Assembly (NCBI GenBank): GCA_000442015.1
Contig: KE560903.1
Coordinates: forward strand, 62,001-113,185
Length of the DNA: 51,185 nt
Direction of reading: 5' to 3'
Origin: Rozella allomycis CSF55
Taxonomy: Eukaryota
This document shows positions 1 through 51,185 of the stretch, piece after piece (the first letter of the stretch is position 1; each line of letters opens with the position of its first letter). The notes beneath the pieces are model-generated. The model searched no databases. It worked only from the letters and a program-made list of their open reading frames with translations, and had not been told where the DNA came from. The position numbers and the translations under genes were made by a program.

Positions 1-2
1 GC

Positions 3-1430
3 CCATACCTAATTCAATTTCTGATTGCGACTGCTTGCGATAAATTGCTGAGCATAAATTTTTGTTTGGATATCCTCGAAAACAGAGATGACTGGGAAGA
101 GTTCGCTTGCTTTCTGAATTTCACAAATCAAAAAGACACTTCTCAAAAATGTGTTAACTATGCATTCCAGTTTGTATGCCGCTATAATCTTATGCATGTA
201 ATCCAGGATGGGGCAACGAGTGTCAGCAGTAACCGCAAGTTATTTGGTGTTGATGAAGGTTTTCAACCCGATCCGTCAGGAGACAAAACCTATGCAAATA
301 AATTATCTGCCAGAAATATGAGAATTAGAAACCAGATACTTAACTATAGTTTGGCAAAATCAGTGATTGACAATAGTGGTGTTAATGCAGCCTTCTTTAT
401 CGCTTGCGAAAATGGTCATATGGATATTGTCAAAATTTTACTTCAAGATTTTAGAGTTGATCCAAGTGCAAATAACAATTACGCTATTCGTCGCGCGTCC
501 TATATAGGCCGTTCAGACGTTGTCAAACTTTTACTTCAAGATTTTAGAGTTGATCCAAGTGCAAATGACAATCATGCTATTCGTAACGCGTCCGTGAGAG
601 GCTGTTCAGACGTTGTCAAACTTTTACTTCAAGATTTTAGAGTTGATCCAAGTGCGGATAACAATTACGCTATTCGTCGCGCGTCCGAGAGAGGTCATTC
701 AGACGTTGTCAAACTTTTACTTCAAGATTTTAGAGTTGATCCAAGTGCGGATAACAATTACGCTATTCGTAGCGCGTCCGAGAGAGGTCATTCAGACGTT
801 GTCAAACGTTTACTTCAAGATTTTAGAGTTGATCCAAGTGCGGATAACAATTACGCTATTCGTTGCGCGTCCGAGAGAGGCTATTCAGATGTTGTTCAAC
901 TTTTACTTCAAGATTCTAGAGTTGATCCAAGTGCAGATAACAATTACGCTATCCGAAATTCTACCGCCAATGCCCAAGTAGAGGTCGTCAAAAATTTACT
1001 GGTAGATCCTAGAGTAGACCCAACTGTGAACAAAAATTATTGTATTCGAAAGGCTTCCGAAAGGGGTCATACAGAAGTTGTCGAACTTTTACTTCAAGAT
1101 CCTAGGGTAGACCCAACTGCGAAAAAAAATTATTGTATTCGAAAGGCTTCCACAAAAGCTCACACAGATGTCGTCAAAATTTTACTGACAGATCCTAGAG
1201 TTGATCCAAGTGCAGATAACAATTACGCTATTCGTTGGGCTTCCAAACAAGGACATGCGGATGTTGTCAAACTTTTACTTCAAGATTTTAGAGTTGATCC
1301 AAATGCACATGATAATTTCGCCATTCGCCGTGCTTCTGAAGAAGGCAATGCAGATGTTGTAAAACTTTTGCTTTCAGATCCCAGAGTAGATTCAAGCCTA
1401 GCGGATTCGCCGATTCATCTTTTTTGGTGA
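3..1430 (+). CDS. Ankyrin-repeat protein (VDPSAxNNYAIRxAS..GH.DVVKLLL.D.R type), 5'-truncated by window edge
   Basis: Frame is open from position 3 (PYLIQFL...) to TGA at 1428-1430; ten tandem 31-aa ankyrin-like units; no introns. Confidence 0.9.
   Translation, partial: PYLIQFLIATACDKLLSINFCLDILENRDDWEEFACFLNFTNQKDTSQKCVNYAFQFVCRYNLMHVIQDGATSVSSNRKLFGVDEGFQPDPSGDKTYANKLSARNMRIRNQILNYSLAKSVIDNSGVNAAFFIACENGHMDIVKILLQDFRVDPSANNNYAIRRASYIGRSDVVKLLLQDFRVDPSANDNHAIRNASVRGCSDVVKLLLQDFRVDPSADNNYAIRRASERGHSDVVKLLLQDFRVDPSADNNYAIRSASERGHSDVVKRLLQDFRVDPSADNNYAIRCASERGYSDVVQLLLQDSRVDPSADNNYAIRNSTANAQVEVVKNLLVDPRVDPTVNKNYCIRKASERGHTEVVELLLQDPRVDPTAKKNYCIRKASTKAHTDVVKILLTDPRVDPSADNNYAIRWASKQGHADVVKLLLQDFRVDPNAHDNFAIRRASEEGNADVVKLLLSDPRVDSSLADSPIHLFW
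456..1385 (+). repeat. Coding tandem repeat, 10 x 93 bp ankyrin units
   Basis: TTAGAGTTGATCCAAGTGC recurs at 451, 544, 637 etc. (93-bp period); units 3-5 are nearly identical at DNA level. Confidence 0.95.
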
Positions 1431-1708
1431 AGGTAGTGTAGAATTGTGATAAAATAAATTACCAAAAATTAACATTAAACATAGCGATTTATTTCCTATG
1501 TAGTAAAATTTAAGCCAAAGGTTGATATTTTGGGCAACTATTTGTTTGTTTTGTGTTCTATGTTTGATAGAACAAAACACAAATAGTTTTTTAATGTGCG
1601 GAGCCCTTTGTAATGCATATTTAAAGTATAAAAATCAAAACTTTGGTCTTATTCTATTTTTAAATTGAGTTTTTGCACTTGGTATTTCTGAATACATGAA
1701 TTATTCTT

Positions 1709-1980
1709 GAAGTTAGTCAGCCTTGCCTGTATGCCAATGTTTTTGTTCTCTTCGCCAAAATAACTGGCGAAACCCGAGATGAACTATCGAAGCTTCGACG
1801 CTGACCAGAAGTCCAGAATATGTTTCGAGTCAGCGTCGAAACCGCATAGTCATAATAATTCATTTTGTTACAGATCTTAATTCTTGTAACACATTGATGA
1901 GATTATCTTCAAGCTGGTTCAAGCAAAACAACTTCTGACTAGCTTCGAAGCGTCCATCGTTCATAGCCCGTAAAGCCATA
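1709..1980 (-). ncRNA. Candidate structured non-coding RNA or structured element, family unidentified
   Basis: Nested stems: 1709-1720/1935-1946, 1721-1729/1920-1928, 1734-1740/1891-1897, 1751-1758/1764-1771, perfect 12 bp 1794-1805/1829-1840, 1866-1874/1882-1891, and hairpin 1962-1980. Most mismatches become G-U pairs on the minus strand. Confidence 0.5.
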
Positions 1981-2119
1981 GAGATTCTGTTATGTTTAAT
2001 AAAGAAGGCATCTTTTGTCTTTATCAACACTTTTATAATTTATATTAAGCAATTTTTGTCCTGTTTGTCTGCAGTATAATGCAAGTCCAGCCATTAACCA
2101 GGGTAGGAGAGAAAAAAGT

Positions 2120-5100
2120 ATGGACATTTCAAAGCCGACTTTCCGCTCTGCGCGCAGTGTGAATTTCCGTTTCTACACGCAAGACGAGATTAAAAAGATA
2201 TCTGTAAAGCAGATAACGAATCCGATAATGTTTGACAACCTAGGTCATGTGATACCTAACGGTTTGTATGATGCGTCTCTTGGTCCCGTTGATAAATTCG
2301 GAGTGTAAATAGAAATAATTTAATTTATGTAGGTGTCAGACGTGTAATTTGAATGCGGCAATGTGTCCTGGACATTTTGGACATATAGAGTTGCCTGTGC
2401 CGTGTTATAATCCGGTTGTGTTTGCAGAGATGTTTAGACTGTTGAGGGCTATGTGTGTGCATTGTCATAGGTTTAGACATGATGATATGCATACCAGTTT
2501 GCTGAATGCGAAATTGAGTTTGTTGAATAAGGGCAAGGTGATTCATGCGTTGGAATTGGATGCGAAATTGGCAGCGATTATGGAGGATGATAGTGATAAA
2601 GTGAATGCGATTGAGATGTTGGAACAGTATGTGATTGAGGCGCTTGCGACTAATAATGATGAGGAAGTGAAGAATAGTATGATTTCGACGTATAGGAAGC
2701 AGTTTGTGGATGAGTTTATGAAGAGAATCAATAAAAAATGTCATCATTGTGGTGCCTTTGCGTGTTCGTTTAGAAAGGAAGGGACCAAGATATACAAGTT
2801 GCCGTTGAGTATTAAGAATCAAGTGATTATGAGACAAAAGGGACTTGATGGAGATATATTGTCGAAAAAAGGACTTTTAGAAGAAGAGGACGAGGATATG
2901 GAAGAAGAGCCAGAAGATTTGGATGAGGAAGAGATTGTTAAGGGAAAGACGAAAACGAAGCCAGAGTTTCAAACGTCGTTTCATGTTTATGAACATTTCA
3001 AGAGATTTTGGGTGAATGAACAATCTGTATTAGATTTGATGTTTTCTAGTTCGACGTTTGTGAAATCTAGTCATGAGATGATGTTTGTGAAATATTTGGT
3101 TGTGCCACCTAATAGATTTAGACCTGTGAGTGTTATGGGAGATCAAAAGTTTGATCATCCACAGAATACGTATCTGTCTAGCATTTTAAAGTTGAATTTG
3201 AGGTTGAAGGAGATTAGTTCAAACAAGGAAGAGTTTACACAGATGATTAATATTGGAAATGCAATTCAAGAGCAAGTGAATGGATTGTTTGATTCAAGCA
3301 AAGTGACAAGAAATGCAAAGAATGCACCGCCTGGGATTAAGCAGATATTGGAAAAGAAGGAAGGATTGTTTAGAAAACATATGATGGGAAAAAGAGTTAA
3401 CTTTGCAGCTAGATCTGTGATATCGCCTGATCCTAATATAGATACAAATGAGATTGGGATACCGATGGTTTTTGCAAAGAAATTAACGTATCCAGAGCCT
3501 GTGACAGCGTATAATGTGAATGAGATGAGAGAAGCCGTGATAAGAGGAAGCAATGAGTATCCAGGAGCTACTCAAGTGATAGAAGAAGATGGGACATTGA
3601 TAAATTTAACAAACATGTCAGAGGAAGGAAGAAAAGCTGTTGCTAATAAATTGATGTTGTCTGGGTCAACGACTAATAAGAAAGTATGTAGACATTTGAA
3701 GAATGGAGATGTATTGTTGGTGAATAGACAGCCGACACTTCATAAACCATCTATTATGGCGCATGTAGCTAGAGTGTTGCCTAATGAGAAGACTATTAGG
3801 ATGCATTACGCTAATTGTAATACATATAATGCAGATTTTGATGGTGATGAGATGAATTTACATTTCCCACAGAATGAGGTTGCTAGAGCTGAAGCGTATA
3901 CAATTGCTAATACGGATAATCAATATTTGGTACCAACTGATGGAAATCCACTGAGAGGGTTGATTCAAGACCATGTAGTTACAGGAGTGTTGATGACTAT
4001 GAAAGATACATTTTTTACTAGACAAGAGTATCAGCAGTTATTGTGTGGTAGTTTGCCAAGATCAATGGAAGGTGAGATTGTGACTAAACCTCCTGCGATG
4101 ATTAAGCCTGTGCCAAGATGGACAGGAAAGCAAGTGATTAGTACATTGTTGTTGAATTTGACGCGTGGAAGACCGCAGATGAATTTGAAGAGTAAATCCA
4201 AAGTGCCCAAGAGGATCTGGAAGGGATTTGAAGATGAAGCTGAGATTATATTTATGCAAGGAGAGTTGGTTTCAGGAGCGATCGACAAGAGTCAGTTTGG
4301 AGCCTCTGGATATGGAATGGTACATGTAAGATAGAAATTGAATTTTCATTGTAGAGTTGTTATGAATTGTATGGGGCAGATATAGCGGGCAAGTTGTTGA
4401 CTAGTCTTGGAAGATTATTTACTAAATATTTGCAAATGATCGGATTTACATGCAGAATGGATGATTTGATAGTCAAGAAGGAGTATGATGATCATAGAAA
4501 AGAATTGATAAAGAATTCATTTAAAGAGGGAAAGAGTACGTTGGAGAAGTATTTTAAGACGAATGAATTTAAGAGTGAATATGAAAAGGCATTGTTGAAT
4601 GATGAGAAGCAGAAAGAGATTGATGGGGTTATGAAGAGATCAGCTGGCAAAGTGACATCGTCTATTATTGAGCATATTTTGCCTAATGGACAGATGCGAC
4701 CCTTTCCATGGAACAATATGGCGTTGATGACTTTATCTGGAGCCAAGGGCAGCAATGTTAATTTCTCACAAATATCTGGGTTGCTTGGACAGCAGGAATT
4801 GGAGGGAAGAAGAGTTCCAATAATGATATCAGGCAGATCATTGCCATCGTTTGAGCCATATGATACAACGTTGCGATCAGGAGGGTTTATTACGCAGAGA
4901 TTTTTAACAGGGATTAGACCGCAAGAGTATTTTTTCCATTGTATGGCTGGTAGAGAAGGATTGATAGATACAGCTGTAAAGACATCTAGATCAGGGTATT
5001 TGCAAAGATGTTTGGGAAAGCATTTGGAAGGCATCAAGGTGAATTATGATTATTCAGTTAGAAACTATGATGGAAGTATTTTGCAATTTTATTATGGTGA

Positions 5101-6888
5101 TGATGCGTTGGATGTAACAAAGCAAAAGCATTTGAAGCAATTTGAATTTTGTGCGAATAATTTTGAAGCGTTGTTGGCGAGAGTTAATACGCAAGTTTTA
5201 GATTTTATTGACAATAAGAGGGCTTTGAAATATAATAAGAATAATAAGGATAAGAGTAGTGATCCTGTGATGAATAAATATAATCCGTGCAAGTATTTGT
5301 CTAGTGTTTCTGAATTGTTTTATGAAGAGTTGGAAGAATATATCAAGCAAGTTAAACAAGAAAGTGGAAGTGTAAGTGGAGAAAAGGGTAGTCATCAGGG
5401 TGATAAGGGTTCTCAACAACATCAAGATAAGAGTTCTCATCAACATCAAGAAAAGAGTTCTCATCATCATCGCTCAAAGGATGATTTGGTGCTAAAGTTT
5501 AATGGATCAACATTGAAAGAGAAACAATTTAGAGCATTGATGTGGTTAAAGTATATTAAATCGCTTGTAGAGCCAGGTGAAGCTGTGGGTATTTTAGCAG
5601 CACAGTCAGTTGGAGAACCATCTACACAAATGACGTTGAATACATTTCATTTTGCAGGGTTTGGAGCTAAGAATGTTACGTTGGGTATTCCACGTTTGAG
5701 AGAAATAGTAATGACAGCATCAAAGTCTATTAAAACACCAACAATGACATTGGAAATGAAACAAAATCTATCAATTGAAGAAATAAATGAATTCTGTAAA
5801 AATTCAAGTCAATTGACTCTTTTTGAATGTTTAAAATCAATCAAAGTTAAAGAAAATTTATTAAATCAAAATGGAAAAAGATTTAAAATCTATAAAATTC
5901 AATTGGAAATTATTGATTCATCTAAAAAGAAATTAATTGAAAAAGTTATTCAATCTAAATTCATTAATATTCTATTAAATCTGTTAAGAAAAACTTCAAA
6001 GAATATTCATGATGTTGAAATTAATTCTATTAAAGATACAATGGTTACTACAAATAACAATGAAGATGATGATGATCAAGTTAAAAGAAAAGAATTAGTC
6101 ACTTATGAAGAAGGTGATGATGAAAGAGAAGGTGAAGATATTGGAGAAGTGGAAAGAGAAATGGAAAAAGAAAAGGAAATGGGTGAAGATGCTAATGCTA
6201 CTCTCACCCTCGAAGATAATAACTCCATTTTAAAGAAAGAATTTGTTCATGGTTACTCTTTCACTTCAAATGTTTGCTCTATTGAATTGGCATTCTCTGC
6301 AGATTCTCCTAAAATATTAATCTTGGAATTGGTTGAAAAATCTGTAAAGAAAACAATCGTCTCTGAAATTCCAAACATCACTAGAGTCTATCCAATTGAA
6401 AATGAAGCATCAAACGATCAAACTGTAATCAATTTCATTTCACTTAATCATAGAAAAGAGTCGCTACTGAAGGTGTAAACTTTAAAGGTATCTGGGACCA
6501 CTTTGACTTGATCAACTTGAACTCTATCTACACAAACGACATCTACTCAATCCTCACCACTTTCGGTGTGGAAGCTGCTAGAAACGCTTTGATGAAAGAA
6601 ATAGGCTCTGTGTTCGGTGTTTACGGTATCTCTGTGGATCCAAGACACTTGTCCCTCATCTCTGACTACATGACCTTTGAAGGTGGCTACAAACCATTCA
6701 ACAGAATGGGCATGGAAAATAACACCTCTCCATTCCTCAAAATGTCATTTGAAACTACATTTGGATTCTTGAAACAAGCAGTACTGTCAAATGATATCGA
6801 TCTCTTGGATTCTCCTTCAGCTCAAATTGTTATGGGTCAACCTGTAAAAGGTGGTACTGGTTCTTTCGATATCAGATACTCTATCTAA
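2120..6888 (+). CDS. RPA1: DNA-directed RNA polymerase I largest subunit (4 exons)
   Basis: [37 protein letters not shown] catalytic motif, [12 protein letters not shown]; no CTD. GT-AG introns at 2305-2332, 4326-4354 and 6425-6453 join the four ORF pieces in frame. Confidence 0.97.
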
Positions 6889-7007
6889 TAAACGTCATTA
6901 TTTAACTTGAAATTTTTGTCGTTGAACTTTAAAGTTGTTTAAAATAGTTTATTTAAAACTTATTAATTTTAATGCTACTTGGTTCCATTAATGTTATTAT
7001 ACAAAAT

Positions 7008-7486
7008 CTACAATTCTTCAATTAGTCTCTTCATGTCCTCTTCTTCAACAGAGGCTGATTCTCCATTCGATTCCTCGTCATCATCTTCACTCTCACCCTC
7101 TTTGAATATAGTATCCAACAAAAATTCAGTCAAACTAGTCTTCTCTCCTTTCATCCCATCTATACCCACTACTTCCTCACCCTCCCCATCTATTTCATCT
7201 TCACCTCCATGCTCATCTCCACCCTCACTTCCATACAACCCCAGCCCCAAATTCATCTCAATATACGGCCTCCCATCCCCCACATCCTCAACCTCATCTC
7301 CGCCAATCTCACTCTTCCCAACCCCCTCTCTCAACTCTTCATTCGCCTTTTTCATCCTCGGCAGAAACTCTTCCAGCCTTTTCAAAACTATAAAATTCAC
7401 TTGTAATTATTACTGGAATTGGAAAAATCGGGGCGCTCCGTGCGCGTTACTGGTGCGCCGTCGACTTGCATTACTACTTTTTTCAT
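7008..7486 (-). CDS. DUF4598 / C12orf45 (NOPCHAP1)-like acidic protein
   Basis: LEEFLPRMKKANEEL...PYIEMNLGLG motif; ATG at 7486, 26-nt GT-AG intron 7388-7413. Confidence 0.75.
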
Positions 7487-7540
7487 GTGGCAGAGCAGCT
7501 AATTTTAGAACATGTTGGAATTGTTTTAATTGTTTTAGAT

Positions 7541-8396
7541 AGATTAATCTGATAAACTAATAAACATTGAGTAAGTTAAATGTATTAATAAAATTGCTAG
7601 GTTTTAGATTTCAGAATTAAGTGACTAAATATTTATATTTATTTAATATCATTTTTTGATATAGACGANGAAACTTGGAAAGTCATGATCCGGACCATAT
7701 TTTTTCGATTGCGAATCTTTTTCAAAATGAATTTGGATAACATTTTTCCCAGCAATTCCTAATTCACAGGCATTTTACTTGTTTCTTATTGACATAATTT
7801 CATGAACCTTCGTAGAAAACGAATTTTGTACTATATTCATGAAGCCTTCAAGAGAAATTTGTCTCGCCTTGATTAACTCAGAACATTTAATTAATCAATA
7901 AAAAAGATGATATATTTAAAAAAAATACTCGTTTGAAGTCCTGGAAATATGAGACGACAATGGTACCCCTATCAATGTTGCCTTGGGAATAGACACAATG
8001 TCCAAATTGGGTATAGTTACCTTGAATTTTTAATATCACAGAGTTTAGTACTTATGGGTTTAGTCCCTAATTGTTTCCAACAATATCATCATAATAAAAC
8101 AAGTTGTTTTATTATGATGATATCCGAGTACCCGAGAATCGTCTCATGCAGGTCTCTAAAAACAACGGAATAGTAAAATAAAACAATCTGTAGTGTATTG
8201 TATACTAAAAAAGCGTGAATTGGTAGTAGGCATTTGTCAAAAACAAGATTAATCTGGTAAACTAATAAACAGTAGTAAGTTAATATATCAATATGAGCTT
8301 TAGCAAATACAACTGGTAGGTTTTGCAATTTTCAGATTTCAGAATTAAGCGACTAAATATTTATATTTATTTAATATCATTTTTTGATATAGACGA
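7541..8396. repeat. Imperfect direct duplication (7541-7668 vs 8246-8396) spanning an N join at 7669
   Basis: 63 nt with 1 mismatch (7606-7668 vs 8334-8396, includes the PPR gene 3' end), plus more diverged similarity upstream. Confidence 0.85.
8083..8123. repeat. Perfect 41-nt palindrome (20-bp arms, 1-nt spacer)
   Basis: ATATCATCATAATAAAACAA-G-TTGTTTTATTATGATGATAT. Confidence 0.95.
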
Positions 8397-10676
8397 CTTC
8401 TTTTTCCAATAAAGTTGGTCCAGTTTTACTAGAAGCGCCTTTTCGTTACCCTTTTTCAGATACATTATTGCAAGATCAAATGCAGTGTCATATACAGAGT
8501 TGATAATGGACAGAAATTGGTAAATGAGATGAAACTCGCCATTTTTCCCTAAAATATCAACAACCGCTTCAGCCTCGTCTCTTTTAGCCAACAAGAGTTT
8601 ATCAGTCACCGTGGATCTGAATTCTTGGTAGAAGGGCAATTCTTTTGGCATTTTGGAAGAAGCAATGTAGCAAATGGCAGCAACGTTATATGAAAATTTA
8701 ATACCTAATGCTTCAGTGACTGTGTTCTTCCAGAAATTGTTGATTGTTGACCAATGGCCATGAGCCATGCACGTTTTCATCAACTCTACAAGAATGACAG
8801 TGGTGGGTTTGACATTGTTTGACTCCATTTCTTTAAGAAGATGCAAAATATCTTCCAATGATGAATATAGTTTAGCGTACAAGGGAAATAACAGTTCATA
8901 CGTTTTCCTGTCTGGCTTTATTCCACTTTCAATCATTCGATTGTACAATGCGTATCCCTCTTTTGCCAATCCCTTGTTGGTATAAACTTGAAGGAGAACG
9001 TTAAATGAGGTGCAAGTTAGTTGGATGTTGCTGTCAGACATTTCTTTAATGACTTTGAATAGATTCTCTTCATCGTTATTCTCAACTAAGCAAGATAATA
9101 GAGATTCATATGCTTCGACTCTCAACACTTGGCCTTCAACTTTGCGAGCTCTTTGATACAATTCTAGAGACTTTATGTGATTTTTAGTTTTAGAATAAGA
9201 TATTAAAACAGATTCTATTGCATTAAATCCAAGGTGAGCATTCACTGGCTCATCCAACTTTTCAAACATATCAATAACATCTTCATAGCTCTTTGTTTGA
9301 ACATCTGCAATCATTTTAGCACCAACAATTAAAGGTGAAGTTAAATAGACTTCTTTTTCTTTAAACAGCGAATCACAACATGGCTTGTTCTTGCAATTTC
9401 CATAAGCAATCAAAAGAGAAGACACCAATTCTGGGTTTAAATGTCTATTGGCTTGTGTTAAATGATGATGAAATTGTTTAACCATGTAAATGTCTCTCTT
9501 TTCTCCAAATGCTTCAATTAAAACACCAAACGCTTCACTTGAAATTCTAATCTTGTTCTTTCTAGTAGAAATGTAAAAATGATAAGCCTTTGCAACTAGA
9601 TTATTCTTAACTAGCCCATTAATCAAATAATAATATCCTTCTGCATTGAGTGGTATTCTGTCTTGTTTCATTTTTTCATTAAGTTCTAAAGCCTTTTCAA
9701 CTTGATTGGCTTCTAATAAAGCCCTCATCAGATAAATGTACGAATAAACAGATCTATCAATTCTATTATCCTTCATGTACTCTAACTTTGCGTACGCTTC
9801 GTCCCATAATGAACTTTCAGCGTACATTCTTATCATCAACTCGCATGTTATTTCATCATCTTCCATCTTCTCCGCTTTAATATATTTATAAATGACCATC
9901 GCCTCTTCCGTCTTTTTTCTGGTAACAAATCTCCCCAATAAGTAGTTATACACAGATATATCTAGCCTCGTATTAGCCGCCCTAAGGGTTTGTAAAAACT
10001 TTAACGCCAAATTCGAATTAGCTTCAAATAAACCAGCAAACATCGCCCTGTACAATGAAGCATTCATCTGCCATCCATTCTCTTTCATTATACCCAATAA
10101 ATTATCAGAATCTGTGATCATTCTAGTCTGTGCAAAGGCCTTTAACAAGGAAAACAACACATCTTCATTAAACAAATTCTCCTTTTTAATCAACTCGTAA
10201 TATTTCTTCAATAAAACAATATCGCCCCTACATCTCAAGGCTTCAATGATAATAGAAACCAACTTTTTCTTGGTTGGTGGATAAAACGGTTTGTCAAAAA
10301 ATCCAACTCCCTTTTCCAACAAATGATCAGCGATTATTGCAAATTCTTCTGATGAACATGCATATTTGGTAGACAAATAATCCAGCAGGTTTCGAATTGC
10401 TTCAATAGTAAACTTTGTCGAACGGTCTCCATTGAACATACCCTCAAACATTTGCACAGTATTCTCAGAACATGCTAATTTTAAGCGTCGCGTTAGTCTA
10501 CTCATTTCACGCTCCGTCAGAACAGGCAATTGCACATGGTTCACATTTGGCTTTGCTTTTGGTTGATATTGGTTGGCTACTGAAACTTTAATCGTTGTAG
10601 ACGCTAAATATCTTTGTCGCAATAAAATTAATCTGGGAACGGATCTAAAAATATTCAGGCTTGCAAATCGATGCAT
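8367..10676 (-). CDS. Pentatricopeptide-repeat (PPR) protein, probably mitochondrial
   Basis: Arg-rich, acid-free N-terminus; 35-aa helical repeats such as SFNVLLQVYTNKGLAKEGYALYNRMIESGIKPD; 769 aa, intronless. Confidence 0.9.
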   Translation of the reverse strand: MHRFASLNIFRSVPRLILLRQRYLASTTIKVSVANQYQPKAKPNVNHVQLPVLTEREMSRLTRRLKLACSENTVQMFEGMFNGDRSTKFTIEAIRNLLDYLSTKYACSSEEFAIIADHLLEKGVGFFDKPFYPPTKKKLVSIIIEALRCRGDIVLLKKYYELIKKENLFNEDVLFSLLKAFAQTRMITDSDNLLGIMKENGWQMNASLYRAMFAGLFEANSNLALKFLQTLRAANTRLDISVYNYLLGRFVTRKKTEEAMVIYKYIKAEKMEDDEITCELMIRMYAESSLWDEAYAKLEYMKDNRIDRSVYSYIYLMRALLEANQVEKALELNEKMKQDRIPLNAEGYYYLINGLVKNNLVAKAYHFYISTRKNKIRISSEAFGVLIEAFGEKRDIYMVKQFHHHLTQANRHLNPELVSSLLIAYGNCKNKPCCDSLFKEKEVYLTSPLIVGAKMIADVQTKSYEDVIDMFEKLDEPVNAHLGFNAIESVLISYSKTKNHIKSLELYQRARKVEGQVLRVEAYESLLSCLVENNDEENLFKVIKEMSDSNIQLTCTSFNVLLQVYTNKGLAKEGYALYNRMIESGIKPDRKTYELLFPLYAKLYSSLEDILHLLKEMESNNVKPTTVILVELMKTCMAHGHWSTINNFWKNTVTEALGIKFSYNVAAICYIASSKMPKELPFYQEFRSTVTDKLLLAKRDEAEAVVDILGKNGEFHLIYQFLSIINSVYDTAFDLAIMYLKKGNEKALLVKLDQLYWKKKSSISKNDIK

Positions 10677-10823
10677 TTGAAATTTCTAATTGCAAAACTT
10701 ACTAAACATGGAAATAATTTAAAAATTGATCCATTTTTAAGTATTTGGTTTTTATGAGAATGTGAGTTGTTTAAACATCAATTCAATATCTGTATCACCT
10801 TGAAATTTACAAGTGCACACTTG

Positions 10824-11458
10824 ATGTCAGTTATATTTCCACTTTCAAACTACTTTATCGGTGTAAAGGATATTGTGTCTGACGATTACTTGTCATCCAG
10901 GAAAAAGATAGAACAGTTAGAAAAAGACTATCCGACTTTGGGGCTCCATGTCTCAGTCGAAGCTGTTATAGTAGCACACGAACATAACCATCCCTTAATT
11001 TTCACGTTGAGAAAAGAATCTTCCACTAAATCTTATTTGTATGTATAATTTTTCAATTTTATAGACCAGGAGGATTCTTGAAAATAGGAGAAGATGAAGT
11101 TGAGGGACTGAAAAGAATTTTGAACGACTTGCTTGCCCCTGTTAATGAAACTATTGAGTGGGAGATTGGCGAAGTAATCTCACATTGGTGGAGGCCACAT
11201 TTTACTATGGACATGTATCCTTACCCCCTGCCTCATATTAAACAACAGAAAGAATTGAAGAAAGTGTTTCTGGTCGGATTGCCTGAAAAGTGTAAATGTC
11301 TTAGATGATTGTTATCCGTAGGTACTTTTTCAGTTCCTAAAGCGTTCAAGGTTGCAGCAGTGCCAATGATTGACGTGTATGAAAATAGGGCCAACTTTGG
11401 AGCGATAATATCGAGCATTCCTCATGTACTAAGTAGATTTCAATTTGTATTCGCATAA
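10824..11458 (+). CDS. NUDT21: Cleavage factor Im 25 kDa subunit (CPSF5)
   Basis: SVEAVIVAHEHNHP, LPGG.LK.GEDEVEGLKRIL, WWRPHF...YPY.LPHI; introns 11039-11064 and 11292-11321. Confidence 0.92.
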
Positions 11459-11471
11459 AGTTGAATCTTTA

Positions 11472-13031
11472 TTAAAGTTCAAGTTCATCTGCATATGGCA
11501 ATTTGAAATCATCTCCCAATGCAACTACACTTGGTTTTGAGGAGAATACTTTGTTTAAAACCTATATTTGAGAAACATTAAATTTTACTTGTTTAACTTG
11601 TTCAGCTGTTACTTCATGAAGGGCAGATTTAAGTTCATCGTGAGTTTTGTAATTCCCGCCAAACAAGACCTTTGAAGATGAATAGTGAGACTTACTTGAT
11701 TAGCCATGTAATCTGAATGAGATTCACGATTACCAATTTGATAATGATATGTCATTAAGGCATTATTCTTTCCCCTTTGTAAAAGTTCATCATTCAATTC
11801 GAAGGACTTTGCAGTTTGGACAGTCTTTTCAATGACTTTCTTTAATCTATCCTTTGAAGCGAGAGATTTAAATGTAAAAGTGAATAATCCTGCGTCTGAG
11901 TAACTAAAATGATTGTCTGAAATGTTAACATTCGCAAATTCATTGTCAACTTCATGGATTACTGACTCACCTCTTCCAAATGGTATGTTAACGTCTGTTC
12001 TTAATAATGCAGAAAGAACGAGAAACGCTGGATAATCTTTATCCTTGAGACTAACACCTTCAAATCCTAATCCAAAGTAATTCAATTCATCAGAGTTATT
12101 CTCACCTCTCCATTCACCACCTTTGTATACAGACGCATCTTTCAATAATTCCATTCCTCCTGACAATCCGTTCAATCTTGATGATAAATCAGCCAACTCT
12201 TTAGGATTAGCGAATTTCTTTATTTCTTCCTAAGTTACAAGAATTATTTTGTATTACTGAGCCTAAATCTTTCAAGGTTGTAATTCCACCATTAGGAAAC
12301 ATTTTACCAGCAACATCTTGAACCAATGCATGGTCAACATTAACACCCGTGACAACAACGTTAGCATCCTTAGTTGCATTCAGATAATACTCCAACATGT
12401 TATTAGGATCCAATGAAATAGATTTAGGGTTAACAAATAATGGATTTCCTAATCCTTTTCTGAATGCCACTCTATGAAGTTTATCCTGGACAACTATGTT
12501 CCCATTCGTCTCAGCTTGCTCAAATTCAAATTTAATAGCTTCCTCAACTTTATGCATGTCGTAATCCCTAAAACTTGGCAAAGATAACATGGAACTCATG
12601 TAATCAAGAACATCCGTTGTAAGTTGACGGGGAAAATCTGCACTCACAGTCAGGTACTCGCGCCCAAATGTGGCCGCAGTCTTTGAAGATGCAACTTCAA
12701 TAGCTCTGTGAATAGCTACTTGTCGGTAAACCAAATTGTTTTTAAACATGACATGCTTTATCGCCTGTGTGTATCCTAATGAAGTTGAACTTTCGTTTCT
12801 GGTTCCAATCGGAATCGAAAGCATCAGATGGCTATTCATTTGATGTCTATCTACTGTTGCAAAGTGCAATCGATTGGCGTTGCTGAATTGAACATTGGGC
12901 TTTGGCAACTTGTCAACAAATTCAAATGGACCACTGGATTCTTTTGCTGCTGCACTTTCACCTGTAGCCGATGCAAAAGAACGACGTAAAAGAGAATATT
13001 GTTTACGAAATAAGGTAGACCCGCGTGACAT
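11472..13031 (-). CDS. QCR2: Non-catalytic M16 family protein, cytochrome bc1 core protein 2 / MPP-alpha-like
   Basis: Mitochondrial presequence, GTRNE, LHRVAFRKGLGNPL, FSYSDAGLF, C-terminal ALGD..LPYADEL; lacks HXXEH; 3 tiny introns. Confidence 0.75.
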
Positions 13032-13113
13032 TACCAGGGTTTATGATGTGGACGTAATAAAGGAAACAATTATGATTATCATTTAAATTGTATAATGGCA
13101 AAAATTATCAAAT

Positions 13114-16100
13114 TTATTTTTCGGGCAAATCATCTGCTTCTTTAATGGGCTTATAAATGCTTGCAATTTCATGGCAGTCATCAAAGATACATGCGATGAT
13201 TCTGTATCTACCTGGATTTGGCAAATCAATTTCGAGGCGTCGCAGCTGTGTGCTAGAGGATCGCAGGCCAATGGCTTCCGAAATGTCACTCGCAATGTTT
13301 GTAATAGCTCCTTCCTTATCACTCTTCTTATAATCAAAATAACGTAAATCAGGAATCGTTTCTATTCGAAAGTTAAGGGGTTTGGTAGAATCGTCAATGT
13401 TTAGTATATTCCCGCAAGAATCAATCGCTTCAAAGAAGTATAAATTTGACCTATCGTTATCGGCTCTTACTAACCGACTGTTTTGAAAAGATGGAATGAT
13501 TTTTTCTATTTTCCATGATTCAATTTTCAGCTTGTTTTTCTTTTCTTCAGCCAACAAGCCGAAATATAGATTTGAATCACCTAATTTGCTTAATGAGATA
13601 GAGANCTTAATGAGATAGAGAGTTGGGATTGTAAAATTTTAGAACTAGCTTTGTCAATTACTTTGATTGACATTAAGGATTGAAAAGAATTGTAATAAAT
13701 CCTAACTTCTGCGTTTCTTAGTGGATATTGATTCTTCAATAACGTCTTGCCTCTAAATATAAGATAGTATTCACTTGAAGATACATGAAAAGCAAAGCTA
13801 TCGTGTGATAATTCTTTAAGATTAGCCTGTGCTTGGAGTTGAAAGACTTTAAGATTAGTTTGAGATGAGCGATGTGAGAAAGATAGTGAAAGAATAAAAG
13901 ACTCGCTTGAATGGATTGTCGCAGGGTACCAGTATATATCATTTTCTGTTGGTGATTGAGAATTATCGTATATACGAAAACTATTTTGCTTTGGTAATGG
14001 AGAAATGGTATCTGCCAATCGTGAACGAGGAATACAATTCATGATAGTTCGACATACATCCTTTCTGATTGCTTTCTCTGTTGTCGATATTTTATTCATT
14101 GTAATATTTATTGGAAAAAGAAATGGTTCCTGATTTTCATTGGCCACCACTAGAAATAGTTGGACTGCAATATTGATGCAATGATTTAATCCATTCTTAA
14201 TTATCGAAGAAAAAGTTTCTCCAAGTTTAATCAACTTTAACGGTACAGTTAAGGAATTAACAGTCATTGGTTTCAATTGCAAGAGAGATGAAGAACTTGA
14301 ATTAGTATATAAGCATTCAGGATATGGATTGACATTACATTGTTTTGTTAATTTTCTATAAACAGCAATTTTTCGACTTGTGACCGATTTTGGATCATAT
14401 AAAGATACGCTTAGGTGTAAAGAAGCCAAAGAAACCTCCAAAAGAGTTGGATTATAGATATCCATTTTTAGTGGAACGCTTAATTTAAACAATGAAAAGA
14501 AGTCAGAGAAATCGAAAGCTACGTTAAAAAACGAAGGTTCAACATGTTTGGAATCTCTGATGATCAAGTCTTCTTGGTAATTTTGAATAAAAACAGGAAT
14601 TCTAAAACTAATTTTCAATATCTCTTCTTTTCCATTGACAAATAAAAGATCCAAGTTAGATCCTTGGCCGCCCACTATCGCATTTATTACCCTTGTCACT
14701 TGCATCTTGTCATTATAGAGCATCAAAAACAAATCTGAATTATGATAATAAACATTGAATAATATATTCTCTTTCTCATAAAGATTAATTTTGAATCCAT
14801 CGGACAAGAATTTGTTCAAGTTTGAGTCTAAATACTTGTCTAAAATAAACTGAAGAGTTAAGAAAGATTTTTCTGTTTTTATCACTTTAACATTAATATA
14901 GTCTTGAAGATTAAATGCGTAATTCTCAACTTGCATTTCATTAATTACATTTGACAATATGTTTGAGAGAAGATTCGTTCGTGCAACGTCACTTTGTCCA
15001 TAAGAGAGAGTAAAGTTATCAAACGGGATGGTTTTAATGTTCAGATTTTTCACAGATGGACTAGCAATAGACGTTGGCGCGAAAACCTGAAACATCTCTA
15101 AAGATTTTAGAACATTGTAAGCATCTGCATACTGATTTGTTGTTTTTATGGTAATATTGATTGGTTCTACAATTTGTGCAGATTTTTTAAAGTTATCCGT
15201 GGGTTTTCTGTTTGAAGTCATACTAAACATAAATTGTTTAGCGTCAATCATAATCATTGAAAATCCATTAACGAAAATATCAAAGAAAATGGGATCTGAG
15301 CTAAACTCGAATCTTAATTGTGTGATATTCATATTGAAGGAAAAGATATCCAAAATGGAGAAGATCTCAGAAGATATATTTTGAAAGAAACTTGTTAATT
15401 CACTTTCAAGATCAATAACAATGGAGACTTGAAATGGTTCAGAGAAAGATTGGATCTTGAAAAAATCACAAAAGTAGGGAATAAAACATGGAAAGTTCTT
15501 ATCCTTAATTATTGCCTTAAAGTTAGGAACCCAATCAAGAAAGCTAAAGAAATTGAAATCTTCATCAACTTTTATCTGCTGTCTGCTTGAAATTAGATTC
15601 CTAATATCATCTCCATCAATTCCATTAGATTTTATGAAAGTTTTGATATTATTATGCTGAATAGCACAATCATTGTAATTATAGATAAATCCTTCAAAAT
15701 GAAATGAAGGAAGTTGCTTTTCTTTGTTTTCCCAATAACCAAATATCCTTTGAAAGAAATCTAAAAAGTCTCGAGAAACGCCGAGCTCAGAATAGGTACT
15801 AACAGTCAATTTAATGTCAGGAGTAGAGAATAATTCAGAATGTGGTGAATTACCCAATCGAATAGGTAAAGAATTTTGCTCTAATTGAAACCTAAAGATT
15901 AACGAAGATTGATACATCAAAGAAACATCTATTTTACCCCATTTTATAATGAAAACGCCGGATGGTATATTTTTGATATCTTCAACCGTTTCAGATTTTG
16001 GTAGAGAAAAAGTAAAAACAATGTCCATAGATTTTAGATCAGGAGATTTGATTTCAAGTTTCAACTTTGATTCATCAATGTGCTTTTTTGCACTATCCGG

Positions 16101-18877
16101 TGTGGGCTCTGCTAATAACGCAGATGCTTCGTATATTTTCAAATTGTTAACTTTGGCATTATTCAACTCATAATAAGTTCCATATTGAAACACTGGCTTG
16201 GAATAAATCATCATCGCAATTATTCTTGATAACATGTTTAATTCATTATCCAAATTGAGATACAATTTTATAACAGCAACTATCTCATCTTTTTCGCGAT
16301 TCTTCATATTCTTCAATCGGTCCTTTATCTCACTTTCAAAGTCCTCCTTGTATTCATTTCTCTTATCAAAATATAAATAATCTTGTAAAAGAAGGAAAAA
16401 AGATTTAGAATCTAAAATTGTAGCATTAACGCGTATCCCTTGAATATTTTTAACGTTATCCCATTTATTTTGCTTTATGGTAACATATTTAAAGACGCTA
16501 TTTTGTTTACAGTCTAAAGCGGCAGAAATATATAGTTCATCCATAGAGATTTTGAGCATTGAGGTCGTTTCACCTCTAAATTCATCATTTCTTTTCAAAT
16601 AAAGGTCAACGTCACTAATCGATAGCTGAAAATCTACGCGAACAGGTCGAACTATGTTATTTGTGAATTTATCTATAAAATTTAACCTTTCGGGCAATAA
16701 AAATGCTATATAACATGAACTCTCGTTAAAACCTAAAAACTCTAAACCTTTAAAGGGGAATGAAGAATCAACCTCGACTATTGCTTCACCCCCTACTTTT
16801 TTCAATTTACGGCTGTCTTTAAGTAAAAATCCTGGCCATTCCCCTTCATATCTTTGCCGCAAATTGGAATGGATGAAAAATGACATTTTGACTGAATCAA
16901 AACTCTCGCCCTTGAAAAATGAAAATAACAAATCTGCTATGGCACCGTCTCTACGAATTAACTTCTTAAATGAACGATTATTATTATCATTGACTATGTC
17001 AGCATGCCAAATAACTTGTCCCCCATGTAAGCTTGTTACAAAATCACTGGAAAGTTGAAACAATCCTAAATTGAAATGCAAAAAGGATTCATCTAGCCCC
17101 ATGTTTAAAACCCTGACCTTCTGTGATAGCTTATGATCAGTTTCAACCAAAACACTCAATGATGGCCATTTTACCTTAATATGAGGACCTCCTAGAGTAT
17201 CAGTGGGCAGCGAAGCATTAAAATTGCTATAAACAGTATATTTTTCAGATTTAATTTTAGATGATATAGAATATAGCAAAGGATTAAGAGAATCATCATA
17301 CTCAAAAGCGTTTGTAGCTACTAGGTCGTTTTCGTACATACTTATGTTAAATTTAAAAAGAGATATTATATCCGAGAGGAAGGAATTCTTTGACCCACTA
17401 GACATCCTCAAACAATATTCATATTCTTCGCTACGAGAAATTAACTCAGTAAACCCTTTCAATGTATCAGGTAGATTGCTCGTTTGTATCTTAACATCGA
17501 TATTCAAAAAATCTTTCTCTGCTCGGCTTTCAATTGTTAGATTTAATAATTCAAAAGAAAGTAATTTGTCTTCAATGTCTATTCTTTGAAGTTGTGTTTC
17601 AATTGAAATTATGGGAAACCCCGTCAAAAATTCAAAATTCGGCTCGTCTTCCTCTACTATAAAACTAATCATTCTATTNCTACTATAAAACTGATCATTC
17701 TATTATATAATTTTATATTCCACAACCATTCAAATAGATTTCTTTCTGTTTGTTGTAAATCAACAAGTTCAATTTCTACCCCGTTTAGGCTATATTCATC
17801 ATTCATCTCTTTAAGATGCCTTACAGACTTTATAGAATCAGGTTTTTTGTCGTTAAGCACATCACTTTTAGTACTTATTTCTAGCTTAAGCTGCGCATCG
17901 TCCAATAAATTCAGGATTTGGCATTTTTGATTGTTTTTGAATGAAAAGACTAGAGGAATGTCTTCTTTATTTTGCAACATTTTGACAAACTCAGTAATTC
18001 TAAATTCATATTTTCTGCTTGTCGAGAATTCCACCTTCATTGGCTCATCGTCAGTTTTGAAAGTTCCACTATGGACAAGTACATCTAATATTCTTTGCTC
18101 GCTATTAAATAAATTGATTTGAAAATTGGTATCGGGAAAATCTATTATAAAAGCCTCGTAACCAGATTTCGCTAATTCAACCATAAAACCTGCGCTCTCC
18201 TTTGGATCTATGTCCAAATATTTTATACTTTTAATAGAGAAGGGCCAATTTTTATTTTCAGCCTCCGTTTCATGATTTTCGCCAAAAAGATCATTTAATG
18301 CTATGCTACGATCAATTGAAGCTACCAATGGAAATATAAATGAATTTGTTCGTACCGTTGCAAAAAATCTCAAGCTAGTACCTTCCGCGATGTTCTGAAT
18401 TTCGTTATATTTAAAATATTCTGCAAAACTACTCTCATTAAATTTCAATGTCAATTCACTTTTTATAGGTACTCTTTCTCTCGAATTAATTATCAAATCA
18501 ACACTATTAGTCTCGATCAAATCATATTCAGATGAATTTTTAAAATATAACTTGATTGTTATATCTCCAATAACTGCATTAAGAAGTGTTGGGTTATAAA
18601 AATCAATGTCAAGTAAAAGACGTGGACCAATCTCCTCACAAACATTGGTAACATGAATGCTGTTTACTTTGAATTCTAAAGTAGTTTTATCTATAATAAC
18701 AATTAATATGGATATCCCAAGTGAAAGAAAGTATACGAGAATGCCAAAGATGACCAAAATTGATGTACTTTTAACTGGATTGTTTTTTAGCTTTGCCCAA
18801 GTATTTTTAAAGAAGAGAAAAATGCCCGTTTCTGACTTCTTATTTCTTTCAAGTATTGGTGTTTCTTCGTTATCCAT
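13114..18877 (-). CDS. ~1,900-aa single-pass membrane protein with LEA_2/DUF3712-like beta domains, degenerate L-type lectin domain and C-terminal Ig/filamin-like domain
   Basis: ORFs of 402, 1360 and 147 aa fuse in frame when the duplications at N17679 and N13605 are collapsed (...YNRMISFIVEEDE...; ...SISLSKLGDSNLYFGLLAEE...). N-terminal TM at about aa 38-62; FYNPT and IYNPT LEA_2-like motifs. Confidence 0.7.
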
Positions 18878-19107
18878 TTACCCGTCAAACCTAAATAAAA
18901 ACAAACCGTGACTGAATCGGTTAACATAAAATAATCTGTTAAAATCATTAGTCTCGCAAAAACAAGAAATCACCAGGCGAGAATCTAACAGCTCACAAGA
19001 TGTAATAATCGTATTTTGAACCTCATTGACGCCACCACGCGATTAAGAATATCAAAGCAAGAAACCAAATTCGCAAATAACTCAAAATAAATTAAAGCAT
19101 TCATTGT

Positions 19108-20265
19108 TTAATTATAAATTGACACGCTCTTGTCAACGTCATCACGGAAGTATCGCCAGAAGTAAGAAGAAATCGATAATATTTGTAAGTGTTCATCAGC
19201 ACCTGTAGTCAAGGAATATTCAGATTGACCTATAACACCAGAAATCAACGCCTTTTGCACATCAGAAATAAAATGACTGGATACTAAATCATTGGAGATC
19301 TATTTCTACAACAGAACTTAATTACTTGCAATATAATTTGAATAACTGAATAACCATTGAGTATTATTTCGTTTTTAACAAAATCACATAAATCTTGAAA
19401 AGAAGAGTCATCATTTCTTAGTATTTCAAAAAAGGACGCAATAACTTCAGATGGAATAACCTTTATCAAAAAGAGTAGATGATCATACCCCAGAAAGCTC
19501 TGTGACCAATTCTTCATCAACAGTTTTCGATACATTTGCACAAGTTTGCATCAAGGTGATTGACCTTCTCAAGTCTCCTTCAGCAATATCAATTAACTTA
19601 GTTAATGCCCCATCAGTAATATCCACATTTTCATTTTCACAAATAAACTTTAATCTGGATTTGGTTGAACCAAAATCTAAAGGTTTGAATCTAAATTTTG
19701 CACATCTTGAGGCCAATGGTTCAATTATTCTATTGACTTACAAATTACCATGTACCTGCTAACATAATTGCAACACAAACAAAATCTGGTCACTTTAGAA
19801 TATGTTTCCATAGTCCTTCTAAGAGCAGTTTGAGCATCCTGAGTGAGTGAATCCGCTTCATCCAGAATCACAATCTTAAAAGGAGGCGCACTGGAGGCAG
19901 TTTTTGAGACAGCTAATCGAGCAAAATTTTTAATTTTTTCTCGTACTACTTGAATACCCCTTTCATCTGAAGCATTAAGCTCTAACACTCTCGCTTTAAA
20001 TAGCTCGGGAGTACTAAATTGGAGTAATGTTGGTTAAAATTACCCAAATAAATCTCTACACAAGGCCAAAATGGTAGATGTCTTCCCAGTACCTGCTGGC
20101 CCATAAAAGAGTAAATGAGGCAGTTGTGCATAGTCTTCTACGGTATTCTTTAGCATCGATATGACTTGATCTTGTGATTGAACATCCTTAATACTTTTGG
20201 GGCGACTATGAATTTAAAAACACTACAGAATTTTACTATTTTTCAACCCAAGGCTGTGCAACCAT
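19108..20265 (-). CDS. RFC2: Replication factor C small subunit (yeast RFC2 / human RFC4 type)
   Basis: [60 protein letters not shown]; 5 tiny GT-AG introns. Confidence 0.92.
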
Positions 20266-20327
20266 TTTGATGGCTTAGCACCAATGTTGTTATTTTGAAG
20301 CATGAATCGTTGCCAAGTAGAACTTCC

Positions 20328-21734
20328 ATGACTTTGAGGTGGCGTCTACATTTTTTATCATGCTTTATAGTTTTTGTTAACTTCTATACTTATGACCTTC
20401 CCGCTTCGCTTTACAGACCACTTAAAGTTCATTTGCAAATGGGAACTGAATATCCATTTTATAATAGTTTAATGTACACTATATACAGCTTTCCCAATAT
20501 TGTTCTCCCTTGGGCGGCGGGAATAATGCTGGACAAAGCGGGTGGCGATAAATGGGTTTATGTGTTTGCCTCATTGATAGGAATCGGTCAATTTTGTGTG
20601 TCATTGGGTATCTTTATCAAATCAGTTGTATTTATCCTGATCGGAAGGTAAGAAGCTATTGTTGCAACGTTAGACTGATTTTTGGCTTAGGTGGTGAGAG
20701 TTTATCGGTTGCTCAGTCAAATTGGATAATGACTTTATTTGACTCAAAAACTTCTACGTTTGCAATGGGCATTTACTTAAGTATAGGAAGATTTGGGACC
20801 ATTTTAAATAACATATTAAATGCTCTAATTGCAGAGAATATTGGAATTGAATATTGTGCCTTTATTGCCTCGATTCTATCATTCACTTCCATGACTTTTG
20901 CCTTTTATATTCAAAAAAGATTTGACAAGAATGCTGAACTGCTCTCTAAAAAGAAAGGTAAACTTATCACGGTATTTGCTTTTGGATGATCATGAAAATA
21001 CAACAACATTTGGAGATATAATAATGGATTTAAAGGCGGCGCCGATATCTTACTGGATATTAAATATAGTTTGTTTCTGTTACTATGTAACTAATCAAGT
21101 AGTAATTTATTAGGGAACAATAGGTCCGTTCACCGCTATGGCTGCAAACTACCTCGAAAAGACATGGTATAAAGATGATGCTGTGTTAGCAGGATGGATG
21201 ATTGCTTATCCTGACATATTGGCAATATTAATTAGTCCTATTGCGGGTAGACTCACCGATAGATATCAAATGAATTTTTCAGTTTTAGTAGTTAGTGGTG
21301 TTGCAATGACAACGGCATACACATTGCTTTGGTTTGGATTTCATCCATTAGTGTCATTTGCTTTTCTGGGCATTTGTTACTCAACTGTATTTTCACTTTG
21401 GACCAGCCTTCCTAAATTAGTCCACCCTGACGTTTTAGCATCATCGATAGGCTTTACAACAGTATGTATGAACATCGCTTTCGCTGTGGTACCTGCAATT
21501 AACGGCTCAATATCTACAGACCCCAACAATATTGAGTCACCTGTGCGTGTCATGCTTGTACTATCTACCTTAGGTACTTTATGCGCAGTGTTTGTTTTAA
21601 TTCTCAGTAGATTGAGAAATCCCAAGGTTAAAATATATCACGAAATACCTTCAAATTCCACGCCGTCCTTTGTAAATGAATCGACATCTATGTTGTTGTC
21701 TAGAAAAGAAGAAGTTGAAATAAAATTGGAATAA
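20328..21734 (+). CDS. Major facilitator superfamily transporter, MFSD1-like
   Basis: FYTYDLPASL, YTIYSFPNIVLP..AG...DK, GR/LIFGLGGESLSVAQ; about 12 TMs. Three introns, one with a doubtful acceptor (20958-20985). Confidence 0.85.
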
Positions 21735-21865
21735 CAAAAATATAATCCAAAAAGAGTAACATTATTGTTTGTTTGTTTTGTTTTCATCTTACCAAACCAG
21801 GAAAGTCGATCAGGACCCGACAAATATATATACGCCATCAAGTTCTACATATGAATTATTAATTT

Positions 21866-22813
21866 ATGATTGTTCCATCTATATTGATAGTTCTTCTTGC
21901 AAGATTTGCTAGTTGCCATTCCTCAATGTTGTTTCCACCATCAAGATGCCATCCGATGAATCCAAACTCTAATTGCAAAGATTCTAGATGTATAACAACA
22001 CCTCTAAATGGAGGACCTGGCTGTTCTCCCAAACCATTTCCATGCGGCTATTCCCAGAGACACACACCGACAACTGTTAATGCCGGCGAAGTTATTAACG
22101 TGAAATTTTGGAATTCCGAATTTCCAAATGGCGCCTTTTCTGGAGGTGAATCAAAAGATCAAGCAAGACATAATGGTGGATTGTGTGAATTTTCCCTATC
22201 CTATGATGAAAAGACCTTCAACGTGATTGCTACATATGAAAGATCTTGCCCGGATATATTTTTTGATTGGCCAGTCAGAATACCAGATAATGCGCCCGCA
22301 TGTGAAAATTGTTTATTTGCTTGGAGTTGGATAAATGCTTTGGGGAATAGGGAATTTTATATGAATTGTGCAGATGTCAAAATTGTAAATCCAAAAGTAC
22401 CTTCGGGATCGCCTTTTTCAACAAAACCAATAACTACTGCTAATTTAGCTGCTGCTGGGTTTACTAACACCTTGACTCCAGATGGTGATGTTCCCAACAA
22501 TGGCAACGGTAAAGGTTCTGGTCCCAGATCATCTGATGTTTCAAAGAATACTGCCTCTTCAGCTCCAGTAGCGGCTATTTCTTCTCCTAATCCAACATCC
22601 ACGGTCCCGCCCACAGCTCCTTCCGTTCCAGTTGTTAATACGACGCCTGGAACACAACCAACAACACCTGTCACCTCTCAAGCGAATAGTCTGTCATCCT
22701 TGCCAGCAAATAATCTGCCATCTTCCTCGACATTACAAAATGCTAATTCTCTGACCACACCCACTGCTTTTCCTAAACCAAAATGGAAAAGATATAGGAG
22801 ACATAGGCCATAG
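21866..22813 (+). CDS. Secreted lytic polysaccharide monooxygenase, AA11-like (chitin-active type) with S/T/P-rich tail
   Basis: Signal peptide ending ...FASC followed by His1; ARHNGGLCEFSLSYD; FAWSWINALGNREFYMNCADV. Confidence 0.8.
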   Translation: MIVPSILIVLLARFASCHSSMLFPPSRCHPMNPNSNCKDSRCITTPLNGGPGCSPKPFPCGYSQRHTPTTVNAGEVINVKFWNSEFPNGAFSGGESKDQARHNGGLCEFSLSYDEKTFNVIATYERSCPDIFFDWPVRIPDNAPACENCLFAWSWINALGNREFYMNCADVKIVNPKVPSGSPFSTKPITTANLAAAGFTNTLTPDGDVPNNGNGKGSGPRSSDVSKNTASSAPVAAISSPNPTSTVPPTAPSVPVVNTTPGTQPTTPVTSQANSLSSLPANNLPSSSTLQNANSLTTPTAFPKPKWKRYRRHRP

Positions 22814-22904
22814 AGTATTAAAAGAGACAATTAAATAATTAATAAATTTATAAATATTAATTTTTTATCTCAATGTTTATGAATTCCAATTTGAGAATTT
22901 TTGA

Positions 22905-23724
22905 ATGCGAAGGGGCGTTGGAATCGCTGGGCTTCAAAGACAACAACAAATACAAGTACCGGAGTAAATAATACAGAAAAGGATCAATTTCGAGAAAAAG
23001 GAGATGAGATTATGGCCTCTTCTCTTCAGCAGGTGGAAAGACAATTGCAGACATTTAAGGCAAATTTAGAGGAATTTGCCAAAAAGCATAATCATGAAAT
23101 TAAAAAGGATCCAGTATTTAGAGCACAGTTCCATAAAATGTGCTCAGCGTTGGGCGTAGATCCATTGTCGTGTAAGAGTGTTTGATTAATGTTATTAGCT
23201 AGCAAAGGATTTTGGTCCGAATTACTAGGATTTGGAGATTTCTATTATGAGATTGCAATACAACTCATTGAGTTATGCATAAAAGAAAGAGGGAAAACAG
23301 GCGGTCTTCTGGACTTGGAAGAAGTACTTAAGCAATTCGCCAAGATAAGAAAATCATCGCAATCCATAAGCGAGTAATAAAATTGAAGGAAAGAGATAGA
23401 GATGATATACAAAGAGCATTGAATACTTTAAAGCCTTTAGGATGTGCTTATTCCATTGTTGAAATCGGTAAACGAAAAATGATAAAGTGTATACCAAAAG
23501 AATTAAATCAAGACACTCTGTTAATACTAATTCATGTTGAAGAAAGTCAACAATGCACATTTTCAAAACAAGATATTATAAACAAACTTAAATGGTCTTC
23601 CAATAGAGTAGATCTAGCAGTTGATTCATTGCTTTCACAAGGAATGATATGGATAGACGATCAACATGATCCAATCTATACATTATATTGGATTCCTTCT
23701 CTTTGGATTAAATTAACTCAATAA
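22905..23724 (+). CDS. SNF8: ESCRT-II subunit Vps22/SNF8
   Basis: MRRGVGIAGL, FRAQFHKMCSALGVDPL, FWSELLGFGDFYYEIA, GMIWIDDQ; 3 introns of 26-27 nt. Confidence 0.95.
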
Positions 23725-23810
23725 ATGATTTGTTTAATCTGTTAGAATCTTATTGTTTTCGGATTTTTCAAAACAACTCCGATAATTGCTTGACGTAAGA
23801 TTAATTCGAA

Positions 23811-24387
23811 ATGCCTCCAATTAAAATGCTATTCCACTTTTTACAATCCCTTATCATAGTATCATAATCTTTGTTTCAAAATAGATATTTAATATTTGGT
23901 TTCTGCTGGTGGATGTCATAAAAAGCGTCTATTTTACGTCAATACCATATGGATCAATGATTGTTGTTTCATTGTTTGCTATATATTTCGTGGCAACTTA
24001 TAGAACACGCTTAATGCTACTGGTAATACGCGCCTTTTTGTTTTTTGAAGTCTTTTATACTTCAAATTGTGTCACTGTTATATTTTATAGCAGTTTTGAT
24101 CATTACCATTGACCCCAAATTTATTGAAAGATATAATTTAACAGTTCTTAATTCTGATGCATGGAATTATGGCTATTCTCTTGTCTATTTATTAAGTTTT
24201 GGCGGTTCCGTCAACGCCTATTTTCTAATCATACCTTCAGTGGTTGTGTGCTTCATCACGGTAGAAAATAAGTGCTTCTCTTATGCAGATTATAGGATTG
24301 GTTCTTACCTTGATGATTAGGTCTAGGTACTTAGTAGAGGAGAAATTATGTAAACGTGATTGTGTGATAATATATAGATATGTTTAA
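23811..24387 (+). CDS. Small four-transmembrane protein of unknown function
   Basis: ATG 23811 plus three 26-28-nt GT-AG introns give one open frame with four hydrophobic segments; stop at 24385-24387. Confidence 0.6.
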
Positions 24388-24432
24388 CGAATACGCAATG
24401 TAATAAATTTAAAATAAAATAATTCTTATAGT

Positions 24433-27398
24433 TTATTCTAGTTTAAATTTTAGATCGTTTAAAGGCATAAGAAGGAGAGATAGCACATATAGTATGAATA
24501 AAAAGACGATGAATAATCCAGAGATAATAAATTGGCTGATAGAAGTACCGATTTCAAGCCAACTGCCACTGTCTCTCACCATGAAAAAGAATATTAAAGT
24601 CATTACATCGACTGAGCTTATCACAATTAGGAATAAGCAAAATGGAGGAAGAGACAACTTTTTTGAAATTAATGAGAGTATGGAAGATATTAAAAAGAAA
24701 GGAATAAGAATCTTAAAAGAGACTAGAGTGCCCATAATAAATGGATTAAATACAGTGGTTAGTCGGTATACAGCATTTAACTGAAAACTGCTAAGGCTAG
24801 CAATATTTCCTGTTCCAAAGAAAGCAACATTAATAAAGAATATGAAAAACCATGAAATACGTAAATCTTCAATTTTTAAGGCTCTATATGGGGTAGAAGA
24901 CGCCTTAGGTTTTTCATTTTGTAAGTATTCGATTTGCTCTTTTTCTATCAAATACCAACAAAATAACGCTATTGAGTACAAAGAATAGAACTGTGTTTCA
25001 TATGAAATGGTAAGTGTATGGTAAGGGGTTGCAAATGCTAAAAAGATTATTAATGTCCTGTCATAGTAATTTTCAATGCTTCTTCTATTCCAAAACAAGA
25101 GGGAAAGAGAAAAAACTTTTAAATATTTAAAAATTAATTACAAAATAGGCCCCAACTTAAATATTGGTTCAGCAAGGGAAGACCTGCTTTGGAACTTAAA
25201 TTCTGTATGGTATCAGATACAATGTAAGAATTTAAAATAAATACAATGATCTATCAATAGCAACATCTAACGTTTACTTGTATGATACAAAAAGGATTGT
25301 AATGATTGATAACTCTCTTGATATAAATGAGGCCTAACGCTGAAGTCAAAAGGATGCAAAGAACGCCAAAATTTCTATAAATATTTAAAAATAAAGTTAC
25401 AAATCAAAAACATTTTCAATTTTCACGACAGGCCTAAAGAATGACACAGCTAGTAAATTCAACGTGATAAACCATGAGACTGAAAGTAACATTGAAGATT
25501 TCTTGAGAAACGACCAAAATGATAAAATGAAGCATCCAAAAGCCAAATAGAAACGATCGTAATACGACCCAACCAAGAAAATTAAGCCTCCACAATAGAC
25601 AGACAAAGGCACTACAATTCCCTTAATTAAATTGAATCGCAACTGAATTCTGCTCTGAATTATCTTAAAGTAGAAGAAAATCGGGAAAGATGCATAAATG
25701 TAATACTGAATCGGCGAAGTTTTTAGCCAAAGAATCAAAAGCAATACACAAGATAAGAAGAGGCCGATAACTATCTATTTTAAATATTAATAAATTAATA
25801 ACCTTTAATGTCTTATTTTCTCCTTTGCCGTTCAAGTTCGGATTTCCGTAAAGCTCTAAAGTGGATAGCGTGGAATATATCATCCAACTAACATAACCAA
25901 ATGAAACAATTGTCCTGAGCAATATCCAATCATAAGTTTGAAAATACTTTAATCCTTCCAAAGACTTTTCAATGATATCGAGACTAATCTTGTTGCTTTC
26001 ATTGTATTTTCCAAATTCAATCAAAGTTTCTACATGCTTTTGAAATTTATTAGAATCTAAAGAAATTAAAGGCTTGAAGTCTTTGAAAAAGAAGTCGGTT
26101 TGATTCTTTGATTTCTTTTTCGTTTCAAATTGTAAAAATATTCCAATAGCGTTTGTCAATAAACTTAAACTCTTGAATTTTTCAGAAGAGTTTAGATAAG
26201 CAAATGGAATTTCTCCAACAGAGTTGACAGGAAATGGAATACCAATTAATGAAGCCTGCTAAAAGTCTTAACGTGCCATTACCATTAATGGAGCAACATC
26301 GGCTTGATTAATATCGTTGCGTTTAAATTTTGAGGCAGGCCAAGTCTTTGAATAATCTTCAAGAATTTTGTCCTCTAATGCTTTCACTGGAAAATTAATG
26401 CCCGCACCCCATGCAATAATTGGAGTTCGTGTATTATCCGGGTCTCCATCTCCATGACTTCCTATTTATAATCTTTGAAATCAAAATACCGAGATCGCTC
26501 ATTCCATGATCAGCAGTGAATATATATGCAGTTTTTCTATCATGATTGTAAAATTCGTTCAGTTTTGATTCCAACTCTTTTATCTTTTTGTCCACGTATT
26601 TAATATTCTTATAATAACTTTTTATCAAAATTCATTTAAAAATACCTCTCAGAGTGTGGACCATACGTATGACCGTTTGTGTCGAGACCAAGGAGATGTA
26701 GGAAGAATACAATCTGGTCTGAATGAAGCCTTTCATGCAAAATGTGGTCATTGGTGGCATTCTTGAGCAATTCATCAAACATATCAAATGAAAACTTATC
26801 CAATTCAATCGCGTCTATGTAAAATCTAACAACAATTAATACCCTTTGAAAAATCTTCAAAGTGACTGTCATACATGAATGTTTCAATTTTAGAAGTGTC
26901 TCTCGCGCCATGTTTAAACATTGGGAGTATATCTGGGCTTCCAAATGACCATGTATGTCTAGATTGATTAAAAACTGAATCAAATTCCACTGGATTCATT
27001 TTCCAGCCTTCTATTTTTGATTAATCTAGCCTACCTTTTGTAACAGAACTAACGTCTTCATAAAATCCAGCAATTATTGCAACATGTCCAGGCCTTGATT
27101 CTGTTGGAACTCTGGTGTGTGAAATTCCATATGTTGCATTATTTGCAATCAATGAATGCAAATATGGAGCCCTAAAATTTGACTCGAAGAGTTTATCAGC
27201 TCGTAATCCATCACCTGATATCAAGTCATAAAAGGATTTACCAACAATCAGCACAAGCCTTTTTGCTGGGGCGTCAGCTTCCACTCTGTGTGGAGTCATT
27301 CCATGAACAATTGGTGTTCGAAAATATATATCAAATATGGAAAATAAGTAAATACAATGAAATACCAACCCAATAAATAAAACTGTCAGTAATTGCAT
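24433..27398 (-). CDS. MCD4: GPI ethanolamine phosphate transferase 1 (PIG-N)
   Basis: [70 protein letters not shown]; about 10 tiny introns. Confidence 0.96.
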
Positions 27399-27556
27399 TT
27401 GGAAATTTTCACACTCTTGAATGCCTTCTTGGGAAACAGNCACTCTTGAATGCCTTCGAGGGAAACAGTAAAAAAAATTATCTATATTAATTCAATTTCA
27501 ATTATCAAAACTAAGAGAATTTTATTAGGTATTCATATAAATGGCATGAAAGTACT

Positions 27557-28224
27557 TTATCGTCTTTCATATTTCCTTTCACTTCTTTTTGGTGAAGTTT
27601 CTTTGCGTCTCTTATAATCTTTGTACTCATGATTATGTCTTTCATTGACTTCTTCCCTGTGTCTTCTGCGTGGTCGTGGTGATCTTGATCGTGACCTGGA
27701 TTTTCGCCTCGCCCGATGCCTGTCTTTGGGCGATTTAGACCGAGATCTATTTCTTAATTAAGTATAAATAGTGTTTTTACTTATCACCAGCCCCCAGGCT
27801 GCGTTGGGGTGCTTCATTGTTGATACTCGTTTCAGGAATTTGTACAGGAACAGGCATTCCCCTATAAATTAAGATATACAATCTCTTACAAACTCTTATA
27901 CATTAGTTCCATTTCTTTTTGTTTTAATGCTTGTATTTCCTTTTCTTTTAACAACTCTTGTTCGGTTTTTGATAGTTTCGCAGCCTTTTTTTCTTCTTCG
28001 CGGATGTCCTGTCTCTGTGATTTATCCTTCATCCACCAAGATAAGTCTTTGTTGTTTTGCCACCTCCCAACGGTAGCTTTGATTGAATTTCCAATGTAGT
28101 TTGTTCTGTGACCGTCTTCTTTTACCTTATCCCAATTAAATTGGTCCCGTCCACCTCTACATCCAGACCTTATGATATCAGCGTCTGGATCAGCCAACTC
28201 TTGGAGCCAATGAACTTTTGGCAT
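27557..28224 (-). CDS. MMTAG2/C1orf35-like protein with RS-rich tail
   Basis: RGGRDQFNWDKVK...NYIGNS..ATVGRWQ..KDL.W; two introns, then an RS-rich exon ending at 27557. Confidence 0.85.
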
Positions 28225-28354
28225 TTTTGTGGCTTATGCGTAAGCGCTTGACTAAAGTCTTTTGTTACGAACAAATGATTAGTCTGGCATAATTACATTT
28301 ATTAATAAAATGTACATTTTCTTTCTTGTTTTGGATATTCACGATTTTTACAAA

Positions 28355-30510
28355 ATGAGTAGGAGACAGACAAAGGGCAGGAAATCATTACTAGTGTCGA
28401 TACCATTGCCAAAATCATTAATTGTAGTTTTGAGTAAGCCTAGAATTACTCGTTCTTCTGCTAACATTATTAAAGCCGTTTCGACCACTCCTTCAGTAAG
28501 CGAATATAGTAGTCAAGAAAAACAGAAAACAGATGAAAAGATCAGTTATGATCAAAAAATCACAAATAAAATATTTGAAAGCATCGAAAGAAAATACAAC
28601 AAACAGGTCAAAGAAAGATTGATTGAAAATAACATACCCGTGAATGAAAACTACTCTTACAAGCTATATGGAGACAAAATTGAATGGAACTTTCTTCACT
28701 GTGCTTCATTTTTCGGGAATAATGAGATTGTAACAATGTTATTAGAAGAAATGGGAGCAGATGTGGAGATGAAAGATTCAACACATCAGGGTGCAGCCCT
28801 TTCATGGTCCGTTTTCGGAAATCAGATTGAAACATCGAAAATTTTGATTCAAAAATATAATGCTTCATTGGATTCCAAGAATATTCATGGTCAAACACCA
28901 GCAGACATTGTTGTAGATAGAGAAAGAAAAGAATGGTATTCTTCATAATATTGGGTTATAAGGCGTGAACTGTTTCCTTCTTTAACTGAAGAAGAAATGA
29001 GATTGCAGGCACATTTGTCAGCAGATCAAAAAATCATGCTTCAAATTTGGAATATTCTCGTTGGAATGAAAGACAAACAGTAGGTTATAATTTAATAGAT
29101 AACTTAAGAGGTCGATTGTATTGTGAATTGTTTATGGATTTGCCATCCAGGAAACATTATCCTGATTACTATGATATAATTAAGGAGCCTATTTGCCTAA
29201 ATGAAATAAAAGAAAAAATTATGAATTGTGAATTTGAAACATTTGGGCAATTTAGTGAGAAAGTAATGCAGATGTTTGAAAATGCAACAATATATAATGA
29301 TTCTTCATCAATTGTTCACAAAAATGCCCTGAACCTTCAAGTATTTATTAATTTTTAACTTTGAAAGAATGTGTTTATTTTAGAGATGAGAGAAAGAGCC
29401 AATTACTTTGCAAAAAGAAAAGAAGACCAGGACAAACAATTCTTTNAAAAAGAAAAGAAGACAAGGACAAACAATTCTTTCATTCATATCAAATTAACGA
29501 TAAGATAACTATTTATCCATCTGATTTTGTTTTGATCTCGCATCCTAATTATTCAAACAATGTTATTTTAATGATAGAAACAATCTTTGAACGAAATGAA
29601 TCCACATTCGTTACAGGGGGTTTATTTTTATTTCCGGAACATTTGCATCATTCATCATCCAAAAGCTTCTATGATAGAGAAGTTTTCAAGTCTAATACAG
29701 TTGTAGAAGTTCCAATATTGTCAATTTCACATAAAGTTTGCGTCCTTTTCTATCCTGATTATATTTATGGTATTGAAATTATAAAAAGATTATAAAGGTC
29801 TTCCTCAAGGGTTTTCCAGTGACCTTGTTTACCTTTGTGAATCCAAATACGCAGAATCAAGCAGAAATGTTTCATCGNCAGAATCAAGCAGAAATATTTC
29901 ATCGATTAGAGATTGGTCTAAAATTACAAGAAAAAGCCATCTTTTGATTCCACATGATGTTCCTTTAGTGTTAGAAAGATCTTTAACTGTTAAAGGCGAG
30001 AAGGTTGAAAGTTCAGAGAACACTCCCGCCAAAAGGAAAAAAATGAGCTTTAAACAAATGTTCGACGATGGAATTGATGAAGAAAAAGAAATTGAAAGTA
30101 AGAAACTAAAAGGAAGTCGAAACTCAATAACCCCTTACGCACCACGTTTAAGTACTGCCCCTGTAGTCCATCAATATTCTGTAGCTGAAGTGACTCATGA
30201 ATGCCATTTGAATAGTATCGTTTTGGGCTTACGAAATGGTAATAAAACTATCGATCTCAGTTCCATATCCAAATCTATAATGGTTAGGTCGGGTGAGGTG
30301 TCAGTTGCAGTAGAAGCAGAAGAAATTGGTCAACGTGCATGGAATGTTTTAGTTTATCAAAACATGAAGAGATGCTATCCTTCAGAGAATGGTGATTTCA
30401 CGATGAGACTAAATATGGGAATGAACACCGTCGAATTCTTCACTTGCCTTGCAGGGATCGGCAAACAGAAAATGACCTTATCGCAGCGACTCTTTCTCGT
30501 AAGAATTTAA
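28355..30510 (+). CDS. Ankyrin-bromodomain-BAH chromatin protein (RSC1/2/polybromo-related)
   Basis: ANK (NFLHCASFFGNNEIVTMLL, GQTPAD), bromodomain (FMDLPSRKHYPDYYDIIKEPI...NATIYN), BAH (FYDREVFKS, VYLCESKY). Frame is restored by tiny introns and by collapsing N29446 and N29878. Confidence 0.8.
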
Positions 30511-30591
30511 GAAAAAATATTTAATGAAAATACCATCAATAAATGTCACTAATTTTGAAAATGTAAATATTGATTTTAGATAATTAAGCCG

Positions 30592-32872
30592 ATGAGCAGG
30601 CGTTCTAGCAATCGTGATTTGTCAAACTCTAATACTTCTAGTAGGAGAACCATTCCTATTAGCTATGCTCCAAACAACCAACGCTCACATTTGGTAGTGT
30701 CATTACCTCGTCGATTTCAAAGAGCAAGCAGACGCGCACCAACATCTGTAGAAGAACCAAATACACCTTCCAATCAATCAAATAATGAAAATATTAATGA
30801 AAGTGATTCTCAGATTGATAAAACAGTGGCTGAGCGAAAGATGTCCTTTCCAATAGAAAGTTTTTCTCCGAATATTGATTTTGATGTTTTAGGTAAATGC
30901 ATTATCATTTCGTTATAAAGATTCATGGGTAATGGAATACGTCAATTATTATCGTCCATCAAATCAGGATATGGCTCAAAATGATATTAATGTACAGAAA
31001 AAGGAATTATTAGTAAAATTTTATGTCAATATTCAAAGGGAATCCAAAGATGTATTAATGATGGCGATATTGTGTCCGCTTTGCAATCTATTGAGAGATT
31101 CTTTCCGTCAGTACTAAAGTATAACCAACTGCATTCAAAGCTATTGCAACAAAAGGTAATGCGAATGTAGAGTCTTATAAATAGTTTTTAGAAGCAATCA
31201 GAACATTTGGTTGTGATAAAGGGCTTGAGATTTTGAAGACTGTCCCAAAGGAAATGCTGCAAACATCAACTGAATGGAAGAGATGTATGCTAGCGCTTGT
31301 TTTTCCACCAGAAAATGATCCTGATACGACTTCTATTTGGTAATGGATCGTTTTTAGTAAAATACAGGTCTCTTCATCGGAGAAGGACTCTGTCAATGAA
31401 TTTAGCTCAAGCAGTTTTCCAATCGCAAGGATACGACGAACCAAAATTCTCATTGGCGTTAAAGTAACCAAATACATTTTTATATATTGATATTTAAATA
31501 TATGCCATTCTACATGTTTCGCAACGTCTGACAAGTCATCGCCCATCGAATCATTGACTGAAAATTTTGTACTTTCAACACAAAGAGAAAGTCTTAATGA
31601 TATACCAGATGATGCCAATTTACTTTGCACAAGAAAGGATATTCAGGACTTGGCAATATCCACAGGGTTTTCTGACGTTGAAGCGCGTGCTGCGTTAGTA
31701 TTACACAAGGGTGATCAACAGAAATCTTTTAAACATTTACTATCCAATATAGTTTTCAACATAGACTATGTTTTAAGCTTTATCGATGAGTATGGAAATA
31801 TAAGTGGTAAAATAGGTATGCTGATTGGCGGGGTCTTAGAATATCAGATTCCATGGAGCTAACTCAGGTTTCAGAAATCAGGTAATTATTATTTCATTAT
31901 TAATAAACAGCAAATTGAAAAGCTCTTTCCATAAGATTTTGACATCTGTGCATCCAGACGTTGGAATAATAAACAAATTGATGAACAAGATATCAAAGCA
32001 ATCTCCATCTTTGATAAAACCAGATATTGTATTTTGTCTACAAGCTTACACGTTCATTCAGTACCTACATAAAGGAGACGTGCCATCCGCTTTGTCTTTT
32101 CTAAGGGACTCATTAAGTAATTGAAAGCCATATTTGTGATTAAGCGCCTTTGGCCAATAATGATGAATCTTTAACGCCTATACTAAAAAAGCTTAGCACT
32201 GCTTGTATCATTTATAAAAAGGAAGACTTACTAAACTTTTATTCAAGCGTAACAGATAATATATTGGATTTATTAGCTTGGAGTAAAGGAAAGAATTGAT
32301 GATTTGTTTTCTTCTATTAATGGATTTACCGAACCTACGCTGATTTCAATACTCAAGTGGTTGTTGAAAACCCATCAGTATCTGAATCAGGGACAGATTG
32401 ATCAGTAATTGTTTAAGATAAAAATAATAGATATGGTGAATTGTTACATATTTCCAGATTAAATAAAAGTCTAGGGAAAGTGCCAATGTTTACTAAATCT
32501 GAAGAATCCTCAAGTGAAAGAGATGACATGGCGATGCCGATTTCAGAGCCACCTTCATCTTTGAATTTCAACGCACTTGAACGACAAGTTGAGGCAACAA
32601 TCCAGGCCAGAAGAAGTTTACTGTTTAGCAATAGGGAAACAGTTCCTTTATTAGGAAATGAAAATGATTCGCTTGATTTAGATGAAGATCAGATGAATGA
32701 GAGAATTCCGGATCCTAGTGAAACATCAGGAACAAATACAAATGTTGAAATTTCTGACGAGGCGATTGAAACTTTGATCGATATGATGGCGTTAACTAGA
32801 AGTGAAGCAAGAGCTTTATTGATCAGACACAATGGTTCTCTAGGAGAAGTCCTAAATATTCTATTCAACTAA
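30592..32872 (+). CDS. Protein with two LisH/CTLH/CRA-like modules and two UBA-like domains
   Basis: GDIVSALQSIERFFPSVL...LLQQKFLE; FCLQAYTFIQYL..GDVPSAL.FLR; UBA-like GFSDVEARAAL and C-terminal DEAIETLIDMMALTRSEARALL..HNG; about 10 introns. Confidence 0.7.
31464..31489 (+). other. Putative non-canonical GT-TG intron (26 nt)
   Basis: gtaaccaaatacatttttatatattg. Removal gives EPKFSLALKYLNICH, collinear with the gene's second module EPTLISILKWLLKTH. No in-frame AG nearby. Confidence 0.6.
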
Positions 32873-32974
32873 AAAAATAAGAATTTCAATAAAGAGAAAT
32901 TTTAATCTATTATGTTTTAATTATTTTTTTGTTTTTTATTTTTATTTTCTGATTTTTTTTACATTTTTTGTTTT

Positions 32975-34098
32975 TTACAAAAGATCATCAATCACCTCGT
33001 AATCTGAACCCAAATCTGAGACATAATCTCCTGTTATTTGGTTTTGATCTTCTTCTAGTATAGTTGGTTTAGGGTGTTGAAAAGGACAATTAGGTCTTGC
33101 GCATTGAGAGCTAAATCTGCACTAACAATAAATTTAGATTAATAAACTTACAGGAATAAGCGCGCGTTCAGGTAGAAGCATTGAGCTAAGGCTTTTAATC
33201 TGAGTTGTAGTTTTTTGTGGATGTGTAAATTTGCAGTCAGGTCTTGTGCACTGTAAACCGAATCGGCAAGGAATGTCATAATTGTGCAAAAATGGACATG
33301 CTGAATTCGTGCAGTTGGGGAAATAGCGACACGGTGTTTGTTTAGCCGTGGTAACTGCCTTTTCTATGTCTTCGGGATTCAAATGCTTAAAGTTGCAAAT
33401 AGTCTCTGAGCAAGAGTCTGGAAATCTGCATGGAATTTCTGGGTGCTTTTCACTACATTGATCACCTTTCTCACATTTAGGATAATTTCTACATTTATTC
33501 AACCATAAATTAATTACTTGCAAACATCTTTAGGATGTACATAAATACATTGCTCTCCATTCTTACAAAAGGGCCAAAACATACAGGCCACCTCAGTCTT
33601 TGTAACTTCTATCTCTTTCACTTTGACATTTTTCTGCCTGTCATTAGATGATCTTCTCTTCTTTCTACTTTCCCTCTCTCTGTCTCTAGACACACTTCTT
33701 GATTGATTGCGATCTCTGTGAGACCTTCGTCTTCTTGGAGAGTAACTTCGCCTTCTACGCTCTCTAGAGGAATGTCTTGATCTGTTTGCACTTCTATCGC
33801 GCTTTGATGTTCGTCGCCTTTCGTGTGCTTCACTTTGAATAATTTTCAAAACTTCCTCTCTTACATTTCTCTGTCTCACGGGATCCTTCAAAGTTCTATC
33901 ACGAACCTTTTCATTGTCTACATCCATTTTTTCATTGCCCTCAAGAAGCATCGGTTCGGATTTCTCTTTTGGAACTTCCTCATTTTGGCTCTTAGTTCTC
34001 TCCAAGGCTTTAACAAATAATCTTGAAGCTGAAACATCAAGTTTTCTATCATTTGTTGTCGAACTACTAGCCTTATAAGCTACACTCTTGATCGACAT
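32975..34098 (-). CDS. NAB2: Nab2/ZC3H14-like tandem CCCH zinc-finger poly(A)-RNA-binding protein with RS-rich region
   Basis: CMFWPFCKNGEQCIYVHP, CRYFPNCTNSACPFLH, CRFGLQCTRPDCKFTHP; two introns. Confidence 0.75.
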
Positions 34099-35441
34099 AA
34101 AGTTTCAGAATTTCCTGAAATGTCCAGCCAGGGTGATGTCCGTTCTCTACATTGACAAATCATTATCATCGACCGTGAATAATAAACAAACACATAGAAA
34201 AACACGGGACATCAAAAAAGGCCTTCTCCTGTTGCGACGCTGCTCAACTCATTCTCTTCCAACCTCTGTTGACGATTTAAGAGAAATTCTTCGGAAACCA
34301 ATACGTACTTGCCTCAAAAGTAGGACAACAAGGAAACACATGGGACTAATACTATCGCAAAAAAATCCGTGAGCAGCATCTGGATACTTTACCTATTCTC
34401 TCTTTTCTCTAATCACAATGGGACTTATTGAAATCTCTTAATGAGGATACTACTCAAGGAATTCACGACGCCAAATTGCCGGCTAGCTACAGGAGGTCAT
34501 ATGTCATTATTTCCACATTCAAAATATAAAGCGAAGGATTATGATTTATGTGAATAACTTAAAAAGTATAGCGATTGTATTGGAGGAAGATGAGCTGATT
34601 GTAATCGATGGATCGGACCTTTTAGAAAGCTGAGTCGCCTGACAAGGACATAAAATTTATCCGATCCAATCCAATCAATAAACAGTTTACCACTTGATTG
34701 GAAATTCAATTAGATTCTTCTTTGAATGTAGATTTCAAAACGTTTTAATTGTGGTGGCATCAACTTTTGAAATGACAAGAACTCAATTACTTCTAGTTCG
34801 TCTTTAATACCTCTTCTACTGACACTGACATGTTTTCATTTTTCTATTTCCTCGATAAAATTTTGAACTCTTTTTTATCCTTTATCGTTGCTTTCAGTGT
34901 CTGTGCTCCTCCGCAATTTTCCTTTGGTCATCTTAAGTTCTCTTGAACAGCATTGATTTTTGCATCCAGAGTATTTTTCTCATCTCATTCCTATATTTTA
35001 GATGTTCGCAATAATGTGATCCACCTCAACTCCCAAGGATGAACAGTTTACTATATTCATTGGCGCCGAGTCGTCGACTTTCAAGAAGACACTTTAAATC
35101 GTTTCTAAGGCTTTGAGCGCTCGGCATATTCTTGTAAATCAATTTATAACAACTGCAGTTGAATATCAACAACAGCCAACAGATTCAGAAACATCTGCCT
35201 TAATAAATTAATGACGACATGCCCAAAATATATGCATAAATATTTTGTCCATACCGCAATTTTTTGATCTGCGAGTGGTTGAAAACTTGAAACTCCCTCA
35301 AAGGTAGGTTAATTTTGTCCAAACCGACGCATGAAGGCATTAGGTAGGTTCAAGGAGAACATAACATGAAGTATCCCATTCACTGAAAAAAGGTATTAAA
35401 TATTGGTTTCGTTATGTTTGCAAGTCATTTTTATTTATGAA

Positions 35442-35596
35442 TTATTTGTTTCTTTGGCGTCTTTCACGGCGTTTTCTCTTTAATCTGCGTTGACGTTTCT
35501 TCTTCCACTTATCTCTCACTAATGTTAGGCCTGAACAATATTATAAATATATAAATTGAAAGAATAAAGAAGAAACCTAGTTATATCCCACATACT
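35442..35596 (-). CDS. RPL41: Ribosomal protein eL41 (25 aa); start codon split by a 77-nt intron
   Basis: A(35596)|TG(35518-35517) gives MRDKWKKKRQRRLKRKRRERRQRNK*. Intron 35519-35595 has GTATGT...CCTAAC..TAG. Not in the ORF track. Confidence 0.9.
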
Positions 35597-35682
35597 TTTT
35601 GTGTTGAGTTAGGACACTTACCCTTGCAATAAATGTTTTTCTTTTTGTGTTTCCATTCAGGAAATTTCTCAAAGCGATTACG

Positions 35683-36787
35683 ATGAGTAAAATTATGAAT
35701 GGAAAGATGCTCTCAGAGTAATGAAAAAAATGATTCAATTACAAGAAAATTAATTGTTGAGCTGAAAGATGGTATTAATTACTTGAAAAAATCGACTGGA
35801 ATTGTACCTAGGCTAGCGGTATTACAAGTTGGAGACAGGGAAGATTCCAATCTATATATAAAGATGAAGGAGAATATGGCTAAAAAAGTAATTGCCGAAG
35901 CGATGTTTGTTAGATCGGTGTCGAAATTTCTAAATACAAATTTAACGAAGATGTCCATCAAAGAAAAATTTTCTCTCTAATTAATTCATTGAATTTGGAT
36001 CCGAACATTCATGGGATTATTGTACAACTTCCTTTACCAAATGGATTTTCAGAGTTTGAGTTGACTGAAGCGATTGATTGCATAAAAGATGTTGATGGGT
36101 AATTAAATCATATAATAATTACCAGGAAAGTTTTCATTCAAGCAATTTAACCAGAATCACCAAAAATTGCGTTTTTAACCCACCCTGTACACCCAGCGGG
36201 ATAATTAGGTTGCTTTCCGAGTACAGTAACCCATATATTTTAGCATCATATGTAAGATATAGATCTAGAAGGTAAACTCGTTACAATTGTTGGGCGATCG
36301 TCTGTTGTCGGTATTCCCTTATTTCATATGCTAAGTAACTTAAACGCGACTGTTACTTTGTGCCATTCAAAAACCAGAGATTTAGAATCAATGGTAAATT
36401 TTCCACATAAAAAATTAAAAAGGTTAAAATGGCTGATATTGTAATATCTGCTGTTGGAAAACCGGCTTTGATAAAAGGACACTGGATAAAGCCCGGGGCG
36501 ATCGTTGTAGACGTTGGAATCAGCTATGTAGACGGTATATTACAAAATGCAAGGTTAAAAGATTCATCAAAGAAGTCAGGGAAGAGAATTGTAGGTGATG
36601 TGGACTTTGAAAATGCTTTGAAGAATGTATCCTTAATTACTCCTGTTCCTGGAGGTGTTGGTAATCATTAAATGTTCATATTGTTAAAGGTCCAATGACT
36701 GTAGTCATGCTAATGAAGAATACTGTGGATGCAGCCAAAAGACTTGCTATTGGAGATGTGGATCTACTTCGAAATAAAAATGCTTAA
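35683..36787 (+). CDS. Stand-alone methylenetetrahydrofolate dehydrogenase/cyclohydrolase (FolD-like)
   Basis: [62 protein letters not shown]; 7 tiny introns. Confidence 0.92.
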
Positions 36788-36793
36788 TATCAT

Positions 36794-37922
36794 TTATTTT
36801 ATAGAACATTCCAAAGATAGATCAATATAATCTGGCAAAGTACTTTGGGTTCTTTCAAAAACTTGAAGGAAGCTACTTTTAGAACGTGAGTTTTCTGAAA
36901 TCTCATATTTTGATGGATGGACTTTTTGAATCTTTTTGACAAAATCTCTTTTCCCCAACATTTTCTTTACAACTAGACCTTCATCAGGTTGAAAAGTAAT
37001 AACTAAATAGTCGATTTTATAGAGTTTTACTCAAAAATAGTCCACCCGGCTTAATTAACCTAAGTGCGTTATATATACCCCTTTTTAATTCTTCCATCTA
37101 AGTTAAAAGTAATTTCTATGCGTACTTCATTGTTAATAAAAACTCTCAAAGCTTGATATGGCTTTTTGCAGCAATCTTGTGGACTCATGTGTAATAGTGA
37201 AGTAATTTGAGAAGTTAATTGATAAGTGGTTTGAAATGGACGATATTTTGCTATCATTTGTGTGATCCTTTTGGCATTATGATAGTTGACATCACCATGC
37301 TAATCAAATGGATGGAATATAGATACCTTTGTAAAAATTGTTATCAATTCACTCTCTGAAAATCTGTTAATAACATCTTCTGCTTTCATATCTTCTTCTC
37401 CAGTGTTCTTCCTTCCGGTAATTCTTAACCAGTCGCTCGGTGTAAACAATTCGTGAACCAATTCATATTGACCAAATCTCATATCTAAAGGACCTTAATT
37501 ACCAATCCTGGTGTATGTTTACCATCTTTTAAGTATGAAAAACCTCTATCTTCTTGATCAACTTGCATTGAGCTAAATCCAATATCCATCATTACAACAT
37601 CGACTTCCTTTTCGGGGCTATTTTGATAAAGCTCTGAAAACTTTGTGAAGCAAGGAACAACCTTGTGAGCATTATACGATTCTACATTCAATGCCAATTT
37701 TATGGCTTTAGGATCTCTATCGCAAGCAATTATTCTCGTCCTTTTAAAGACATCTAATTTTGTGGTTACTTTTGTATTACCTAATATAGCCTTTGAAAAG
37801 TTTCCGCAGCCATACGTTGCATCTAAAAGAATTTTAGGACCAGTCGGAAATTGAGATTTAATGGCCATTAATGATTCTTCTAACAATACTGCTACATGGC
37901 GAGGTGAAGGAACGCATGACAT
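36794..37922 (-). CDS. METTL15: RsmH/MraW-family rRNA m4C methyltransferase (METTL15-like), divergent
   Basis: HVAVLLEE, DATYG.G, DRDP, MDIGFSSMQVD...RGFSYLKDGPLDMR, YQALRVFINNE, N.RSKS; 5 introns. Confidence 0.85.
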
Positions 37923-37965
37923 GGAGTTCGCAAAATCCACAAACTGAAATTTACACCTTCCTTTG

Positions 37966-39257
37966 ATGGGCTTGTTTTCAGCTCTAACTAGTGTTTTGGT
38001 AAAGTTTATTGTTGAATTTTAAAGACCTCTTCGTCAAAATCAATATCTTCCACAGGCAACACAGATCCTAACCTCGAATCACGTTTCTTTGGTTTATCAA
38101 ATGTATTGTGATCAATCAGATTTAATTAGTTTGGAAATACATGTTATTGCAATTCAGTTATACAAGCACTTTTTCATTGCAAAGACTTTCGAAACTCGCT
38201 AATTGATACGTTAGCAGCAGAAACGAAATCATTACCAACAACCCCTTTGAGTCCTTTTGAACAAGAAAAGGCATTCACTTCACATTTCAACGATTCGCAA
38301 CCAAATTTACGAGGAATTAAAGAGCAGAACGATGAAGAAAAATCTCTATTTTACGCCTTAAGAGATCTATTTATAAAATTGCGTGCCCAGAAAAAGCAAA
38401 CTGGTTATTTACAACCCAAAAAGTTAATTTTGAGTATTAAACAGAAAAACGGTAAGAATAACGTTTAATACGCAAAAAGAAATATTCCAAAATTCTGCTC
38501 AACATGACGCACATGAATTGTTAAATTTTGTTTTAAACACTATTGATGAAGAAATGAAAGAAAAGTCGTGTGTCAAAGAGTTATTCAAAGGGACTCTTGC
38601 AAACGAAACAAGATGTTGCAATTGCGAGACAGTAACATTGATAGGTTTTCAACTTAGATTACCAGGCGCGAAGAAGATTTCATTGATCTTTCTTTAGAAA
38701 TAGAGCAAAATGTTTCGATTTCCAACTGCATGGCAAAATTTTCTGCAAAAGAGTTGCTTGCTGGCAAAAACAAATTCTTTTGCGATGTTTGTCAATCATA
38801 CCAAGAAGCCGAGAAAAGAATGCTGATCAAAAACTTGCCAAAAATACAAATCATTCAATTAAAGAGGTTTAAATACGTTGAAAGAGTTCAACGACTTATC
38901 AAACTTTCCCATAGAGTCGCGTTTCCTTTTGAGATTCAGTTTAATAACACAACTTTGGATTGCGAGCATAGGTTTAAAAACTACTCCCTTTTCGCTGTTG
39001 TAGTTCATATTGGAAGGTAATAACCTTGATTAAAATCAATTAGTGGTATGGCACAAGGGCATTATGTGACTCTAATAAGACATGAGGATAAATGGATATG
39101 TTTTGATGACGATAGAGTTATTGTAATGTAATATGTAATTCTTTTCAAGGTAACGAATGATCAATACGTGGAGCATGTATTTGGACAGGCAATTGATGGT
39201 CAGACGTCGATATCAGAAACGGGATACATTCTATTTTATGAACGGATAGAAGAATAA
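37966..39257 (+). CDS. Ubiquitin-specific protease, USP12/USP46 (Ubp9/13, CreB) type
   Basis: FFGLSNFGNTCYCNSVIQAL, QHDAHE, NKFFCDVC...QEAEKRM, LKRFKY, VVVHIG..GHYV, GYILFYE; 6 introns. Confidence 0.93.
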
Positions 39258-39294
39258 ATTAATAAATTAGATCTGCATACAATTTCTTATTTAT

Positions 39295-40362
39295 TTAAGC
39301 AAAACCAAACTTTTTGAAAATGGAAGGAGGTTTCGAATCTTCATCTCTCTCAATCTTGTACTGTAATGCACGCATTGTAGTCGCAACAGATACATCCAAA
39401 TCTGTCTTTTTAAAGTATGGAAGAGCATTCCTCAGTTTTTCATTGCATAAAGTTATGTGAAAGTTGGATCTTCTTTTATCGTCGAGGAATTCAGATGCAT
39501 CATCATACTTCATTTTCAGGTAACTCAAGTAGAATTCTGGCATAACTAAAACTCTACAATTTGGTTTAAATTCTTCCACAGATTCAACAATCTCTCCTAT
39601 CAATGCGTGAGTATTAGTATTGCCATGATAATGATACGTTTCGTGTTTAAAATCTGGGTCTTTCAAATGATGTTCAAGAAGATCTACCGCAGCAAATGCG
39701 ACATCAGGCAAATAGGCCGTTTCAAAGGGTTTGGTTAATGATTTCGCAATTTTCATTTTACCAGTTTTCAGAGGTTCTAGAAAGAAATAACGTGAAAAGA
39801 ATGAATCAGACATGTGTGGACCATACAAATATCCTGCTCTTAACATCAACGATCTAATTCCTGAATTTATCACCATATCTTCCATGTATTTTCTCATTTT
39901 TCCATAATACGAAGTATTTAAATTCGGATAACTTTCATCCAGAGATGTTTTAGAAGTGATGGTATCAATACTACCAGCAGGTGGGACATAATCAGGTCTG
40001 CCCAAAGGATGCGTTGTTGTTGGAAATAAAATTGTAGCATCTCTTTCTTTACATAACGTTATAGAATTATGCAATGCATGAAGCCCTTGATATCTCCAGT
40101 CTTTTCTTTGACAGTTAAATCCATGTACAACAACATCTATATTCTTTTCAGGGGCCTTGCGCATATGATCTATATTATGGATGTCGCCCTCTATAAACTC
40201 AATCTTTTCAAATTCGTATTTGTCAAAGCAAATCCTTGCCTTATCAATTGACCTAACTAATGCAGTCAATTTTACATTCAATTCTGGTCTGTTCAGTAAT
40301 TCTTGGGCCAAGCTTCTGCCAAAAGAACCTGTAATGCCGTTAATAAATATATTTAAAGTCAT
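39295..40362 (-). CDS. NAD(P)-binding epimerase / atypical SDR
   Basis: IFINGITGSFG Rossmann motif, ALVRS, GDI, YGKMR..ME, RAGYLYGP; intronless. Confidence 0.85.
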   Translation of the reverse strand: MTLNIFINGITGSFGRSLAQELLNRPELNVKLTALVRSIDKARICFDKYEFEKIEFIEGDIHNIDHMRKAPEKNIDVVVHGFNCQRKDWRYQGLHALHNSITLCKERDATILFPTTTHPLGRPDYVPPAGSIDTITSKTSLDESYPNLNTSYYGKMRKYMEDMVINSGIRSLMLRAGYLYGPHMSDSFFSRYFFLEPLKTGKMKIAKSLTKPFETAYLPDVAFAAVDLLEHHLKDPDFKHETYHYHGNTNTHALIGEIVESVEEFKPNCRVLVMPEFYLSYLKMKYDDASEFLDDKRRSNFHITLCNEKLRNALPYFKKTDLDVSVATTMRALQYKIERDEDSKPPSIFKKFGFA

Positions 40363-40465
40363 TGATAGGTTAAGTGGCTCAGTTAATTGCTGCGTAGAAA
40401 TACAAGACAATATATTGTAGGCAATCTAATTTATTACAAAATACACTTCTAAAGGTGTAATCAAT

Positions 40466-41853
40466 TCAATAAGGCGAATTGGATGGTTTTGATTTATAAG
40501 AAACTTGAAGCCTTTTGTTCCCGATATGAAAGCCATTCATTTCTTGAATAGCAGTGGCTGCAGCTTGAGGATGCTCGAAAGTGACAAAACCTTTATTAAA
40601 TTGCAACATTAACAATACCAAATCCTTTGCTTTTCTTTGTTTGAGGATCCAACCGGACTTGACATTTCAAAACAGTTCCAAATCGAGAAAACAATTGAAA
40701 TAAATCTACATCAGTAAATGTTGGAGGTATATGATAAACAAAAAGTTCCGTTGTGTCTATTCAGATAATGGAAATTTGATTACTTTGTGCTTTTCCATGA
40801 AACAGATTTTGTAAATGTTGAAGTTGGGCAAAATTAGGCTTCATAAATCCAGGAGGCGGATTCGTTGCCGTAGGACTTATCTTATCAGCTGTGTTGAATG
40901 GTTGATAACCTGCCACAGCAGGATTCGCTAGATACGGAGAAGCTACGTTGGCTAGAGGTAAAACAGGCTGCATTGGCATGGCCATGGACATCTGTTAATG
41001 AAAGATTTTCAAAATTTACTTGGACTTGTGATGCGTAAAAGTCTCTCATTGCTGTCAGTTCTTTTTGAAACTTCTTCTTCATCTTTTGTTCAGGTGTTTC
41101 AGCTGGCTTGACGCAAATCTTTTGTGTTGTCCCCTAAAATATATATGAAAGAGGCTTATTACAGGAAAAACAAATCTTTGATTTAATTCTCTGATCGCTT
41201 TTTTCGCAGACTCCACTTTAACGTATTCAACAAATCCGTAGCCTAAAGTAATATCAATCATGTTTAATGTACCTTTTAAAATTTTAGTTGTCTTGTCTTT
41301 TAATAAATTAAGTTTTTTGATTTCGCCAAACTGAGAAAATACGTGCCCGACATCCGCTTCAGAGACATGTGTAGGAATATTTCCAATGTATAAATTCTTT
41401 TGCTCATCATTTAATGCAGGTTTTATAATGAAGGTGTTATTTGACTGAATGATGAATAAAACATTGCCTTACCCTAGGTATAACCTTTCCGTTTAATTCT
41501 TGAATCACTCTTTTAGCAACTGATTTTTTAGCAAATGTAACAAACCCGCAACCTTTTCCAATTACTGGATTAGCTGTACCTTTGTGCTCATTAGTAACTG
41601 GATCGTAAACAACAGAAGCTTCCAAAACTTCTCCATACTTTTCCATGATATTTCTAATTTCAAGTTCATGATAAGAGGGAGGAAGTTGACCTAGAAATAG
41701 CTTCATCTCAACATCCTCAGGATCTTCAATACTGTTTACGGTCTCAACATTTGCCAATGGCGCTTCAGAATACTCAGATTCAGAGGATTGTATTTCTCCA
41801 TCAGATAAAGACACTTCTTGATCAATATTTCTATCACCTGATTCCACTGACAT
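40466..41853 (-). CDS. CELF/Bruno-like RNA-binding protein with three RRMs
   Basis: KLFLGQLP, GCGFVTF, LYIGNIP, GYGFVEY, LFVYHIPP.FTD.DL, KGFGFVTF, MNGFHIG.KRL.V, C-terminal PY; 6 introns. Confidence 0.88.
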
Positions 41854-42014
41854 TAAAACAAAAAATATATGTGGCTTAGTTCGTGCGTCGTTGTGCTCAT
41901 AATTTTACAATATAAAAATAAAATAAATGTTAGTATCAACCATGCCATTAATAATTCTTCTGACTAGGTCAAATATAATTGTCACACATTTTCTGAAATT
42001 TACAAGTTTTTGTT

Positions 42015-42256
42015 ATGCAAGTCGTTAGGTAACAGAAACCGATAGGTTATATTTAGAAAACGTAAAAGCGGTGCAGTAGGAGCAGCTAAATCAACATCCG
42101 CTATGATGAGTCTTTACAGTGACGAATCCCCTGGCTTCAAAGTGTAAAAAGTTATGTTTCTTTAGACGTAGTGAGCCGTTAGTTGTTCTCGTTTTTAGCA
42201 TCGTGTTTGTAGGATCTGTCTTTCTACTCCATATCTGGGCAAAATATACAAAATAA
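42015..42256 (+). CDS. SEC61B: Sec61 translocon beta subunit
   Basis: MQVVRKRKSG...MMSLYSDESPGFKVEPLVVLVFSIVFVGSVFLLHIWAKYTK after removing two 28-nt introns (42029-42056, 42144-42171). Not in the ORF track. Confidence 0.93.
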
Positions 42257-42296
42257 AGAAATCAAAAGTCATTATTTATTCATATTTTCCTGTCAT

Positions 42297-44595
42297 TTAA
42301 TCATATTCTGACATTTTATCTAGGTCGATAGGTTGACCTGTCTCGTTAGATTTCAATGGAAAGACGCGATCTACCATTTGCAGCACTTCCGTAGTGGGTT
42401 GCTGCTTTCTTGCACATTTTTCTGAGCAATAGGTGAAAATGAACTGATCATGATTAATGTCTGAAAATCGAGTTAATTGATGAATAGTTGGACAAACGTA
42501 TACCCGATATGCACTCCAATCCACTACATTTTTAGCACAATTTTCACAAGGTTCATGATTAGGAATCTGAGAGTTCAACACTTCTGGAAGAACATTTAAA
42601 TAATCCGCAATCGAATTGTTATTTAAGGCTGAAAGGAAAGCGGCCTCTTTTAATGAAGGCAGATGCTGTGACTTGAGAAGTGCAGCCTGTGGACTATCTA
42701 CAGAAGTATCCTTGTCGAAAAATTTGTTGAGTATGTGAGCAATGACAATGTTGAGTTCTTTGTATGGAATTGTTCTGGTGAAAGCATGGAAAAGGCAATG
42801 AATAGCACCCTTCTTGTCCATTTCTAATTTGCAAGAGTCTAAAGGTCAAATGAAAATAAAAACAATACTGATTAATCTCATATTGTATAGAATTGTGGAT
42901 CCAAATACATCAACCATGATGTGTTGTGGGAAATTCTCACTTACATCGTCTGCACGAGTACCAATCCTGAGGGAATAAATTCTATTTTTTGAAAAATAAT
43001 TTGATGGGCTTGTAATGGTCTGAGCGCCAACCATAGCCGAGATTACTACATCCACAACATTTTGCTCTGCTAGTTGCGTAAGAAAAACTCTTCCTTCTTA
43101 ATACAAAAACTATTTTTGTTTTACCATGAATACTCATTATTGCATTTATTGCATAAAAAGCAGTTCCGATAACGCTCTGCGATGATGGAAAATGTTTCAC
43201 GCCAGTTAATATAGTTTGAATAAAGTTATTCTCCAACAGTTGCTGGTGATTTAGATCTTTTAGAATATTATATTATTGTTCTTACATCTAGAAACAATCA
43301 TGTGTGATACGCAAAAATATGCGCCGGTTATCGAAGCTTCATCTCTTGCAATTTCCACAATTTTAAGAATATCTTTGAAGATTACATTTCTCGTTGTGGC
43401 ATCAATATTTAGTCCTAATTTAAAGAAAATGGTGCATTTACTTGAAGAAGTGATAGAAGCAACAAGATTGCAATACGGGATCGCTACTTCTATTCCGTTT
43501 ACAAACCTCGTGTGAATGTTATCGAGAAGCTTTGAGAAATTGGATTCAAATCTAATCAAATCCGCGCTTCTTAAACAATTAACTAGAACACTAACGCCTT
43601 GTAGTAACAAATCTTCATTTTCAGGATACATTTCAATCATTTCAAACACAGCAGGTATCATCCCTTTCTGAACAATAATATTGGCATTTTCTTCTGTACT
43701 TAAAATTAATAAAATTATGTACCAGAAGAGGAAAGATTAGCCAGCACGGCACACATTTCCGCACTAACATCTGACAAATTCCTGAATTTCATAAAGCAAT
43801 CTATAATCTTGGATGGTACTTTATATTTGTTAACCAGCATTCTGCATTTGTTGTTACAAATCAAGTTTGCCAAGACTGCTGATAATTGCTTCAACAAACT
43901 TGGCTTATCACTTTCTCGGTCATACACATCAACCAGAGCCGATAAGGAAACCTCATCTTCAAACAACTTTATTGCTTTAGCTATATAGCATGAACCAATA
44001 CGCTTTACTTATTCTTGAAAATATTCGCAGCAACAAGAACACATTTTCATAATTAATTCGAGTAAATGGCATTGTTCTTTTGAATCTAGCTAATTCTTCT
44101 GTAATATTCTTTTCATTAACAAAGGAAACCATGGATTTCCTCTTAAAAATTACATCCGGCGTCTCCATTGTCAAGAACCACATGATGGCTCTGATCAACT
44201 TTGTCAACATATCCACTTCTTTATTAAACAAAAGTCTATATGTCTTCATAAACACTTGTATATCAAGATATTTTTTGACAAAACAATCAATGATTTCCAT
44301 GTAAGGAAACACCGGCTCTTCATTTGTTTCCAGATCATAATAAAATAGACAGTTTAAACACGTTTCTATCAAAAGCAACTGTCTATCAAAGCTCATTCTC
44401 GAAATCAAGTCATCAAATCTTTTGTTTTGTATAGCCTCGTATTCATCTTTATCAAGTTCAAGTCCTTCAGCCTCAAATCCATAGCATTTATAGCCTAAAT
44501 TAAATCTTTTTGCCAACTCTGTCTGCGATACAATCTAAATGAAAATACTTTACCAATTTTACGCTGCTAAACCATGAAACCAAATCAAAATTCAT
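42297..44595 (-). CDS. Armadillo-type helical repeat protein with C-terminal Cys cluster (CENC...YCSEKC)
   Basis: SAVLANL, CAVLANLS..ENA.IIV.KG.IP repeats; exons joined by about 7 tiny GT-AG introns. Confidence 0.65.
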
Positions 44596-45002
44596 TTTGA
44601 AATTTCATAAACAAAGCCGTATAAAGTAGTTTAAAAGCATAAGATGATTATTTATTTCAAATCACAATGGTTTGAAAATCCCGCAAGGTTTTGTTTGAGA
44701 TATTTTTCCTACTTGTTAGTTTCTTGAAAATCTTCAAGTAACTGTTACAAGAAGGAAAATCCTTCCTCTTGCAATTCAGATTTGCTAGAGGAGCTGGAAT
44801 ACCTAACTGAGATTGAATTTGATTGCCTTTGACGTGTACCTGAAGTTGGGCTGCACACAAGCAGCGATCAAACAAAAATTATCAATGAATTGAAACTAAA
44901 TTAATAGATATAGTTTGAGTAGTGTATCAGAATTATATCACCACTGCAGTCTTGTTTTATGAATTACTTTTGCCATTTGAAAAGAATAAAAGCAAATGTT
45001 TT

Positions 45003-45609
45003 TTATTGAGCAGACACTCTCGCATGTTCTTCAATTAGCGAATCATCGTATTTATAAGGCACTACTCGACACATTCCAACCACCTTACCGCCAGACCAAA
45101 TAGCCTTCACCAATCCAACAAGTTTCACCATAGTTTCCGAATACGAATCCCAATACTCCAATTCATCTACGGCAACATTAAGCACAGACAGATCAGGACT
45201 CTGTCACACCCACAAACCATTTTTACCTTTCTCCCTTGCGGAAACCACGCCATGTACATGGGACTCCAAATCTCATCAATGTTGGCTGGATCCTGCGAAA
45301 TTTCGACTGTGCCGGACATTGAAACAAATGTATTGTTGGCTGGATCAACGAATGCTAGGCATACGTTGTTGTTTGCACGCAGTTCGGATATCTTTGAGGT
45401 ATTCAGTGATGTGATGAATTTCAATTCTCCGTTGAATTCTTTGGACTTGTGTGGAACCATGGGGAAACTGCGCAAGCGACCATTCGGACCTGTGTTTTGA
45501 GGAGATGGATGTTACCAGAGACGGTCATCATGCATTGGTGCATTGGAGAAATGAGACGCGATACTTTGTGTAAAGTTTCAGGGTTTATATTGGTAGTTTT
45601 TAATGTCAT
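45003..45609 (-). CDS. General stress protein 26 / pyridoxamine-oxidase-like FMN-binding split-barrel protein
   Basis: CMMT...G.LRSFPM, F.T...SKISEL..N.NV.LAF, VSMSG, WSP...AWFPQG...PDL..L.V.....EYWD; two 26-nt introns. Confidence 0.85.
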
Positions 45610-45726
45610 ATTCGGGATATTGGAATGACTGTATTTATATGATAGACTATCTGATCAAAAGCCAATCTTATCGTATCATTTGGCGTTCCGATCAATGACC
45701 TTGTAAAAATTAAAGAAATATAAATT

Positions 45727-48700
45727 TTATTTAACAGCTATTGGTGAATGTGGTAGACTTTTAGCTATACTCTTTCTTTTAGGGACCATTGATCTAGCGT
45801 GCCTCTCAATGGCAGATAAACCATCTCTGAATTTTGTTCTGAATAAGACGTTTGCATTGTTAAACATTCCTTCTTTGAGAGAAACGACAATGAATTGAGA
45901 GCCTTTGAATCTGTTCTTGAATAATTGACCAATATTTTGGGTGTGAGAGAGATCCAAGGCGGCATCTACTTCATCTAAAATGTACATTGGAGCAGGTTTG
46001 TATTGAAGTAGAGCTAATATGAGTGACAGTGCAACAAGAGATCTATATTGAAGGTAGAGTGAAGAGATACCTTTGGCCACCAGAGAGTTCAGTCAGAGAT
46101 TGCTTCCAAACACCACCCAAGTTGACCTTTACACATAACCCATCAATGATGTCTTGACCTTCAGGTGGATCTAATCTAGCTGTGTTTCCAGGTAATAGAT
46201 CACCAAATATGGCACCAAAATCACTATTTAAATTAAATAGATTGTGTTACTTGTTGACTTTAATCCAAGTTTTCTGTAGGGCGTCTTTCTTGTATTCATC
46301 TAATTTAATAATGGTTTGTTCAATATTCTTCTTGTCTTTTTTGACTGTTGAAAGCATTTCCTTTAAACCTTTTTCTTTTTTCTCTACAGTGTCAATCATG
46401 TCCATAACTTTAACGTTGATGTTTTTTCTTTGTTTTGAGAATAGAGATTCTAATTGAGATAATTTCTTTTTATTTTCATTCATATTGTTGAAATCAAACA
46501 ATGAATTTGGTTTATTAAAATTTCTGTTTAGAATTTAATAAAATATTTACTGTTTTTGATCTTTAATCCAATCATTGTTTGATAAAAGTTGATTTAAATG
46601 AATGTTTGAAGATGCTAATTCATTTTTGAAGGAATCAAAGGAATGATTTAATTGTTGAAGGGTTAATTCTTCTTCTTGAATTGATTTTAATTTTTCTTTT
46701 TTAATATTTTCAAATTTTGTTAATTCTTTATCAAATTTCAGAAATTTTGATTTTTCAATTTCTAAATTTCTGAAAAGAATTTCTGAATTTTCTTTTTTAG
46801 ATAAAATTGAAATTTCCAAATCATTTTCTTCTTTTCTTAAATTTTGAATTGAATTATTTGAAAGATTTATTAATTTGATTATTTCTTCAATTTCTAATTT
46901 CAATTGATTAATGTCTTGTTGTAATGTTTCAAAATTTAATCTAAAATTATTCATTTCTTGAAATTTATTGTTTATTTCATTCTTTTCTTTTATAATTTTA
47001 TTCTTTAAATCTATTAAACCCTTGTCTTTATTCTTTTCAAATTTTTTCATTTCATTTTCAATTCTTTTAATTTCATTTAAACAATCTTTTTCTTTTCTTT
47101 GTAATTCAATTTCAGATTTCTTAATTTCTTCAATTTCTTTAATTATTTCTTTAAATCTTTCAACAATTCTCGTTGATGAATTTGAATTGAATTGTTCTTT
47201 AAATAGATTAAATTCATATTCTTTCAATTCCAATTGTTTTATTAATTCTTTTAAATCTTTAATTAAATTTAAATCTTTTCTTATTTTTTCTAATTCTGAT
47301 TTTTCAGATTCAAATTCTATTTTTAGATCATGAAATTTCCTTAATCTAATTAAGAAATTTGAATTTGTAGATTTTGAACCTCCAGTTAAAGTACCAGCTG
47401 GATCATAAATATCACCATCAATTGTAACACTCTTGACTCTAATTTGTTTATTAAATGTGATTTTATTAGCAGATTCTTTATCATCACAAATGAAAATACT
47501 CCCAAAAACAAATTCTATCGCTGCTTTCACTTTATCATCAAAATTAACCAAATCAATAGCCAAATGTGATTTCCCATTCGTCGAATTCAATGCTAAATCT
47601 ATTTGCTGTTTATTCAATTTAAAACTAACAATTTTATTCAATGGAATCATCGTGCTTCTCTTTTGTAATTTCCCTTTCTCTAACAAACTAGTCGCAACCT
47701 TTTCATTGTCAACAACAACGTTAAACATTCTCCCACCAGCTGCAACCTCCAATGCCACTGAATACTTCAAATTATCTTCTGACAGTTTAATCAAATTGGC
47801 TACAATTCCCTTCACTTGACTCTTATCAAAATTTGGATATGGATCTGAATACTCAAATTCAAATTGTCTAAATTCTCTCTTCTTTTCTTCAATCAGTCTC
47901 TCCAACTCGTTCAATTTATTCATCTTTATTCTCTCTCTTTCTTTCAACATCCCTTCTTGTTCAATCTTCATTTTATTATTTTCAATCTTTGCTTTCATCT
48001 CTCTAATTTCTCTTTCATTCTTTTCCAATTCATTTATCATCCCTTGAATCTCCTTCTCGGCCTTTTTAGCCTTTGGTTCAATTTCTTCCCTTTCTTTATT
48101 CAAATGCTCAACTTTAATTTTATTTTGTTCAATACACGTTAAATAATCCCCTCTCTCATTCTTTACATTCTTTATTTGTTCATTAAAGCCACTTTCATTC
48201 CCTTCCTTTGACGAGATCCCTGTTGTTAACCCATGCAGCAATTCTTCATCCTTCTTTACTTGCTCCAACTTTCTTTCATATTCTCTTTCAATAGTTTCAA
48301 AATTAAATCCCTTCAATTCTTCTTCCTTTTCAATCAAATTTCTTTCTACTTTTTCCAATTGTTTCTTCATCTGCAATATTCTGCCTTGTTCTTCTCCAAT
48401 TGCTTCTTTTTTCAATTCTAAAACTGTTTTTAATCTAACCAACTCATTATTAGCTACATTAAATTGCTCTTCCATTTCCGCATACATGCCGCCCTTTCTG
48501 CATTCTTTGCTTTTCTTCTCTTCAATCATTTTACACTCCTTTTCTACTTGCTTAATCTCTCCATTAAATAGTTTTATATTCTCTTCACTCTCCTTTATCA
48601 ATCCTTCCAATTTCTCAATCTCCTTTGTTGCTCTCATCACCTTTGATTCCGCCTGATAATAATCATATGCCACCACAACTCTCCTCAATCTATCCACCTC

Positions 48701-49427
48701 AGTCTCCGTCTTTTGAAACTCCAAATACGCACTCCTCTCCTCTCTCAACTTGTCCAACTTTGGCGTAATAACCTCATTCAACACACTCGTAATCTCTTCA
48801 ACCTTCTTCTCCTTTTTAGCCATAGTAGTCAACGCTTTCGCCTTCCTATCCTCAAACATCCGCGTCCCAGCAGTCTCTTCAATCATCGCCAGTATCTCTG
48901 GCGGCTTCATATTCAACACCTTGGTAATCTGGCCCTGCATAATCAGAAAATGCGGATTGTTCACATTCAACTGCACTGACTGGAACAAATTCTCCACAGT
49001 CTTTTGCTGCGCAACATGTCCATTCACCATATACTTGTTCTTCCCTCCCAACACAATCTATCACTCCCCCCTTATATAATTACCTGTCGGGTAACAGTAA
49101 TGCGCGCTGAATCGGCAAACCCGATCGGCGAATGCGTCTTGTCCTCGTTATTGAAAATAATCGTCACACTCGCCTTGGTTATCCCAGCTTGGCCTCGCTT
49201 ATATATCAAATCTTGCAAATTAGTCGCTCGCACCTATTTATATACTAAAACTATGGTACATGGCGAAGATTCTCTATCCCTAGAACAAAACATATCGCAT
49301 CCAAAATATTGCTCTTGCCTGAGCCGTTAAGTCCAGTTATGGCATTAAACTCTCGGTCCCACTGGGATATCACTGTTCGCTTGGCATATGACTTGAATCC
49401 TTCGATAATCAATTCTTCTATATGCAT
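45727..49427 (-). CDS. SMC2: Condensin SMC2 subunit
   Basis: [36 protein letters not shown], hinge [39 protein letters not shown]; 5 tiny introns. Confidence 0.97.
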
Positions 49428-49791
49428 GGCTTGGTTGCTGTTTCCCGCCAAAATTATGGATTGGAAATCATGTTGTTTTAACAGTGTAAACTTCAAAACT
49501 TGTATTTATAATTCAAAATTGGCCTTCATTAATTACCAAATAATCAAACCTCCAATTTATTGTATTGTCTTTCAGAAATTATTTTATGATTTTGAAGAGG
49601 GCTATATGTCCTGATGCGTCATTGTCATTTTGATATTTAATGGAAAGAAATTAGTATCCTATTAGTACTCAGTACTCACAATGAATTTCAGCCACCATAT
49701 TTTAGGTTTAAGGTTTCAAGGGTAGGGATAAAAAGGGAATTCCATGCCAGGGNGGATAAAATGGGAATTCCATGCCAGGGTCCACAGTGAA

Positions 49792-51114
49792 ATGGATCTT
49801 TCCAAAGCGTATAGGGCCTATGAAGCAATGAATGGCATATTTCCCGACAAGGACAACTGTTCTACCCTAAGAAAAACAAAACTCATTACAAGTGACCAGG
49901 TTTGTGATGGCCTTAGGGAAATCAAGGATAGTAGCATCAAGTTTTTGAGAGGCCAAGTGGAAATTCCAAAGCTTATAGTGTGTGGAGTTGAGTTTACTAA
50001 TGGAGTAATGATGGGTTCTCCTGAAGGTGATGACTTTCTTCTGGAAAATGGATCTCCGGCTCCCTTTGGCAAGGGAAAGGAAACGGTGTACGATGAATCT
50101 GTTCGTTTGGCAAAGGAAATAGCAGCAAAGGATATCGAAATTGACATGAAGCTAGAAACAAAAATAGACAATGACCGCTTTCTTCCATTTGACGAATGGG
50201 AAATTGAAACAATAAAGGAAGAAAAGTGTTATATGGATACACTAGAATGTGACCCAGCATTACTCTTTTCGAGCTTAGCACTAGATTTGAAGGCCTTTGC
50301 TCCTCCATTTAAGAAACTAGTCCCCAAGCTATACAAGTTGCACATTTACGGACAAGGTGGTTTCTTTGAAGAACACGTAGACACCCTTCATGCGCCCAAT
50401 CATTATGGAACTCTTATTGTCGGTATCTCAGAAGAATATGCTGGCGGGGATTTGGAGTTGTTCGTCGATGGGGAATGGAAAGGAATTAGTTTGTCGTATG
50501 TAGGTTAACAGCATGATTATATCATGTTTCATACTGATGTTAAACATAGAGTGAAGCCTGTGACTTCTGGTGTTCGCGCTGTGCTCCAATTTGATTTGTA
50601 TGCTGAAGACGATCCAAATTATACCAGTATAATCAAAAAACAAAAAATTGAAAGACACCCTTTGTTAACTACACTCGAAGATTGTATTGATTTCCAAAAA
50701 AAGTCTGTCTCATTTTTATGTCGTCATGAATATCCGATGTTTGTTGATCCCAGTCTTCTGAAGACTGTAGATTATGAACTTTACAAAATATTATCCGAGG
50801 AATATGATTTGAGAATTGGCATAGCCTTCAATGTAGTAAAACAAGAAGGAGAATCAGAAATAGAACTTTCTAAATCGACTCTTTTTAGAGTAACTACTGC
50901 TGAAAATATTGATGCCATGTTGAAATTTATTGAAACTGGGGAGAAAAAAGACCAATCTAATAAGGAAGTATTATTGTTTTCAGGTTGGGGTACTTCATTC
51001 ACCTTTTTGAGTGACACGCCCTATATTGAATATACTGGAAACGAAAGCCAGGCCGGTACACTTACTTATACGACGACGGTAATATCCATTCTTAAGAAGA
51101 AGGCATCGCAATAA
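49792..51114 (+). pseudogene. 2OG-Fe(II) oxygenase family gene interrupted by an in-frame TAA at 50506-50508
   Basis: PAPFGKG.ETV.D.SVR, LYKLHIY..GGFF..HVDT, GG.L, then after the stop, in the same frame, FHTDVKHRVKPVTSGVRAVLQFDL. Confidence 0.7.
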
Positions 51115-51185
51115 TAAACTATTATTATTTATTGCAGTTACAACATTCAATTTTCTGACTAAATATTTTGGATCTAATCTTGATT

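What the first reader, a model, noticed from the sequence alone, without database searches (positions are those of the whole stretch)
31464..31489. Tiny intron apparently ending in TG instead of AG (GT-TG) in the CTLH/UBA gene
Seen: the upstream exon reads ...TTA AA|GTAACC, and an in-frame TAA follows if unspliced. The downstream frame resumes at A TAT TTA AAT. The only excision joining them at modal intron length is 26 nt ending in TTG. The first AG downstream (31535) is out of phase. The spliced peptide EPKFSLALKYLNICH aligns gap-free with the gene's own second module EPTLISILKWLLKTH. Inference: 3' splice sites here may be set largely by distance from the donor plus a terminal G, tolerating non-AG acceptors.
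Basis: partly seen in the sequence, partly recalled or inferred. Interest (0 to 1): 0.75.

Follow-up and report, generated by a model that had tools for sequence, protein, structure and literature searches.

The report
Tiny Rozella intron ending in TG
A gene of the fungus-like parasite Rozella allomycis holds a 26-base intron that appears to end in TG instead of the near-universal AG, one of a few percent of such introns in this organism, which also carries an unusual form of a splicing proofreading protein; no RNA data were available to prove the splice.

Summary
Observation confirmed: window 31464-31489 reads GT...TTG, and two independent DNA contig sets show the same bases. The organism is Rozella allomycis. 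In 808 kb, a gene finder blind to the acceptor dinucleotide found in-frame G ends at 31 of 46 junctions lacking AG (14.7 expected). About 50 of 1594 introns end TG/GG/CG; three are pinned to the residue by homology. An A sits 23 bases from the donor whatever the intron length, a likely branch-point ruler. Prp18's conserved loop is altered (His in 138 of 138 standard-length loops; Asn plus an insertion here), and loop mutants activate such sites in yeast. The scan noted this intron class and the +23 A before on other pieces of this genome; my look-ups showed no note on the Prp18 loop. No RNA test was possible. New variant of a known kind.

The parts
30592..32872 (+). Gene for a protein with two CTLH/CRA modules, each followed by a UBA-like region; 11 exons, 668 aa if the TG intron is used
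   Evidence: Exon model; Pfam PF10607 at 27.8 bits (cut-off 26) in module 2 and E 0.021 in exon 31039-31155, UBA-like families weak; Atlas leads are CTLH proteins of 672-774 aa, scores under 0.9
31368..31463 (+). Exon 5, upstream of the focal intron
   Evidence: the same donor is used by public models P0001/P0002
31464..31489 (+). Focal 26-nt intron, GT...TG
   Evidence: bases confirmed in X1 and X2 contigs; splicing inferred
31465..31467 (+). In-frame TAA met if the intron is retained
31486..31486 (+). A at intron position +23, inferred branch adenosine
   Evidence: A at +23 in 88/67/64/74/61% of 26/27/28/29/30-nt introns against about 30-40% at most other positions; role inferred
31488..31489 (+). 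TG used as inferred 3' splice site; T31488 also begins an in-frame TGA that blocks shorter excisions
31490..31585 (+). 96 bases that are exon under the TG model and intron under the 122-nt rival
   Evidence: Open frame, 34% GC, coding-vs-intron score +3.9; 1 of 257 intron-like pieces reaches it, median of 273 exon pieces 8.4, 5th percentile 2.3
31534..31535 (+). First AG after the donor, 72 nt from it, out of phase
31584..31585 (+). First in-frame AG; acceptor of the rival 122-nt intron used by public models
31490..31789 (+). Exon 6 under the TG model
30893..32430 (+). Nine canonical GT-AG introns of 26-29 nt in the same gene: 30893-30920, 31013-31038, 31156-31184, 31340-31367, 31790-31815, 31882-31910, 32117-32144, 32249-32276, 32405-32430
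   Evidence: the last five agree with the junctions in P0002
20958..20985 (+). Second non-AG candidate in the window: 28 nt, GT...TGG, in an MFS transporter gene
   Evidence: canonical-only model needs a 112-nt intron; upstream exon hits MFS_1, downstream exon no hit, so the end is not pinned

Best explanation
31464-31489 is a real intron of the major spliceosome, cut at TG as its only nearby acceptor. Rozella introns have fixed geometry: a GTA donor, a branch A about 23 bases from it, and a 3' cut at the first AG ending 3 or more bases after that A (26-31 nt in all). When no AG lies in that reach, the spliceosome accepts a TG (less often GG or CG), keeping the last G that pairs with the first G of the intron and giving up the A that pairs with the branch A. 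About 3% of introns are of this kind. Shown: the DNA, the length floor at 26 nt, the +23 A, the excess of in-frame G ends, three homology-pinned cases. Inferred: that the A is the branch point and that the TG product is the main mRNA. Proposed and only correlative (about 0.3): the tolerance comes from relaxed second-step proofreading through the altered Prp18 loop, not from U2AF1.
For: Length floor: 1227 of 1529 predicted introns are 26-29 nt, 19 are shorter. Blind test with the focal intron left out and 3 N-bearing candidates dropped: 31 of 46 junctions lacking an AG have an in-frame G end at 26-31 nt against 14.7 expected from phase-matched canonical introns; 13 of 15 against 4.5 in the strongest set. 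Ends keeping only the G outnumber ends keeping only the A 13 to 2 among the 16 strongest and 24 to 9 among all 50, unlike random damage to AG. Census settles at 50 of 1594 (36 TG, 9 GG, 5 CG) from two starting priors. Homology pins the end to the residue in a Sac1-domain gene (profile 216|218, 29 nt, TG), a DUF846 gene (26 nt, CG) and HMG-CoA lyase (chain residues 138|140, 27 nt, TG, in-frame stop inside). The focal intron has A at +23 and modal length. The 96 bases after it look coding. G(-1) pairs with G(+1) and A(-2) with the branch A in the yeast structure (10.1101/212811, passages). BG sites and short branch-to-acceptor distances are what yeast uses without Prp18, and loop mutants raise use of an AUG site (PMC10711555, sections 15, 16, 18). 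Rozella Prp18 has Asn and one extra residue where 138 of 138 standard-length loops among 154 homologues have His.
Against: No RNA evidence. A canonical in-frame AG exists at 122 nt, both public models use it, and some 54-80-nt AT-rich introns in this genome look real. Direct homology for the focal junction is weak (internal alignment p about 0.04; no Pfam hit on either flank's junction side). The census is ab initio: it contains at least one false case (window 30499, a fusion of two genes) and misses the HMG-CoA lyase case. A test for lack of competing out-of-frame AGs just downstream was null in the final set (7 of 183 positions against 196 of 5070). When one dinucleotide at a time was allowed, TT rescued nearly as many junctions as TG (30 against 33), because TT is common at neighbouring in-frame positions. 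X5/X6 alleles at 31488 were not shown. In human genes TG acceptors were never found as the sole site (PMC2374985). The Prp18 change is one correlation in one species.
Confidence: 0.75

Rival explanations
1. The intron is an ordinary 122-nt GT-AG intron (31464-31585); 32 residues after the junction are not in the protein.
For: In frame and canonical; used by P0001 and P0002 and by my canonical-only model; 105 of 1594 predicted introns are 40 nt or longer, some AT-rich and plausible.
Against: The spliceosome would have to pass the AG at 31535, whereas only 18 of 1055 canonical introns longer than 26 nt skip an AG at 26 or beyond. The deleted 96 bases have an open frame (5.8% of intron-like pieces do), 34% GC and a coding score reached by 1 of 257 intron-like pieces. 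Public models cannot choose TG, and both start at an internal Met and lack most of module 1. In HMG-CoA lyase the same kind of long canonical parse (81 nt) deletes conserved residues.
Confidence: 0.12
2. The TG is a damaged AG: a defective or weak allele, carried beside a working allele or tolerated because the gene is dispensable.
For: The locus is heterozygous at about 1% with allele depths near one third and two thirds; contigs can hide a minority allele; X5/X6 differences were mostly not shown.
Against: The window, X1 and X2 all read T although they differ from each other at nearby sites. P0001, which differs from the window at 4 residues, also skips to the far AG (weak, as one model may have guided the other). 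The rest of the gene is intact over 668 codons. Genome-wide the damage would fall on A far more often than on G and would break about 3% of introns, in conserved enzymes among them; non-GT donors show no matching pattern.
Confidence: 0.1
3. The intron is tiny and non-canonical but ends at another in-frame position (29, 32 or 35 nt, ending TA, TT or AA), chosen by distance alone.
For: These ends are open; the blind model itself picked 29 nt here.
Against: The excess is specific to G (38 of 94 in-frame positions against 7 for C); the three homology-pinned cases all end in G; the internal alignment is best at 26 nt.
Confidence: 0.03

Closest known systems
BG 3' splice sites of Saccharomyces cerevisiae lacking Prp18 or mutated in its conserved loop (Roy et al. 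2023, PMC10711555; abstract and sections 15, 16, 18 read)
   Same: Terminal G kept, A(-2) replaced; AUG, UUG, UGG among the most used; linked to short branch-to-acceptor distances.
   Different: There they are minor errors in mutants, beside an annotated AG, at 7 nt or more from the branch. Here they appear to be the only nearby acceptor in a wild organism, 3-6 nt from the inferred branch A, with Prp18 present but its loop changed.
Human TG-AG tandem acceptors in U2-type introns (Szafranski et al. 2007, PMC2374985; abstract and section 12 read); GNAS and TSPYL2 as cited in PMC4176328 (passages)
   Same: GT donor, TG acceptor, major spliceosome.
   Different: 36 genes, always alternative, always with an AG within 28 nt. 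The focal TG is 46 nt from the next AG, which is out of phase; the class is a few percent of all introns.
Ultra-short introns of myxobolid myxozoans and Dicyema japonicum (PMC13644364; Results part 1 of 2 read)
   Same: Median 22-27 nt, donor reduced to GTa, weakly conserved A whose distance to the AG grows with intron length, no pyrimidine tract, U2 snRNA and U2AF intact.
   Different: Animals; the text search of that paper found no 'non-canonical', 'GT-TG', 'Prp18' or 'Rozella'.
GT-GG intron among the 15-16-nt introns of Blepharisma stoltei (10.1101/2021.12.14.471607; one figure caption seen)
   Same: A G-ending non-AG acceptor in a tiny-intron genome, with RNA reads.

Membership tests
U2-type spliceosomal intron | GT donor | tested here: met
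   GTAA start, the commonest donor (903 of 1340 short introns)
U2-type spliceosomal intron | AG acceptor | tested here: not met
   Ends TTG; same bases in X1, X2
U2-type spliceosomal intron | Branch adenosine paired with U2 snRNA | tested here: inconclusive
   A at +23 fits the genome-wide peak; U2 snRNA present, 139 bits; no lariat data
U2-type spliceosomal intron | Removed from the mRNA | not testable with these tools
   No RNA holder listed
U12-type intron with non-canonical end | Extended GTATCC-type donor (consensus recalled, from no call) | tested here: not met
   Donor reads GTAACCAA; the class has ordinary GTAA donors in 35 of 50
U12-type intron with non-canonical end | U12 snRNA in the genome | tested here: inconclusive
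   One hit of 36 bits, under the cut-off of 53
Human TG-AG tandem acceptor | AG within 28 nt of the TG | tested here: not met
   Next AG is 46 nt on (31535); some other Rozella cases do have one nearer, e.g. 18 nt in the Sac1-domain gene
Human TG-AG tandem acceptor | Used only as an alternative to an AG | not testable with these tools
   Needs RNA; in three other genes homology requires the BG end
Prp18-defect BG acceptors of yeast | Prp18 missing | tested here: not met
   One Prp18 gene, over the Pfam cut-off
Prp18-defect BG acceptors of yeast | Conserved loop of Prp18 altered | tested here: met
   Thr, Gly and His of the loop replaced and one residue inserted, within one exon and in both public models; effect on function not tested
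   F20, C27, R28, H29, C33, S34, R35, C149, R159, C163, N164, F165 (S. pombe numbers, PMC7505975 passages) all kept; only position 32, a main-chain contact, is Ser
Ultra-short introns with a donor-anchored A | Narrow length under 30 nt and an A at fixed distance from the donor | tested here: met
CTLH/CRA domain protein (host gene) | Pfam PF10607 match | tested here: met
   Module 2 at 27.8 bits, cut-off 26; module 1 exon only E 0.021

The most novel reading that the evidence does not exclude
Rozella allomycis has a naturally retuned second splicing step: to fit an acceptor only 3-6 bases behind the branch A, its Prp18 loop has lost an otherwise invariant His and gained a residue, and as a by-product TG, GG and CG serve as sole, constitutive acceptors in about 3% of introns (several hundred genome-wide if the sample is typical). 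It would be a wild organism living with the relaxed fidelity so far seen only in yeast mutants.
Probability: 0.3. Interest if true: 0.85.

Novelty: new variant of a known kind. Interest (0 to 1): 0.62.

Why it matters
The terminal AG is among the most constant signals of eukaryotic genes, and in human genes TG was found only beside an AG. A species in which a few percent of introns end in BG with no usable AG would show that the last G and the geometry suffice, and would separate early AG reading by U2AF1 (intact here) from late proofreading in the active site. The Prp18 loop gives a direct, cheap test in yeast. In practice, public gene models of this reference species for early fungi are cut wrongly at such introns, as this gene shows.

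Tried and rejected
RNA: no RNA holder listed, so no test. Whole-genome census: only 808 kb of 11.86 Mb could be examined. U2AF1 damage: rejected. Prp8 alpha-finger damage: rejected; the exon aligns without gaps to yeast 1556-1630, which puts Gln and Arg at 1594 and 1604. Loss of Slu7 or Fyv6/FAM192A: rejected, both found. One-dinucleotide-at-a-time test: not discriminating, since common dinucleotides rescue the same junctions at shifted in-frame ends. Competing-AG depletion: 1 of 31 in the first candidate set but null in the final 49; not used as support. D-2-hydroxyglutarate dehydrogenase junction: upstream exon aligned to its last residue, downstream exon had no true hit; not pinned. Of 6 BG junctions with one Pfam family on both flanks, 2 are gap-free, 1 favours a 29-nt TG end over the 26-nt GG end I had chosen, 1 (HMGL-like) was settled by structures instead, 2 lie in variable loops (76 of 92 exon pieces given, 16 with N, duplicates or from the fused model left out). 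PDB search with P0002: no true hit. Single-sequence fold of P0002: mean pLDDT 40, not used. Metagenome scan with Prp18: no relative. Chain of mini-introns over 31464-31585: no GT follows the TG. Window 30499 candidate: rejected as a fusion of two genes.

Full report
What the window is. An exon of the gene hit one protein, named by its source as Rozella allomycis; its cluster holds two public models, P0001 and P0002. The genome holds 11.86 Mb in 1059 contigs. The gene runs 30592-32872 (+), has ten introns, and gives 668 residues if the focal intron ends at TG. It has two CTLH/CRA modules with UBA-like regions; Atlas leads of 672-774 aa fit that length better than the 405-aa public models, but score under 0.9.

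The observation. 31464-31489 is GT...TTG, 26 nt, with a stop at once if retained. Of in-frame ends, 20 and 23 nt give stops and 26 nt is the only G-ending one in the usual range. Contigs of runs X1 and X2 span the site with all their differences listed elsewhere, so it is no assembly error; X5 and X6 could not be read at this base, and a minority allele is not excluded. Against that rival, the 96 bases it removes have an open frame and a coding score reached by 1 of 257 intron-like pieces and within the range of 273 exon pieces, and it skips the AG at 31535, which only 18 of 1055 canonical introns do.

Is it one odd intron or a class? I wrote a gene finder and trained it on 808,235 bases in 30 segments (window, 60 kb more of its contig, 600 kb of another, 27 kinase loci). 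Of 1529 introns, 1227 are 26-29 nt and 19 are shorter than 26. I then let it use any acceptor dinucleotide at one equal penalty. With the focal intron and 3 N-bearing cases left out, 31 of 46 junctions lacking an AG have an in-frame G end at 26-31 nt, against 14.7 expected from phase-matched positions in canonical introns; in the strongest set 13 of 15 against 4.5. Ends that keep only the G outnumber ends that keep only the A (13 to 2; 24 to 9). With BG ends allowed, the count settles at 50 of 1594 (36 TG, 9 GG, 5 CG) from two priors. This is an estimate: it includes at least one fused-gene artefact and misses one true case. Homology fixes the end to the residue in three other genes: a Sac1-domain gene (TG, 29 nt) and a DUF846 gene (CG, 26 nt) by Pfam positions, and HMG-CoA lyase (TG, 27 nt) by solved structures. 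Two tests did not help: allowing one dinucleotide at a time gave TT almost as often as TG, and competing AGs are not depleted in the final set.

How it most likely works. An A is enriched at position +23 from the donor at every length from 26 to 30 nt (88, 67, 64, 74, 61%), with no pyrimidine tract; 34 of 50 BG introns and the focal one have it. AGs ending before 26 are ignored and the first AG from 26 on is taken, while G ends upstream of an AG are passed over (38 of 477 positions). I infer a branch A set by distance from the donor, then the first AG three or more bases on, with BG as fallback. This fits the yeast structure, where the last G pairs with the first G and the A before it pairs with the branch A, and where the Prp18 loop buttresses positions -3 and -4 (10.1101/212811, passages). 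With the branch A itself at -4 in 26-nt introns, that geometry must be strained; this is inference.

Which factor is changed? U2AF1 keeps every residue reported to contact A(-2), G(-1) and -3 (PMC7505975 passages). U2 snRNA, Slu7, Fyv6/FAM192A and the Prp8 alpha-finger are present and look normal as far as checked. Prp18 is present but its conserved loop is not normal: of 154 homologues found with the Rozella sequence as query, 138 have a loop of standard length and all 138 have His at its ninth place; 15 are read-through or truncated models and 1 lacks the anchor motif. Rozella has Asn there, one extra residue and a Pro, all inside one exon and in both public models. In yeast, loss of Prp18 activates BG sites and sites close to the branch, and loop mutants raise use of an AUG site (PMC10711555, abstract and sections 15, 16, 18). 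In the human structure H289 bridges to the backbone of the docked acceptor (10.64898/2026.08.05.741260, passages); that this is the same His is my inference from the H-x-R spacing, not from an alignment. The link is a correlation in one species (about 0.3).

Comparison with what is known. TG acceptors are known in human genes, but only beside an AG within 28 nt and never as the sole site (PMC2374985, abstract and section 12; PMC4176328 and PMC1557818, passages). The focal TG is 46 nt from the next AG. A GT-GG intron is shown for Blepharisma (one caption; bioRxiv supplements were closed and may give its frequency). Eight searches listed no paper on non-AG acceptors in Rozella; one search gave 5 papers with Rozella allomycis, splice sites and intron, of which I read passages of PMC8476143 only. 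The library lacks most subscription papers.

Earlier notes of the scan report the same intron class at 3-6% and the +23 A on other pieces of this genome. They are unchecked AI notes, seen after my own tests, and are not counted as support. Look-ups for the Prp18 loop by words and by sequence returned nothing, though only short summaries can be seen.

Verdict. The intron is most likely real and cut at TG (0.75); the 122-nt canonical intron (0.12), a defective allele (0.10) and another non-G end (0.03) remain. It works like the BG acceptors of Prp18-defective yeast but is not a member of the human tandem class. New variant of a known kind; interest 0.62, held down by the lack of RNA.

Noticed in passing
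window 20958-20985 (+): Second non-AG candidate, 28 nt ending TGG, in an MFS transporter gene; X1 matches the window here with no difference; end not pinned by homology.
   Followed up: partly
window 24763-30804: Allele depths in X1 and X2 split near one third to two thirds at several places (100 of 276, 64 of 193, 114 of 286, 71 of 183), a hint of three genome copies.
   Followed up: no
window 27431, 29411-29464, 29852: Stretches of 27-35 bases next to single Ns are absent from the contigs of two or three runs; probably small duplications made by the assembly at heterozygous sites. They create false tiny introns.
   Followed up: partly
L015 1375 and 1909 (-); C861 490927: Several 53-60-nt predicted introns hold an internal AG followed by GT near 27-31 nt, as if two mini-introns were chained.
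   Followed up: no
G000:C861:364863-364995 (+): Weak full-length U12 snRNA-like hit, 36 bits, under the cut-off.
   Followed up: no
window 30592-31400: Both public models start at an internal Met in exon 5 and omit most of the first CTLH module.
   Followed up: yes
L044 6745 (C861 56745): Pfam positions favour a 29-nt TG end over a 26-nt GG end, so a GG within reach may be passed over for a TG.
   Followed up: partly
acceptor position -3, genome sample: AAG is common (401 of 1340 short introns) and CAG rare (147), so the pyrimidine rule at -3 is also relaxed.
   Followed up: no
L109 1404-1429 (-), Prp8 gene: A duplicated stretch breaks the Prp8 frame in the assembly; probably an assembly artefact.
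   Followed up: no
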